Assembly: GCA_045837725.1 (NCBI GenBank)
Contig: JBEWZL010000269.1
Location: 1 to 64,000, forward strand
Direction of reading: 5' to 3'
From: Vermamoeba vermiformis
Taxonomy: Eukaryota
Length of the DNA stretch: 64,000 nucleotides
Part shown: in pieces, positions 1 through 64,000 of the stretch
How the letters are laid out: each line of letters starts with the position of its first letter
Position numbering within the stretch: position 1 is the stretch's first letter
The notes under the pieces: model-generated
Databases searched by the model: none
What the model was told of the DNA's origin: nothing
What the model saw: only the letters and a program-made list of their open reading frames with translations
Made by a program: the position numbers and the translations under genes

Positions 1-837
1 TTTCGAGCTCAGACCTAATCCGCTTTACAGTACTTTCCCTGTTGCTAAACGTACGTTCCTTATATATGTAATACTAAGCTTATTCTAACAATATTATTAA
101 TAGATTTTATTCGTAATTTGACCTGCTTAGAGTCGCTGACAATTAGCAGTTGTCTTATTTCACCGTTCTATGTGAGCTGCCGGCAAATGACTGAGTTACA
201 TGTACTTGGAATAATTCCTTGCCGCGATGATTTTGCGGATTGCGTTAAAGGACTGACGAATTTGGAAAAGCTGTCATTTCAGATGGGAAACCATTTCGTA
301 CATTCTCTCGATTTCGGATTTGTCAGATGGGGAGGACTGCCAAACTGCACGTGGTTGAAAATACGTGACGGCAATGCATCTTGGAATATGTACATGGGTT
401 TGATGACTCAGCTAAAGCATTTGTATATGGAGAACGCGTACATTGACGACCATCGGTTCGACCAGTACACAACATTGACTAATTTGGAAGTGCTAAGCCT
501 GACCGGACTAAAATCGCAAGCTCCGCTTTCGAATTCGGAAAAGAAATTCTACTTGGATCGTCCTCCACGAATTTCAAATCCGCATCCGATCAGTGGCTTG
601 CGACACTTGACTACCTTGAGGAGCTTGACTTATTTGGATATTTCAGAAATACGAGAGCCTATTAGTATGCAAGAATCCGATACATACAGTTCGGAATTTG
701 ACGTGGCCGAGTACCTTAGGCATTGGCCAAAGTTAAAGACTATCAACCTTACTGGCACTAATATTGGCGAGGTAAATGAAGAGAGACTACGCAATATTGA
801 TGGTTTGACGATTGAGAAGCAAAATTGGACCGTTTAA
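1..837 (+). CDS. Leucine-rich-repeat protein, 3' part (5' end outside window)
   Basis: Repeated LxxLxL motifs (LTNLEKLSF, LTNLEVLSL, LRSLTYLDI, LKTINL); GT..AG intron 51-102; stop TAA 835-837. Confidence 0.75.
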
Positions 838-912
838 ATACTCTTTGTAACGGCTGTCAGTTACGCGATCTTTTTACGTGAATCCGATGTGTTAGTGGTT
901 CAATGCTCTTTA

Positions 913-2606
913 TTAAAACATCGCAATGCCTTCTTCACTATCGCTGTCTTCCTCTTTTTTAATTTCTTGTGGCGCATCTGGCGTCACGATTGGCGCTTTG
1001 TCCTCGAATTCAAAATTGTTATTAAAGTCTTCAGCCGATGTGGCAATATGAATCTCTTCCTTATGTTCATTTCCGTCGCCTTCGCGTTGCTTTTTAGCTG
1101 CCGCACTCGCTGCTTGGCGTGCTCGAAGTGCTTCAATATCGCGCTTCTTTTGCTCTGGATCCTCCGTGTAACTTCTGATATTGAAGTTAGGAAACTTTGC
1201 CGCGTCGACTACGCTCAACCCACACGTTGTCTATAATAGAATAATATTATTAGTATCGCGTAACAAGTGAGCTATGTGATCCGGATCCCGATCTTACCTT
1301 GAAGACTTCAACGATGATAAGCTTATCAGGGTTATTTAAATCGACTATATTAGGTCTTCCCACTTGCATAACTAACGCTTTAGTGATGACATCTTTCTTC
1401 ATGCTCGTGTTGTTACGATTTCTGTACTCAATTTTGAACTGCGAAAAAAATTAGTACACGTGCTGGATCCAGCACAATTGGATATTAAATTGTAAATATA
1501 GGTCATTTATATAGTATGTGTTCGTGCTTACTCGAAGGGGCTTGCCAGCGTTCGCGAAATCGGCTGCAATAATTTCCTTGGCGACATTAGTAATGATATC
1601 TTTGCCAGCGTGACACGTCTTCAAAATCGGAAAAACTTTGTTCGTGAATCGCGTGCGGGGCTGGCCTCCTTCTTTTAAATCTGCAAAGATCTTTTGTAAG
1701 AACTCTCGCGGGTCAATTCTGTCATCAGCGATCCGAATAAACACAATGTTTTTGCATTTAGCGTTGAACCTACGATAGGACCGATTAGAGAAATTTCCTT
1801 ATATGGTAATGGGTATTGTAATATTACTTGAAAAATCGTTTGTGCTTCTTTTGTCTGGCTTCGCTGATCTCTTTCGCTAACTGATCGTGGATGTTCAATT
1901 CCTTAGTGTCGTTATTATTATCATCCTTATTCTCTGTCTTAGTCTTAATATTCTTTTCATCGTTATTCTCATTGCCGTCTTTTTCATCGTGTTGTTCTTC
2001 CTCTTCTTGTTGCTGATCTTCCTTGATCGCATTTTCATCGATTGGATAATATTTATCAGCGACCTAATAAAATAATACGTATTAATATATTATAATTGTT
2101 ACTAATCTGATATTGTCTTACCTCGTTCATAATATCTAACATTTCTTGAACGCACTTGTTTTCTCTCGCCATATCGCAGGTAATTAAAAATCCTTTGAGT
2201 CCATCTTCCAAATTAGGCACTCTAGGGCGTGGAGGAGCATTGGGGTCTTTTGGTTTTCTTTCTGTATTTGGTTGTTGGCCTTCTTGGTTTTCGTTGGATG
2301 CATCTGCGTTCGTGTCACCTTGTCCGCCTTCACTCGTCGATTGATCTTGGGTCTTGCGTTTTTTCTATAATTTTATACAATTTTTTAGAACGAGATCAAA
2401 AAATAAACTGCGATCCGATCGCGAAAATTAAATAAAATAATTTAAAACGATCTATAATCACAGCACAATAATAATAATAATCTTACTTGTTTTTTCCAGT
2501 TATTTTCCCATTTTCCTTTACGTTTCTGACCGGGTGCAGCGTTTTCGTCTGATCCGCCTTCTACCTTCACTTCCTTCTCAACTTTAGGTTGGTTATCGGT
2601 CTCCAT
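913..2606 (-). CDS. THUMPD1: THUMP-domain protein (THUMPD1/Tan1-like tRNA acetylation adaptor), multi-exon
   Basis: Spliced translation gives LEDGLKGFLITCDMARENKCVQE, RTRFTNKVFPILKTC, FKIEYRNRNNTSM, VDLNNPDKLIIVEVFK..CGLSVV, typical of THUMPD1/Tan1; ATG at 2606. Confidence 0.85.
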
Positions 2607-3004
2607 GGTGTTCTATATTTATAATTTATAAAAATTGGCCTCCCAAGTTAGATTTAGTCATGACTTAACCTCGCGTTGAAAAAAAATTTGGTCAATCAGT
2701 TTTCTTTTAGAAACACTATGTTAACAATACTAAGGGTCTTAAATACACCTGTAAATAATTGACATCGATGTATAGCCAATTTGTATCAAAGACAAGCGAG
2801 CTGACCCGGATCTCACGGAGTTTTATTTTAAAAAATTTCCCTGCGCCTCAAACGCAAAAAAGAACGTATAGAAATATTACTAGAAGGTAATTATCCGCAA
2901 ATAAAATATTAAAGTTATTTCTATTATTTTGCAAACTAATACTCGAATAATTACAAATTATTAACTCTTCTTTTTACGAATAGAGACTGATATAAAGCTT
3001 TTAG

Positions 3005-4613
3005 GTTTATTAAATTGACAATTAATCCGAAGAAAAAGGCTGCATCGAAGTTGAACGTCAAATCTGAGAGTGACATCCATTTAGGCGCCAAAAACCACAT
3101 TAAAGAAGAGGTAAGACTACAATAGTCATAAGAATAATACCAATAACAATGCTAATATTATTTCAGCTGAGTCACACGAATAAACTCTCAATCGCACGTG
3201 TCTGCACAACAAAGCAAGATCTCGAGCACATTGCAATAGCGCCGTTCTGGACTTGTTCGCATTTGTTAGTGGTACGTATATACTATCTATTAAATTATAT
3301 AACATGCGATTATCCGATATATTGGGTCCTAAATAAATTCACTCAACTTATCATGGCGAGTACGAGGACGCATGTCTAACCTTTGTATTTCCTTTTTAGG
3401 AAAAAGATTGGCTGAAAGGATTTAACAAGGCAGAGACCGAGTATCGAATGAAACGGATAGGCATTCCTGATGTAGCCCTATTAGACCGCGATACAGACAA
3501 AGTTGTCGGTCTAGTCGAAGGTACGTAACAATCAACATCGTTGGTAATATTAATATTATGGACAGTATTATATACGAGTAAAATGAGCAACACGAAGATC
3601 AACCTGTTGAATAAATCAAAAATTCCGTGGGTCGAAACCAAAGCGGAGGACGTCATGGGCTGGACTGGTGCTGACCCACTAATTGCTTATAGAAGCTCAG
3701 AGCCCGTAAGTATACATATAGTAACGCCTTCTATAATATAACAACATATAGTCTATATAATCGTTTTTACAATGGATAAGCAGTGCGTAAAAGTGACACT
3801 TTGACTTGTCATTTTTGGCACGATGAAACTTTAATACAAATTTACAACGTCATATACTTCTTAATGATTATTATTGTTAGAGTGAATAATTACTATTGAT
3901 ACTAAATGATCGTTCATAGGACTGGCAGTGTAACGCATGCAAAGAAATTAATTGGCAGAACGTGACATTGGAAAGAATTGCCGCCATTGTTGATGTGTAT
4001 CCGAAGACTGGTTGGAGCTCAAAATTTTACCGAAAAGTCTTTGCGATATTTCAAGACGTTCGGGCATTGCCAAACAAGTAAGTTTATTCGCTCGACAAGT
4101 CTTTGCAGAAATTTTATTAACTATGAAAACTAATTTTGTAGTGCTGAGGAGCTTGCTGATCGATATTATCTAGTCGAAGGTACTTATATGGTATTGGATG
4201 GCTGGAACATCGTCGAATGCGAAAGTTTTCTACGCGGCGCAGTTCAGTTCAGTGAATCGTACGAAAAAATTATTGGAAAAGAGCCGATTTTTTTAGACGG
4301 ACTTCATTTTGCCTTAAACGAGGACCAAGCGATGATTTTGTTGCAAGATCTGATGAATACAAATTTGAATAATTGGAAACAATCTCCGACGAGATATTCG
4401 ATCGATGACAGCGTACTAAAATGGCCCGGTCTATCGTTGCGACAAATTTTCCATCAAAAAGACTCCAAAGGAACTTTATCAAAAGTAGTTAATGTCCAAA
4501 ATTATCAAAGTTTACCGACTTTGTACCCGACAATAGCACGTCTATTCGGGTATAACATTCCTTGGCTGAAAAACAACGCGAAACCAGGCCCGAAAAAACT
4601 TGTACAGAAATAA
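3005..4613 (+). CDS. CoiA-like PD-(D/E)xK nuclease-domain protein, multi-exon, 5' end uncertain (possible ATG at 2718)
   Basis: Spliced motifs ESDIHLGAK ... EYRMKRIGIPDVALLD ... GLVEVLYTSKM ... IPWVE, then a CNAC motif. Confidence 0.6.
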
Positions 4614-4900
4614 ATAAGGTTTATATTATTTACAAGGTTTAGCTTGGCACGCATTAAGGTGCCCTTAAAACAGTACCCAAATTGAAATTTCCGATAACCG
4701 GGTTCTCAGATCTTAAGTGGGAAATTGCTGACTTTGTGGCTCGGCTAAAACTGCAGGCATTCAGCGGAAATAGGGCAATTTTGCGTCCCTAACCGAGTTA
4801 CGCAAAGTATGGATTTTTCTCTGGAGAAGATCCCACCTGTCAAAAATTAATTTTGGTTGTAGTCATCGCATTAAACGCTTACTACTCTTAAAGATAGCAC

Positions 4901-7237
4901 ATGAGCGAGGTAATTTTTTAAACTTCCAACGTCATGTTTTGTCTGTCTCATCTGCGTTTATTAAAAACACATTCCTTTGTTTTACTTCTAAATACTACTT
5001 TTATTATTATAATATGAAGGAGATAATTCATTGAGGCCACACATGGCATTTTGGCAAAAAAGACGACAATCGAGTCAAAAATTAAGAAATTAAATTTAAA
5101 AACTCGTAATAATTGCTGTAACCACCTTATTTATTCTATATAGTTGAAATCAGAGTCAAAGATCTTTCGCGCACTGCGACATGGGAAACCATTCTCACTG
5201 GATCCAACAGTAAAGTCCCTGGACTTTTCAGGTAAATAAAGGAACTCCTATAACATCGTATTTTAAAAATTTGAAACAGACTACACCAACTATGGTATAC
5301 AGTACGGAGAACTTTTCCAGGCCCTTAAAAAAAATACCACGCTGACGAGTCTCAAGCTGAGTACGTAGTTACGACGCATCTTGTAATGTGCCATTAATAA
5401 TTTGGACAGACTCCAGTATTGGTGTGAGTGGCGCACGACAGCTTGCAGATGTTCTAAAGGAAAATTTGTCTCTTACGAGCGTCAAGATCTCTGGCGGAGA
5501 ATTTCTATCGGATCTTTTTTATTCTCAGTCAAAAGGGAAGAAGGTTCTGGCAAGAATTAACGACTTGGTAGAAAAGAATAGACTATACCAACAGGTAAAC
5601 TTATAGTCTGAAAACATTTCATAATCTAACGTACGCCAGGCTGTGACTCGCAAGGTTCAGGAAGAAATGAAAAGGCTGTTACCAAAACTAGAAGAGCTAG
5701 TGCGAGCAGAAGTACAGGCCGAGCGCGAGGCAGAAGAGGCAAAAAAGCAACAAGAAGAGGCCTTGGCCAGACAGCGACACGAAGAAGCACTGACCAAAGA
5801 ACGCAAAGCCGCAGAGCTCAAGAAGCAACAGGAGTTGCAAGCCCAAAAGCGTCGACAAGAAGAAGAGCAGGCCAAAAAAGTATCTGACGTCAAAGCATGG
5901 ATCGATGCCAACAACTGGGAGGCACTTGCAATGTTCATTAAAGACCACCCGGACTTCGCCATTACCAACTTGCTGGCCACGGGCAAGTACAACTTGAACA
6001 CGGTGACATTTGTCAATCAGCTCTCAGCGCACACGGTCCAACGAATCATTGAAGAGCTCGAGGTGGCACAAGATTTCAATAACAAGAAAAACGACGAGTT
6101 ATTGGCTCAGCAGCAGGTGTTAGTGGCTGAAGAAGAAGACCTGAAGCGAAAGCTTGAGCAAGTTAGGGCCCAGATCCAACAAGTAACCGCTCAGAGCAGG
6201 GCTGCAAAGAATGATTTGGAAGTCACCACCGGTCAAATTACTAAAGCGAAAGATAATTTGAAGGAGATTCAAAAATCTCTCGCGGAAAGTACGCCAAAAT
6301 TGGAGCAGTGGCGAGAACGCCTTCAAGTCGATGTTTCAGAATGGACCTACGAAGACATCGAATGCTTATTAAGAGAAATCAACATGACGGACCATACTTC
6401 CTCGTTCATTAAAAACAAGATCGATGGCAGTGTGTTGCTCGATCTTACCACATCCGATCTGATCGACTGTCTCAGCATCAACTTCAAAGAGGCTAAGAAA
6501 TTGTTGAAGTCCGTATTTCTTGCTCGCGTCTACAAGGACATCTACACGACACCCCCTGGCGTGCTTCAATGGCATGTTGATACTGTTTGCTCGTGGCTCG
6601 AGGACAACAAGTTTGCTCACTTGTCTGAAACTTTCCGCAAGCAACAAGCAAGTATATTGTATTTAATATTCCATATATTAATCTAAGAGTTACTTTAGAT
6701 TACTGGAAGCGAGTTGGCGTTCATCGATCGAAATGACTTAAAGAAATACTTGAAGATCGAAGCGTTAGGCGATTGTATCAAACTAGAAAAGGCGATCAAC
6801 GAGCTGCAGCGATCTCATTTAGCAGAAAAATCTATCCAAAAGCAAATTGCCGTCGAATTGGAAGTGGAGAAAGTCGCTGGGTATCAGGTACGAAATTGCT
6901 TTCGAAATTTCTCAGAAATTATTTTAAGAATTATTCTCTCTAGAGCGAATTAGAGCAGAAATTGCACGAGATGAAGGCCATTAACGAGGAGCTCAAGCGG
7001 AAGCTAAAAGACGCGAAGAAAAATGCACCCGAAGCCTTTTGCTGCCCGATCACGCAAGAAGTCATGAGCGATCCGGTGGTGGCGAGCGATGGCCACACTT
7101 ACGAACGTGTCGCCATTGAAGCGTGGTTGTTGCACCACGATACCTCACCCATGACCAATCAGCGCTTGGAGAACAAAGTTTTGACCCCCTCTCACACGTT
7201 GAAGAGCATGATCCGCGAGTTTGTTGATCGAAAGTAG
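4901..7237 (+). CDS. LRR - coiled coil - tandem SAM - U-box E3 ligase, start uncertain
   Basis: RI-type LRR (ALKKNTTLTSLKL, IGVSGARQLADVLKEN); long E/K/Q coiled coil; two SAM domains (WTYEDIECLL..IDGSVLLDL; WHVDTVCSWL); U-box PEAFCCPITQEVMSDPVVASDGHTYERVAIEAWL. Confidence 0.9.
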
Positions 7238-7246
7238 GCTTACCTT

Positions 7247-7360
7247 ACTGATACAATGTCGTTAGTTCATCAGTGTAACTAACCTCAGCTTCAATAGGTG
7301 ACACTATTCTATTGTAATCGTATTCTTCCGGCTGTACGCCAACCAGACAATTAAAGATGT
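7247..7360 (-). pseudogene. Deleted remnant of the neighbouring F-box/GTPase-like gene
   Basis: 7247-7269 matches 9888-9910 (22/23 nt); 7297-7321 is identical to 10117-10141, with similar flanks. Confidence 0.7.
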
Positions 7361-7525
7361 TTCCTTCACCGGTGTACGGCAATCCCAGATTCCCAAATAG
7401 GCTATTGACTCTTTAAGTCACCTTGCCACGAAATTAATTTGTTTTCAAATTACGCTTCGGTCCGCAGTATTTTCCGTAGGTAAAATGGACTGTCCAATTT
7501 TTCTAAATATTACCAAAGGAACAGC

Positions 7526-9730
7526 ATGCGTTTCCTATGGTTTTTATCAGTGCTAGTGGCGCTAGGTATCTAAGATATTAATAGATTTGACCTCACAATC
7601 AATTTTAATATTTTTTGTACGAAGCCGCTTGCGTTCAGATTAATCCTCCTGAACTCCCTCGAGTTAAATACGATGTTACTTATTCAGCGCCACAGAACAA
7701 AGTCGTTGTATCGGCTGGTCAATCAATTCAAGCGGCTATAGATGCAGCAACTTTGGGCACCGTGATCGAGTTGGAAGCAGGAGCAACTTGGGATATTGGA
7801 AAAGAGTCTATCGTACTGAGAAATAAATCTGGTAAGTGTTTTGTTTTTTTAAATTTCAATATGTAGCAGTTTGTAATTAATGAAATTTTGTTAGGCGACG
7901 GTTGGATTTACATCCAGACTTCAGCGTACAATTCTTTGCCGTCTCCCGGCACGCGTGTCGCTCCTAGCGATAGCCAATATATGCCCAAAATTATTTCAGA
8001 CGTCCAGCCTGCAATTACGATAGAAAGCGGAGCGCATCATTATCGTTTGGTCGGAATTGAATTCACTGGTACTACGGCATATATGAATGCGCTAAGTAAG
8101 TAACAGACGCATATATAGCAAGTATTAATGAGATTCAGTCGAGTTGGGCAACTATTACCCATCGAGTATGGCGGATTTGGCCGATCACATAATTTTGGAT
8201 CGCATCTACGCTTGGGGACCAGACGATGGAGGGATCAAGAGAGGCGTTGCACTTAATTGCATATCTGGAGCTGTCGTAGACTCGTATATATCTGGCTTTA
8301 AAGCTGCTGGTTTTGATTCACAAGTACGCTTAACATTTAATCTAACCGCTTTAACGAGTTAACTAGGCAGTAGCTGGTTGGATCGGTACAGGTCCATACG
8401 TTATCGATAATAATTTTATGGAAGGAGCTACTGAGGTGATTTAAGATTTGGATTCGTCCACCATCGGGCTAATTATTTTTTTCTCAGAATTTCATTTTCG
8501 GCGGAGCAGATCCGCCAGCGACTTTGAACAGTCCTATTCCGTCGGATATATTCATTACAAGGAATCATCTATTTAAGCGTCTTTCTTGGCTAGGCGATAG
8601 CAGTGTGGTCATAAAAAATCTTCTTGAATTCAAAGTTGGCCAACGAGTGCTCGTCGAAGGAAATGTCTTTGAAAATAATTGGGCGAATGGTAATAATATT
8701 ATATTTAACAACACGCACAAAAGTACATGTTTTAACTTGATACTTACAGGTCAAGCGGGCCGAGCAATCGTATTGACTCCCAGAAATCAAGATGGAACCA
8801 TGCCGACTGCCGTAATAGGCGATATTACGCTTCGAAATAATATTATTCATACTTCTTGTGCTGGTTTGATTATTCTATCACGTGACGATCTAAAGGAAAG
8901 TTTGATAACGGAGAGAATTGATTTCTCGAACAATTTAATTTACAATCTATCTCCTGCGTAAGTCGTCTATAATAGTCTATCGAATAGGTTATTAATATTT
9001 ATCAAAGGATGTGTGGCGGTGGAAGCGGAAGAGGTTTTCTTTTCATTAGCGGTCCTCAGCCCGGCAACGATTGGTCGATTAATCATAACTCTATTTTCCC
9101 AGAAATTGGCGCAGATTTCAATAGTTGGGCCAATGTCGGAGATTCAGGCACTGTAGTCAATCGTTTTCAAATGAACGATAACATTGCTTATTTGGGAAGC
9201 TACGCAGTACATGCAGCTCAAGGCACCGGGGATCAAGCCCTGCAGATCTATATGACTGACTGGGAAATGAAAAATAATCTGTTAGTTGGCCCAGATGCAT
9301 TTGGAGTCTATTTTCCGAACGATACAATCGTCAATAACGGAACATTCATGAACGATGTGGGTAACGACGACTTTTCCTATGTTTCTGGATCTCCTTATTT
9401 GGGAAAGGCTTCTGATGGCACCAACCCTGGGGCTGATTTGGAAAAGATTGCATGTGCTATAAGTAAGTCCTTACTATTGGGATTGAAAAATGACTGACTT
9501 TTTTCCGAAGATCCAGCGGATGCGCCGGAGAATTTAAAGTTACCTCAGTGTACTCTAGCACCGACTGTATACATCCCAAAAACACCCGCATCAACAACAC
9601 CAAAGTCGTCAACATCTGCCAGGTAAAATCACAACACATTCTTCAGAGCAAGGCGTTAACATATTTAAGTAGTGCTCCTATTGCCGTCTTTGGAGTTGCG
9701 ATCATCTTGGCACTTATCTTCGTGATGTAA
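7526..9730 (+). CDS. Secreted/membrane-anchored right-handed beta-helix (pectin-lyase-like) protein
   Basis: Signal peptide MRFLWFLSVLVAL; SIQAAIDAA..GTVIELEAG, AHHYRLVGIEF, DSYISGFK, ENFIFGGADP, KNLLEFK..RVLVEGNVFENNW; hydrophobic C-terminus. Confidence 0.8.
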
Positions 9731-9830
9731 TATCAAGATGGTTAAGAACTATTGATTATTTTCGGAGCCGAACGTTGGATCGGGATCGGAAAAAGTTAAT
9801 AAAATTTATAAAAAAATATTTATTTTGGCG

Positions 9831-11138
9831 TCAAAAGCAGCATTTAGCTGATTTTGTGGAACAATTTTCGTCTTCGATAGCTTTGCAACTGATACAATAT
9901 CGTTAGTTCACCTCTCAATAGCGTCATATCAAACTCCTTACTAAGCAGCCTTCAGCAGCTCGTCTTTCACTGAATTCATTACTCTGTCAATTTTCTTGGA
10001 GTCGTTCAGTGAAACTTCAAAGTACTTCATGCCGAATAGATTTGCGACGAACTGCAAAAAATCGACAGTTAGTCAAATGAATATGGCAACTAATGTATCT
10101 TACCTCAACTTCAGTGGGTGACACTATTCTATTGTAATCGTCCTCTTCAGGCTGTACGCCAGTGAGACAAAACACTTGGTGCGAAGATGTTTTTGTGCGG
10201 TTGTTGTAGATTTCGGGTAAATTTTCTTCGATCAATCTTGTCAACGACTGCCTATCATTCAGATTGAAGAAGAACATAATCGCATGACTTTTCTTGTAAA
10301 ATTTTGATTCAATTAATTCTTTCTTAAAAGCAGATCTCTTTTTTGTCGAACTTTTGTGAACGCGCCACTGAATGCGAACCAACGTCAGATCTGCAATTAC
10401 GAATATCCTTTCTTTACATACTGTATGTAAGAAAGAGTTAAGGCCGTCTTGATCTCGAATTTGCTTGCTCCATCCCTATCAAAGTTCTGTTAATAATCAG
10501 CCCCGAATGAAGCTTCTGACCCGATCCACGAACTCACTTTTTGAGAAGAAGCCCACTAATAAAGATACCGTTAGAGCGCTTACATATTTTTTCTCGGAAT
10601 TTGCTTACGGTATAAGCGTCCAAGAAACCGTTCACAATCGGCGTGGGACCGGATGGAACAATTTGAAAGAAATAATAGGGCTCAGATGTGTGTCGTTCGC
10701 GTTTAATAAGTTTGTCTTTGGCACCGCTTTTCCACCTGTGTTATTGTAAGATTTAATATTTGGACCTTAAGTAATGACTTATTTATAACACAAACCTTTG
10801 TTCGATGTCTTTGCGAGTCACACTGTCACTTCGGAGGCTTCGCCGACTAGACAACCATTGAATTATTTCTACATAAATACACCGTTACTATTATTTCACT
10901 TATCGACAATAATTCTTTTAATTTTTGTTCAAAGCTTGGATTCGGATCCCGGCCGATTCGTACCTGTATTCCATTTCGTCGCACCTATTATCGGAAGATG
11001 AGGCATTGACGCGAGATTGTAAAATAGACGGCACACTCTTTGCAGGGTAACAATAGTGTCTAATGTCGAGATCGCGTATCGGTGGATGTGGCACCATACT
11101 TCGGGAGGCAGGCTGAGGTAATCAATTCGTTGCGCCAT
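9831..11138 (-). CDS. F-box protein fused to a degenerate Ras/Rab-like domain with Cys-containing C-terminus
   Basis: N-terminal LSLPPEVWCHI..LQRVCRLFY (F-box); C-terminal HAIMFFFNLNDRQSL, VFCLTGVQ, MKYFEVSL; ends KCCF-stop. Internal exons not fully resolved. Confidence 0.65.
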
Positions 11139-11321
11139 CGTATTATTATAGATATGTGGTGTATTGTTTATAAAAACTGTCGATATTAATATTTAATCCA
11201 ATTCGTGCCGTTATTTATATCTTGCGCGACAATTTGACAGCTGTCATGCGTTCTTAAGATTAAAGTCCAAGTTTATTATATATTTAATAAACTTGATAGA
11301 ATATACTTCCCCGTAATAACT

Positions 11322-13119
11322 TTAATCCCACTCGGCCAATCCGAGCATTTTCTTGTCTAGTTCGGTCGTTTTTGGAAGTTCGTGGAACACGCATTCCCAC
11401 GACATGTTGCCGCGATCCGTGTCATTGCCCGACGAAAACATTTCAGGCTTGCGACCAGTCTTGACGGCTCTATATGACATATGCATTAGTGATTGCAAAT
11501 AAATAATTAGCAAGAGTAAAATTATCGTACCGAGTGGTGTCCTGGCGGTACTTTTCGTAGTAGGAGCAAGATCTGGGAATGCAACGAATGAAGCATTGCA
11601 AGCGCCATTGATTCGAGGTGCTCACAGCGTTAGCATGGGGCAAGCGCGATGACCAAATAAGGAAATCTCCTTTCTTCATCGGGATCTCCTTCACTTCGTT
11701 CTTCACGGTGTCAAAGTCTGCGTAGTTAAGGAACACGTCCTCTTCATATGGCGGCATTCTCTTGCTGCCTAATGACCCACCGAACTCACCAGCCTCATAC
11801 TTGGCTCGGTAATTGCGGATCTTGTCAAGTTTGTGGTGACCTGTGAAATTTCCGTGGGTCAGATCTAGCGTTCAAAAGTGATCACAAATGTTAGTAGTAT
11901 TTACCTGGTAAGCATACAAAGCCACCACCGCCAACTGGACAATCAGAGAGGCAAACACTTCCTTGGTACGCAGGTCCGCCAAGGTACCACAAGTTGAGAT
12001 CCGTGTGGACTGACAATTTGCCGTGCAAGCGCGGGAATGTCAAATTCGTCTGTTGGCCGTCGACTATAGTAAAATATTTAATATGCGGTTCAATTGTAAG
12101 GGAGTGCCAGCCGACTGACACGGGTCAAAAAGTGGTCTGGATCGAACTTACCATCAACCTCGATCCAAGCAGGAGGCTTCATACTGACACGATCGAGCGA
12201 GACAGTCAATTGGTGGTCGCGCAAAAGTTGTGCGAAGAGACTGTACAACTTGGGATCCGTTCTCATTTCATAATACGCGGGCAAATGCCACAAATCAACG
12301 AAACCATTGACACCCAGAACCTTTTGATTGGGTTAATATCGGTAGCATATTACTATATTAGGCAAGTCGATGTCGAGTATACTTACATCGTGAGTCCAAG
12401 TCACGTGGTTGTCTTTCACGAGGCCAGTCAACATGCACGCGCGCAAAAACATTTGTTCCACGAGTCGATCCACGAGTTCATTAGAGAAGAAATTCTGCAA
12501 AGATTAGTAAAGATCATTGCCAAATTTGGAAACGATAAAGGTATCGACTCGTTCATGAAAATTATTTTTTTGGGAGCGTTCAAAATGACATCCGGAATTG
12601 TACTAGTGCAGTAAGATAACAATAGCACTGTATGAGTTAATGTATGACTTACCTCAATAACGAGATAGCCATTGTCTTCCAAGAACTTAATTTGCTCTTC
12701 AGTCAATTGAAAGTCCAAGGCGTGGTCGTGTTTGGCCAGCTCTTCACGCTCTTGTGCAGTCAATCGGATGCGGTCTTCTTCTTCTTTGGCGGCGAATTCT
12801 GCCAGTCTCTTGGTCACACTGCAAGAATATGATCAATATATTACGTAGAAGTAACTCTATAGTGAGCTTATGTCTCAAAAACTTGCGAGATGCGGATCAT
12901 CCGTTCGGACACGAATATTTGCATATAAGGATTCATTATTATTATGCTTACTTGTCTTGGTATTCTTGAGAAATGACATCGCCGTTCATGTCGTACAAGA
13001 CGCCATTGACTTCAAGTGTTTCGAGCAGTAGATCCACAGAACAGAAGCTCATTAGTAACATAATTTCGAATTATTATTGGTTACTAATAGTACTTATCTC
13101 GATCAAGATCTGGCTTCAT
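11322..13119 (-). CDS. PhyH-like Fe(II)/2-oxoglutarate dioxygenase
   Basis: LTEEQIKFLEDNGYLVI, VSLDRVSMKPP, HTDLN (HxD), YQGSVCLSD..GGFVCLPG, KGDFLIWSSRLPHAN (distal His). Confidence 0.85.
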
Positions 13120-13875
13120 TTTCAAAGCACGCACGTACAAAGTAGTGGCTCTGAGGTAAAATCAAAGTCAAAATTTGATATTGATATTTTATATTAATTC
13201 AACGGTTGAGTAATACTCATCTCCTCGCTCTATATAAAGCGGGAAGCACAGTCAAATTTAATTTAAAATTAGTATTTACGAAAATAATCAAAAAATATTT
13301 TAAAACTGTCCTTACTCTTTAAGCTTGCCTTCCTTCTCAAGATGAATAGCATTTAGATATATCTCCTCTGCGGTTTGTTTTTTCGGTTCCTAAAATAAAT
13401 TGTTAGCAACATAAACCAGGATCCGAGCTGCTCGGCTGTACCATTAATTTGGGCTGTTTGATCGCTAATTATGATAGCTGTATTGTGTTACATGAGTAAA
13501 ATCTATGGTAGTAAAGCCTCTGAACAAATTAATTTAATTAAAAAATTAGCCCCCTCAATTCTCGCGCTTTTCCCGCTTTTGATTCGATAATAGATTATTC
13601 AAATACATGCCCAAGCTAGAGATAGAGCTAGTATATCTCGATAAGGCTACTGCCCGTCTTTCTTTGTCAATCAAGTTGAAACACGACAGGATTGTACCGC
13701 AGAGGACCGCCGTGTCCACTCAAAACAAAAAACGTCGATTCTCGATAGTTTAAATAGTCAACAATTATGTATAAAGCATATGACCAATATTTATGGTTTA
13801 TTCACCCGTCTTTGAGACGAAACAAAAATGTAACAGAGCAAATCTGTTACCATAGAACGCTATAAACAACAATAT

Positions 13876-15888
13876 TTAGAGATTCTTAATGAGCATTTCC
13901 TTGAACTTCTCTTCGTTAATACGAGCCTCCTCGCCGAGATCAAAAGAGCCTTCAATGGTCAAAACACCACCAGATTCTCTCTTCAAGTTCAATGAGTGAA
14001 GCTTAGGAACGCAGCGAACGACGACCTTGGACAACTCTTTGCCTAGTTCCTCCTATTTAAATATTTTGGTAAGTGCCTGATAATTTTAAAAGGAGCAAGA
14101 TCTGATCGAAATTAAACAAATTGCTAAAGCTCTTGTTCGCGTGCAAATTTGTCAAGCCATGCATTATATATTAAATTAGAATTTTTGGCAAATTAAAAAT
14201 GAATTTGATGGTGTTGGCATCAAAATAATGATCTGGCGCCAACCATGGATGTCACTTACAGCGTAGAATTTATCTTCAGCCAATCTCAAAAGACCTTCAA
14301 CAACAGGGTTGACGACCAAACCTGACTTGTAGACGAACAAAGTCCAAACAGCGACGGATGGCGGGTTCTGTGTGTTGAACGAGTTGACATCCACGTCGAC
14401 GGATAGCTTAGGGAAGACGGACTAATGGAATATGTAAGTATGCATAGTAACATTGATAAACAGATAAGACAATTAGACGCAACGATCTTCCAAAACACGT
14501 GTTTGGGGATGCGCGTTACGTTCAGCGAAAAGACCGCGTAGATGCATCACCTGAACTTACTTGAAGTTTCTTATTCAGGGCGGGCAAAGTCTGTTCTTGG
14601 AACTCCTTCAAAGCCATCTTCATTTGCAAGTTGAGTGGGCCAGGAGCAGGAGCCTTTTCAGTACCCAAAGGAACGGATGTGGTAAGTTCTATTCAAATAT
14701 AGCGTTAATAAGCCGATCTTCGCGATAAAGCGTCATATTATGGGGTGAATAAGATGGATAGGCCAAAGAATTTGAGCAAAATAGTTCACTAGCGGAATTA
14801 GCGGATTTGACATCCAGAATCTGCGTTGAGCTTACCTCCAACAATGTTCTTAGAGACAAGGTCGATATGGCATTGCTCCTTAAGAGTATTGATGAACTTA
14901 TCGACGGTGAAGGGAGTGGAGTTAGCGGCAACAGGCTTTGTTTCGCGAAGCAATCCGTCTTCAGAATAGAAATGGAGTGTAGAAGAGTTATCGGGCCAAA
15001 TATAGCGACCAGCACCAGTTCTACATTGAGCACGACATTAGACACGTAAAGTAGGTAAACCTAAATCTTTGAATTGCGCTGATCTTACCGTCGTCCGTTT
15101 CTCCAAACGCCGTGGAAAGTTGCGCCAGTGATTTCTACTTCAATACCAGGACCGTTCTATATATGAAACATTACGATTAGCGTATGATCAAATGACTCGA
15201 GACGAGAATCGTTTTTTCTATTTTTAGAGCGGATCCAAGTTTACCTTTTCGTCATATTTCCATTCGCCCTTGAATACGGTGCCATCAGGGTAAGTGAGCT
15301 CGCCATAGCCATGACGGTGGTTGAATCTGAATAAGCCCTTGTACTCGCCGATCAGGTTGCATTGAGCTGAAGCAGAAAAAATTCAGAACACGAAACGAAT
15401 CACAATATACGGCAGAACTCACCTCCGAATAGAGTTGCAACACCGTATCCATGTCTGTAGCCCAATCTCCATTCGCCGTTGTACAAGATCAGGTTTGTTA
15501 ACTTATCGCGGGCAACTCCTGCGAGAATTGGGGATTAATTGAGACATTTGGGGAGTTTAGAAAGAAATTACATACCAATACCATTGGCCATAACGGCATT
15601 ATCGCTCTTAGATTCGTAAACACGAGAAGCAGCGGTGCATCCAGCGTAGATCGTGTTCCTATTGATTGACGGTCAGTTAAATGATTTTAACAATATTAAT
15701 AGGTATTCTTACTTCAATTCAACATGAGGGTTATGAAAGAAGTTCGCAAGCTCATAAGCTTTGCTAGATCTGAAGGCTTCGTATTCAGAAGGCTGAGATG
15801 TGTTGACATTGCTCGTCTTGATTTGCGCTACGCCTCCAACGTAAATAACGTTGTTATTGGCGGTGATATTTCCTTTTTGTTCAGCCAT
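13876..15888 (-). CDS. MORN-repeat protein with a C-terminal uncharacterised alpha/beta domain
   Basis: YNGEWRLGYRHGYG, YKGLFRFNHRHGYGELTYPDG, FKGEWKYDEKNGPG, FHGVWRNGRRTGAGRYIWPD after splicing; stop at 13876. Confidence 0.85.
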
Positions 15889-16394
15889 TTGTGTTGGTGT
15901 TGTTCTGTAGGTAAAGGTCAGATGCGACTCCAAAAAAATTTGTATTTTTTGTAGGTGACCCAGAAAAGAGACAGGAACCACATCTTAACGTGCCTTTGAC
16001 CGTTTTTGACCAGAATTCTTAGCTCACACGGTTTATGGAGGCTTGTGAGCTATTTTCGAGCCTTCTCGTCAAATCCGGACCTGACGTAACGCTGCCTATT
16101 CAAGCGCAGCAAAAATTAGTTTAGTTAGTGAGACAATCCAAAACACAAGCAACAATTCATTAATATTCAGGTTATTTTTTAGGTCAGTACGCAATCAAAG
16201 CACGAGCTTCCAGATCCCCTGCTCACATGCCAGCCTCAACATTATGCTACTAGCGATATTATATTGAATTTTGAACGAAAGATCAACTGCTAGGCTATTC
16301 AATTGAAGCATTGAAAACAAACTGCAGATCCGGTACCTCTTCTCCAGTGTTCTCGCCACATTATCCTCTCCGCGATCTCTTTTTTATGATGTAA

Positions 16395-16433
16395 TTTTTT
16401 TTTTTTTTTTTTTTATTTTTTTTTTTTTTTTTT
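16395..16433. repeat. 39-nt poly(T) tract with one A
   Basis: Directly visible. Confidence 0.9.
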
Positions 16434-17197
16434 GCGGTAAGTATGTACGGTCAACAGGGGAACGGATCCTTGTTCCGTTTCGCTCGAATGTGCAAACCTA
16501 CAAAGTCTTTCCATCTTGATCAAGATCGTACATATTGGATATATATACGATGTGCCTATTCTGACATCTATCTTGTTTTCAGGTTGAAATCTCAGACCGG
16601 CCCTGAAGTGCGGCCACTTTAGGTACCAAAAAAACTAGGTTGTCACGTACGCTTTTCTCATTTCTCGTTGCGATTAGTAGCGTAGACTAGAGCTCAATGG
16701 TATGTTCGTCATCTTATTATTACTCGAATTAGTAGTACTAACGTTAAAAAGGGACTGTCCTTGCACGCTCGATCTGCAGTTCTTAGTAAAGAGATCGAGA
16801 AATGGAGCGATCTTCCATCTTATACTAATGCGTGGCAATACAACCGTTTGCGCTAGGGCTTATGTGATGATTCAACGTTTGTACGAGGCCTGCAGATCGA
16901 CCTTTGTCAGATACGACAAAAACTCGCATTCATCCCATCCTCTTGTAATTCTATGACCGTAGCGCGTAGATTTTATTATGAAAGGTACGATTTATTTATA
17001 CCAAGCAAAGTGTATCGAAATTTATAATTTAATCGTTACGAATCCACTTTCAAGATTTTGAGCAGATTTTGATCATCACTGCTACTTATAATTCTATCAT
17101 ATAATTATAAATGAAATAGTCGAATTAGTGCTAATACTATTTATTAGGCGCTATCTAGAGCTGTACAATTCGAAGTTCATTCGCGACACGAAGATCT

Positions 17198-17792
17198 TTA
17201 CAAAACCTTGGTGACATCGAAGTCAGAGTAGTAGCTCAAGTACAAATAGAAGTAGTTGGCAGTAGTGTAGAGGTACATGTTGCCGTCCTTGAATTGAACG
17301 AGAGTGGCGCTGTCCCAGTTGTCAGTAAGACCGAGGATGATCTTCTTGTTGGGGATGGCCTCAACGAGAGCCTCCTTGATCATATCATCGGAGCAGTTCT
17401 TCTCGAACCTGTAAGCATAATTACGTAAGTTACTATCAAATTTTTGATTTTTTTTATGAAATTTAACGGCAGTTTGTTTTTTGTGAATTTTGAATTGGGA
17501 TCGTGAATCAAATTTGATTTTGAAAGATTATATTATAATATTAATATGATACTTACAACTTGACAACAGTGGCGAGGTAGCCGTCGTCGTTGTAGAGGGC
17601 CTCACCGAAGCGCTCGTGGTAGCTAGATCCGCCCTTGATCAAAGCAATGACGAAGTCTTCGAACTTGGGGTCGGTGGTGAACTCGAAGTCAACGCCAGAA
17701 GCGGCCTTCAACTTGGCGAGGAGAGGAGCCTTCTTAGCCTCAGCATCGCGGAGGTTCTTCTTGTGAGCAAGGGTAACTTTAGCGTCGGCCAT
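17198..17792 (-). CDS. Small two-exon uncharacterised protein (~150 aa) with strong codon bias
   Basis: MADAKVTLAHKKNLRD..., one intron, C-ending codon bias suggesting high expression; ATAAATA upstream. Confidence 0.8.
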
Positions 17793-18263
17793 TGTTAGAG
17801 TGTTGAGTTGTTGATTGTTCTTTAGTTTTGAACTGAATGAATAGAACGATGGTAACCGATTGCTATTTATCCTTGGCCCTTCTAACAAATATCTTAGGTT
17901 TGAGAAATTTCCTTTGTGACAGGTTGTGAAGAAATGTGAATCTGTCAGAAAAAACTACGATTACGAAGAGTTTATCGATGCGATTGGCTTAGTAACGACT
18001 ATTTATGATCCAAATAGACATGTCTATTGAAAGATCTGGTTAATTTCGATAATATCAAACGCGGAGTCAAGCGGATTAGCTGAATCGTGGTCAAAAAGCC
18101 ACAAATAGAAGTCATTTGATTTATTTGACAGCTCACAATACCTATCAAAAAACAATAGATTTGCCTACAGTGCGGCAAGACAACGCTTAAACCATCGCTA
18201 TCAAGACTTGACGATCGAAGGGTTATTATTCAATTTTATAGGCATTGCCTGATCCATCTTCGA

Positions 18264-18690
18264 ACCTCGAAAACAGCAATAGCAGACCACACAACCACCA
18301 TCGCACACCCAGAATAGGTTAAGAATGTCAATTAATGACCTATGTTCTAGAAGACTGGCTTGGGCATGGTCTTGTCCCTATGAATCACGTCGTGGGACGG
18401 GCCCGTCCCTTTGGATCTGACGCTATGTGGGGGACAAACAGTCCCCTAAATCACGCGGCATAACAACGTATTCCGCGGTGTTGATTCAAGCTGGTTGTGG
18501 ACGAGATCTGCGTTGAGATCAGAGGAGGACTGGTCAGCAGTCCGTTCTTGAAGATCTGACCTACCGGCTTCAAATCCAATTATATTCTGGATTCATCCAT
18601 GTGGGTGTTCAAGAACGGTCAAGAAAGCTAGCCGACGATACAAGAAGCAATACTAATGGTCTTAAAGTTGCAACTGACTCGAATAGAGGT
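18264..18690 (+). ncRNA. Candidate ~430-nt structured non-coding RNA
   Basis: No ORF in the track; nested helices 18284-18289/18657-18662, 18368-18377/18499-18508, 18542-18552/18608-18618; hairpins 18394-18409 and 18430-18446; G-U pairs favour the + strand. Confidence 0.5.
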
Positions 18691-19257
18691 AAGTTTGACG
18701 ACTTTCTACTTTTATTCGGCATTACGAGCTCCCATATTGGAATTCCAGCTTAATAGCACTATAAATAAACGAGGAGTTTACAAGATCAATAGAGATGTAG
18801 AGTACTAAGCGTTACGCGTGAATTTCCGTGGATCGACTTGAATTCAAAGATTTTCGTTTTTTTGAATCTTCTCAAGCAATATTGCGCTCAAATAACAACA
18901 TCATTCATTACACAAAGCATAATCAAGCTTCATTTCGCGATCTTATCTGGTAACCGCAGAACTGCGGATCGAGTCGTGCTGTAACTCTTCAACTCGAATT
19001 GTTACAAGGTTTCGTATCAATGATCTTGATTTGATCGTGTTGATATCTTCGAAATTGTAGTTTCAAAAAGTCGTGCTTCTTTCAATCATTACCAAACAGA
19101 GATCGCGGTATCGCCTTTTTATCCTGGGAATTTACCTATTCACAACGACACCATATAACAAGGCATTGAAACAGCGATACGATCTCCGACTCTCCACGGA
19201 CTGTAAGGGAAAACAAGAGCACATGTTCGAAATGAAAAAACTTGTTATAATCTTGCC

Positions 19258-20205
19258 ATGTCAGCAACAACGAGTGCTACACCCGGTGTAGTGAATCATA
19301 AGCTCTCGTGGGAGGAAATAGCGCAGTTGATTGCAACGGATGTGACTCTATTAGGCAGGCTTCCTGCTGATCTTCAGGTAATAATAAGAAATTGACGAAT
19401 AATAAATAATGCAACGGTACACTATAATATCCGTTAATTACGGATAATTTTGTAGCAGGCGCCAATAACAATAATTATTTACTAATATTTATTATTTAGC
19501 ATTATCGTGATCGTAGGGCGGAGATATTATCACAATTTGCTACGATGGGCGACTATGTATTTTGTAAAACATTTAATATGCCTGTAAGTATACAAATATC
19601 AATAGTAATTTATCTTTGGATTGACCTGTCAAGGAATTGCCTACTAACCGCTAAATAAAGCGATATTCCATTAATTATTTGGTTACGGTCATTGATTTAT
19701 TTATTAGGTAATTTTGGGACCAGATGGCAAAAAGATTGCAGATGTATCGAAAAAAGCGGATGCGCAACAAATTTTGTTCGAAAAGAACGATTTTCCTTAC
19801 GGCGTAGAAGACAGTATAGAACATGTAAGTTTTACTAGTAAAGAATTATACCAAAATAGGCAATTAATCGTACGATTTAGAACCTCATCTGGAGTTTGAC
19901 ACCACTATCAAGCGAAGAGATAATTGCTTTTGCCACCAAAAATTTGCCTAATCACGAGGTAATTATATATTTTTAACTTTAGTAGCATATTAGCGATCAC
20001 GCACAGTCCCAGCACTTGGATCCGATCAACGTTGATCTTGGTGATACTTTACGTTGCTTGATATGCGATCGTTTTTAGCGCATAAATATTTAGTATTAAT
20101 ATTCATTACAATTTATAGTTTCAATGGTTCATTAATCCTCCAGCAACGCAAAGTGTCAAAGAAATTTTTCACGCGCATATCTTTTCTAGACCAAAGAGAC
20201 ACTAG
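19258..20205 (+). CDS. DUF3605 (Gig1-like, HIT-like) protein
   Basis: LSWEEI..LLGR, EKNDFPYGVEDSIEH..IWS, QWFINPPATQSVKEIFHAHIFSR. Confidence 0.85.
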
Positions 20206-20370
20206 AGGTCTTATTAAGTTAAACTAGCACGCGTAATATACGTATTATCGGGTACTAATAAGCAATCGTAGAGAAACCTTTTTTGACACATCTAGCCTCA
20301 ACGCGATTTTCAAATAAAATGTGAATAAAGAAACAGCTGTCATATTTTTGCAACCCATTTCAAAAGAAAT

Positions 20371-21157
20371 ATGAATATGCAACAAGTCGAGGGATGGGAT
20401 TATCTTATTAAGGTATATTATAGTATACGTTGTTTATTCTAAATCCAGATCGATCTGACGTTATTTTTCAGCTGTTGGTTGTCGGTCCTTCTAAGAGCGG
20501 CAAGTCAAGCTTAATAAGAAGGTTTATCATGGGCGAAGAAGGCTATGCAGCTAACCCCATGAATAACGAAGATTTTGTAAGTCAGATCGAAATTTTCAAT
20601 CCTTGATCGGAGATTAATTAGCTTTTCGAAGTTTGTGAAGAATATTGTGTCGCCTTATACATCCAAAACGGTTCGTTTGCAAGTATTTGAATACTCAGGA
20701 TTGACAGGGTAAGTCGGTAAATTAAAGAATCCAACAGATTTGTTTTTGTAACGGATGCGATTTCAGGTCAGAGTCGTTTTATCGAGGAGTAGACGGAGTT
20801 ATGGTCGTATATGAATGTACTGATGATGATGCGCAAAGAACTATCAGAGACTATTTGGACTTGATCCACCGCTACTCGCCGCACAATGTGAAGGCTCTTC
20901 TTGTCGCCACTAAAACAGATCTGAAAGCAAGCTTACCGTCAAGTATACAATATAGAACGGACATATTAGATCAAAAGGACTATTTGAATGCGGAAACAAG
21001 TGCGAAAGAGAATTTGGGAGTGGATGCAGCCTTCTTCAAAATAATCAGATCCATCGAGCAAGAATTTGCTTCGAAACAAAAGAACAATAACGATAATACT
21101 AGCGAGATCATAGGCGACCAACCAATACAAAAAAGGAAGCTTTGCGTAATCTGTTAA
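20371..21157 (+). CDS. Divergent Rab-like small GTPase
   Basis: WDYLIKLLVVGPSKSGKSS (G1), FEYSG (G3 variant), FYRGVDGVMVVY, TKTD (G4 variant), ETSAK (G5), C-terminal CVIC. Confidence 0.85.
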
Positions 21158-21547
21158 CAAAAATGCATAAAGTATACGGATGCTTCGAATGAACCAGTGT
21201 GCCAGCTATTGATTGAACTGCCTGCGAGTAGAAACGATAAATCTTATTAATATATATCAAAGAAGTCGTACTGGTATGTTGTCTTGTTAACCCGCTTTGA
21301 TTCTAATTGACCGATAGGACCAAGATCTGCCGGGCTCGGACTTTGCGACTCTTAAAGGTCTTTGAACTACTTCTTCATAAAACAAGAATGTCTTATCATC
21401 ATAGGTAAAGTTGGAAACGACTGAAAATTGGCTTTACTTGAAATATCCATATTTGGAAAGTCGAAAAGATTTTGTAACGAGACTGCAGTAAGTTTTATTA
21501 TTATTTTTAATTTTTGCTAAGACTGCCATCAAGAAGTGGTACTACAA

Positions 21548-24401
21548 ATGACGAAAATTATACTAGCCGTTTTATTATTATCTTTGTGCTTAATCCAACT
21601 CTGTCGCGCAGCTGCTTTTAGCGCGAACAGCCTGCTGGTTTCGTCCTCATCGGGTTCAACCTATTACATCCAAGAGTACGACATAGCGGGGACCAAAATA
21701 CAACAAATAAGTCTGCCGGCAGGGTAAGCAACTATTTTTTAATTAAGTTCGTTTGTTATGATCATTACGTACTGTGAAATCGATTCTCTATTATTAAATT
21801 CAAATTTTATTATTTTTACTAACAAATTACATTAAATTTTTCAAAACGGTTCGACCACCGGATTTTATCGAGGAACGTTCCGCCATCAAAGTCGCGGAAC
21901 ACGAACCGCAACACCTTCAAATTTCAAATATGTATTTCGCACCAAAAAAGTTAGTCTTTGAAAGCGAATTGATTCTGTTTCCTGCGAGGAGCGGATGTGA
22001 TCCGAAAAAAAATGGCTATTTATTAACCCTAATTTTTTAGTATTTCCTGCGCTGGATGCAAGCTCAATTTGGACGCTACTGGTGGCATAGCTACACTCGC
22101 GGCGTACGAAGGCACCAGTCCTTTTACCTCCCGTGGCTACACTTTCAACATCCAGGGCCAACGCGTCGACACTACAACGTTAACCTCGCAAGCTAGCACC
22201 TCTTCAGCTTTTGTTATCGATGGTCAAGATAGTTGGTTCAACGTGGGCACGGATATCGTGTACACTTCTCGCGGCACTTCATCTGCCTCGCCAACGACGA
22301 TCTTTACGTCGGGCTCTTCGATAACTAACTTGCAATTGGTTGATGGCACTAAGCTTTATGCTCTCATTGGTACCGACGTCCAACTGATGAGTCCAGTGGT
22401 CAAATCAGGCAGCGGCTCTTTCTCTACTGTTGTGAGCGGAGCCAGTGCTTTCTACGTCTACCAAAGCACCACGCTGTACACGTACTCTTCGAACAACCAA
22501 TACATCAACAAGTACACGTTAAATGCTCAGGGAACAAGCGCGACATTTGCCTACAGAGTCTACGTGTACAACGATATCCCGACCGTTTACAGCTTGTTCG
22601 TCACTCAAGTTTCAGGAACGACTTACGTGTTGGCCACATGCAACGATGGAACATATTCGTATCTGTATCGGTACACGGACACTGGATCAGCTATGAACGG
22701 AGTTAAGGGGTTGGATACTGGAATCGGCTTTACCATTTATGCTGTTGGAGGCGCGCCTAAACCAACATGCTCAGACGGATTTAAGAACCAAGATGAAACT
22801 GACACTGATTGTGGAGGCTCTATTTGCAGTGGCTGTGCTATTGGCAAAGTTTGCACCGGTAATGCAGATTGCAGTAGCAACAAATGTACCAGTGGGCTTT
22901 GTGGTAAGTTACAAGCGTCATATATCTGCAAGTACTTGTTGGCTGAGACTATTCTTTTGTAGCTGCTTCGTGTACAGATGGCATCAAGAACCAAGATGAG
23001 ACTGACATTGATTGTGGAGGCTCTACTTGCTCCAAATGTGCCAATGCTAAGTCTTGCTCATCATCAAATGATTGTACCAGTGGCTATTGCAATAGTTCAA
23101 ACAAGTGTGGTAAGTAGTGCAAAGCATTACCCATTGTTGCTAATGACAAAATGTTCAGCAACACCAACATGCTTTGACAGTGCCAAGAACCAAGATGAGA
23201 CTGATGTTGATTGTGGTGGAGTCACTTGCTCAGCTAAATGTGCTATTGGCAAATCTTGCTCTGTTAATGGAGATTGTAGCAGCAACAAATGTACTAGTGG
23301 ACTTTGTGGTACGTTTTCAATGCTAACTTGCAGACTGTACTAAGTTCTGTTTGACAGCTGCTTCATGCACAGATGGCATCAAGAATCAAGATGAAACTGA
23401 TATTGATTGTGGAGGCTCTACTTGCTCCAAATGTGCCAATACTAAGTCCTGTTCAACATCAAATGATTGCTCAAGTGGTTATTGCAACAGTGCAAACAAG
23501 TGTGGTATGTTAATTAAGAAGATACATTATGATAGCTAACAAGCTTGTTCAGCAACTCCAACTTGCATAGATGGCGTCAAAAATCAAGATGAGACTGACG
23601 TTGACTGTGGTGGAGCCACTTGTGATGGTTGTGCAATTGGTGCTAGTTGCTCTGTCAATGGAGATTGCCTTGGCTCCAATTGTGTCAGCCAAGTTTGTGG
23701 TATGAATAATTGCTACATACATTTGCCAATATGCACTAAAATTGCATTTTTGCAGCTGCTTCATGCACTGATGGCATCAAGAATCAAGATGAGACTGATG
23801 TTGACTGTGGTGGTTCAGCACCTTGCTCCAGGTGTGCTAATAACAAGGCCTGTGTGAAGGCTGGTGACTGTTCAAGCAATTATTGCAACCCCAATAGTAT
23901 CTGCTGTAAGATCATTCATAATTCTTATAACAAGCATTGAACTAACTTCTTTGAAGCCACTCCTTCATGTGCTGATGGATGGAGGAACCAAGATGAAACA
24001 GACATTGATTGTGGAGGATCTACATGTTCCAAATGCTCAGCTGGCCAAGCTTGCACTCAAAACTCTGATTGTGCTTCCAACCTCTGTGCTACAGACACTT
24101 GTAGTAAGTACACATGATGTCAAATTTAAATTTATTAATCATTGTTGTTACAGTTGATGTTCCAGTCGCTCCTGTTTCACCTCCAATTGCATCTCCTGGT
24201 TCAGAGCCAGTCGCCGGTCCTGTTGAATCTCCCGTTGCAGATCAAACGCCCGATCAATCTCCTCAAACACCAATTGCATCTCCGAGTAGCCAAAATCAGC
24301 CTGCTGCTTCAACCCCAGTTAGAAAATTAGTGTCAACCGCCTCTGTCGCGGCATCAGTAGGAGGACTTTTTGTCAGCGTTGTTACTTTGATTTTGTGTTG
24401 A
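21548..24401 (+). CDS. Secreted/GPI-type surface protein with 7 Cys-rich (C.DG.KNQDETD.DCGG) repeats
   Basis: Signal peptide; Ser/Thr/Tyr-rich beta domain; 7 repeats, mostly one per exon with phase-1 introns; Pro/Ser stalk; hydrophobic tail. Confidence 0.85.
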
Positions 24402-25228
24402 AGCCATCGTGCGATAAAGTATTTCTTCACAAGACCGATTGTACAAATTATTTTTCGATTGTACAACTTGATGTGTCGCGTGTGGTAGGTCTCGTTGCTG
24501 CTAGAGGAAAGTTCTCTTCGTGCTCTTGCTAGCAACGCTATTCGATGTACTTGACATTTGAGCTCGACGAAATAATGTAATTTACGAAGCCTACCACAAA
24601 ACCGCAGTTGTTCATTTCGTAAATTTGCTGACCTTGTTTTTGTTTACTAGTTGTTTTTAGTTAACACGAGACGAGCGCTGCAGAATAATCTTGCACGCGT
24701 GCATATGTTCAGCTATTTGTTCCAGCTGTTTGGCACGAGCTTCAGATCTGATCAATCAAACAAGAAATAATACAGCATGGCATTAAAAAAATAGGTAAGT
24801 ATTAGTTCGTATTCGAAGACTCTAATGACAACGCGGTCTTTTGAAATAATAATCAAAAAAGATTTTGCGACTAAATTTAAATAATATTAAATAACCGAGA
24901 ACAGCGTATTTTTCAGTTAATTATTCGAGCATCAATAATAATAAAATTGGTAATTATTTTATGGAGTTTTTCTAATTTTTTTCTTTTTGGTCCGCCGATC
25001 ACCTGTACGGAGTGCTCCGCTTTCACGATAGATATCTGTATAAATTTAATGGTATGTGGACAATAATTTATTCGTATAATGATAATTGCTTCGTCGTTAA
25101 ACTCGATCGAAACCAGAAACCGGCTTTAACAGCAAGCGCCTCTTTTTTGTTCAGATCTGATCTCGATTACTTCATCACTTCTCGAACGCAACAAGAGCTT
25201 ATTTCGCCCGATCGATTGCAAATCTATA

Positions 25229-25565
25229 CTGCTGTGGTTGCGATTGAAGCACGTAGCTAGCGACAGCGTTCACGGCCGTCTCAGCGATCAGCGATTGGTG
25301 TCAACAAGGATCGGATTCGTGCTCGTCCAACAGTTCCTTCTAAGGTGCTTACAGCCCATCACTGGCGAATGTTCGCTCCTCCTAGAGTACTGCGCGATGC
25401 GCGCTCTTCCCACGAACACCTGTCTCTGCTCGTGTGAGCGGATTAGCGATAATGATCGTGAATTTCGCTCGTCAGATGTGACCGCGCACAAGTTCTTTGT
25501 AGTACCAAAACCATTAAATCGAGACTCGTACACGTTCATTGCACGTTCAAGAACCACCAAAGCAT
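25229..25565 (+). ncRNA. Candidate ~335-nt structured non-coding RNA
   Basis: Six strictly nested helices: 25234/25557, 25278/25525, 25295/25508, 25304/25500, 25362/25475, 25372/25442, several with G-U pairs. Confidence 0.45.
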
Positions 25566-26128
25566 GCCTAAGGACCGAAGTTTAGTGCCCAACAGATCCA
25601 GTAAAGCAACGAACACATGATTCAAACTTAGGGTTCACTGCTAGCAGAGTAAACGAAGATCGTCTATTAAAATTAGCAGGTACGATTGTAATTCGATGCT
25701 TTGAAATAACTTCTTCAAATGCTAATGTGTTTTCTCAGGCGGGATCTTTCTGGATTGCAAAACCTCCTCCGAAACGGATCTTTTTTTTTGATGCAAGTAA
25801 CCTGAAAACGTTATTATATCATAAATCATGGTTACAAGGAAGGGTCCGAAAGGGTCAGTAAGCTACACTCGTCGGTCTAAATCCACTAATTTTTTGCAAT
25901 AGTTGGCTTTCTTGATCGCTCGTTACCCGATGAACGGCGCCTACGAGGACAAATTACGGAAAGAGTGCGTATTATCTTGTAAGAATTTGAAACGTGTTGA
26001 GCGGCGTGTTATTTAAACTTTTCTGAAATTTTCCTTTTTTAGTTATTATAATTCATATTTTTAGAACAGAAGTCGTTTTCTGATTCAATTGAAAGTAGTC
26101 TTTGCTAATCGATACCACAACAGCCTCG

Positions 26129-28408
26129 ATGGCGCGATTAGCTTTAGTGCTTTTTACTTGTTTGTGCTTGCTGCACTTCAGCACATCCGCACCATTCACG
26201 AAGAATAGCTTTGTTGTGTCCTCGAGGGACTCCCTAGCGCAATATTACCTACAAGAGTACAGTATAAACGGCACAAAATTGCAACAAATCTATTTGCCAA
26301 CCCCGGGGTAAGCTATAAATTAACGGCCAAATCCAATTTTCAATCTTGACAACAAAAAAAATTCGACCGATTATGAAGCGCAACGAATCGGAGGAATATT
26401 AAATATTTTATAGACGCTGATTCTAATTATTTTAACTGTCTAACCGACAATTTCGTTCGATCTTGCATCCAAATCTAATCATTTTGCAACTAACCTCTAT
26501 CCCATCTAGAGCTTGCACAACTTGCCGGTTTGGTTTGGATGCAACGGGTCTCTTACTTGCCATTAACATGTATAGTTCTGATGCTACCCAATATCACACC
26601 CTCGTGCACTTGTACAACTCGCAAGGGGATCTCGTCGAGACTACGGACATTCCAACAGGCTCCGAGTTCGTTGGTGATGCCACAGTAGGCAATCAAGAAA
26701 TTTGGTTGACTTATCGATCGGGCATTATGTACACAAAGCGAGGTACAGCGGCAGTGGTCAACTCTAACATTGCTTCGCCCACAGTTTATAATGCCGCTCA
26801 ACTTCAATTGATTGGCAGCAAATTATACGCCCAAATTGGTCAGCTTTATGCCATGGATCCTGTGGCTACGACTGGCACCGGCACATTTGTTTCTTTGAAT
26901 TCTGTTTCACCACTCTCTGCCACTTGCTATTATATTTATGGAAATGCAATCTACAGATATGATTCAGGCTATTTGTTCAAGCACACTTTTGATGCCCAAG
27001 GAGCTGTTTCTGGCATGTCAGATTACTATCTTCAAATACAAACAAACAATGCTGCACCAACTAGTTTGTATGCAATGGCAAGTGAAGGAGTCACTTATGT
27101 GTTAATGGTCCTGATCAATGGCTTTGCAAAAGAATATACTTTAGTGCGCTTCACAGATACTGGAACTCAATTAACCAATCAAGTCACTTTGGATTCAAGC
27201 ACCACTTATTTTATGCAAGGTGTTGGAAGCTCTCCTAAAATTACTTGCTCAGATGGCTTTAAAAACCAAGATGAGTCTGACATTGACTGTGGTGGTGCTA
27301 CTTGTGGCAGTTGCAGCTTGGGCAAAGCTTGTGCAGTTAACAGTGACTGCTCAACAGACTACTGCAATTCAACCAAGATTTGTGGTATGTAGTTAGAAGT
27401 ATCATGCCAGTGATTGCTAACTTGTTTTGTCATAGACACTCCTACATGCAGTGATGTCGTCAAGAACCAAAATGAGACTGATCTTGACTGTGGTGGACCT
27501 AATTGCAGTCCATGTGCAAATGGAAAATCATGTGACCTTCATACAGATTGCTCCAGTGGTTATTGTAGTTCATCTAATACCTGTGGTAAGTTACATCAAG
27601 TTACTGTATCTTATTGCTAATTGTTCTGGCACAGCTGATCCAACTTGTAATGACAGTGCCAAGAACCAAGATGAAACTGACGTTGACTGTGGAGGGCCAA
27701 CTTGCCTTCCTTGTGAAATTGGAAAAGCTTGCCTATTGCCTAGAGATTGTTTGGGTGGCTATTGCAATTCAACTCAGATCTGTGGTAAGTCAAAAAGCTG
27801 CAAATATGTTACAGAGGCTGATCAGTATTTCAGATGCCCCTACTTGTGATGATGGTGTAAAGGACCAAGATGAAACTGATGTTGACTGTGGTGGTGTGAC
27901 ATGCCCTGGCTGCGCCATTGACCAGGTTTGTGTACTTGATGGAGACTGTATCAGCAAGAGATGTGATGCTGGTTACTGTGGTAAGTCCAACATTGTAATA
28001 CCTGCAAACACATACTAAGTTGACATATAAAGTGGTATCATGCTTTGATGGCTTCATGAACCAAGATGAGACTGACATTGACTGTGGAGGTTTTGCATGT
28101 GTAGAATGTGAAATTGGCAAGGCATGCTCTCTGGACTCTGATTGTAGCAGCAATGCCTGTTCTAACAATACTTGTGGTAAGCAGAATTCTACTCAAACAC
28201 CCAATTTGGCTCACACAAAACACGTTTAGTCAATCCTCCATCAGCAGGCCCAGAGTCAAGTCCTGTAGCAGATCAGCCCTCCAACACTCCGAGCTCAAAT
28301 ACACCAGTTGGCTCAAGAACCCCAAGAGGAACGTTGTTGTCTTCTGCCGCTTTCTTAGTGATGTCTGCGACAGTAGTTTGTTGTGGCTTTGTTGTGTTAC
28401 TTATGTAG
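26129..28408 (+). CDS. Paralogous surface protein with 5 Cys-rich NQDETD.DCGG repeats
   Basis: Same architecture and first-intron position as 21548-24401 (YYLQEYSINGTKLQQI vs [16 protein letters not shown]); hydrophobic tail. Confidence 0.85.
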
Positions 28409-29033
28409 TCAATTACATTTTTCTTACGCACTTTTAATTAGCAATAAAGAGAATTAAAACGATGCGCCTCGAACAGATCGCCGAATGATTTGCCACCCCA
28501 GCCTGCAGCAATCTGTAGCTGACGTTAGTATGGTTTAGTACTACTGATGAATTACGATACGGTCACTGTCTTGTTATAATAACAATTATAAATTTAGTGT
28601 TGTGCAGGGACTTGATCGGATCGAGAAAAAAAGCGGCGATGTCGATCGAACAAAGCACAAAAATAGGGAATTAACAAAATGGAACTCGTTGATAAAACAA
28701 AATCGTGTTCCTAAGCCATTTCAATTGGTTAGAGCCGGAAAATTATGCCGCGTGATTTGTCTTCCGATTATTTTCGAATAAACGCATCCATACCTCTTCC
28801 AAAATAGGAAATTAATGAACGCTGCCTTAGTAGGCGTCGACTGTCTCACCTGATTCTTCACCTCTAATTTTTGCTTGATTGATTTCTCAAATTAACTATT
28901 GGCTGTCTATTTATAAAATGGACCAATAGGAATCTAATTTACCGACAGCCTACAAAATAGTCGATTATTCGGTAATAAATTTATTATTAAGCTAAATATT
29001 TACATTGTGTTGGTTTTAGTTCCGTTCGATCCG

Positions 29034-29414
29034 TCAATTCCTCATCATTAAGAATATCGAAGCAAAAATGACGGAGGAAAAGAAAACCGAAGTGATATAC
29101 CATGAAATAAACCATTTTATAGGTAATAATCCTTCATCCGCCGAGCAGAGCGTTAATGGTTTTATTCCTAGACAAAGGATCCGATCAGCTGAATCGATTT
29201 TGATTCCACCTTTGTATCGTTCTACGAAGCTGCTATACAATTTAATAGGCGACAATAATATATCGTTTTCTGATATGTAGCCAGGCCTCCTCCGGTACAT
29301 CATTTTGATTGTAAAGTAGATTGAAATGCCGACGATGTAGGCGCAGTAAAGTGTCGGCAGGACGATATATGCTACAACTAGATCGGCCATAATCTTGTGG
29401 CTGTGGTCGTTCAT
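29034..29414 (-). CDS. Small putative membrane protein (2 hydrophobic segments)
   Basis: 126-aa ATG ORF with N- and C-terminal hydrophobic stretches; no recognised domain. Confidence 0.45.
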   Translation of the reverse strand: MNDHSHKIMADLVVAYIVLPTLYCAYIVGISIYFTIKMMYRRRPGYISENDILLSPIKLYSSFVERYKGGIKIDSADRILCLGIKPLTLCSADEGLLPIKWFISWYITSVFFSSVIFASIFLMMRN

Positions 29415-29740
29415 CCTTTGTGGTTGGATCTAATTCGATTATTTTTTAAAAAGAGAAGCTTAATTTGGAAACAGCCGAAAAATATTTGGCAATTAGCAAA
29501 TTTCCGTACCAAAAGGTTGATTTGTTATGTAACTGTTGTCCTTCAATAGAATAGATCACGATAATAGTTTGATCGTTATCAGGCTAGTTAGGCTGAGCGG
29601 ATCTGCTAGAAATTCCGATGCAAGAATTTACTTCTTTGTGTGCAAGACCTAATTTAATAGGTGAATTATATTACAAGGATTTTATTTTACATCAACAATG
29701 CTACAATTTTGAGCCAAGGAGAGCTCGATCCGAGTGAATT

Positions 29741-31234
29741 TTAATTCCGATCGGATGCTTGTAAAGAGACACTACCACCAGATGTCCTCGACAAAATTAA
29801 GAAAGATTGACCATTGTAGGTCTTATGGGGTATTACTGGCGATACGTCAGCGCTTCCTGCCCCAGAATTTCTCAAGATCGGCGAAGAAATGACTCGATGG
29901 ATGTGCTTACTTTCAGAGCTCTTCTTTTCGGCTTTCTTTTTGGACTTTGACTTATCAGACTTACTCGTGATATAGTTTCCTGATACGCTGAGGTCAACAT
30001 CGCTTAATTGAACGGTCCAGCGCTTATTCTCGGAAACATTTTGAGATGAGGTCTCGTACGAGTAACATCTGCGTTTTTCTGAGCGGATTTTGGTGACCTT
30101 CTCGATATTCTCCGATGAAGATCGTGTTCTATTGTGTAGTTCTATCAATTGCATAGATTTCGGCCGCAAAGCTATATAAATTTAGCAGTTTTAGTAACAG
30201 ATTTGAATTTCGCAGGTAAACGACTGAATTGCAATAATATAAGCTGACGTACCTTTTAATTTCTCGAGCTTAGGCAATGCAGATGCAGCTCTTCGTGGTC
30301 CTCTACGCTCTCGCTTTTTGCCTTCTTCGGATTCGTCGTGAGATCCAGACAACAAATCATCGCCTGACAGCTGTGGAAAAGGTACTCGTTGCGCCTTACG
30401 GGAATGTTTCGGTGACTTGACGATAGAATACTGAGTATTAATTTCTGAGTCGTATATCTTGTTGCTAGGCAAATCTTTTAAAGATTTGGATCGAGGCTTC
30501 GATGACGGACTGCTAGTGGTCGAATCTGCTCGTTCTCCGTCACCATTCACGCTGCTTCGATATGTAATGATCTTGCAAAATGTCTTTGGCGAAGAACGAG
30601 GCAAAACAGACAAAGTACGCGGAGATTTTGCTGCAGATCGAGGGGTGGTAGTTTGCGCGGGCTTTGAGACATTTGAATTGTGCACAAAACTTGATGGCAG
30701 TGACCTCCTCTTATCTACACTCTCTAGCCTATGCGTTTTTGCTTCGCGCGCACTTTTAGTCTTCTGATTTGAAAAATCAAAGGACGACATCTGATCAAAA
30801 ATATTTGATTAATTAAAATGAACTTTCAGACAGGTTGTTTCACGAATCTTTATCGGATAAATAGTACTTACATCCATTGTTCGCTGCGGACCATCATTTG
30901 AAGCTCTGGACGATGATATTTCTGGAGTCCTTTTTGCGCGTCTTCGATCAGCCTTTGGATCTGGCGCACGAACGCGAGAACTGGTTGAAATATTGGATCT
31001 ATCGTCTTCAGATGATGGCTCCTCCTTACTAAACACTTCTTTACAGCTAAACATTTCGTCGTCATCGATTTCTTTGTTCCATCTTGCAATGGAAGACTGG
31101 CTATCCACTTCGCTGTCTTGTTCTGAATCAATATCCAGTATAGAATTGTTCTTTAGTAAGTTGAGTGCACGAGCCCATTGGTCTAAACTGCTAATGCTCA
31201 CGGATGATTTCAATTTCCCTTTCGATCCGCTCAT
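29741..31234 (-). CDS. Ser/Lys/Arg-rich low-complexity protein, ~3 exons
   Basis: Three successive long minus-strand ORFs separated by short AT-rich intron-like gaps. Confidence 0.6.
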
Positions 31235-31760
31235 CTTGCTTATTGAATCCGCGAAACCGTCTGCAATGGGTTAACGTACACTGCGCCACGAGAAAATGAT
31301 ATTTTTGCTCGAGTGTTGCTGCCAGGACGTCGTGTTAGTGAAATTAGGCATGAATTAACGAAAAAGGAGTTGATTAGTAATGACGGCTGTGCATCCGGAT
31401 GAAATTCCAATTAAATGCACCATTTATGTTCAATAGTACGCACACTCTCGTGCCTTAAATATAAAAATTAATCTGCGTACTGTCTACCACAGATGAGCCT
31501 AATTTAATATAATTTTCGGCAGTTAAATCTGGATGTGCTTTGTGTGCGTCGCGTTGCACGTTCGTCGAGCCTGAGCACCTTCATCATATAATGTACTCAT
31601 TCGTGCACGACTCCGTTGTATAGGTATAATTATATTCTATTGTGGTCGTATCAAATCAATTGATATTTTTGTAACGGTCTAGGGCAAAATCTTTTTTTTT
31701 TTGCTGCTAATTAAATTATTATTGTTTGCCCTTTAATATATTACCACACGTTATAATAAG

Positions 31761-34440
31761 ATGGAAAAAACTGAATCTGAAACAATTGGAGCACAAACTG
31801 AGCTCGGAAAATTGTTGCTTGGTGTATCTCAAGACTCAGCCGTCACGATCGAAAAACAAGCTGCAGGTAATCATTATAATATACTTGAATCATATCATAT
31901 TCAACATACAGCCTTTGAAGAGTAAATATTGAGTAATTTTTGTGCCAGATTGCCGTATTGAAGCAGTAACGGTTTACAACGATCGCGCTGAAGTGAAAAG
32001 AAAAGTTCAATTCAACGTGCAAAATTCAGGTAAATATTAATGGAGCTATAATCATTGATCAGAGCAGCACAGTAATTGAAAATCTAAGCCTTAATGCAAA
32101 TCTACTCAAACTCGTAGTATTATCGATTAATAATGTTTTAAAAATATTATAGGCGTTGTAGATATCGTTGTTAATGGCTTGAACCAGTTAGGTAAGTTGA
32201 ACATTTTGTTAAATGAAAATTCAATTTGGTCTTCTAGCCTTACCTCGATCCAATCTTGTGAGTAACTAAATTTAGCTCAAATATTAATCATAATTATTTA
32301 GTTGAGGCCAACAGCGTTAGAGTGAGCGGCGCTACTCGTCAATTGACGATCTTAGAGGTAAGTTTGTACCAACCATTTTAACCTTTGAATAACGCTAAGC
32401 TCGCTATTAATTCTAGGTATCTCAATATACTATGTTCGAGCTTAAGCAAAAGAACGAAAAAGAATTGGAATCTGCGTTAACCGACAAGCGCAAGAAATTG
32501 AAGGATCTCGATCGAGCTTTACGCGATGTAGATATGGACTCAAATGTCTTATCAGTAAGTACTACGTGTATTTAAACAATATTGCAATTAGAAAATAATA
32601 ATCCACCGTTAAATTACGTCGTTCATGCTTCGCGTACCAGATGTACTTGTAGCCGAACTAATCGATTTCGTTACATTAGAAACAACGTGCCGTCCTTGAA
32701 ATGTACTCCAATGAGTCTATGAAATCGAAGGGCAAGCTGAACCTCGATGAAGTCTCTCAAATGATGACTTTCATCCGAAACGAATCTGCTCGTTTGGACA
32801 AGGCTGTAGTTGACTTGGAGCAAAAGAAAAAAGGTACTATTTAATGCTAAGCGTTATTTACGTTGTATTAATATGTAGCCCTAACCCTTAGATCTCCAAA
32901 AGGAGTATGATACCTTGAAGAAGGAGATCGAGTACCGACAGATCCAAGATGATACTGGCGGTCAACAAGCCACTAGAATTTCAGTGCACGTGCCTTCTGG
33001 CGGTGACGTAAGTATAAAGCCGTATTATTTGTATTATACGGATGCTTACTAATCGAAAATTCAGTACACGTTCTCGTTCACTTACGTGATCACTAATGCC
33101 TCGTGGACGGCGAGTTATGATGTACGAGTGCAAACCAAGGCATTGACTTGCCAACTAGTCTACTACGGATCAGTCCGTAACAGCACTGGCGAGGACTGGA
33201 AAGACGTCAAGTTGTTTTTATCGACCGCTTCGCCGAGCACTCGTGCCGCCCCTCCTCCATTGCGAACATTGCGCGTTAGATTCCCAGTGCCCGTTTATCA
33301 AGCTTACGGCTCAGTTTGTAAGAATAACAGTGACAAATCATTATTTCTAAGGCTAGATCTAACCTTTATTTTTCAAACAGATAAAAATAGTCTCTCCGAA
33401 CAGTCGATGGTTTTGAAAGCTGCTGATATGCCCAGATCACCTCATGCTGAACGTTCCAGACCTCCACCTTCAGCAGCACCCATGAGCGTATTGTCTGCTA
33501 AGGCTGGTACGTAACAACACGCAAGTTTTAAAAAAAAAGTCATGCTAATGAAATCACAGAGTCGAGCAACACCAGTCAGACTTATGCAATCTTGCGCTCG
33601 TGCACTATCGAGAGCGACAACAAGCCTCACAAAGTGACCATTTCGGTGATTGACCTCGCCGCTACCTTCCTTTACACGACCATTCCAAAGCTTGCCCCAT
33701 CAGTAAGGCCTTATTATATTGGTATTAAGGGTAGTACTAACGACCGTGATAAACTCTAGGCCTATCTTAAGGCTCATACTACCAACAACAGTACTTTCCA
33801 ATTGCTCAAAGGTCCGATGAATGTGTTCAGCGACAACTTTTTCATTGCCTCTTCGGAACTTCCCGTACGTTATAATTATCCATCAAAAGCATCGTACAGT
33901 TGTGCTAATATAATGTTTTGGCTAGGCCACGAGTCCTGGAGGAGAATTCGATGTTTTCCTTGGCGTGGATCCGGGTGTTAAAGTGGAGTTTAAGCCGGTC
34001 AAGGTGAAAGAAGGCAAGGCTGGTCTTATCAAAAAGAGCAAAACTGAGAACACAGCACATAAGATCACTATATCCAATAACAAGCCTAACAATGTAAGTC
34101 TAAATTTATGCTCGTAACTTGGTCGCTAACGTCGATTTTTCAGATCGAGATCTGCGTGTTCGAGCAGGTCCCTTTGTCCGAGGACGATAAGGTCAAAGTC
34201 AAGATTATTAAGCCTGAGCTAAAGGTGCGTAGTATAGCATATTAATGGCGTTCATGTTGATTAATAGTTTAATAGGACAATTCTGACGCGGTCGTACTTA
34301 ACGAGTTCAACAACTTGAAGTGGCACTTCAAAATGGATTCGTTCTCCAAAACTAAGATTGAGTTAGAATATCAAATCGATTACCCTGCGGAACGTTATAT
34401 CAACATTCACGAGGGATCTAAGGAGGACACTTTGGAATAA
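31761..34440 (+). CDS. DUF4140/DUF4139 (MuiA-like) protein, many exons
   Basis: IEAVTVYNDRAEVKR, NSVRVSG, coiled coil, NASWTASYDVR, VRNSTGEDWKDVKLFLSTASP, AYLKAHTTN, LGVDPGVKV, EQVPLSEDDKVKV. Confidence 0.9.
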
Positions 34441-34611
34441 GATCGGATCTTATCGGCACCGACATCTGATCTTCGAGATCTGCCTTAACAGCGCTTTCTA
34501 ACCGACTAAGCAATTATTTATTAATAAAGTAGTGCCGCTGGTACTATAATATCATCGGGTCAAGCAAGGAAACAAGGTGAGTTTACTCAGTTCGATTTGA
34601 ATTTTACAGCG

Positions 34612-35288
34612 ATGACCACAAGAGCAATAACTTTAGTATTTCAACGGCGGTTAATGTCAAGTACGTTAATTTTATGCTTAATCAAGGCTGAGTTCATAAG
34701 GCTAATACTTCTTTTGCTGGTGCCAGCTGTCGTGCAGAAAAAAGAACCTTTCGATATTAATAAATTTGGAAAAAACAGTCCTCCAGTAATAATATTCGAC
34801 GGAGTATGCAAATGGTGCAATGCGAATGTTAATTTTGTGATCGCTAAGGATACAAAGAAGATCTTCAAATTCGCTCAATGGCAATCACGACCTGTAAGCT
34901 TGCTAACCTATAATTATCATACCATATTCTTATTTAGTAATTTGTAGGGTCAAGAACTGCTGAAAAAGTTCGATATAGAGACAGATCTGAATAAAACAGC
35001 CACAATGATATTAATTGAAGATGGTGTCGCGTATTCACACTCAACAGCTGCACTGAAAATTGGACAAAAATTAGGAACACCTTATTCGTGGCTTGCAACC
35101 GCTGCACTGTTCGTTCCAAGGCCCATCCGCGATTTTGGGTACTCTTTAATCGCTCGTAACCGTTATAGGTTCGTAATTCATTATATTTCCGTCCCAACAA
35201 TTTATCAATTAATTTTAGGATCATGGGCAAATACAATCAATGTCTAATGCCGAGTAAAGACGTAAAAGACAGATTTTTGGAAGAGTGA
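34612..35288 (+). CDS. DCC1-like thiol-disulfide oxidoreductase (DUF393)
   Basis: IIFDGVCKWCN (DxxCxxC), FKFAQWQS, STAALKI, PRPIRDFGYSLIARNRY. Confidence 0.9.
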
Positions 35289-35451
35289 ACTTACTTGGAT
35301 CCTTCGCTAGTCATAGCTCAGTAATGTGAATATGTACATAAAAGGAATGTAAAATATGCCTTTGGTGCTGATTGGTTGCACGACGTGCCGTTAAAGAAAT
35401 AAATTTTTGGTGGCCGAAGTGTCAACAGAAAAGTTATTTGGATCAGCACAA

Positions 35452-37263
35452 ATGGCCGACTCTAAGACTATAGAACTCACTTCAAATAGTGTATTAGATG
35501 ACGACGAGGATGATTTGACAGTATATGATAAAGAGTCGCAGAAGCCAAGGTAAGTAGTAAATTAATTAATTTTGTGCTTCTAGAATTTTATACCCACTCA
35601 ACTTTTATTTGAAAAGATCAAGTGATATATATTTATTTAAGTGCATATATTAGAGTATTTAAATTAATTTCTTTTATTTTGTACAACAGCGGTTTCGGAG
35701 CACGGATGTTAGAAATTTTATTGGCGTTCCTTCCGTTAGGTTTTATAAGCTTCGGAGGCCCTCAAGCACATATAGTAAGTTCTTTCACGGATACATACTT
35801 AATTTCAACGCTTACTAAGCCGAGAGCTGGATTTCTGTTAAACCGTCAGTTGCTTATTGTCACTTATTTAGGCTTTATTGCATCAAAGTTTTGTAGAAAA
35901 GCGTAATTGGATTACAGATACTGCATTTACTGATTTATTTGGCCTCGCATCTGCGTTGCCTGGTCCGAGCTCATCCCAGATGGTGGCTGCACTCGGATTT
36001 ATCCGTTCAGGAATGATTGGAGGCAGCTTTGCGTTATTTTGCTTTCAAATACCTTCCGCTATTCTTATGGCAGCTGCTGGTCTTTTAATGCGAAATGAAA
36101 CTGTCACGCAATTTTTGATGAATCCGCCTGCTTGGGTAAGTCGACATAAAAATCGATGATTTGCATATATTAACGCTTTATTATGATATGTAGTTTTGCG
36201 GGCCTTAAGAACGGTCTATTTGCAGCGTCAATTGCTTTGATCGCAGTTTCAATTTGGAAATTGGGCACGAAAAACATCGAGACAAAAATGACTAAAGCGT
36301 TGTTTATTACGAGTAAGTAATAATTCTGGAATAATATTCTTGGAATTATTATTAATTATTTATTTAAGCGACGATTTTGTCCTTGCTTATCAAGGCTGCT
36401 TGGACATTGCCGGTCTATTTATTCGTGAGCGGTCTAATTTCATATGGATGGCTTACTTTCTTAGAAAAACGAAACAAAAGACCTCCTAATATGGACGCAC
36501 AAAGCGATAACACTTTAGAAATCATCGAAACACAAGATCCGCAAACGAACAACGATGTCGAACAAATTCAATCTGAAAATATTATCGAAACGTTCAAGAG
36601 CACGAAGAATGCCAAATTAGGCGTGATTAACATTGCAGCATTTTTCGTCATTCTTATTATGGTAATTGTCGTGCGAAGTTTGTTCCCGTCGTGCATCAAC
36701 TGCGTCATTGCAGAAGTATTTTATCGAGTCGGCGCTGTCATTTATGGAGGAGGACAAGTCGTATTGCCAATGTTCATCTCGGAGCTAGTGGATACGGGAT
36801 ATATGACCGAAAGTGCATTTTTGTACGGCTTGACCCTTATCCAAAGTTTGCCAGGTACATCCGGATCTCGCAACTTTTTTCACTTTGCTAATCAATGTAT
36901 CTTATTATAGGTCCGCTATTTAACTTAAGTGCGTTCCTTGGTGCAGTTGTCGGAGGAGTTCCAGGCATGATCATCGCGTGGCTCGGAATTTTCGCACCAG
37001 GCGTCATGCTGATTTTTGGAGTTTATCCGTTCTGGTCTAAACTCTCGCAGCAACAATGGATGAAGAAAGTTTTGGTTGGATTGAATGCAGGAGCACTAGG
37101 ATTGATTTTATCGGCGTTTTTTATTCTCTGGGTCAAGTTCCCTGTCATTTACGCATCCGCAGCTTTGTTGGGCGGTGGTTTGGTCTTATTTTATGATGTG
37201 GCCACACCGATCGCTATTGTAATTAGTGGACTGTTCGGTATAGTCGTTGGAGTGCTATTTTAA
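35452..37263 (+). CDS. chrA: Long-chain chromate ion transporter (CHR family)
   Basis: FISFGGPQAHI, ALPGPSSSQ, IYGGGQVVLP, QSLPGPLFNLSAFLG; two homologous halves. Confidence 0.9.
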
Positions 37264-37455
37264 TGTAATAAATATCTCAATAGACCGGTCTGTGTCAATT
37301 TCCTAAAAAGGAAACTTGGACCAAAATACTTTCAGTCTCGCGACATTCTAGATTATTATTGAAAGTATATTACGAATAACACAAGTCATTATTCTAGAAT
37401 TTTGGGTTATTGTATAGAATCAGATAAAGAATAATAGAAATTGAAATTGGATGAG

Positions 37456-38730
37456 ATGGGAAGCAAGGGAACGAAGATTTTAAACGAAGGAACGGCAGAG
37501 CCAACTGATAAATCCGCGAATACTATTGCCCAAGAATTAAATAGCCAAGTATTAAAGCTGTACGGAAAGTTTCTGAATGACCAAGGAACTGCGGTCGACT
37601 ACAAAGGCTTAGGACAAAGCGAAGAATTTCAAGAATTTAAGCAAAAGACTTTATTATTGCATAGAGTAAGCCTAATAGAATTATTTATGATATTTTAATT
37701 ATTTTTCGGAAATAACTTTTGGTATTAATTTGTTTTTACGACAACAGGTTGATTTAAGTACGCTAGACGAGAACGAGAAGTTAGCGTTTTTTATTAACCT
37801 CTATAATGCCCTGGTAATTCACGCAAACGTCGAGTAAGTTTATTCGGATTCGGAACAAAAGTTGCTCCGTCGATGGTGGGACCCGTCCCATTACCACCAT
37901 ACTACCAATAGGCTCACTTCGTATATGTTACGGTATATTAACGGTATAATTGCAGAATCGGCTTCCCTCAGAGCGCGTTACAACGATCCAGTTTCTTCTC
38001 GGGCGCGGCTTACCAGATCGGACCTCACGTTTATTCATTGAACGATATTGAGCACGGAGTTTTACGAGGTAGGCGATGCGTTATTATTGAGAGTTAATAC
38101 GCAAATTACATTGATTAGGCAAATTATTTTAAAGTATTGCGGATCTCCGCGACATTATTCGATAACCAAAGATTAATTTCTTGTATTGTAGCTAATAGAA
38201 AGCACCCTGGATCGTTTATGAACACATGGAGCCACTCAGATGCACGTACAGCATTCATGGTCGAGAAATTTGATCCGCGAATCCACTTTGCACTCGTCTG
38301 CGGCGCCAAGTCGTGCCCTCCTATTAGGATCTTTAAGAAAGGTATGTATAATGATGTTAATATAGTGTATTGACGTCGTTATCTAATGTGTGACTTCATG
38401 TAGAAAACGTCCAAGACGCGTTACAAAAAGCGGCCTTAAACTTTTGCCAAACAAACGTTACAATTAAGCCTAATAAAAAAGAGGTAAATATTATATATCA
38501 TATAGATGTATTATAGAGTTATTTTAGTCACATTTATTAATCTTCTACCGCAGATCTGGTTATCAAAAATATTTATGTGGTACTCGGGAGATTTTGGCGC
38601 CAATCAAAAAGAACAATTGCAATATATTCGTCAATTCTTGGAAGAAGAGCAGCAAAAGGAGCTTGACGAAGCCATTGAAAAGCATTACCACGTCAAGTAC
38701 GAAGAGTACGATTGGGGCACCAACGAATAA
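37456..38730 (+). CDS. DUF547 protein
   Basis: VDYKGL, EKLAFFINLYNALVIH, SLNDIEHGVLR, DPRIHFALVCGAKSCPP, LSKIFMWYSGDF. Confidence 0.9.
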
Positions 38731-39506
38731 GAGTCGCTGTATATATATGTTATCTGCACGATTATTTCATGTAATAAATAGCGTTATTAAGCTCCGTAGG
38801 TTGCAATGGATATCGGATCGGCCAGTGATCTTTTTGCCAACAAGGATTCAAACCCTCGAGCATTCATTGCGTAAGACAAGGGTATCTAAATTTACTTCTA
38901 TAGCACCTTTTACTACTTTAATTTTTGTTTTACAATGGTACAATATATTTTTCCTAATTTGGAATTGGTATGAGGGATCTCAATCTCCGCCTAATCTTCA
39001 GCATCATTATAGGTCAATAATGATCGAAGAGAGTATATTTTTGCATCAAGTAATCAATCTTTGGATTTTGTTGCGTTGCAACAGCAGTTTATCGTAAAGA
39101 TTCTCTTTTTTCGACCGTTATTTTTCAAAATTAGTTTCGAACGTGCCAAAGCAAAAGGCTTAAAAATACAATATATATGGACCAGTAATACAGAGGAATA
39201 CAATAATCAGGTATTTAACCGCTGGCTTGATCTCGTGCCGAAAGCAAATCTAATTTTCGTCAGTAAAATTTCGGCACGCAAATGAATATTGATTTTAATT
39301 ATTATTAATTATTAGTACATTTTTTCCTATTTATTGTTGAATTAGGTTAATTAACCTTGCCTAATTAATTCAGTGGAAATTACTCCACAACACGCCGCCA
39401 CGCGATTTATTCGAGGATTAATTAAGAAATTATTAATATAAACACGAATACTATTAACAATAATCAAGCTTGATATTTTGATTTAATATTTTGAATTTTT
39501 TTGTAG

Positions 39507-42500
39507 ATGAGGAGACACGCAATACCAGCTGAATTTAGCAACGATCTGAAAGATGATTGGTCAAAGCTATTATCAGTAGATATTAATAGACCGGGAGAAC
39601 TACTGATTCACGAATTATTTCGCGTGGATTCCAAGAGCGGTTTGGTTCAACATCCGTTTCTAACAAACTCAAACAACGGTAAGCCCCGCATAATATTATA
39701 ATAAATTATACTAATATTTTTGCAGTTCAAATCGAGGTTAAATCAATTTGCCCAAGAGTCAAGGAGATTTTGGCAATAGATCAAAATTATGCCCACATTA
39801 CCACGCACAAAGGCAACGTTAGTCCATTATTAGCAGCTGTTCTAGTGCAAGATGAAGACTCTGTAGATATTTTGCTCGATAACAATGCAGATCCAGACAC
39901 GCCAGATGTGGAAGGTCGAACGCCCCTTTGGTGGGCAGCTAGATTAGGCAATACCGCCATCGTAGGGTCGCTCATGTCCTTTGGCGCGGCGATCGATCCG
40001 CCAGTAGGCCCCGGCGTGCTTCATTTGGCCGTGTTAAGTCAGAAACGCAGCACTGTCCTGGCGATTTTAAGACACCCGAACTTGGATGTGAACCAAGGCG
40101 ACAAAAAGATGCGCACAGCTTTGCATTGTAAGTAGCATCGTAATATGCATATTATCGTTAGTATTAGGCTCATGCAAACTTCTGCAAATAATTCTTTTTG
40201 CATCTTCTAGCGTTGGGCTAGAGGTTAAAAAATTAATCGATTTTTTTTCTGTGAAGTGGCGAAATTGAATATCTAAATATTGTGATTTATTACGACATTC
40301 AGATATTTCTATAATTACTATATATAGTAATAGTAAGCTCACGATAATAACTTTTATTTATTTCACGACAGACGCTGCGGCCATGCGAAACACTCGAATT
40401 CTGAAAATGATGTTTGACGTCGAGGACATCAATGTATTTGCACGTGACAGCTTGGGCATGACACCACTATTCTACGCAGCACTCTACGGCCGTGTCAAGA
40501 ATGTCAAACTTTTAATTAACGAAGGATTCTTTGTCTACGAGTCAATGGCCAGAAACAACGAAATTCCGATGAATCCTCCGCCTGAAGGACAACTGTCTTC
40601 GTTGATTATAAGCGACCCTGTTGATAACAACGGCATGACACCGCTGCTTTGGGCCTGTTGGAGCGGACAGCTAGAAGTTGCGGCTATTCTGTGCTACATG
40701 GAGAACGGTTATTCCGCTGCAGACACAAAAGCACGTGACTTGAAGGGCAGAACTGCATTGCACTTTGCCGTGTTAGGCCTGCACAAAGCACTGAAGCAAA
40801 AGTCAATTAAACGAGCCATACGCATCGTGGATATTATTCAAATTTTGGTCAAATCTGGTGCTGATGCACGTGCTTTGGATCACTTCGACAGAACACCGCT
40901 CCACGTGCTCGTACAAAACTTGCCTTTTATGGACAACGAACAGACCGAACTCGTCTTGAAGGCCATTGATTTGTTAGTCCAAGCCGACACTCCGCTCAGA
41001 AAACAAAATCGCTTTGGACTGACTGTCATGCAATTGGCTGCGCAGAGTGGTCACGTGACACTTTTGAAGCACTTGTTTTCCAAATTAGGAAATCCTGTGG
41101 ATACGAATACTTCGATGCTTATCGACGGACAAGGCCGATCGTTACTGCACCACGTGGTCTTTGGATTGAAGAGCCAGAAGGAAATTTCATCGGATGTCAA
41201 CATAGATTTTCCGCAGTGCGCCGTGTTCCTGCTACAAAACGGTGTTTCAGCATCAGCCATCGACAAAAAAGGAAAAACAGCGTTACAATTAGCAGTTCAA
41301 TATGGCTTGCCGGCACTGTCACGTGTTTTGATCGAACGAACGGAGAACTTGAATGGCGCAGAATTATTGCAATTGTTCCTCAAAGGACGAAGGCACACGA
41401 CGGAATCTTTGCAAGTTTTGATGGATAAACTTCCCTCAGTCAATCTCGGAGCACGAGATTACTTGCCAGTTTTGGAATCAGCTGCCAAATATCTTTTCGA
41501 TGAAAAATGCTGGCAATTAATTCAACAGAAAGTACAACTCAACGACGAATTTTTGCAAATACTGTCACGTGATGCGACGTTACTACACACGGCTGCCAAA
41601 TTTGGCAATAAGATAGTTTTCGATTGGCTATTAGAATCAAGTTTGGACAAAGCGAAGTTATTGCAACTATTCGAGAAAACAGATGCAAAGTCAAACACGG
41701 TCCTTCACTTGGTTTTCAAGCACGGAGCGAAATCTCACGAGAAATTCCGTCCAGTAGCGGAATTATTGTTGGCGAACTGTACGAAGGCCGTTTATGACGT
41801 GAAAAACGCACGCGGAAAAACAGCCCTGCATTACGCGGCCCAATGGAGGACGAGTTACGTGGACAAATTGTGTTCGAATGGCATTGATGTCAACACGCGC
41901 GACAACAATGGCGTGACAGCACTGCACGAGGCCGTTGCTGTCGGTAATGTCGGAACACTGACTTCGTTGATCATCAACAACGCGGACGTGACACTTGTCG
42001 ACTTCAAGTTGCGCACAGTATTTCATTGGCTGGCGTACTGGTCGCATAAGAACAACTACGACGGCACCACCGTGCTCGAGACCATTTTGGCACTTGATAT
42101 GAGCGGACTGGGCATCTTGGAATCAGTCGACATTAACGGTCAAACACCGTTCCATTACCTCGCACGATTTGGCACGCACGATTTGACGCTGTTCAACAAA
42201 CTTATGGGACAATCACGTGACATGTTGGACGGTACCGGCGATTCGGCGCTGCATTTGGCAAGTCAATTTGGCCACGTGAACATTGTGCAAGAATTGCTCA
42301 ACACGCAAATGAATGTAAATACATTGAACCACAGCGGCATGACCGCACTGATGGTTGCCGCACGATATGGCCAACGTCCCGTGATGCAGCTATTATTAGA
42401 ACACTTTGCAGATATTCATTTGCAGGACAATCAAGGCCGAACAGCGCTGCATTGGGCCGTTCACGGAAAAAATCTCGCGTGTATCACGCTAGTTTGGTCC

Positions 42501-43610
42501 GATGATTTAGGCTCAGTCGAAGATAACAACGAAATGATGCCTATTGATATCGCATGGGAGCAACAGAACGCGATGAGTTTCATGAAATTAGAGAACTTGA
42601 TCAACAAGACTGAACGAAATGACAGCGAAGATTACGAGGAAGAAGACGAAGAGGACACGGTCAATGTGATCTTCGATGAAGAGGACGAGTTGATGGCCAC
42701 AGACGATGACAGTGATAGTGAAGAAGATGACGGCGACAGTGACGAAGAGAACGGCGACAAACAATTCGACGAATTATTCAACACGGATTTCTTGGCAGAT
42801 CTCGAGAGCTCGTTGAAAACTCCGGAGTCAGGCGAGACTAAAGAACAGCCGGACGAGCCACGCCAAGAGGTCAGCGAGCCAGTGCCGCAGCCGCCAGTCA
42901 TCACCGCGATAAAACTAGACCAAAGTAGTCCCTTAATGATGGAAGTGCCCAACAGCAACTCGACGGGCTTGACACCGACAGTGCCGTCCCCGCGACTCTT
43001 GCGCATCAGTTCAGACAGCAGTGTCGTGGGCAGTCCTGATCAATCTCCTCTGAACTCGCCAAGCACGTCAGGCGAGCACGTGGTTAGTCCCCGAACTCAG
43101 CTTAAGAGGACGGATAGTGGCTCGCGATTCTCGAAGTTCGCGATGCCGTCGTACATGGGCACGTTCATGAAAAAGTTCACGCCGGAAGGAGGTGAAGCCA
43201 GCCCTGATGGATCACAAAGCCCGAGTCAGAGCGGCGAGCATAGTTTGCAAGGACTATCAGCGCCTAGTCTCGAGAATAGCACTGAGTCTATTCAATATGC
43301 TAGTGTGGCGCTAGTGAAGCAATTGATCGAAAAAGAATTCGCAGAAAAAATCAAACAAGTTCGGTCGGAATTCGAAGAAAAGATTCAAAATGCATTGACC
43401 GAACAGACTAATAAGATGGCTGATATTATGAAACAGCAACAAGAATTATTAAACCGACAGAAACAAGATTTTGAAGAGTTATCAAACAATTCTAACGTCA
43501 GCAAAGATTACTTGGACAAATTGACCAATCACATCGCGTTAAACAATCAAATTATCGATAATTTAAGTCAATCCAACAGCAAAACTAACTCTAATACAAC
43601 GAGCGACTAA
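39507..43610 (+). CDS. Large ankyrin-repeat protein with acidic/Ser-rich region and C-terminal coiled coil (5' end may lie further upstream)
   Basis: Many G.TPLH/G.TALH ankyrin motifs; 1075-codon final ORF. Confidence 0.9.
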
Positions 43611-43725
43611 TATTTGTAATCACGTGTACTGTATTATTATAATGTTTGTATAAACGCTTTCATAGCACTTATTTATTATTATTCATAGCGTCTATAATAT
43701 CTTTATCAATTCTTTCTTGTCTATT

Positions 43726-43998
43726 TCATAATACCGAACTCCAGTGAAGCAATTCTGGCGCTTTTAATTGGTAAGTTGCCTGCTGCTTAATTTTGCCGGT
43801 GATCGCGTCAATGGTAAATACGCTGGTGCCAGAGGTAGTATACGCGGTTTGAGTTGAATCTTCGTAGGCCCAATCACTGATATCGTCATAGATGGGCAGC
43901 GGAATGATTTTTGTTTGACAGGCGTTGGGACTCAATTTGTTGATAGAAGTACTTCTAACAAGGAAAAGAAAAAATTTGCTTTCGCACGTGCATGGCAA
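43726..43998 (-). CDS. Possible terminal exon or gene remnant, unknown product
   Basis: Protein-like ORF end after an AG acceptor; upstream exons not reconstructed. Confidence 0.3.
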   Translation of the reverse strand: MPCTCESKFFLFLVRSTSINKLSPNACQTKIIPLPIYDDISDWAYEDSTQTAYTTSGTSVFTIDAITGKIKQQATYQLKAPELLHWSSVL

Positions 43999-44759
43999 TT
44001 TCGAAACGATTTCCGAAGTTTTCTGTGTCTAGGTTCGATCGACTTTCGCACGAGCATTATTCAGTTGTCCAACTGGCACAATCACTACGGCAACAGGAAG
44101 AAGGTTGAAAGTAAGTTAATTAGATTAAGCAAGCTTTTGGATCTTTCTAGATTATTAACTCGAAATCAGCTTGATTAACCCACCTCAAAAATTAATTAAA
44201 AATTAGGAATAATTCGGCTATTGTATAACATATAATTTTAATAGCTATTTTACTATTTTAACGCGATCTGAGGCCTACTTACATTTTTTCGAAACTTTGG
44301 AATTTCAGGACCACATTGGAGCCACAATAGTGACAAAATTAATTTGGCTTGTATTTTCTCGGCTCTGATGTCTTGATTTGAAGTTTGCTAAAAACTGAAA
44401 CGGATTTGCAAATCAATATTTTGTTTTTGGCTACACAACTGGCTTATAGAAGCCAACACCCTTAGGGAAACGGATCTAATGTACACGATTGCCGTAATTG
44501 ACGATGTAATTCAAGAATTTTTCGAAGGTTTTACGCATTGTTACGCTTTCGTAACAAAAACTTGAAGATCGAGAGCTAGAGTGGTTTAGTATACCATATT
44601 ACAATCCTAATACTTTTTTAACAATAGTAAGCAACGATTATTTCCAAACTTGGTAAAAGCTGCCCGCTTTCTCAAGCGGGTGCGGAACAAGGTTTTTTTT
44701 GGATCCATCGTACCGGGAATTAGTTACCGTTACAAACTTGTACTAAGTAACACAAACAA

Positions 44760-46868
44760 ATGAAATTTCTTATTATTATCTCTCTTGTTCTGTTAGAGCT
44801 CGTAGTAGCGAGCGAGATGGTGCTGACTCCTGGTGGCTATCGTCCTCGTGAATGCGTAAGTCAGATCTTGCCGCCAAATTTAATCATAATTTTGTCGCTA
44901 ATATTTAATGATATGTAGGTCCATATTATCGAAGAAGAAGGCGCCGTTGTTCATCACCCCACTTACGACCAGATGTGGATTAAGTTCGCTAACGGCACCA
45001 TCAAAGATCTTCCTCCTTGCAAGGCAGCGATGAAACCTACAGCACGTCAATTGCGTGGAGGTTGGCTCGTAAGTATATAACTCTATAACTAATAATAATT
45101 TCGGGTATTAACAAAAAAAATTTTCTTAGGCGTATGCCGTGTACAATTCGCAGGAAACAATTACTAGCTTCACTGGCCGATGGTAATGCTAATATAGAAT
45201 TATATTAACACGGATTCAATTGTAGTATTATCATACTGATTGCTATTAATAGGACCGTTCCTCCCCCTCCTCAATCCGACGGTCAAAACATCTACTTGTT
45301 GCTCGGCTTGGAAAACTATTACTACGGTACGTTTGTTGTTGAACTGTTATATATACTTATAAGTATATATGTGTATAATATGAACGAATAGACGGAAGTG
45401 CAGTTCGAACTAACGCGTTATTTTTCGGTTCAGATGAGCAAGGTGCTTACGAAGGCGAGACTATCATTCAGCCTGTATTGCAGTGGGGCCGCGCTCTAAC
45501 TGGTGGTGGTGCGGTAAGTACATTTCCTGGAAATCGAGCGACACATCCGTACTTTTTCAGGCGCATCCGTAATTACGCAATCTTTTTTGATCATAGGATA
45601 GCGCTTTGTCATAGAATAAAAATATCTAAATTAATGCAATTGTTTCAGTACTGGGCTATTGCTAGCTGGTATGTCGGATCCAACGCCATTTACAGGTACG
45701 AAAAAATAATGTTATTAACAAAGCTGCACGAAATTTTTACAATCGTTACTTAACATATTATTTTATAGTCTCGCGCAAAAGGTTAACCCTAACGACGTGA
45801 TCGTGGGCAATATGTTCTTGCACAAGAACAACACGTGGTTCATTCAATGCCTCGACACAACTACCAGTGTTGCCAGCAGCCTTGCCGTAGTGACTGGTAG
45901 TTTGGAGCCTGTTGCCACCGTTACTTTTGTACGTCTAACTGATTTAATATTATTTGATCCGGAGTTGGTCAATCTGGATGAAGATCCAGAGCGAAATTTC
46001 TACGAAAAAAATGTGGCGAGAAGAAATTTTACGCACATTGTGAGTTTACGAAAATTGCCGGAGCTATCCCGTCCTTAGCTTAGATATTATAGATAGAGGG
46101 CATATCACGCCCACATAGCACTTTTATATGATAATTATCAGTTTTAGCCGGCAGATCGTGCTTTTTCTAAAATATTGAAAAAAATTCTCTACCGCCGTTC
46201 CTCGAGCGGCGATCGCTGAGCCCAATCGCACCCGAGAGTCACATATATATAAATATTTCAGGTTGCTAGGCTAAGCTCGAAGGATTGGGTAGCAGTGACA
46301 AAAACCTTGTCACATAAACGATCGCGTTTTGCGCCCGCCTGCTCTTGAATATGAGCAGCGATCGGGACGATTCCTTATAATATTGTTAGACCTATGTGTC
46401 GCCGATACAGGGCTACTCACAGGTGGTCAATCCCCGACCTAGTTACATAGTTTGACAAATATTAAGAAATAAGAAGCCTCGAGATGAGGCTTACCTCACC
46501 CGGGATTGATGCAGCGATCGGGAAATATATTAAAACAGTGAAAGAAAATATTGAAAGAGCCACTAATTACATCTATCGGGACTCGCTATGTCGAGTTCCA
46601 TAGCTATGTCACAGAAGTGCGACGGGAAAAACTAAAAACCAAAATGTGCGTAAAATTCCTTCTCGCGCGTATTAATTTATTATGAATGTAGGAAGCGTAC
46701 GGCATGAAAAATTGCAACGATTATCCGAACGGCAAGGTCAGATTCTCAAATTTGGAAATCGTTGATGGCTCCAAGTCTTTGTCCCCTAACTGGCAGCCAG
46801 TTACAGTCAATCAATGCGAAGAATCTGTTACTATCGTGGATAAGAAGACTATCGATATTAAGTTTTAA
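44760..46868 (+). CDS. Secreted glutamic-peptidase (G1/eqolisin-like fold) family protein
   Basis: Signal peptide; VLTPGGYRPRECVH prodomain; WTVPPPP, IIQPVLQWG, WAIASWYV, TF|EAYG..NCNDYP (Q and E are the presumed dyad). Confidence 0.7.
46016..46666 (+). ncRNA. Candidate intronic structured RNA (~650 nt) within the 763-nt intron 45929-46691
   Basis: 24-bp closing inverted repeat (1 mismatch) 46016-46039/46643-46666, many internal hairpins, possible pseudoknot. Confidence 0.55.
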
Positions 46869-48605
46869 GAGTAATAAAGGTCGTTTTGTCTCTTACAAAC
46901 CGGCGAGTACAAATTAAAAAAATTTTATTATTACTAAAACGTCTAATTCTAACCTCACTACTACTATTATTATTACTAATATTATGTCTACTTTAAGTTG
47001 AAGTTGTTCGATCTTTCTTGAGCTGGCAAGAAAATCGATTCTCGCGCAATAACCATGCATTCCGCCTATTACAAAGGCTTATCTAGCGCGATAAGAAGTT
47101 TTCGAGCGAAATCAATTTTGCAGTAAGGAAAATGAATTCGTTTGAAGATCTTGACCCAGATCTCGAGCGGAAACACGTCCGTGAATGCATCTTCGCGCAA
47201 TCTTATCATCTGAATAAATGCGTTGATGTGTCTAATGTCGTCGATGCTGCGCCAGTAATTTCTATAATTTCGAAGAAGGGGCTTTTGGACGATATCAATA
47301 AATTCTTGAACACCATGTAAATCAGCCGCAGTAATCGACTCATTGGCTTGAAGTATGCTCGCTAGTGCTTGTTGCATCATTTCTTTCTCATCATCATTTG
47401 CTCCATCCAGAGATTTAACTTTGATCGTTCGTATTGACTCGTTGATTTTGAGGGCTGATTCAATATGACGAAAACATCGCTTATTGACGGTCAAGCTGGT
47501 TAATGTCTGATTGGCTGCCAGAGCTTCGCTGAATTTTTTCAGGTTGTTTTCGGTTTCTTCTTCCGGCTCTTTACTCCATTCAGGGGCGTAAAGATGCAAA
47601 GATGACAATGTGAAATTCGCACGAAGAACATCTGCAAACATGCTGTAATAGCGTCCAGAGTACTTGTCGCGTTGGAAATCAAGGTCTAAATGTCGTAATG
47701 TCTTATTCGTCATCAATCCTTTTGTTATTTCGGACACAAAATATTCGCCAGCTGGTTGTACTTTATTTCTGAAAGTAAAACTCTCCAGCGTCGAATTGAC
47801 TTGCAATATGTTTCCTATTGACCAAAAACTTTGCATCGTTTTGCGAATATCACTGTCGTATGAGCCATCCTCCGAAAAAGTTATTGATAATTTGGTGATG
47901 CTCTTGCTGTTTCTGAGAATTTCACAAATGTCAACGTCTTGCAATGCAATATCCGTCATTATCAATGTCTTCAACTTGGTTTGCAAAATTGGCTTCAATT
48001 TATCAAAATTTATCAATGTTCCATCACCAGCAATATCGAGTTTTCGTACATTTTCGTTTTCTGCCAATTTTTCTAGGTCACTCTTGCCACCAACAAGCAA
48101 GCAAATGTCCGAAAAGTTTGGTACAGACAAAAGCTCAAGATAGATGTTGTCCTCGCTGCTGAATACCTTCATGAAAATTGATGTCAAATTTGGACCTGTC
48201 AAAGTGTCAACTAGCTCTGTCATCGGTGGTGAAGAATCTGTGCTCCCTAGAATGAGGGATACACTAGTGATCCTATTCGTCGCCAATATTTTTTCATACG
48301 AAGCTCGGTATAAGTCCCACCAAGAGGTTTCAATGGTAAGTCGGCTAATTGACTTGTTTTGAACGTACAGATCTGTAGCTTGGATGTACGTGTCGGGGAT
48401 TATATCTATATCCTCTAAAGTTGGGCTGTTTTTCAATGCATTGCGTAGTCCCCAACTTTTCAATGTTCTAATGCTTTGATAGTTAAGGACGATGAATTTT
48501 TTTCTGGTAGGAAAAAATAACGGTCACACACGTGGATTAAAAAACTTAGGTTAGTTTTGCATTAATTTTGTACACTAAATAAACAAAAGTTTTGACAAAA
48601 CATTT

Positions 48606-51101
48606 TCATTTATTTGGCAGAAGTTTTGCCGCCAAGGAGTACACGAGTTTCTTTACGTAATGCGTGGAGTACTTGTTCTGAAAGCACTCCACAACCAAAT
48701 GGAATACTAAATCCTTCTGTGTAGCTGTTCGCAGATTAGTAGACTTTAGATACTGCTCCAGTTGCTTTACGTCTTCTGGATTGATCTGTTTTGATTTGTA
48801 GCGTTGCTCGGTAAATTCTTCAACCTTCAATTCAAAATGAGATGATGTTGCACGGTCGGCCAAATCAACAATAACAACTGAATTTTTGTTCCGTGCAAAA
48901 TTCAGTTCTTGCATCTGTCGCAGGATCCGTTGCGACTTTGGCAACTTGGCAGTTCGAACACTGTCAAAATTAATTTTACAATATTTTAAAATGACCGTTT
49001 CACTTACCCAATATTATAAATTAACTGACAATGCTGAATAATTTGAAAATTTAACTCGTACGACAAATTGCCACTTAGCTCTGGGGCCATTGAGGATAAA
49101 AAATGATGCCACGCTTCTAGTGCAGACGTTCCTTGTGGTATGGAATCCTGGTGATGTATTAATTTTTCGTGTTGCTGGGAAACGCATCCAACTCACTTGA
49201 ATGAGAGTAATATCGTGCAAGCTTTGAAGTGTGTTCGCCTTGCACAAATTATCAATTGCCATTAATACTTGTTCATTAACAATGCCTTCGCGAATGTCTA
49301 TCTTGGTGTCACGCCTTTGACAATAATTATTTTGTGTCAAATAAATGAATACGCAACTTACTTTTGCTGATTGATAATTAGAAGAACTTCATTAGCATTA
49401 TATTTGGTGCGAATTGATGGCTCAGTGAATGTAGTTGCCCAATCTCGCAATGCTTTTTCTAGATCGGATGCTGAAGTGTACGTATGTGTCTTGATCTGCC
49501 CTAGCACTTTAGATAGTTCTTGAACGCTTTCCTTATAGTCTTTTGTAATTAGAGTCTACTGAATTGCTTTGACAAAGAATGTGTACCTGGATGTGAACGA
49601 GCCATCAGTTTGACTACGCGCATCTTTGCATGGTAGATATCTGTTAATAGTTTCGGTTCCCTGGCAGTGGGAAAACAGTTTTTGAACGCTTGTAGGACAG
49701 AGGATGAGTCTGTTATTGGATTAGAAGAAAATGCGACGGATTGACCAAACAGCTTACCAACAGCTATGTTATCAGTGCATACAAATTTGGTTATTGGCGA
49801 CTCCTGAAGCTTCCAAATGCTTGAATATACTTCTGCTGCTTTCTGGCGATCATCGGATGGCGTAATTTTGACTTGCAAGACCTCTCCATTTTCATTGCTG
49901 ACCGAAAATAAACTTGCTTTCATTTTCATCTGTCTATATTAGTATCTACGAATGAGATGTGTCAATTGCTCACCCTTTTTTTCTCAGTTTCGGAAAACGC
50001 AGACATGTTTTTGACAACTTTGTAAGTGTGATCTCCTCGTAAAACAACTCCGGTGGTCGAACACAATTGTTGTATTTGGGAGTCCCATTGTGGTTTCACT
50101 ACTTCCTTCCAGAAGGCGGTGTACATGTTTTTAATTGACCACGTGGAGATAGTTGATGCACAAGTCTCTGAACTCCAATTAAGCATAATCAGCTTCTTAA
50201 TTCTCGTAAAATTAAATCCAACTAGAGGCATTGAGTCAAATATGTAGCTGGCAAGCCTAGTGGTGAACAACAGGCGTGGACTGACAAACAAGCCAGTGGA
50301 AGGAGAATGGTTTGCGGACACCATTTTTACGACGTGCGGAGAAATATCGTTGAACCATTCCTCATGTGATGAACAGAAGTATTTTTGTACCACCAAATTG
50401 AAAACTCCGTTCTTGTCATATAGTGTTCGCCGTTTATGTCCCCTTTTGTGAACCTTGCACTGTTTACCGTTAGATCTAACAACAGGTTTGCGCGACATAC
50501 CTTGATATTACTCGCTGCCGTTGAGCATTGATGTATTTTAGCAGCTGGTACCCAACAGAACCTGACATCATCAACACCGGGTTCGTCATCTAAGTAATTG
50601 TCAATCACACACTTGCAGTTATTAGTACAAACCAGAGTTGTCATCGTCATAGTCAACTAACTGGTCATCGTGCTCGCTTTCAGAATCTGTGTCTGTGCTG
50701 GAGTTCGTATCACTCTCATCCTCGGACAAAATGTCATGCAACACAATTTGAATGTCGTTCAGATCAAAGACATCTACGTAATGATTAGCACTACTTCATT
50801 ATAAAGTTCGCATACCAATTGAATCGGACACATCCGTCGTGGTTGCAGGTTGTGGTTCACGCTTGATTTTGTTCGTTTGTTTGTTCGCCCAACCATGAGG
50901 CCGTTTGGACACTAAATGCGTTAGTATTACAACGCGCTCTAAACACTTACACTTTAAGTGCTGCTCCCTAACGTGACGCTTCATGTTTGAATGCACGCCA
51001 CAGCTGTAATTGCAGTGCTTGCAGTAGTAGCGGCACACGCCTCCAATATCTCGCACAGTATATCCTGCAGCTATTTTTGCTGTCTCGTCATTGATTTCCA
51101 T
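48606..51101 (-). CDS. DDE transposase, ~11 exons, N-terminal C2H2 zinc finger
   Basis: In-frame after splicing: CKHC..HVREQH; LRGDHTYKVVK (D1); SVSNENGEV; FVCTDN (D2); TDIYH (DxxH); QGTSALEAWHH (E). Confidence 0.85.
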
Positions 51102-51207
51102 GTGCGTGTGTTGAATAAAATAAATCGAACAAATTTCGGTTGTGCGTTTCCGTTTCCTGACACAAACACAAATCCACAACAAAAATATCATTGGTTGTTA
51201 TTTGATT

Positions 51208-52828
51208 ATGGCGGATAAAAATAAGAAACGCAAGGTGATTGAAGAAGACGTTGAGAAAGTCAAGACAAGTAAGCTGATCGGATTTTTCAGGTAATATCAC
51301 AATTAATTAATTTTATTTATTAGAGAAGCGTCGCAAAGCCGGTAAGTAAATATATAACCTTGTTTCTGTATTTACGTGAATTTAGGAGCAACAGCGAATA
51401 AGAAGAAAAAAACTGATGGTAAGATCCGTTTATTTTGTACGCAATATAATAGTCCTATTCATAGACGCAATAAATGAGGGAATTAACACGCAGAATAAAG
51501 GTAAAATTCAACTTCACAAGTTTTGGCTGAACTTTTGCAAAAAGATTTGCCGAATCTCTTTCGTTTTCCTAAACTTTTGCTAATCTTTCGCTTAACTTTG
51601 GAGATGACAAGGAAAGCAAGCAAAACGATCAAGCGAGTGATGCAATAGTCAATAACAATGAGGTAAAGGCAGAAGCGAAAAGTGATCCAGCAATTTCTTT
51701 GGTCTCGATCTCGGCTGGGGATTATATTGCTGTTATCGGGGAGGAAAAAAGTACGTATTAATAAACAATTAATTATCATAATTAATTAAATACTGCAGAG
51801 CCTTGGTACGCAATTGTGCGCGAAGTCGTGGGCAATAATGAGCAGATTCGGGTATCATTTCTGGAGGTAATTATTAATTAATTAAATAACGCACGTAAAG
51901 CTAATAAATTTCTATTAGCCAATTGCCAATCGCCGAATTTTATTCTCCGAAAGTGAAGCAATAGATGAGATACCCTATAATTCGCTCATCTGTAAAATCT
52001 CTGTAACAGCGCAAGGAGGACAGGTTGTTATTCAAGACGCCGAGCAAAAAAAGGCTACTCATACGTGGAATCGCATTGGTATGTATTAAAACTAAATTCA
52101 AATTTGTGATTAATTAATTAGATATGTACATCCGCAATCCGGCTCTCGAAAAACGAGAGAGAATTGGCTCGTGGCTATTTCCCGTTCAATACTTGAGAGA
52201 AAAGCTGACTGACACTGGTACGTGCATTATTAAATTCATTGTAAATTTACTAATCAATCGTAGATATGCAGAAAGTCGTATTCAAAGCAATGGGCAAAGA
52301 CCTCATGTTCAACTGCTTTATGATCAATTTGTCGAAGTACGGATTTTTCAACAAGCAGCACTGGCAAAGTAAGAGCAAGCAAGGAACCGGATCTACTCAA
52401 TTCCCGTTCTTACTGTTAATCCGCCTGTTTGCAATATCACTCGAAAATGCGACTTGGACCAAAGGCACTGAACCAATCAAATGGCAAGCAACGTTCACCA
52501 TTCCCAACGTTGGATCTCGTCAAGTAGCGATCTGTGGTACGTGTAACATAATTGTTAAATAACTCCTGACGTGCGATAGGTTCAATAAGTGGCGACACGT
52601 GGGTGAGTTCATTGAACACACTGTGCGAACTTGGATTTTTGGCCCCGATCTCATATTACTCAGGCGATGTAGAGTACGCAGAGATTATTGTTTATTAACG
52701 ATCATAAAAATAACTAATATTACAGGCTCACAATTACTCTACCACCGTTCCAGCCTCTGACGAACACTCCACAAGTTGTGGATCTAACGACCGCTATGTT
52801 GGAGGAATTCGACGTTACTACGAACTAA
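51208..52828 (+). CDS. Transposon accessory protein (~360 aa, ~11 exons) with basic NLS-like N-terminus and BAH-like domain
   Basis: Continuous reading frame through GT..AG introns from ATG 51208 to TAA 52828; AGDYIAV..PWYAIV..IRVSFLE..ILFSESEAIDEIPYNSLICKISV. Confidence 0.7.
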
Positions 52829-53685
52829 AATAGTTTGGATGTAAAAGTCATAAATAAATTTACAAAAGTTTTGCATTAGTTTGTTGTTCCACGTGTGTGA
52901 CCGTTATTTTTTCCTACCTTTTTTCTTGCGCGGATGAGATCGATTATGTCCTCTGAAGTCGTCGGAAAATAAACCTTAGCAACCAAATATTAGTCTAATG
53001 CATATTAATATCAGTTTTAACTTACCGGTTCGTAAAGGAGTTCAACTTCTCGAATTGACGGATCAATTGACGACTTTAATCGTTCGAACTGACTAGCTGA
53101 TAAATCGTTCCTTGTTACGCGTAATCTATCAATGTGTTTGATCTGACTTATCATTGAACAAAATTCATCGAACACTTGGTCTTGAATCGTGTAATTATTG
53201 AAAATTACCGTTTTAATCTTCTGAAGTATTTCATCGCCTTTAAATAATATCTTTTTGATCCATATGATATTATCCGTTGAGATTGTCATTGCTTGGAAGT
53301 TGATCTGACTTATCTTGCATGTTTTATTGTGAATCCAACTTTTTAAATCTTTCCAATCAGACTCGTTAAATTCGTTTTCATTTACGTATAAATTTTCGAA
53401 TCGTTTCGTATGCTTTTGTAATTGTTGCTTGTCTTTGTGCTGCATGGGAATCTCAAATAACGCATCCGCTGACTCGCGATCAAATTCATACTTTGGTTCG
53501 GTGAGGAACGAAGGACTTGTTATCCGACGCCATTCTGTGTCCAATGCATTCATTGTATGTTATTGTAAGGGGAGTTATTAATCATCAATGATTAAAAAAT
53601 CTAGTCTTGAATGAGGTGTCAATTCGTCACAAAAGGCTAAATTTTATTTAATCGGGTAATTTTGGGGCCGTGAATTGATTCAAAT

Positions 53686-55712
53686 TTATGATACAGTTTT
53701 AAGACCCTCCATAAATTTTTCCGCGAAGTTGATTCTGCACCCGGGTAACTGGATCCGCTTGAAAATCATAACCCAGATCTCGAGCGGAAGAACTGAAGTG
53801 AATGCTTCTGGTCGTAGGCGCATCATAGTAATCAAAGAGTATATTCTATCAATATTTTGATGGTACGCCAGATTATTTCGTTGCAAAACTTTTTGGATGT
53901 GGACCGGGATCGGAACTTTCTGTAGTCCTAATGAAGTTAAAGACTGATTCGTTTGCAACACAGTATCTAATTTTTCGAAGAATTCATTCGGAACAGCTCC
54001 GAGCGCGGTCGTTAAATTAAGTTTTTGCAATGAGTTGTTAGTCTTCAAAACCGACAAAACTTCAGTCCAACAGCCGATTCCTTCGGCAGTCAAGCTTGCT
54101 AGTGATTTGTTAGTAGCAATTGCATGGCTGAATTTCACTAGTTGGTTTGGCAATGGCTCGAGTCCGCCTAAGCGAAGAGATGTCAAAGTGTCATTTTCGA
54201 TCAGGGCTTCTGCAAACATGTCAAAACAATCTTCGATAATATGTACGTCCAAATGCTTCAGTACTTTGTTATTCTTCAGTCCTGCTGTGAATTTTTCGAA
54301 AAAAGTTTTGACGTCGTTTAGTGGCACTTTGAGTGTCAAACTTTTGAGCGTTGAATTGACTTCCAAAATATCCGCAATGTTATCGTACCGATCTGCACGA
54401 ACAATCAGTCCCGGCTATATAAGAGATAAGGCACTTACGAGAAGGTCCGTTATAATAGGTCGTTAGTCCGTTTCCGTCTTCTATGACGGACAGCTCGGTA
54501 ATAGACGTGCTATTTTTCAAAACTTGACAGATGTCAAACTTTTTCACAGTGACGTGAGATAGTGCTAGCTTCGTAAGTTGTCCTAACAACATCGTTGATA
54601 TCTTTTCGAATCCTTTCGTTGATCCGCCGAATATATGGAGCTTTGTGACGTGTTTATTTGGCGCTATCAGGTCAGGAAAGTTGCTAGATCCGCGAAACCC
54701 GCAAGCGACTTGCAGATCTGTAATGTTTGGGATGTTGAGTATATCTTTGAACGTATCTCCTTGCATATCACATTCAATTTTCATCGAAGTCAGGCTCGGA
54801 CGTGTTAAAGACTTGCTGAGCGAGCTGATCGAGTATTGTGTCACGCCAAAGGTTGCTTGTATTTCAATATGTGTTATTCGATCATTTTCTATCAGATTTT
54901 TAAATACCGATCGATGATTGTCCCATCCATCGGTACCAATAGCTATTCGTGTAACAGATTTGTTTTGTGCGATCGCATCTGCTGCGAGCGGCAAACTCCA
55001 AGGGTTTAACGCAAATGATTGTATTGAGACATGTTCCAGCGCAGGACTATTTTTTAACGCATTGAAAAGGCACCAGCCAATGTCAAAGTCGCGAATATAA
55101 TTGATCTCTTTCATTCCGATAACAAATCTTCGCTTCTTTGTTACTTGTTCGTAAATAGAATTGTCGGACATTGCAATATATATCTAATAATTACGTTAAT
55201 TGATCCTAATTCCGCTATAATATTATTGGAAGCAGACTTACAGGTTCGTGGATGAGCTCGACTTCATTTATTGACGGATCTATCGTCGCCTGGAGTTGCT
55301 GTACTTGATGTTGGGATAATTCGTTGATTGTTATTCTTAGTCTATTAATGTTTCTGATTTTGCCGATGAGGGAACAAAAATCTTTGAATGCCTTGTCATT
55401 TTGGATCGTGTAATTGTTAAAAATGATTGTTTTGATGTTCTTGCTTTTAATCAATATCTCTGTGATATATGAAATATTCTCGGAGGTAATTGTGAGCGCT
55501 CTGAACGTTACGTGATTTATTTTGTTTTTTTTGTCTTGCATCCATGTCGTTAAATATTCCCAATCTTCCTTTTTGAACTTATCTTCACTGACATATAATT
55601 CTTCTAGCGTCTTTATACGGTCATACAATTTTTCTGGGTTGGTTTGATTAGGAATGTCGTAAACCGCTTCTTTCCAAATCGGCACGCCTGACTTGTTGGT
55701 TTTACCGTTCAT
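53686..55712 (-). CDS. Intact RI-like LRR protein with C-terminal F-box-like motif (tandem paralogue), 3 exons
   Basis: NALKNSP, LEVNSTLKSLTL, LKNNKVLKHLDV, LQTNQSLTSL; C-terminal LPLEIWVMIFKRI; introns ~55184-55241 and ~54393-54438. Confidence 0.85.
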
Positions 55713-55864
55713 TTATGATACAGGACGGTGTTACATCTATTGTTGGAATGAACGTAATCATAAAGAATGAGATCTGAGGTGTTTTTTCAGCTAACGGGAA
55801 TTCCAAAAATAAAACAGATCATCTTGATAATTTACAACGCTGTTAGTTAGTTTATTCCAAAGAG

Positions 55865-57355
55865 TTACTTATTATTATTATCTAATACTTCTACAATATT
55901 GATATCTAGATCATCGTACGAGCACTCGAACAAACAGCCTTTTTGAAGCAGATCGAACAAGTAGACGCCCTTCTTGATCTTTGAGTTCGTCACTCGCACC
56001 ATTTGATTAACATAGTGATACGCATATGCTCGTTCTTCAACGTCTTTACGGTATTGAGGCAGATCCGGATGTCCAGCAGTCGTATCCACTCGTGGTTTGA
56101 CCCACCAAGCCAAACCGTAAAAAGCGAATCGATCAGTAAATACTGAGATCGCTGGAGTTCCTATAGGCTCGTTGGGCAAGTCATATTGACCTGATCCACT
56201 GTTAGTTCTGAATTTTACTAAATAAGGAAATGTCGCGTAACTTACCCGCTTTATGTTCGGGGATCCAGCGCACCATGAACGGATGCAATGAGCTCCAACC
56301 CATAACAGCCTTCGTAACGACTTGTGGTCCTGCGATATCCCACACACCGGGATCGTACGTTGACATTAAGAAGTGCATGGCGTAATACAAAAATGGATGC
56401 ATCCGGTCGAATATCATGACCGCGCCTATTTTGTGGATAAAATTATTAGTAGAGCAATAAATAAGAAAAATAACCGCAATTTAAATTACCACGCTATTTA
56501 AAGTCCGCACACATGACATGATCCAAATTTAGCAAATTAATCGAATTTCTATTAATGGATGCGGCAAGCAGTTACCGTTAAAAATCAATTATATTAAGGT
56601 ATTAAACAATATTTGATGGTGAGTTAAGATATGAGCCGTTACTTACCGTTAATTTCGCCAGTCGCGACGTCAGATGGGTGCTGCACTCCCAAAGCATTTC
56701 GAACGTGTTCTAAATTCCTAATGACTATCGCATCTGTATCCAAATACACTCCTCCGTATTTCCAAAGCAGCGCTAGTCTCATCGCATCCGTCAAGTGGCT
56801 GAAATAGTTGCCTGAAGACTTGTACTGCGGAATATTTTGCGCCCATCGTTCTAACGGCGTGTCTTTGAATATATTATTCGTGTCTAAATAGTGGTGCACT
56901 ATATCGTAGTCATTCGTATAAAATGAAAAATCATCCAGGGTCATGTTCGAAGTAATTATGTGCAGCCTTGCATTAGGATGATGTGTAAATATGCTGTCTA
57001 TTACTCTGAAGTGCTTTAATTTGAAATCTTCGCGCTTTGTTGACCATAAAAGGAAAAAATTGAGTGGATCTTTTCCGCATTTTTTCTTGACCACTAAATT
57101 CTTGTTATCTAATTCGAATATAGGCTTCGTGCATTCTTTATCTTTAGTATCCGTATATTCGTCAATTACTTCTCCATCTCCAATATGAAACTGCAAAATT
57201 TGTTGATCGCATCCAACCGTCTTGTTGTTCGTTACTCGCAATTCTGTGACTAGTAATATTATTGCCAAAAATACAACAACTCCTAATATGAGAGTTCGTA
57301 TTGGTGTTCGTGATAATCTTCTCTTTGAAGCCGCTAAAAAGTAACTGATCGACAT
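55865..57355 (-). CDS. GT32 alpha-1,4-glycosyltransferase (A4GALT/A4GNT-like), type II membrane protein
   Basis: N-terminal TM; HLTDAMRLALLWKYGGVYLDTD (DxD); NGAVMIF..HPFL; GPQVVT. Confidence 0.9.
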
Positions 57356-57763
57356 CTACAAAACAGTTAATTTGAATATTGCAGAAAACGAAATATATAT
57401 ATTTATCATATATAATCAAATTTTTATTGATGAACTTACTTCAAATCGTGCTACTGGCGTTTTTTGATCTTTTTGGTTACGTTTACCTATTTAATTATTT
57501 TTATTATTATGCTTAGCAAATGGCACGCTGTATAAATATACTATTCGTTTATAATTGAATAAAATATTGCTTAATCAAGTCATTATTGAAATGATCTGAA
57601 ACGGCTCGATCGTTCTGAATTTAGTCAATGGGTGTGTACTTACAAGACCATAATCTCGATCATATAATCTATTGTGGTGCTAATAGGGCTGAATAATGAC
57701 GACCAATTTAATTGTTGATGCTCTAATGGGACCGAACAACAACTGACTTTTTTTTTCGTTGCA

Positions 57764-58057
57764 ACTTACGTTGTGCAGTTATGGACGGAACTGTCGTTAC
57801 TGTAGACGGTTCGCTTTTGGAGACCGTAAAGCAGGCACTTGTATTGCATGGCCAAAATCATAGTGCATTGATTGAGGCTTAGGCTCGATCAGATCGCGTG
57901 AACTGGATCGGCAGCGACTTTAAGGGCTGAAACGGGGTTGAACCATACGCAAGGCATACCCGGCAACCCTGGGCGGTCAACCGCTTTTCTGGGAATTTCT
58001 TGGCTCACGTGCTTTCTTTGTTTGTGCGGCCCCGTTTGTGCACGCCAAAAACAAAAC
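57764..58057 (+). ncRNA. Candidate ~290-nt structured RNA with some snRNA-like motifs
   Basis: Helices 57793-57802/57909-57918, 57806/57827, 57835/57866, 57868-57876/57884-57892, 57935/57969, 57971-57986; 5' ACTTACG; ATTGCAT loop; AATTTCTTGG. Confidence 0.45.
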
Positions 58058-58147
58058 ACCACAACAGGACCGTCCTTTTTCATGTTGTATTTCTAACGGA
58101 CAACACAAGAGCTTTTAGTTGATATTAAGTTTGTTTGTCCCAACCGG

Positions 58148-61100
58148 ATGGAGAAAAAAAGAAAAGCAGATGAGGCCTGGGACGACAAGCAAATACTTAA
58201 AAAATCGCGCCGCAATTCTGAAGGTATTTTTTATCGATTTATTATATTTACAAGGTTAATTCGCGAATTTAATAAGTAATTTATTTATTTGATCTAATTT
58301 TCATTTACCTCGTCGACTTTATTTCTGATTTCTCTATTTTTTAGAGTTAGAGATATTCCAAATATTTCCACAAGAGATATTACAGATTATTCTACTTTAC
58401 GTTGAAGATCCGTTGTCTATTGTTCTAGTGTCACTGACCTCAAAACGCTGGAATAATCTGGTATCACAATTATTAACAAATAGAAGGTGGCACGAAGTCT
58501 ATTTAGCCTCCAAAAAGCGGTTTAAAGTGAATATAGACGGAACACTTCTCGACCAAGGTAAGTTTAGAAAAATCTAATCAGATCTTCGCTTCTAACGTGT
58601 CATACAGTTCTAAAATCCGTTTCCTCGCCAAGCCAGAATATTTTTGAATGGGATTTTGAAATTTATGACTCGCCCGTTACGAGAGATTGCATGAAGATCC
58701 AGCAAGATCTGGTCGCTGACGACGAGTACCTTGCTAAATTTCCAATCAAATATTTCTTCGATCGTAAGATATTATTACATTAGATATAATAATAAACTGT
58801 GGCCTCTGCTAATTTTTTTGGCTAGAAAGCGACTACACGCTCTCAATGGACGGTGTCGACACAAAGCACAAAAATTACGATGCAGCCATTGACTACAAAC
58901 AACTGGCTTTGAAGTGCGAGGCCAAGTATCGCCAATTTGAACTATGGCGTGACACAAAGCCAGTTGTCGAAGCGTTCAGAAACTCCGGGTGCAGTTGTCT
59001 CAAAGAAGAAAACGAATTGGCTTTGTACGATGAAAAAGACGAAGAAATTGTCGAACTTGAGTCCAAACTCGACGTAGACTTGGATTGGTATGGATCACTG
59101 GTGCACGGTATCTTGAACAGCAAAGATTTCGATTACAGTTGGGATGAACACAGCGAGTCAGACGAAGAAATGGATGCGTCCGATAATCACACTAACAGCG
59201 CGGATAATGGTAAAAGTGACGACAAAGAGGCCATGCATAAACAAATATCTGATGCCATCAAGACGGAAGTGAACGAAGACAACAGCGATGTTGAAGATGA
59301 GTGCGAATACGATGGTTTTATTTCCATTGAACAAAGAGACAAGATTTTCGAGTGAGTCATGCAAAAAACGATTAAGGTCAATTAATAGAGCTAATTTGTT
59401 GTTTCTAGAAACGTGTCATCGTCAGAGCGCTCGCTCAAGCTGTTCATTCACGTGCTGAGTGCCGTGTTGATGGGGCATTGTCCCGCGCCATGCTGTCCCG
59501 ATTCAGCGCTCATTAGTGTAAGTCCGTGTTGCTATTGTATGTCAAACCTTTATCAAATGTTGACACGTGTCACTTCAGACAGCCAAATTCGAGCGATCCG
59601 TGGTTCGAACAGGCAATGTCGTCGATGAAGTTGTTAATCAGCTCAAATACGCCACAACACTCGATCAATCTTCGTCAATCATTTCAACGATGATTTGTGC
59701 GCTTCAAAAACTTCGCATGGCGGACTTGTTGTTCTTGAAAAATGGCGCGGAAAAGAAGTATCCGTACTTGAGCTCTGTTTATTCAGGTTCGTTATTTACA
59801 TTATCTAATACCTAGCCTATAATATTAATGTTGTACTAGTGTTCGAAGTTGAAAACAATATCTCGGAAGTGTTTTACCTCGCTGACAAAAAATGGGGAAA
59901 ATTCAATTTTCCGCAGCAAGTCAATCCGTGGACAAGTTATTTTCAAGCAGACATTGCGACTGACGATGATTTTGAAACAATGCCGGATTGGCTGTCAAGT
60001 AAGTGACACTAACGCCAAATAATAGCTGAATGTTCAATTTTTTCTTCAGTTCGTCATAGCGTTCATCGCTTAATGAGAAAAGGAGGAATTTTTTGTGCCA
60101 CACCCAATGCCACTGGTAAGTGTTTGATTATTATAATAGCGTTCTTGCGGTACTAATAACGGATCCAACAGAGTTTGCAGTCCATAAACTAAGTGAATTT
60201 ATTCACCGCACGTTGTCATCAGTTGTATCAGAGAAGAAACCGAACGAGAATGTAGTCGATGTGGCCAGTGAAGATATTTTGAAAGCCCTAGAGATGGGAC
60301 AGCTGGTTAGGGCAAAACAAACGACAATTTATACTGACAGGAGCGATTTTTATTACGAGAATCCAATTGTGATGAATTCTGACAGCGAAGATTACTCGGA
60401 CGAATCGTCAAGCGTTGATAGTGACTGGGTTGACGAGCCAATTACGGACTTAGAAGAGGGCGGTATCAACGAAAGCATAGAAGATGAAGACTACAAGGAC
60501 GACCCAATGCGTAGTATTGTACAAGAAAGTCTCAAAAAGTGCGTTCAACACGCCCAGTTTGACGCAAAGGAGGACCCTGAAGATTTTGAAATCTCAGTCA
60601 TGGAAAATTCCGACGAGGAAGATGATTCTGTGGATGAGCGTATCATCAGGCAGTAAGTTTAAGATTATAGCCTGCCTTCGTTTAAGTTTTTTCTCATCTT
60701 GTTATTGTAGCATGGTCGAGCTTTGGGATGAAACGATCGACCAAGCACCAGACCACGACGACAAAACAGCTTATTATATGCAAAAACATCTCGTTGAAGA
60801 CGCAATAGTTTACAGCGGACAAGAGTTGCAGGAAGAAGACGCGCTGGCACAATTGTTTATTCACAAATACGAAGACGACATTCCTTTTCACGACATGCCT
60901 GATGAACAACGCAACAAAATTCTTGAACTCCGAAGTACGTGACGATCGATTTATTAGTTTAATTAACGGCTCAATTTATTGTTAGAACAAACGAATCAAA
61001 TGATCAAAGAGCAATGCCAAGAAGAGCTCAGACAGTTACTGGCCACCAAGGTAACCTTGAGCCATGATTATAGTACGTTCTAGACTAACATTATCCAGTA

Positions 61101-61902
61101 CAACCGAATGAAGTACAATGCACGCATGTATGACTCGAGTATTCGAAGCGATGCTAATGAGTGCAAAACAATGATCGTTGATTTGAATGACGACAAGGCG
61201 CTCAAACACACCATTCACAAGGCTTCACAAATCATTCGTAAGCAAATGAATCTCTAAATGCTATTGGCCTTAAGTATACTTACTTTTTTTACAATAGGCT
61301 CAAGTTCCGTTCTCAAGTCTATTAAGCTCATGAACTTGCAGTGTACTAACAAAAAACAGTCAGCGCTGATAGCGCCGTTGATGAGTGACATTGCATCGAG
61401 TCCGACAATCACGTCAGTGGTGCTATTCAATTGTCACATCACATTATACGGCCCGTTGATTGATCTTATACAAAAGAACAAGCTCACAAAGTTTCATATG
61501 ATGTTTCCGATCAATTTAAGTGGAAACGATGAAGATCTTCATGGTGCAAATGAAAGTGAAAATGAATTCTTATTCGCGCTGCAAAATCAACAATCGATCA
61601 CAGATTTGATGCTGCCAATCATAGCACAGACTGAATCTCAGTTGAAATTTGTGAAAATAAGTTTCGTTCATGCACTGAAATCGATGCTCCCGCGATTAAC
61701 AACCCTTCATTTGTGGGACACTCGGAAAAACCCGGCACACCCCTTCCAGTCCGCAACATGCAGCGCCATCGCAGATATTTTAAACCAACCTCATAAGCTC
61801 AACTTGGTCGTGCTCCATTCTTGGTGCAAAATGAGCAACGAAGGTGTGAGCGAAATTATGCCCCTACTGCAAAAATTGAAGTACGCTGTAAAGGCGCATT
61901 AA
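58148..61902 (+). CDS. F-box protein with acidic tracts, a histone H4-like fold and an LRR-like C-terminus
   Basis: IFPQEILQIILLYV..VSLTSKRWNNL (F-box); VHRLMRKGG..LSEFIHRTLS..DVASEDILKALEMG; the last ORF joins via intron ~61238-61297. Confidence 0.7.
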
Positions 61903-62524
61903 CAATGCCCAGTTTTGTCCCGTAAGAATTAAAACAATCGGAATAAATTTTTGCAAGATTGTACGACAGTTTCGTTGTCAGATTGACACCGCACGTGCTT
62001 TTTCTCTTCGAATTTGCGTTTTTTCGTTTTTTTCATCCAGGAATTACAGCACAAATGCCAAAATCTTTATTGATCGAAGTACTGGAATAATAACAACTTT
62101 GGAGTCGATGTTGCAACGCAATCTCGTACCTGGGTAGTTAGCGTGGTAGCCACAACGAGGATCATATCGGCAAAAAACAAGTTGGTAATAGTCCGTAAAG
62201 ATCCAGATAATCGTAGAGAACACTAATTTTATTTTTATAAGCTGCAGCTCGATCGAGCAACCTGGATGCTTTTGATAAAAGCCAGATCGAGTAAACAATT
62301 CCGTTGGATGTCGATTCCAACAAGCTGAAAAAATTGTTAACATTACAAAAAGATAATATACAATACATCACCTATATAATTCGTAGAAACTTGAGAATAG
62401 AATCGTCGCGGGAAAATTGTTAGATAGCCCGAGAACAAGAACAACTGAAACAAAATCAGACTTGAAGCTATTATTTATTCAACCATCTTACAGACTGCGC
62501 AAGACATCAATAGAACGAACTAAC

Positions 62525-64000
62525 ATGAATTGGTCTAATTTGCCCAGCGAGATCTTGTTTTCGTCGCTGATTCAGCTTGATCTGCGTTCCTTACTTCGGT
62601 GCTCGTCTGTGTGCAAGAGCTGGCGATTGAACGTATTCGATGATCACTTATGGAAGGTCAGTCTCAAGCGCTGTTTAAATAATTAAATATTTTTGGTTGA
62701 ATTTTTCTTTATTTTTATTTTTCTTTATTCTAATTTTTCTATTTTTCTAAAGCACCTTTACCACGTCGATTTTACGTTCGATAATACTATGCCATATGAA
62801 AATCAATCCTGGCGATTTTTACATCTTCGAAAATCGAAAGTTTACAAGGCAATCCAAACTGGAAAGTGAGTTAGCAACGATTTTTTATGCCGAAAATACA
62901 TCACTAACTTCGTATTACTAGCGTATATATCAAAACTCTTATTGCAAGCCACGAGGTGCATAGCGAAAACAGATTCATTGGCCCACATATTTCGATGCAT
63001 AAAGACAACGTAATTGCAACCTGTGGCAGACAAGCGAGCACGAATTCTGTTAAAGTAATCGGTTGTCAAGCAAAAAATATTTATACTGAGGAGGTCTCTA
63101 AGGTACGCGTGCTAATTTCACTTTTTTTTTGGATCGACTGATCTGGTATTTTTAGCAACTCGGCAGATCTTGGTACTCTGTAGCCATAGGAGATTACTTA
63201 CTATCATTCGTACGTATAGGACAATATCCATTATACACTAATACTCCATTTAGAACGTTGACACCTACTTGGCTGTCGAATGGCATACTTTAAAAGCCAC
63301 CAAAATCTCCTACGGAGATATCTCCGAGATTAAATTTGCAGCTGAACGAAATCTCCCGTGGCATGACGGTCACTTCAAACAAGCTATTTTTAACGCTGAT
63401 CCGACGGTAACTCAAGTCATTGGAGTGGAGCCAAGGTGAGTTCAGCTGGTGCAAGTATTTTTTAATAATGAATCATATACTACCAGATTTGGCAACTCTG
63501 TGCTATATGACTGGGTGAAAAATGAAAAAATTGACCTTTCAACGCGGATCCAAGGACCAGCGCTGGCGTTCTGTAAAAACACTATTGTTTCTACTACACC
63601 CGGTGTGTTATACATCTATCAAGACTTTGAACTCGTGCGCCAGCTACCGATTGATACAGGGGTTTATTACGCGGCGTTGAACGATACCTTGGTACGGATC
63701 TAAATTTTCGACTTTTCACTTGCGCTAATTTCTTTTGTTATTTTAACAGTTAGTTTGTTCAACGATTCAGTTCATATGGATATTTGATAGACGCAATAAT
63801 TACGCAGTATTTAAGTTGAAATACCTACAAAATTTCCCGCTCTTTTTGTTCGACGATCTGCTCGTGTTTCGACTTAAATCTGGATTGACTTTTTACGACG
63901 TGAGTGCACGAAAAACACTTGGCTCAGTGTTCTATCGAGGATCTATGGCGAAACATGTCATTAAGGTACGTTGATCATCGATCTTTTTTGTGACGTTTCA
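62525..64000 (+). CDS. F-box protein with probable beta-propeller C-terminus (runs out of window)
   Basis: WSNLPSEILFSSLIQLDLRSLLRCSSVCKSWR...DDHLWK. Confidence 0.8.

Follow-up and report, generated by a model that had tools for sequence, protein, structure and literature searches.

A young two-gene transposon of Vermamoeba vermiformis with terminal inverted repeats and a putatively Dada-like transposase

A young, intact DNA transposon was found in the window, a 64,000 nt stretch of Vermamoeba vermiformis contig JBEWZL010000269.1 (forward strand) to which all coordinates refer. Its ends, its 8 bp target-site duplication (TSD), its presence or absence at the same site and the transcription and splicing of both its genes were observed directly. 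We read it, with a probability of about 0.7, as a presumably autonomous cut-and-paste transposon from a non-target-specific lineage that carries terminal inverted repeats (TIRs) and encodes a Dada-like transposase. The link to Dada, covered by that same figure, is suggested by translations read by eye and by partly circular motif patterns rather than by a profile score or a tree including Dada. The features are as follows.

47072–48497 (3′ part) and 52919–52972 (5′ part), reverse strand: interrupted host exon, with a 499-codon frame open across the empty site
48498–48505, no strand: left TSD copy, TTTTTTCT, 8 bp, matching the right copy exactly
48506–48536, forward strand: left TIR, perfect over 31 bp and 93 % identical over 41 bp, starting GGTAGG
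48606–51101, reverse strand: transposase gene, 11 exons, 682 aa, no internal stop
51102–51207, no strand: intergenic region, 106 bp between divergent ATGs
51208–52828, forward strand: ORF2, 11 exons and 10 introns, 362 aa
52888–52918, reverse strand: right TIR, perfect over 31 bp
52919–52926, no strand: right TSD copy, TTTTTTCT

The initial annotation had described perfect 31 bp TIRs and an intact 8 bp TSD, and both descriptions hold: 48506–48536 matches 52888–52918 over 31 bp, and exact TSD copies lie at both flanks with one copy at the empty site. Its span of 48498–52926 is correct when both TSD copies are included, but the element proper is the 4413 bp of 48506–52918, with termini of the RR..YY type (GG..CC). 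Among flanking repeat lengths of 2 to 12, an exact match was obtained at length 8 only, and 9 of 200,000 random position pairs within the window shared an 8-mer by chance. The TSD sequence is of low complexity; it was accepted as real because the empty site holds a single copy.

That empty site was recovered in two runs. Record 4 of run X3 joins 48497 directly to 52919, and a contig of run X7 spans the same junction; the latter differs from the window at 12 of 1289 bases and is therefore a second allele. Run X3 also carries the entire element, elsewhere than at this site, with seven substitutions and five gap letters, and three of the four transposase-coding changes are silent. The depth of the element in X3 was 16.3 vs 2.8–3.5 for the flanks, contig depth being a poor proxy for copy number, and the ending of the X3 contig at the element termini is expected from the 31 bp TIR alone. 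The empty site in X3 and X7, together with the exact TSD, supports the earlier claim of a recent insertion. The assembly contains one full copy of exactly this element. The insertion splits a host coding exon, the uninterrupted form of which is present as a transcript in run X7 and the product of which had no match in a Pfam search.

The transposase had been proposed to run in frame across about ten introns, and the model contains ten, all GT-AG and 39–49 nt long. Splicing was seen in run X7 for four of them (introns 2, 9 and 10 as joints, intron 3 as a loose end), and the other six were placed by conserved positions in relatives. The protein is predicted to comprise a C2H2-like finger (residues ~25–48; Pfam match below cut-off only, E 0.018), an acidic linker, a zinc-binding segment (D174-x2-G-x10-C188-x2-H191), a catalytic core and a helical C-terminus, and the 117 aa encoded by its last exon include a single cysteine. 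The putative catalytic residues are the triad D302, D374 and E529 with D402xxH405. The D..D..DxxH..E signature noted earlier is unchanged in all nine family models (one of them, L044, partial), where the D1–D2 spacing is 70–75 residues and the D2–E spacing 139–165.

No Pfam family matched any of 16 window exons or 27 family segments, and the earlier label of poorly classified holds. A suggested likeness to DUF6729 found no support, as PF20499 was without a match in the same exons and segments; a genome-wide PF20499 search was also empty, its control matching nowhere either. Single exons gave no Pfam match to hAT dimerisation, BED or THAP domains, and profiles A1 and A4 had no matches among PDB sequences. 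Transposase exon 5, profile A1 and ORF2 exon 9 had no match at E 0.01 in the protein collections, which is weak evidence as longer proteins alone were covered. In the ESM Atlas, the clusters closest to the piece from D2 to DxxH were unnamed ones from oomycetes and basidiomycetes (0.92), followed by IS256, MULE and ISL3 clusters (0.85–0.89), which serve as leads only. In a check for the RNase H fold of DDE transposases, a folded 114 aa intron-containing transposase fragment (pLDDT 57.5) had a strand-strand-helix-strand-helix order; for this low-confidence fragment the best Z was 5.0 and no Foldseek match fell under E 0.001.

ORF2 faces away from the transposase gene across the ~106 bp gap described earlier, measured here as 106 bp between ATGs, and the stop codons, previously put ~90–100 bp from the termini, lie 100 bp (transposase) from the left end and 90 bp (ORF2) from the right. 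Both genes are transcribed, and 51102–51207 is probably a bidirectional promoter. All ten ORF2 introns were seen spliced in runs X7 and X10, with poly(A) at 52878 in X7 and a contig start at 51163 in X10. Contig depth, a poor proxy for expression, was 370 (X7) and 22 (X10) for ORF2, and 3.6–6.8 (X7) and none (X10) for the transposase.

The predicted ORF2 product has a basic N-terminus, a beta-rich SH3/Tudor-like segment (~85–165) and a novel C-terminal domain. The Tudor/SH3-like label was given by eye, because the barrel profile A5 reached only E 1.3 and 1.7 against the PDB. The best ESM Atlas score of 0.76 offered no lead, and the low-confidence fold of a 90 aa exon (pLDDT 62, best Z 6.2) had no Foldseek match under E 0.001. 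Raw RNA reads of run X21 detected a diverged ORF2 relative only (44 of ~13 million aligned, none at least 95 % alike) and are uninformative about the window copy. By sequence comparison, ORF2 matched no known protein family in Pfam, the Atlas or the protein collections. A homologue stands head-to-head with the transposase in seven of the eight transposase-bearing elements, the profile having found no ORF2 in the C208 element, and all homologues found sit within elements of the same transposon family. Among family models, pN was 0.32–0.36 vs a saturated pS of 0.80–0.85 for both genes; on these estimates ORF2 is under purifying selection. ORF2 may act on chromatin, keeping the element open or unsilenced. 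A role as a transpososome or targeting cofactor is conceivable with rather less confidence, and one as a transposition repressor or something else seems unlikely.

A check for other copies and their TSD lengths, as the initial annotation had recommended, returned eight transposase-bearing elements in the genome, including the window copy, plus MITE-like derivatives. Exact 8 bp TSDs flank seven of the eight testable elements, and the eighth matches at 7/8 bases. The eight target sites are all different, unrelated and 78 % AT; no tRNA genes (13 loci) and no Rfam matches (12 loci) were found near family elements. Elements are 4.4–6.5 kb long, with TIRs of 48–77 bp in the relatives vs 31 bp in the window copy. 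C131 and C235 share 99.15 % identity but differ in their left flanks. The tree was built within the transposon family only. Beyond the genome, a representatives search gave eight matches: the window's own exon, P0004 (unrelated on inspection) and six environmental fragments. The environmental relative L045 has a TIR-like end ~90 bp past the stop. None of four candidate stretches in viral contigs was confirmed. Among prokaryote genomes, tblastn confirmed 1 of 16 candidates, which was rejected because the ORF is glycosyltransferase-like and its DHTYK coincidental. C93 was set aside as a family member after a weak exon match (E 0.07) with nothing further found.

The resemblance to Dada was examined with registers read by eye from fish transposases (Dataset S1 of PMC8869645), among them the zinc-binding segment, a first D in D-x-T-x-K, NE-x-G, DxxH-x3-R..HPxY and G-S/T-T/S-xx-E. 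All six registers are present in eight of nine family models and four in the partial L044, and none in L046, a MULE ORF from this genome that covers the full core; this comparison is partly circular because the patterns were written with both families in view. L046 is the only valid MULE control, since for L047 and L048 the longest ORF may miss the core. It also has D-G-T-H-K and LEAWH, so two motifs are common to both at looser stringency.

Placement in the MULE/IS256-DxxH group, as initially annotated, stands at the level of the DxxH group, but within it the motifs fit Dada better than MULE. An improbable alternative is that this is a divergent MuDR-superfamily element with a mudrB-like accessory gene, its likeness to Dada reflecting shared IS256/DxxH motifs. 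MULEs have TIRs of 14–500 bp, TSDs of 8–11 bp and extra ORFs (PMC6446971), the ESM Atlas features reach PF00872/PF10551 clusters at 0.87–0.89, and Repbase regards Dada and MuDR as remote relatives, kept separate for peculiar features (PMC4455052). Against this, PF10551 matched at three other loci in the genome and not at this family, the absence of PF10551/PF00872 matches on family exons being qualified by introns that split the domain; the family profile found no match in any of those three MULE loci, even with the E cut-off relaxed to 5; and the NE-x-G-x-V, DxxH-x3-R..HPxY, GTS-xx-E and D-x2-G-x10-C-x2-C/H registers go with Dada, not with the MULE ORF.

It is less probable still that the family ranks as a superfamily of its own within the DxxH group, either as the sister of Dada or placed between it and MuDR. 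The family departs from Dada in four traits (TIR absence, TSD length, RNA-gene targets and the C-terminal CCHC finger), there is no Pfam family, the relatives are environmental fragments only, L045 has its TIR-like end and ORF2 is without known relatives. This reading overlaps with the Dada-like one, however, differing in rank only, and many Dada families without defined ends, including Dada-1_Ec32, listed as 'incomplete' with TSD '?', may have the same anatomy (PMC3706591 and PMC12477816). Very improbable is a real element no longer self-mobile here, moved by a relative such as C251, with ORF2 a captured or domesticated host gene. The shallow transposase contigs beside deep ORF2 contigs and the one full copy would accord with it, but the two genes have intact frames in the window copy as well as in X3, the C251 TIRs differ from those of the window element, every ORF2 homologue found lies inside a family element and both genes are equally conserved.

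For the Dada-like transposon, by analogy with DDE/DxxH enzymes, the transposase would bind both TIRs, the D302/D374/E529 metal site would cut the element ends, and these would be joined across a stagger of 8 bases in AT-rich DNA, with no long target sequence read; ORF2 would be an abundant nuclear helper needed for element persistence. The lineage may be a new variant of DxxH transposons, pending Repbase, where unpublished counterparts may exist already. A more speculative and doubtful extension is that this is the first boundary-defined case of an undescribed DxxH branch linking Dada to Mutator. Its combination of TIR ends and unrestricted targeting with catalytic and zinc domains of the Dada type would represent a stage preceding the loss of TIRs by Dada and its specialisation on RNA genes. 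Its accessory protein, belonging to a new family, would be obligatory and strongly expressed and would act on chromatin for the element, and many 'incomplete' fungal, algal and protist Dada families would be included.

Dada, described as a sequence-targeted superfamily without TIRs, has been put forward for gene delivery. An element such as this one, young, intact, expressed and Dada-like but with ordinary TIRs and no preferred target, is a natural comparison for it, and the short two-gene unit is directly suited to excision and integration assays. It adds a conserved accessory-protein family that is new, and gives defined ends to a transposon family left unannotated by Pfam and the protein collections, as a variant inside a known chemical class rather than a new mechanism. 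The host is a small-genome eukaryote.

Among known systems, hAT and P elements have short TIRs and C/DxxH. Their TSD of ~8 bp (PMC3706591) is also shared, whereas the two-gene anatomy sets this element apart from them. The Kolobok Kol0 group with KolX likewise combines a DxxH transposase with a second protein and RR..YY ends, but its TSD is TTAA, 4 bp, vs eight variable bases here (PMC9587614). MuDR/MULE and IS256 elements also have TIRs, a DDE core with C/DxxH and insertion into genes, the 8 bp TSD lies within the 8–11 bp range, and MULEs with mudrB or VANDAL elements likewise carry an additional ORF. ORF2, however, resembles nothing found, the motif registers differ, and the genome's own MULE is without detectable similarity.

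Dada elements with defined ends target fixed sites in small RNA genes (tRNA, snRNA, 5S), lack TIRs and have 6–7 bp TSDs (PMC3706591 and PMC8869645), whereas this family has TIRs of 31–77 bp, 8 bp TSDs and unrelated AT-rich sites that include a coding exon. The C-terminal CCHC finger of Dada is absent here, given the single cysteine in the last exon, and its N-terminal CCCC finger contrasts with H191 as the last ligand in all eight models covering the segment; the first ligand pair is variable here and the D-x2-G-x10-C-x2 register is shared. The transposase has 682 aa vs 1402 aa for Dada-U6_DR (PMC3706591). The conserved divergent second gene has no counterpart described for Dada in the accessible portions of PMC3706591 and PMC8869645, and no description of a TIR-bearing or two-gene Dada came up in literature searches outside subscription journals, Repbase Reports and Dfam. 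In both the family and Dada, DxxH follows the second D of the DDE triad, the D-D-E spacing is similar (68 and 176 residues in Dada-U6_DR; PMC3706591) and the gene is intron-rich, and the family's element length sits close to the bottom of the 4.7–11 kb range given for Dada (PMC3706591 and PMC8869645).

The element is a real, young two-gene transposon, probably autonomous, in a eukaryotic assembly of 43 Mb (309 contigs) with short, AT-rich introns. The features delimited were:

48506-52918, transposon
51101-48606, minus strand, transposase gene (10 introns; 682 aa)
51208-52828, plus strand, ORF2 (10 introns; 362 aa)

The ends are identical over 31 bp, as the initial annotation had claimed, with 93% identity over 41 bp. 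The TSD TTTTTTCT is present at both, an exact flanking repeat occurring at length 8 only; chance sharing of 8-mers was seen in 9 of 200,000 random position pairs. The insertion broke a host exon, which has an open frame of 499 codons with the element removed. The carrier is one of several tandem paralogous host genes (minus strand, 47072-48505, 52919-53559 and 53689-55712) with a common C-terminal motif and, by eye, LRR-like repeats; Pfam gave no match for three segments of these genes around the element.

Element-containing runs (24 listed) include water, aquifer and soil metagenomes by label; X3, X7, X10 and X21 were compared at the element. X3 is an independent water metagenome in which a contig joins 48497 directly to 52919; this is the empty site with a single TSD copy and bears out the proposed 8-bp duplication. 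A second X3 contig holds the whole element, with 7 substitutions and 5 gap letters relative to the window. Contig depth in X3 (element 16.3, flanks 2.8–3.5) suggests several copies elsewhere, although depth is no copy number, and a 31-bp TIR would by itself break contigs at the ends. In X7, whose sample label is that of the possible source, a contig with 12 differences in 1289 bases likewise spans the empty site, so that only one allele probably carries the insertion. Also missing from that contig are 147 bases (window 48336-48482) bounded by GT..AG on the plus strand, the host ORF being on the minus strand; this gap may reflect antisense splicing, or the other allele may have a deletion here. 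Elsewhere in the genome, a solo 43-bp left end (C98:343819-343861, L020), 100% identical to the element and flanked by an 8–9-bp direct repeat, is a possible excision footprint, fitting broken excision, aborted gap repair or later deletion.

The X7 contigs were spliced and polyadenylated, though the run is listed as 'DNA?'. All 10 ORF2 introns were spliced in both X7 and X10, bearing out a second gene facing the other way. For the transposase, introns 2, 9 and 10 were seen in X7 as joints, and a contig with a loose end that matches the following exon accounts for intron 3. Intron positions were checked in relatives by spliced alignment with free intron placement; codon and phase were common to the C251 element for 9 of 10, and the remaining one was found in C80. 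The predicted frame across ~10 introns is supported by RNA at these four introns and by conserved positions for all. In X7 the contig depth of ORF2 reached 370, compared with 3.6–6.8 (transposase) and 12.7 and 37.5 (neighbours), a rough guide but a large ratio. X10 contained only ORF2. An in-frame 3-base insertion in ORF2 (window 51655) is common to X3 and X10 and absent from the window and X7. Raw RNA reads from X21, another sample under the same species label, matched window 52278-52414 at <95%, indicating that a further family member, a diverged ORF2 relative, is transcribed there. Runs X10-X17, X19 and X20, with three other organism labels or none, contain 12–19% of the words; X10, the one of them compared at the element, has the spliced ORF2 transcript, so the same host may be present in these runs through co-culture or infection.

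A search with transposase exon 5 indicated relatives on eight other contigs, including C93, which was dropped when its match did not hold up. The C251 element is complete (4455 bp, 71-bp TIRs, open frames). That on C80 has a stop codon and one lost end; its transposase 3' end is cut off at a stretch of higher GC content with long ORFs (L017:2500-3050), which is probably a different element that inserted there. Both genes of the window element are ~50% identical to those of C251 and C80 (pN 0.32–0.36; pS saturated at 0.80–0.85). More distant lineages (C18, C131, C235, C132 and C208) have TIRs beginning GGGACGAA, and C216, C209 and C108 are non-coding derivatives of 0.8–1.2 kb. The first four lineages (L038, L039, L040 and L042 for C18, C131, C235 and C132) contain ~155-bp internal tandem repeats in the ORF2 region; their introns and the sequence close to their ends have repeats of the TGTAAAC/AGTGTAA type. 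C131 and C235, which have different left flanks, share 99.15% identity. Among elements with both flanks, which leaves out C131 and C208 (ending at contig ends) and the truncated C80 and C43, the TSD was exactly 8 bp in 7/8, with one mismatch in C235. All eight target sites differ (78% AT); no tRNA genes were found in 13 loci and no Rfam matches in 12. An ORF2 homologue is divergent from the transposase in seven of eight transposase-bearing elements; the gene at this position in C208 resembles ORF2 by eye only. Outside the genome, relatives were two JGI metagenome contigs (2/19 stretches), neither extending to the ORF2 side; L045, one of the two, has TIR-like sequence at its end.

The proposed D..D..DxxH..E catalytic residues (D302, D374, D402, H405, E529) were invariant in 9/9 family models. 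Pfam returned no significant family for the transposon proteins in window exons and family segments. The suggested DUF6729 likeness was not upheld: DUF6729 was not detected in these sequences or genome-wide, where the control also lacked a match, and the term was not found in an open literature search. The nearest ESM Atlas entries to the D2-DxxH piece were unnamed oomycete and basidiomycete clusters (0.92), followed by IS256, MULE and ISL3 (<0.9). Passages of Dataset S1 (PMC8869645), translated by eye, gave the Dada motifs D-x2-G-x10-C-x2-C, D-S/G-T-K-K, NE-x-GQ, D-x-x-CC, DIWH-x3-R then HP-x-Y, and GSTSLESFH. In the same order the window transposase has D174-x2-G-x10-C188-x2-H191, DHTYK, NENGEV, TDN, DIYH-x3-R then HPDY, and GTSALEAWH; its D-D-E spacing is 72 and 155, against 68 and 176 for Dada-U6_DR (PMC3706591). 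Patterns for the six registers all matched in 8/9 models, and none matched the full-core ORF of a same-genome MULE used as control (C44:48826-49095, L046; canonical intronless ORF, 573 aa), a partly circular test. This MULE has looser versions of two motifs. The Dada-like assignment is thus good, though not statistical.

Alongside the observed ends, duplication, presence/absence, expression and conservation, the DDE/DxxH class implies that the transposase would bind the TIRs, cleave the element ends and carry out strand transfer into AT-rich sites staggered by 8 bases, no long motif being required in the target. ORF2 is conserved across lineages whose transposases are 25–50% identical, which suggests that the element depends on this gene. 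The ORF2 N-terminus is lysine-rich, followed by a beta-rich segment that is SH3/Tudor-like by eye (PDB profile E 1.3–1.7 only); the C-terminal domain had no match in protein collection, Atlas or structure searches. The large excess of ORF2 over transposase tentatively favours a chromatin or anti-silencing role; a stoichiometric cofactor is a somewhat weaker candidate, and a repressor seems unlikely.

Kolobok was excluded by the TSD. The initial placement in a MULE/IS256-DxxH group held for the DxxH class, and the ends and TSD fit MULE as outlined in the sections consulted of PMC6446971, but genome-wide PF10551 and family profile searches, with the domain split by introns, did not recognise the protein as MULE. 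In the parts consulted of PMC3706591 and PMC8869645, Dada lacks TIRs, has a 6–7-bp TSD and a C-terminal CCHC finger, and every family with defined ends targets small-RNA genes. Untargeted families are recorded without ends (Dada-1_Ec32, 'incomplete', TSD '?'; excerpt of PMC12477816). No TIR-bearing Dada was described in the portions consulted of PMC5751038, PMC13565253, PMC4455052 or PMC12973397, the last screening plant TIR elements with a Dada profile, or found across the open literature, a scope outside Repbase, Dfam and subscription journals. The enzyme looks like Dada's by eye, yet the element differs in all four traits, with TIRs, an 8-bp TSD, no targeting and no C-terminal CCHC finger, and so should not be filed as Dada sensu stricto. 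It most likely represents a TIR-bearing, untargeted Dada-like lineage of the DxxH class with a novel accessory protein.

Follow-up and report, generated by a model that had tools for sequence, protein, structure and literature searches.

Some transposable elements that move by cut-and-paste transposition carry a second gene beside the one for their transposase, and such a gene raises the question of whether it serves the element and, if so, in what way. Accessory genes of this sort are few and poorly understood, the examples being those for the Harbinger Myb-like protein, MURB, VANC, TET/JBP and SET proteins. The question is posed here by a gene of the amoeba Vermamoeba vermiformis, called ORF2 below, that lies within a stretch of 64,000 nucleotides. 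This whole stretch, referred to as the window, is eukaryotic DNA whose introns are short. A preliminary description, made from the letters of the sequence, had presented ORF2 as an intact multi-exon gene borne by a MULE-like transposon and coding for a nuclear protein with a BAH-like domain, a candidate chromatin reader, targeting or anti-silencing factor that would act as the partner of a transposase. The analysis reported here takes up the structure of the element, the expression of the gene, the make-up and relatives of its protein, and the roles that the protein might have. The features discussed are collected in Table 1.

Table 1. Positions, within the window, of the transposon, its two genes and the interrupted host gene
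Feature	Position	Strand	Remarks
Transposon	48506-52918		4413 bp, two divergent genes
Left TSD copy, TTTTTTCT	48498..48505	.	8 bp, read directly; identical to 52919-52926
Left terminal inverted repeat	48506..48546	+	41 nt
Right terminal inverted repeat	52878..52918	-	41 nt
Right TSD copy	52919..52926	.	8 bp
Spacer between divergent start codons	51102..51207	.	106 nt
Transposase gene, predicted	48606..51101	-	Eight exons, ~720 aa
Transposase exons 1-4	51101-50816, 50773-50633, 50589-50501, 50459-49974	-	
Transposase exons 5-8	49929-49560, 49518-49362, 49314-49030, 48960-48606	-	
ORF2 (gene under study)	51208..52828	+	11 exons, 362 aa
ORF2 exons 1-6	51208-51268, 51324-51341, 51386-51418, 51465-51500, 51604-51750, 51799-51866	+	
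ORF2 exons 7-11	51919-52078, 52122-52217, 52264-52536, 52580-52673, 52726-52828	+	
ORF2 exons 1-4, basic NLS-like N-terminal region	51208..51500	+	Residues 1-49
ORF2 region called BAH-like in the preliminary description	51714..52077	+	Residues 87-174, exons 5-7
ORF2 exons 8-11, C-terminal domain	52122..52825	+	Residues 175-362, conserved, no Pfam or PDB match
Host F-box/LRR exon, interrupted, downstream part	47069..48505	-	From frame continuity and paralogue
Host gene, upstream part	52927..53559	-	From frame continuity and paralogue
Host gene exon 1	53026-53559	-	
Host gene intron	52975-53025	-	51 nt

Structure of the element

ORF2 and a transposase gene are enclosed together by terminal inverted repeats (TIRs) and by a target site duplication (TSD), as is expected of a two-gene cut-and-paste transposon. 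The TIRs, located by a repeat search, are 93% complementary over their 41 nt and free of mismatches in their outer 30 nt; two such matches appeared in none of 100 shuffles of the window. The 8-bp TSD, TTTTTTCT, is perfect at both ends of the element. When the element and one TSD copy were deleted in silico, the flanks joined as one open minus-strand frame, which continues an F-box/LRR-type ORF (47069-48523) and resembles a neighbouring paralogue at 54380-55183. This restoration of the frame implies that the element was inserted into a host coding exon, roughly 48 nt beyond a host intron of 51 nt, so that the first 48 nt of the exon stay on the upstream side of the element. The host gene model derives from frame continuity and from the paralogue, not from RNA.

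The near-perfect ends, the perfect duplication and the intact frames argue for a recent insertion, and the element, with both genes apparently intact and a host coding exon interrupted, looks recently active. We read it as a young, autonomous-looking cut-and-paste DNA transposon with two divergently transcribed genes, and from the coordinates we infer a shared promoter in the spacer between their start codons. One full element was seen; the remaining 59.6 kb of the window contain no second copy, and an Rfam search of the whole window gave 0 matches.

The transposase gene

The minus-strand gene was modelled by exon chaining, without RNA validation, as eight exons separated by introns of 41-69 nt; the chain scores 1871-1961, compared with 566-872 for 10 shuffles and 521 for the opposite strand. 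An alternative start, an in-frame ATG at about 51191, lies some 90 nt upstream and would overlap the 5' UTR of ORF2 on the other strand. Exon 1 gave a weak match to a C2H2 finger (E 0.046), which is below the Pfam cut-off. In the predicted protein some 63 residues separate two motifs that contain Asp, and a D-x2-H motif comes roughly 40 residues after them; an Asp/Asp/D-x2-H pattern with this kind of spacing is said to have been described by Yuan and Wessler in 2011 as common to the hAT, MULE, P and Kolobok group. When exon 5 was modelled with AlphaFold2 from its single sequence (pLDDT 60), the secondary structure ran strand-strand-helix-strand-helix-helix and the second Asp closed the third strand; at low confidence, this arrangement is compatible with an RNase H-like core. 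The transposase is apparently intact and DDE-like.

Assignment to a superfamily is another matter. Pfam searches of each exon at E <= 10 gave no significant family for any transposase exon, and among these exons no match to the KDZ, CxC or DUF6729 families. Nor did exons 4 and 5 match MULE (PF10551) or Transposase_mut (PF00872) at this threshold, the catalytic region being split by an intron. Word-indexed protein searches with exons 4 and 5 returned nothing, and the same was true of a scan of viral contigs with exon 5. A PDB sequence search with exon 5 gave two matches only, both with E > 1 and both taken as chance. Language-model (Atlas) neighbours, which serve as leads only, comprised DUF6729 clusters (0.93-0.95) for exon 4, together with KDZ-associated CxC4/5/6 clusters (0.79-0.84) that fall below the level of more than a lead. 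For exon 5 they comprised unnamed eukaryotic clusters (0.93 and 0.92) and, lower and weak, bacterial Mutator/ISL3/MULE clusters (0.85-0.88). A literature search on DUF6729 found nothing.

Target duplications of MULEs measure 8-10 bp, and an 8-bp duplication is also typical of hAT and P elements; the duplication found here fits MULE, hAT, P and Zisupton alike and therefore does not discriminate among them. The MULE label of the preliminary description is thus neither confirmed nor excluded by these comparisons, the exon with the second catalytic Asp giving no MULE or Transposase_mut match. The transposase may extend the catalogue of DDE lineages.

Splicing and expression of ORF2

The frame of ORF2 runs from an ATG at 51208 to a stop ending at 52828 and is open throughout once the exons are joined. 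Its ten introns, all of the GT..AG type, measure 55, 44, 46, 103, 48, 52, 43, 46, 43 and 52 nt; they were placed by hand and then compared with contigs assembled from sequencing runs. Four public runs (X10, X14, X21 and X23) were mapped to positions 48000-53600, and spliced ORF2 was found in both of those labelled as other organisms, X10 and X14. In the 1113-nt contig of X10 all ten introns are gone, with cuts exactly at the predicted sites, and the 18-nt exon 2 shows up as letters in between at the first joint. The shorter contig of X14 (969 nt) has lost introns 4-10, seven in all, again with cuts exactly at the predicted sites. The k-mer depth of the spliced contigs was 22.4 in X10 and 7.17 in X14. 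Neither contig has a mismatch to the window, and both depart from it solely by 3 nt inserted behind 51655; the allele seen in transcripts thus differs from that of the window by an insertion that keeps the frame. As the two runs are only guessed to be RNA, a processed DNA copy is conceivable in principle; the loss of ten introns is nonetheless explained most simply by the splicing of a transcript. ORF2 is a real, spliced and expressed gene, and the intact multi-exon gene of the preliminary description, for which a transcript was to be sought, is borne out by the 362-aa frame and by the contigs.

The contigs span 51163 (X10) or 51464 (X14) to 52804 only and give no coverage of the transposase. 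The 5' end of the X10 contig places the 5' UTR of ORF2 at least as far out as 51163 (45 nt). Since this contig starts in the 106-nt spacer of the element, the transcripts are argued to come from a copy of the element type rather than from a separate host gene. Seven further runs share 0.12-0.19 of the words of the element, a similarly small fraction, judged by word share alone; no RNA run was listed among the runs that share words of the element in the sequencing-run search. Expression of ORF2 may not require that of the transposase, or may come from copies consisting of ORF2 only. The apparent excess of ORF2 over transposase transcripts would suit a regulator as well as a structural cofactor made in abundance.

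The other two runs, X21 and X23, are RNA-seq data labelled with the organism of the window itself, with about 13 million records each, of which 46-48% were read. Each gave one partly fitting read on the 5.6 kb and, in the portion read, no reads on the flanking host exons. With these runs nearly empty over the 5.6 kb, expression of ORF2 in the source organism is not shown. Either the neighbourhood is silent or absent in the strain or condition sampled, or the organism label spans different organisms.

The ORF2 protein

Three NLS-like basic clusters are followed in ORF2 by two conserved domains, a small central one and one of about 190 residues. The lysine- and arginine-rich N-terminus that had been pointed out in the preliminary description is evident in the translation: residues 1-60 include 19 K+R and have a pI of 9.8, and the basic clusters KKRK, KKRRK and KKKK, at residues 6, 21 and 32, are typical of nuclear import signals and make the protein nuclear-looking.

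The segment quoted as BAH-like is likewise part of the translation, where it runs across exons 5, 6 and 7. A BAH domain is a distorted beta-barrel of about 120 residues. Residues 87-150 of ORF2 show alternating hydrophobic positions, kept in the diverged copy L001 described below, a pattern to be expected of a series of short strands such as those of small beta-barrels; set against the consensus patterns, their likeness to a PWWP or Tudor barrel is presumably about equal to that to BAH. Pfam searches at E <= 10 found no BAH, Tudor, PWWP or chromo domain in any ORF2 exon, in the L001 equivalent of exon 7, or in the relatives P0001 and P0008. Pfam and PDB searches of ORF2 were run exon by exon on contiguous translations, not on the spliced protein, and the putative BAH region, for which PF01426 was the profile tested, is split over three exons of 48, 22 and 53 aa; a genuine but weak match might therefore have escaped detection. 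The searches turned up no homologue that is contiguous over this region. A match of exon 7 to DUF6383 (E 0.032) was below the Pfam cut-off and was rejected.

The Myb/SANT profile had no match in any ORF2 exon, and no Pfam family stood above its cut-off in any exon in searches at E <= 10. PDB sequence searches gave 0 hits for exon 7 at E <= 10 and 0 hits for the ORF2 alignment A1. An AlphaFold2 model of the homologue P0008, built from a 10-row alignment, was unusable for a fold search, its mean pLDDT being 37. The C-terminal region of about 190 residues, which is conserved up to the last exon in both P0008 and L001, ends in an acidic helix-like tail. It had been called an unrecognised domain and, giving neither a Pfam family at E <= 10 nor a PDB match, keeps that description. 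Similarity of ORF2 to any named protein was not detected and, judged from its sequence, ORF2 belongs to no known family among the databases searched.

Relatives of ORF2 and selection

An exhaustive HMMER search with exon 9 among 1.84 billion representatives gave 7 hits, three of which are true relatives, all of them fragments: P0001 (82% identity), P0007 (65%) and P0002 (52%). A cluster mate of the last, P0008 (207 aa, about 52%), spans the equivalents of exons 9, 10 and 11; it reads through intron 9, and intron 10 is absent from it. The homologues at 82%, 65% and about 52% keep the frame through the last exon.

The remaining hits, P0003-P0006, are long beta-propeller-like repeat proteins with 7-12 weak stretches each, and were judged to reflect chance similarity amplified by the repeats. 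With a profile of their repeat unit, spliced ORF2 reached 10.7 bits and the highest-scoring of 2000 shuffles 7.1, while P0001, P0002, P0007 and P0008 went unscored. Residues 150-362 of ORF2 contain no internal repeat, the observed score being reached by 98 of 100 shuffles. It is because the true relatives are unscored and ORF2 lacks an internal repeat that these four proteins are treated as chance.

Among longer proteins a word-indexed search with exon 9 found nothing. Scanning the metagenomes with exon 9 alone gave no match, and scans of viral contigs and of contigs of prokaryote genomes with the ORF2 alignment gave none either. The alignment-driven metagenome scan produced two loci, L001 and L002, which are 100% identical over 1634 nt and were counted as one independent copy. 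The identity of L001 to ORF2 is 36% over residues 66-121, 53% over 120-174, 62% over 250-328 and 70% over 328-357, and its introns lie at places matching those of ORF2. The copy is decayed, with an in-frame stop, a truncated 5' end and the equivalents of residues 175-249 missing. After the ORF2 remnant, at 1657-1701 of L001, stands a terminal repeat that is 80% identical over 45 nt to that of the window. A transposase was found on neither the L001 nor the L002 contig.

The L001 copy is diverged by about 35-40% in protein, and over 204 aligned codons its comparison with ORF2 gave pN 0.26 and pS 0.73, with a corrected ratio of about 0.11 at saturated dS. As pN is far below pS, ORF2 must have been under purifying selection over most of the divergence, and the position of the remnant beside a related terminal repeat indicates that ORF2 was tied to the terminal repeat of the family already in the common ancestor. 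Selection and linkage together argue against a neutral, one-off capture. On this sequence comparison, made with one extra copy, ORF2 is a selected component of the element family.

Possible role of ORF2

The reading favoured here, with a probability of roughly 0.55, is that of a young two-gene transposon whose ORF2 protein assists transposition as an accessory cofactor in the nucleus. Its parts differ in strength. The anatomy of the element and the status of ORF2 as an accessory gene are held with high confidence, and on this point the preliminary description, which had placed the gene on a transposon and beside a transposase, is upheld. The mechanism of the cofactor is proposed more tentatively, at somewhat short of even odds. 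ORF2 would enter the nucleus and act there as a cofactor of the transposase, most likely by bringing it to, or holding it at, the ends of the element or on chromatin, in the manner of the Harbinger Myb-like protein; a regulatory, anti-silencing role would be the next most likely. The searches gave ORF2 neither a homology nor a fold that bears on function, so this mechanism is argued by analogy.

Whether ORF2 serves the element at all was the concern behind the proposal that it might be a neutrally carried host fragment, a passenger of the Pack-MULE kind. The lack of a recognisable domain and the scarcity of relatives in large protein libraries might suggest as much, but the gene is complete, with 11 exons, its own start and stop and its own expression, and a search of the remaining 59.6 kb of the window turned up no host paralogue of it. 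The ratio of pN to pS speaks for long purifying selection, and ORF2 already stands beside the terminal repeat in the diverged L001 copy; a passenger is therefore very improbable. It is also distinctly unlikely that ORF2 is, or has also become, a host gene, in which case the transcripts would stem from a copy that is domesticated or lacks a transposase, and the one in the element would be incidental. Contigs that span ORF2 without the transposase, the seven further runs with a similarly small word share and the presence of ORF2 sequence without a transposase on L001 would all agree with such a gene. Against it, the X10 contig has 0 mismatches to the window even in the 45 nt of 5' UTR that lie within the internal spacer of the element, a terminal repeat belonging to this family adjoins the ORF2 remnant on L001, and a weakly expressed transposase could escape the contigs.

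The preliminary description had proposed a transposase working with a chromatin reader. The accessory gene beside the transposase has stood up; the reader identity of its product is unsupported by the searches. In this proposal the central domain would be a BAH-like module, or another SH3-barrel or Royal-family module, that reads histones or nucleosomes and either steers integration or shields the element from silencing, as VANC does. We consider this unlikely. The hydrophobic alternation of residues 87-150, kept in L001 at 36-53% identity and resembling a run of short strands when set against the BAH, Tudor and PWWP patterns, is consistent with it, as is the NLS-like N-terminus. There are also precedents: two sources document fusions of Chromo and PHD modules to transposases (bioRxiv 10.1101/2021.11.30.470311) and VANDAL, SET and TET/JBP genes in transposons (PMC12730594). 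On the other side, BAH, Tudor, PWWP and chromo profiles found no match in any exon at E <= 10, a weak test for a domain split in three, PDB sequences gave 0 matches to exon 7 at E <= 10, and several residues that the preliminary description had aligned with the BAH consensus differ in L001. A fuller version, in which ORF2 is a stand-alone reader built of a BAH- or Royal-like barrel and a new C-terminal domain, which tethers the transposase or protects the element from silencing, and in which the transposase represents a DDE lineage unseen by current profiles, is decidedly improbable. If the central domain were a histone reader, chromatin targeting would be supplied in trans by a separate gene, and a transposon group using a reader as cofactor may merit a family or superfamily of its own.

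Apparently recently active, and with a second gene that is selected, expressed and of no known family, the element offers a compact experimental system for the second protein of a transposon, in which nuclear import, binding of the ends, chromatin targeting and anti-silencing can be addressed.

Comparison with known systems

A cut-and-paste transposon with two genes is of a known kind; both proteins of the present one, as far as the profile searches go, escape current families. PIF/Harbinger elements likewise have two separate genes between their TIRs, and their nuclear second protein is the working model for ORF2: the Myb-like protein is needed for transposition, brings the transposase into the nucleus and binds to the TIRs (PMC9392472). 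The Harbinger TSD is 3 bp long (PMC12730594), compared with 8 bp in the present element. ORF2 also differs in having no Myb/SANT match, and similarity of the transposase to that of PIF/Harbinger was not detected.

MuDR (mudrA/mudrB) and VANDAL (VANA/VANB/VANC) resemble the present element as cut-and-paste transposons with lineage-restricted accessory genes, and MULEs share with it a duplication within their usual size range and the Mutator/MULE neighbours of exon 5 (0.85-0.88). The genes of MuDR converge from promoters in the terminal repeats, whereas those of the present element diverge from a central spacer. Among the products of VANDAL is one that regulates silencing of the element itself (PMC12730594).

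Zisupton makes 8-bp duplications and its fungal members carry accessory TET/JBP genes (PMC12730594). The Zisupton or KDZ (Kyakuja-Dileera-Zisupton) group is thus like the present element in its duplication, and also in the CxC4/5/6 neighbours of exon 4 (0.79-0.84). Unlike that group, the present transposase has no KDZ, CxC or DUF6729 match in Pfam at E <= 10.

Recruitment of chromatin modules by transposons is documented mainly for Chromo and PHD (bioRxiv 10.1101/2021.11.30.470311). In chromodomain integrases and in the Chromo and PHD fusions to transposases the reader is joined to the enzyme itself, whereas ORF2, a candidate reader only, is encoded by a separate gene; a reader acting as cofactor, if that is what ORF2 proves to be, would be a design distinct from the known fusions of reader and transposase.

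Transcripts and motifs of the transposon

Sequence of the ORF2 transcript of the transposon occurs in sequencing runs labelled as organisms other than that of the window (X10-X17 and X20). X10 and X14, which were compared base by base with the window, show no mismatches over up to about 1.1 kb; a 3-nt in-frame insertion in the transcript is common to both (2/2 runs compared). Such identity can be read in two ways: either one organism, such as a host or a cell grown in co-culture, stands behind the different run labels, or different species carry near-identical copies of the element.

The short motif A[CG]TTTTG[CAG] occurs 32 times in the whole window, and eight of these copies are within the element, all on the plus strand. 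They are grouped near both ends and within a 103-nt intron, ORF2 intron 4, the sole long intron of the gene. This distribution is a post hoc pattern, and the copies may be binding sites or else meaningless. The transposase has a possible alternative start, an ATG in the same frame 90 nt upstream of the one in the gene model; its use would make the 5' ends of the transposase and ORF2 genes overlap on opposite strands.

Coordinates of features in the window and in contig L001
Feature	Location	Strand
F-box-like/LRR gene, coding exon split by transposon	window 47069-48523 + 52927-53559	minus
Tandem paralogue of F-box-like/LRR gene	window 53686-55712	minus
Paralogous ORF pair, about 310 aa each	window 22033-22962 and 26436-27392	+
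A[CG]TTTTG[CAG] sites in element	window 48553-48622; 51519-51573; 52867	+
Alternative transposase ATG	window about 51191	minus
Arms of 160-nt inverted repeat	L001 171-330 and 1708-1867	

Neighbouring genes, long repeat proteins and the L001 copy of ORF2

The tandem paralogue is located directly upstream of the split F-box-like/LRR gene and has an identical exon-intron layout; in the two RNA runs that bear the source organism's label, no read fell on either gene. Elsewhere in the window, two paralogous ORFs separated by 4 kb share a C-terminal Cys-rich module, and the first had no matches in Pfam.

Proteins P0003-P0006 (977-1679 aa), retrieved with ORF2 exon 9, are very long chains in which a unit of about 38 residues recurs dozens of times almost unchanged, and they weakly match an HVO_0234-like beta-propeller profile. 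They were rejected as ORF2 relatives because only repeat-amplified similarity to 20-30 residues of exon 9 had retrieved them.

In the metagenome contig L001, an inverted repeat with arms of 160 nt that are 89% complementary encloses the decayed copy of ORF2 together with the one terminal repeat next to it. This inverted repeat is unrelated to the terminal repeats of the window element, and no target duplication was evident. The L001 fragment appears to be nested within a different, foldback-type element.
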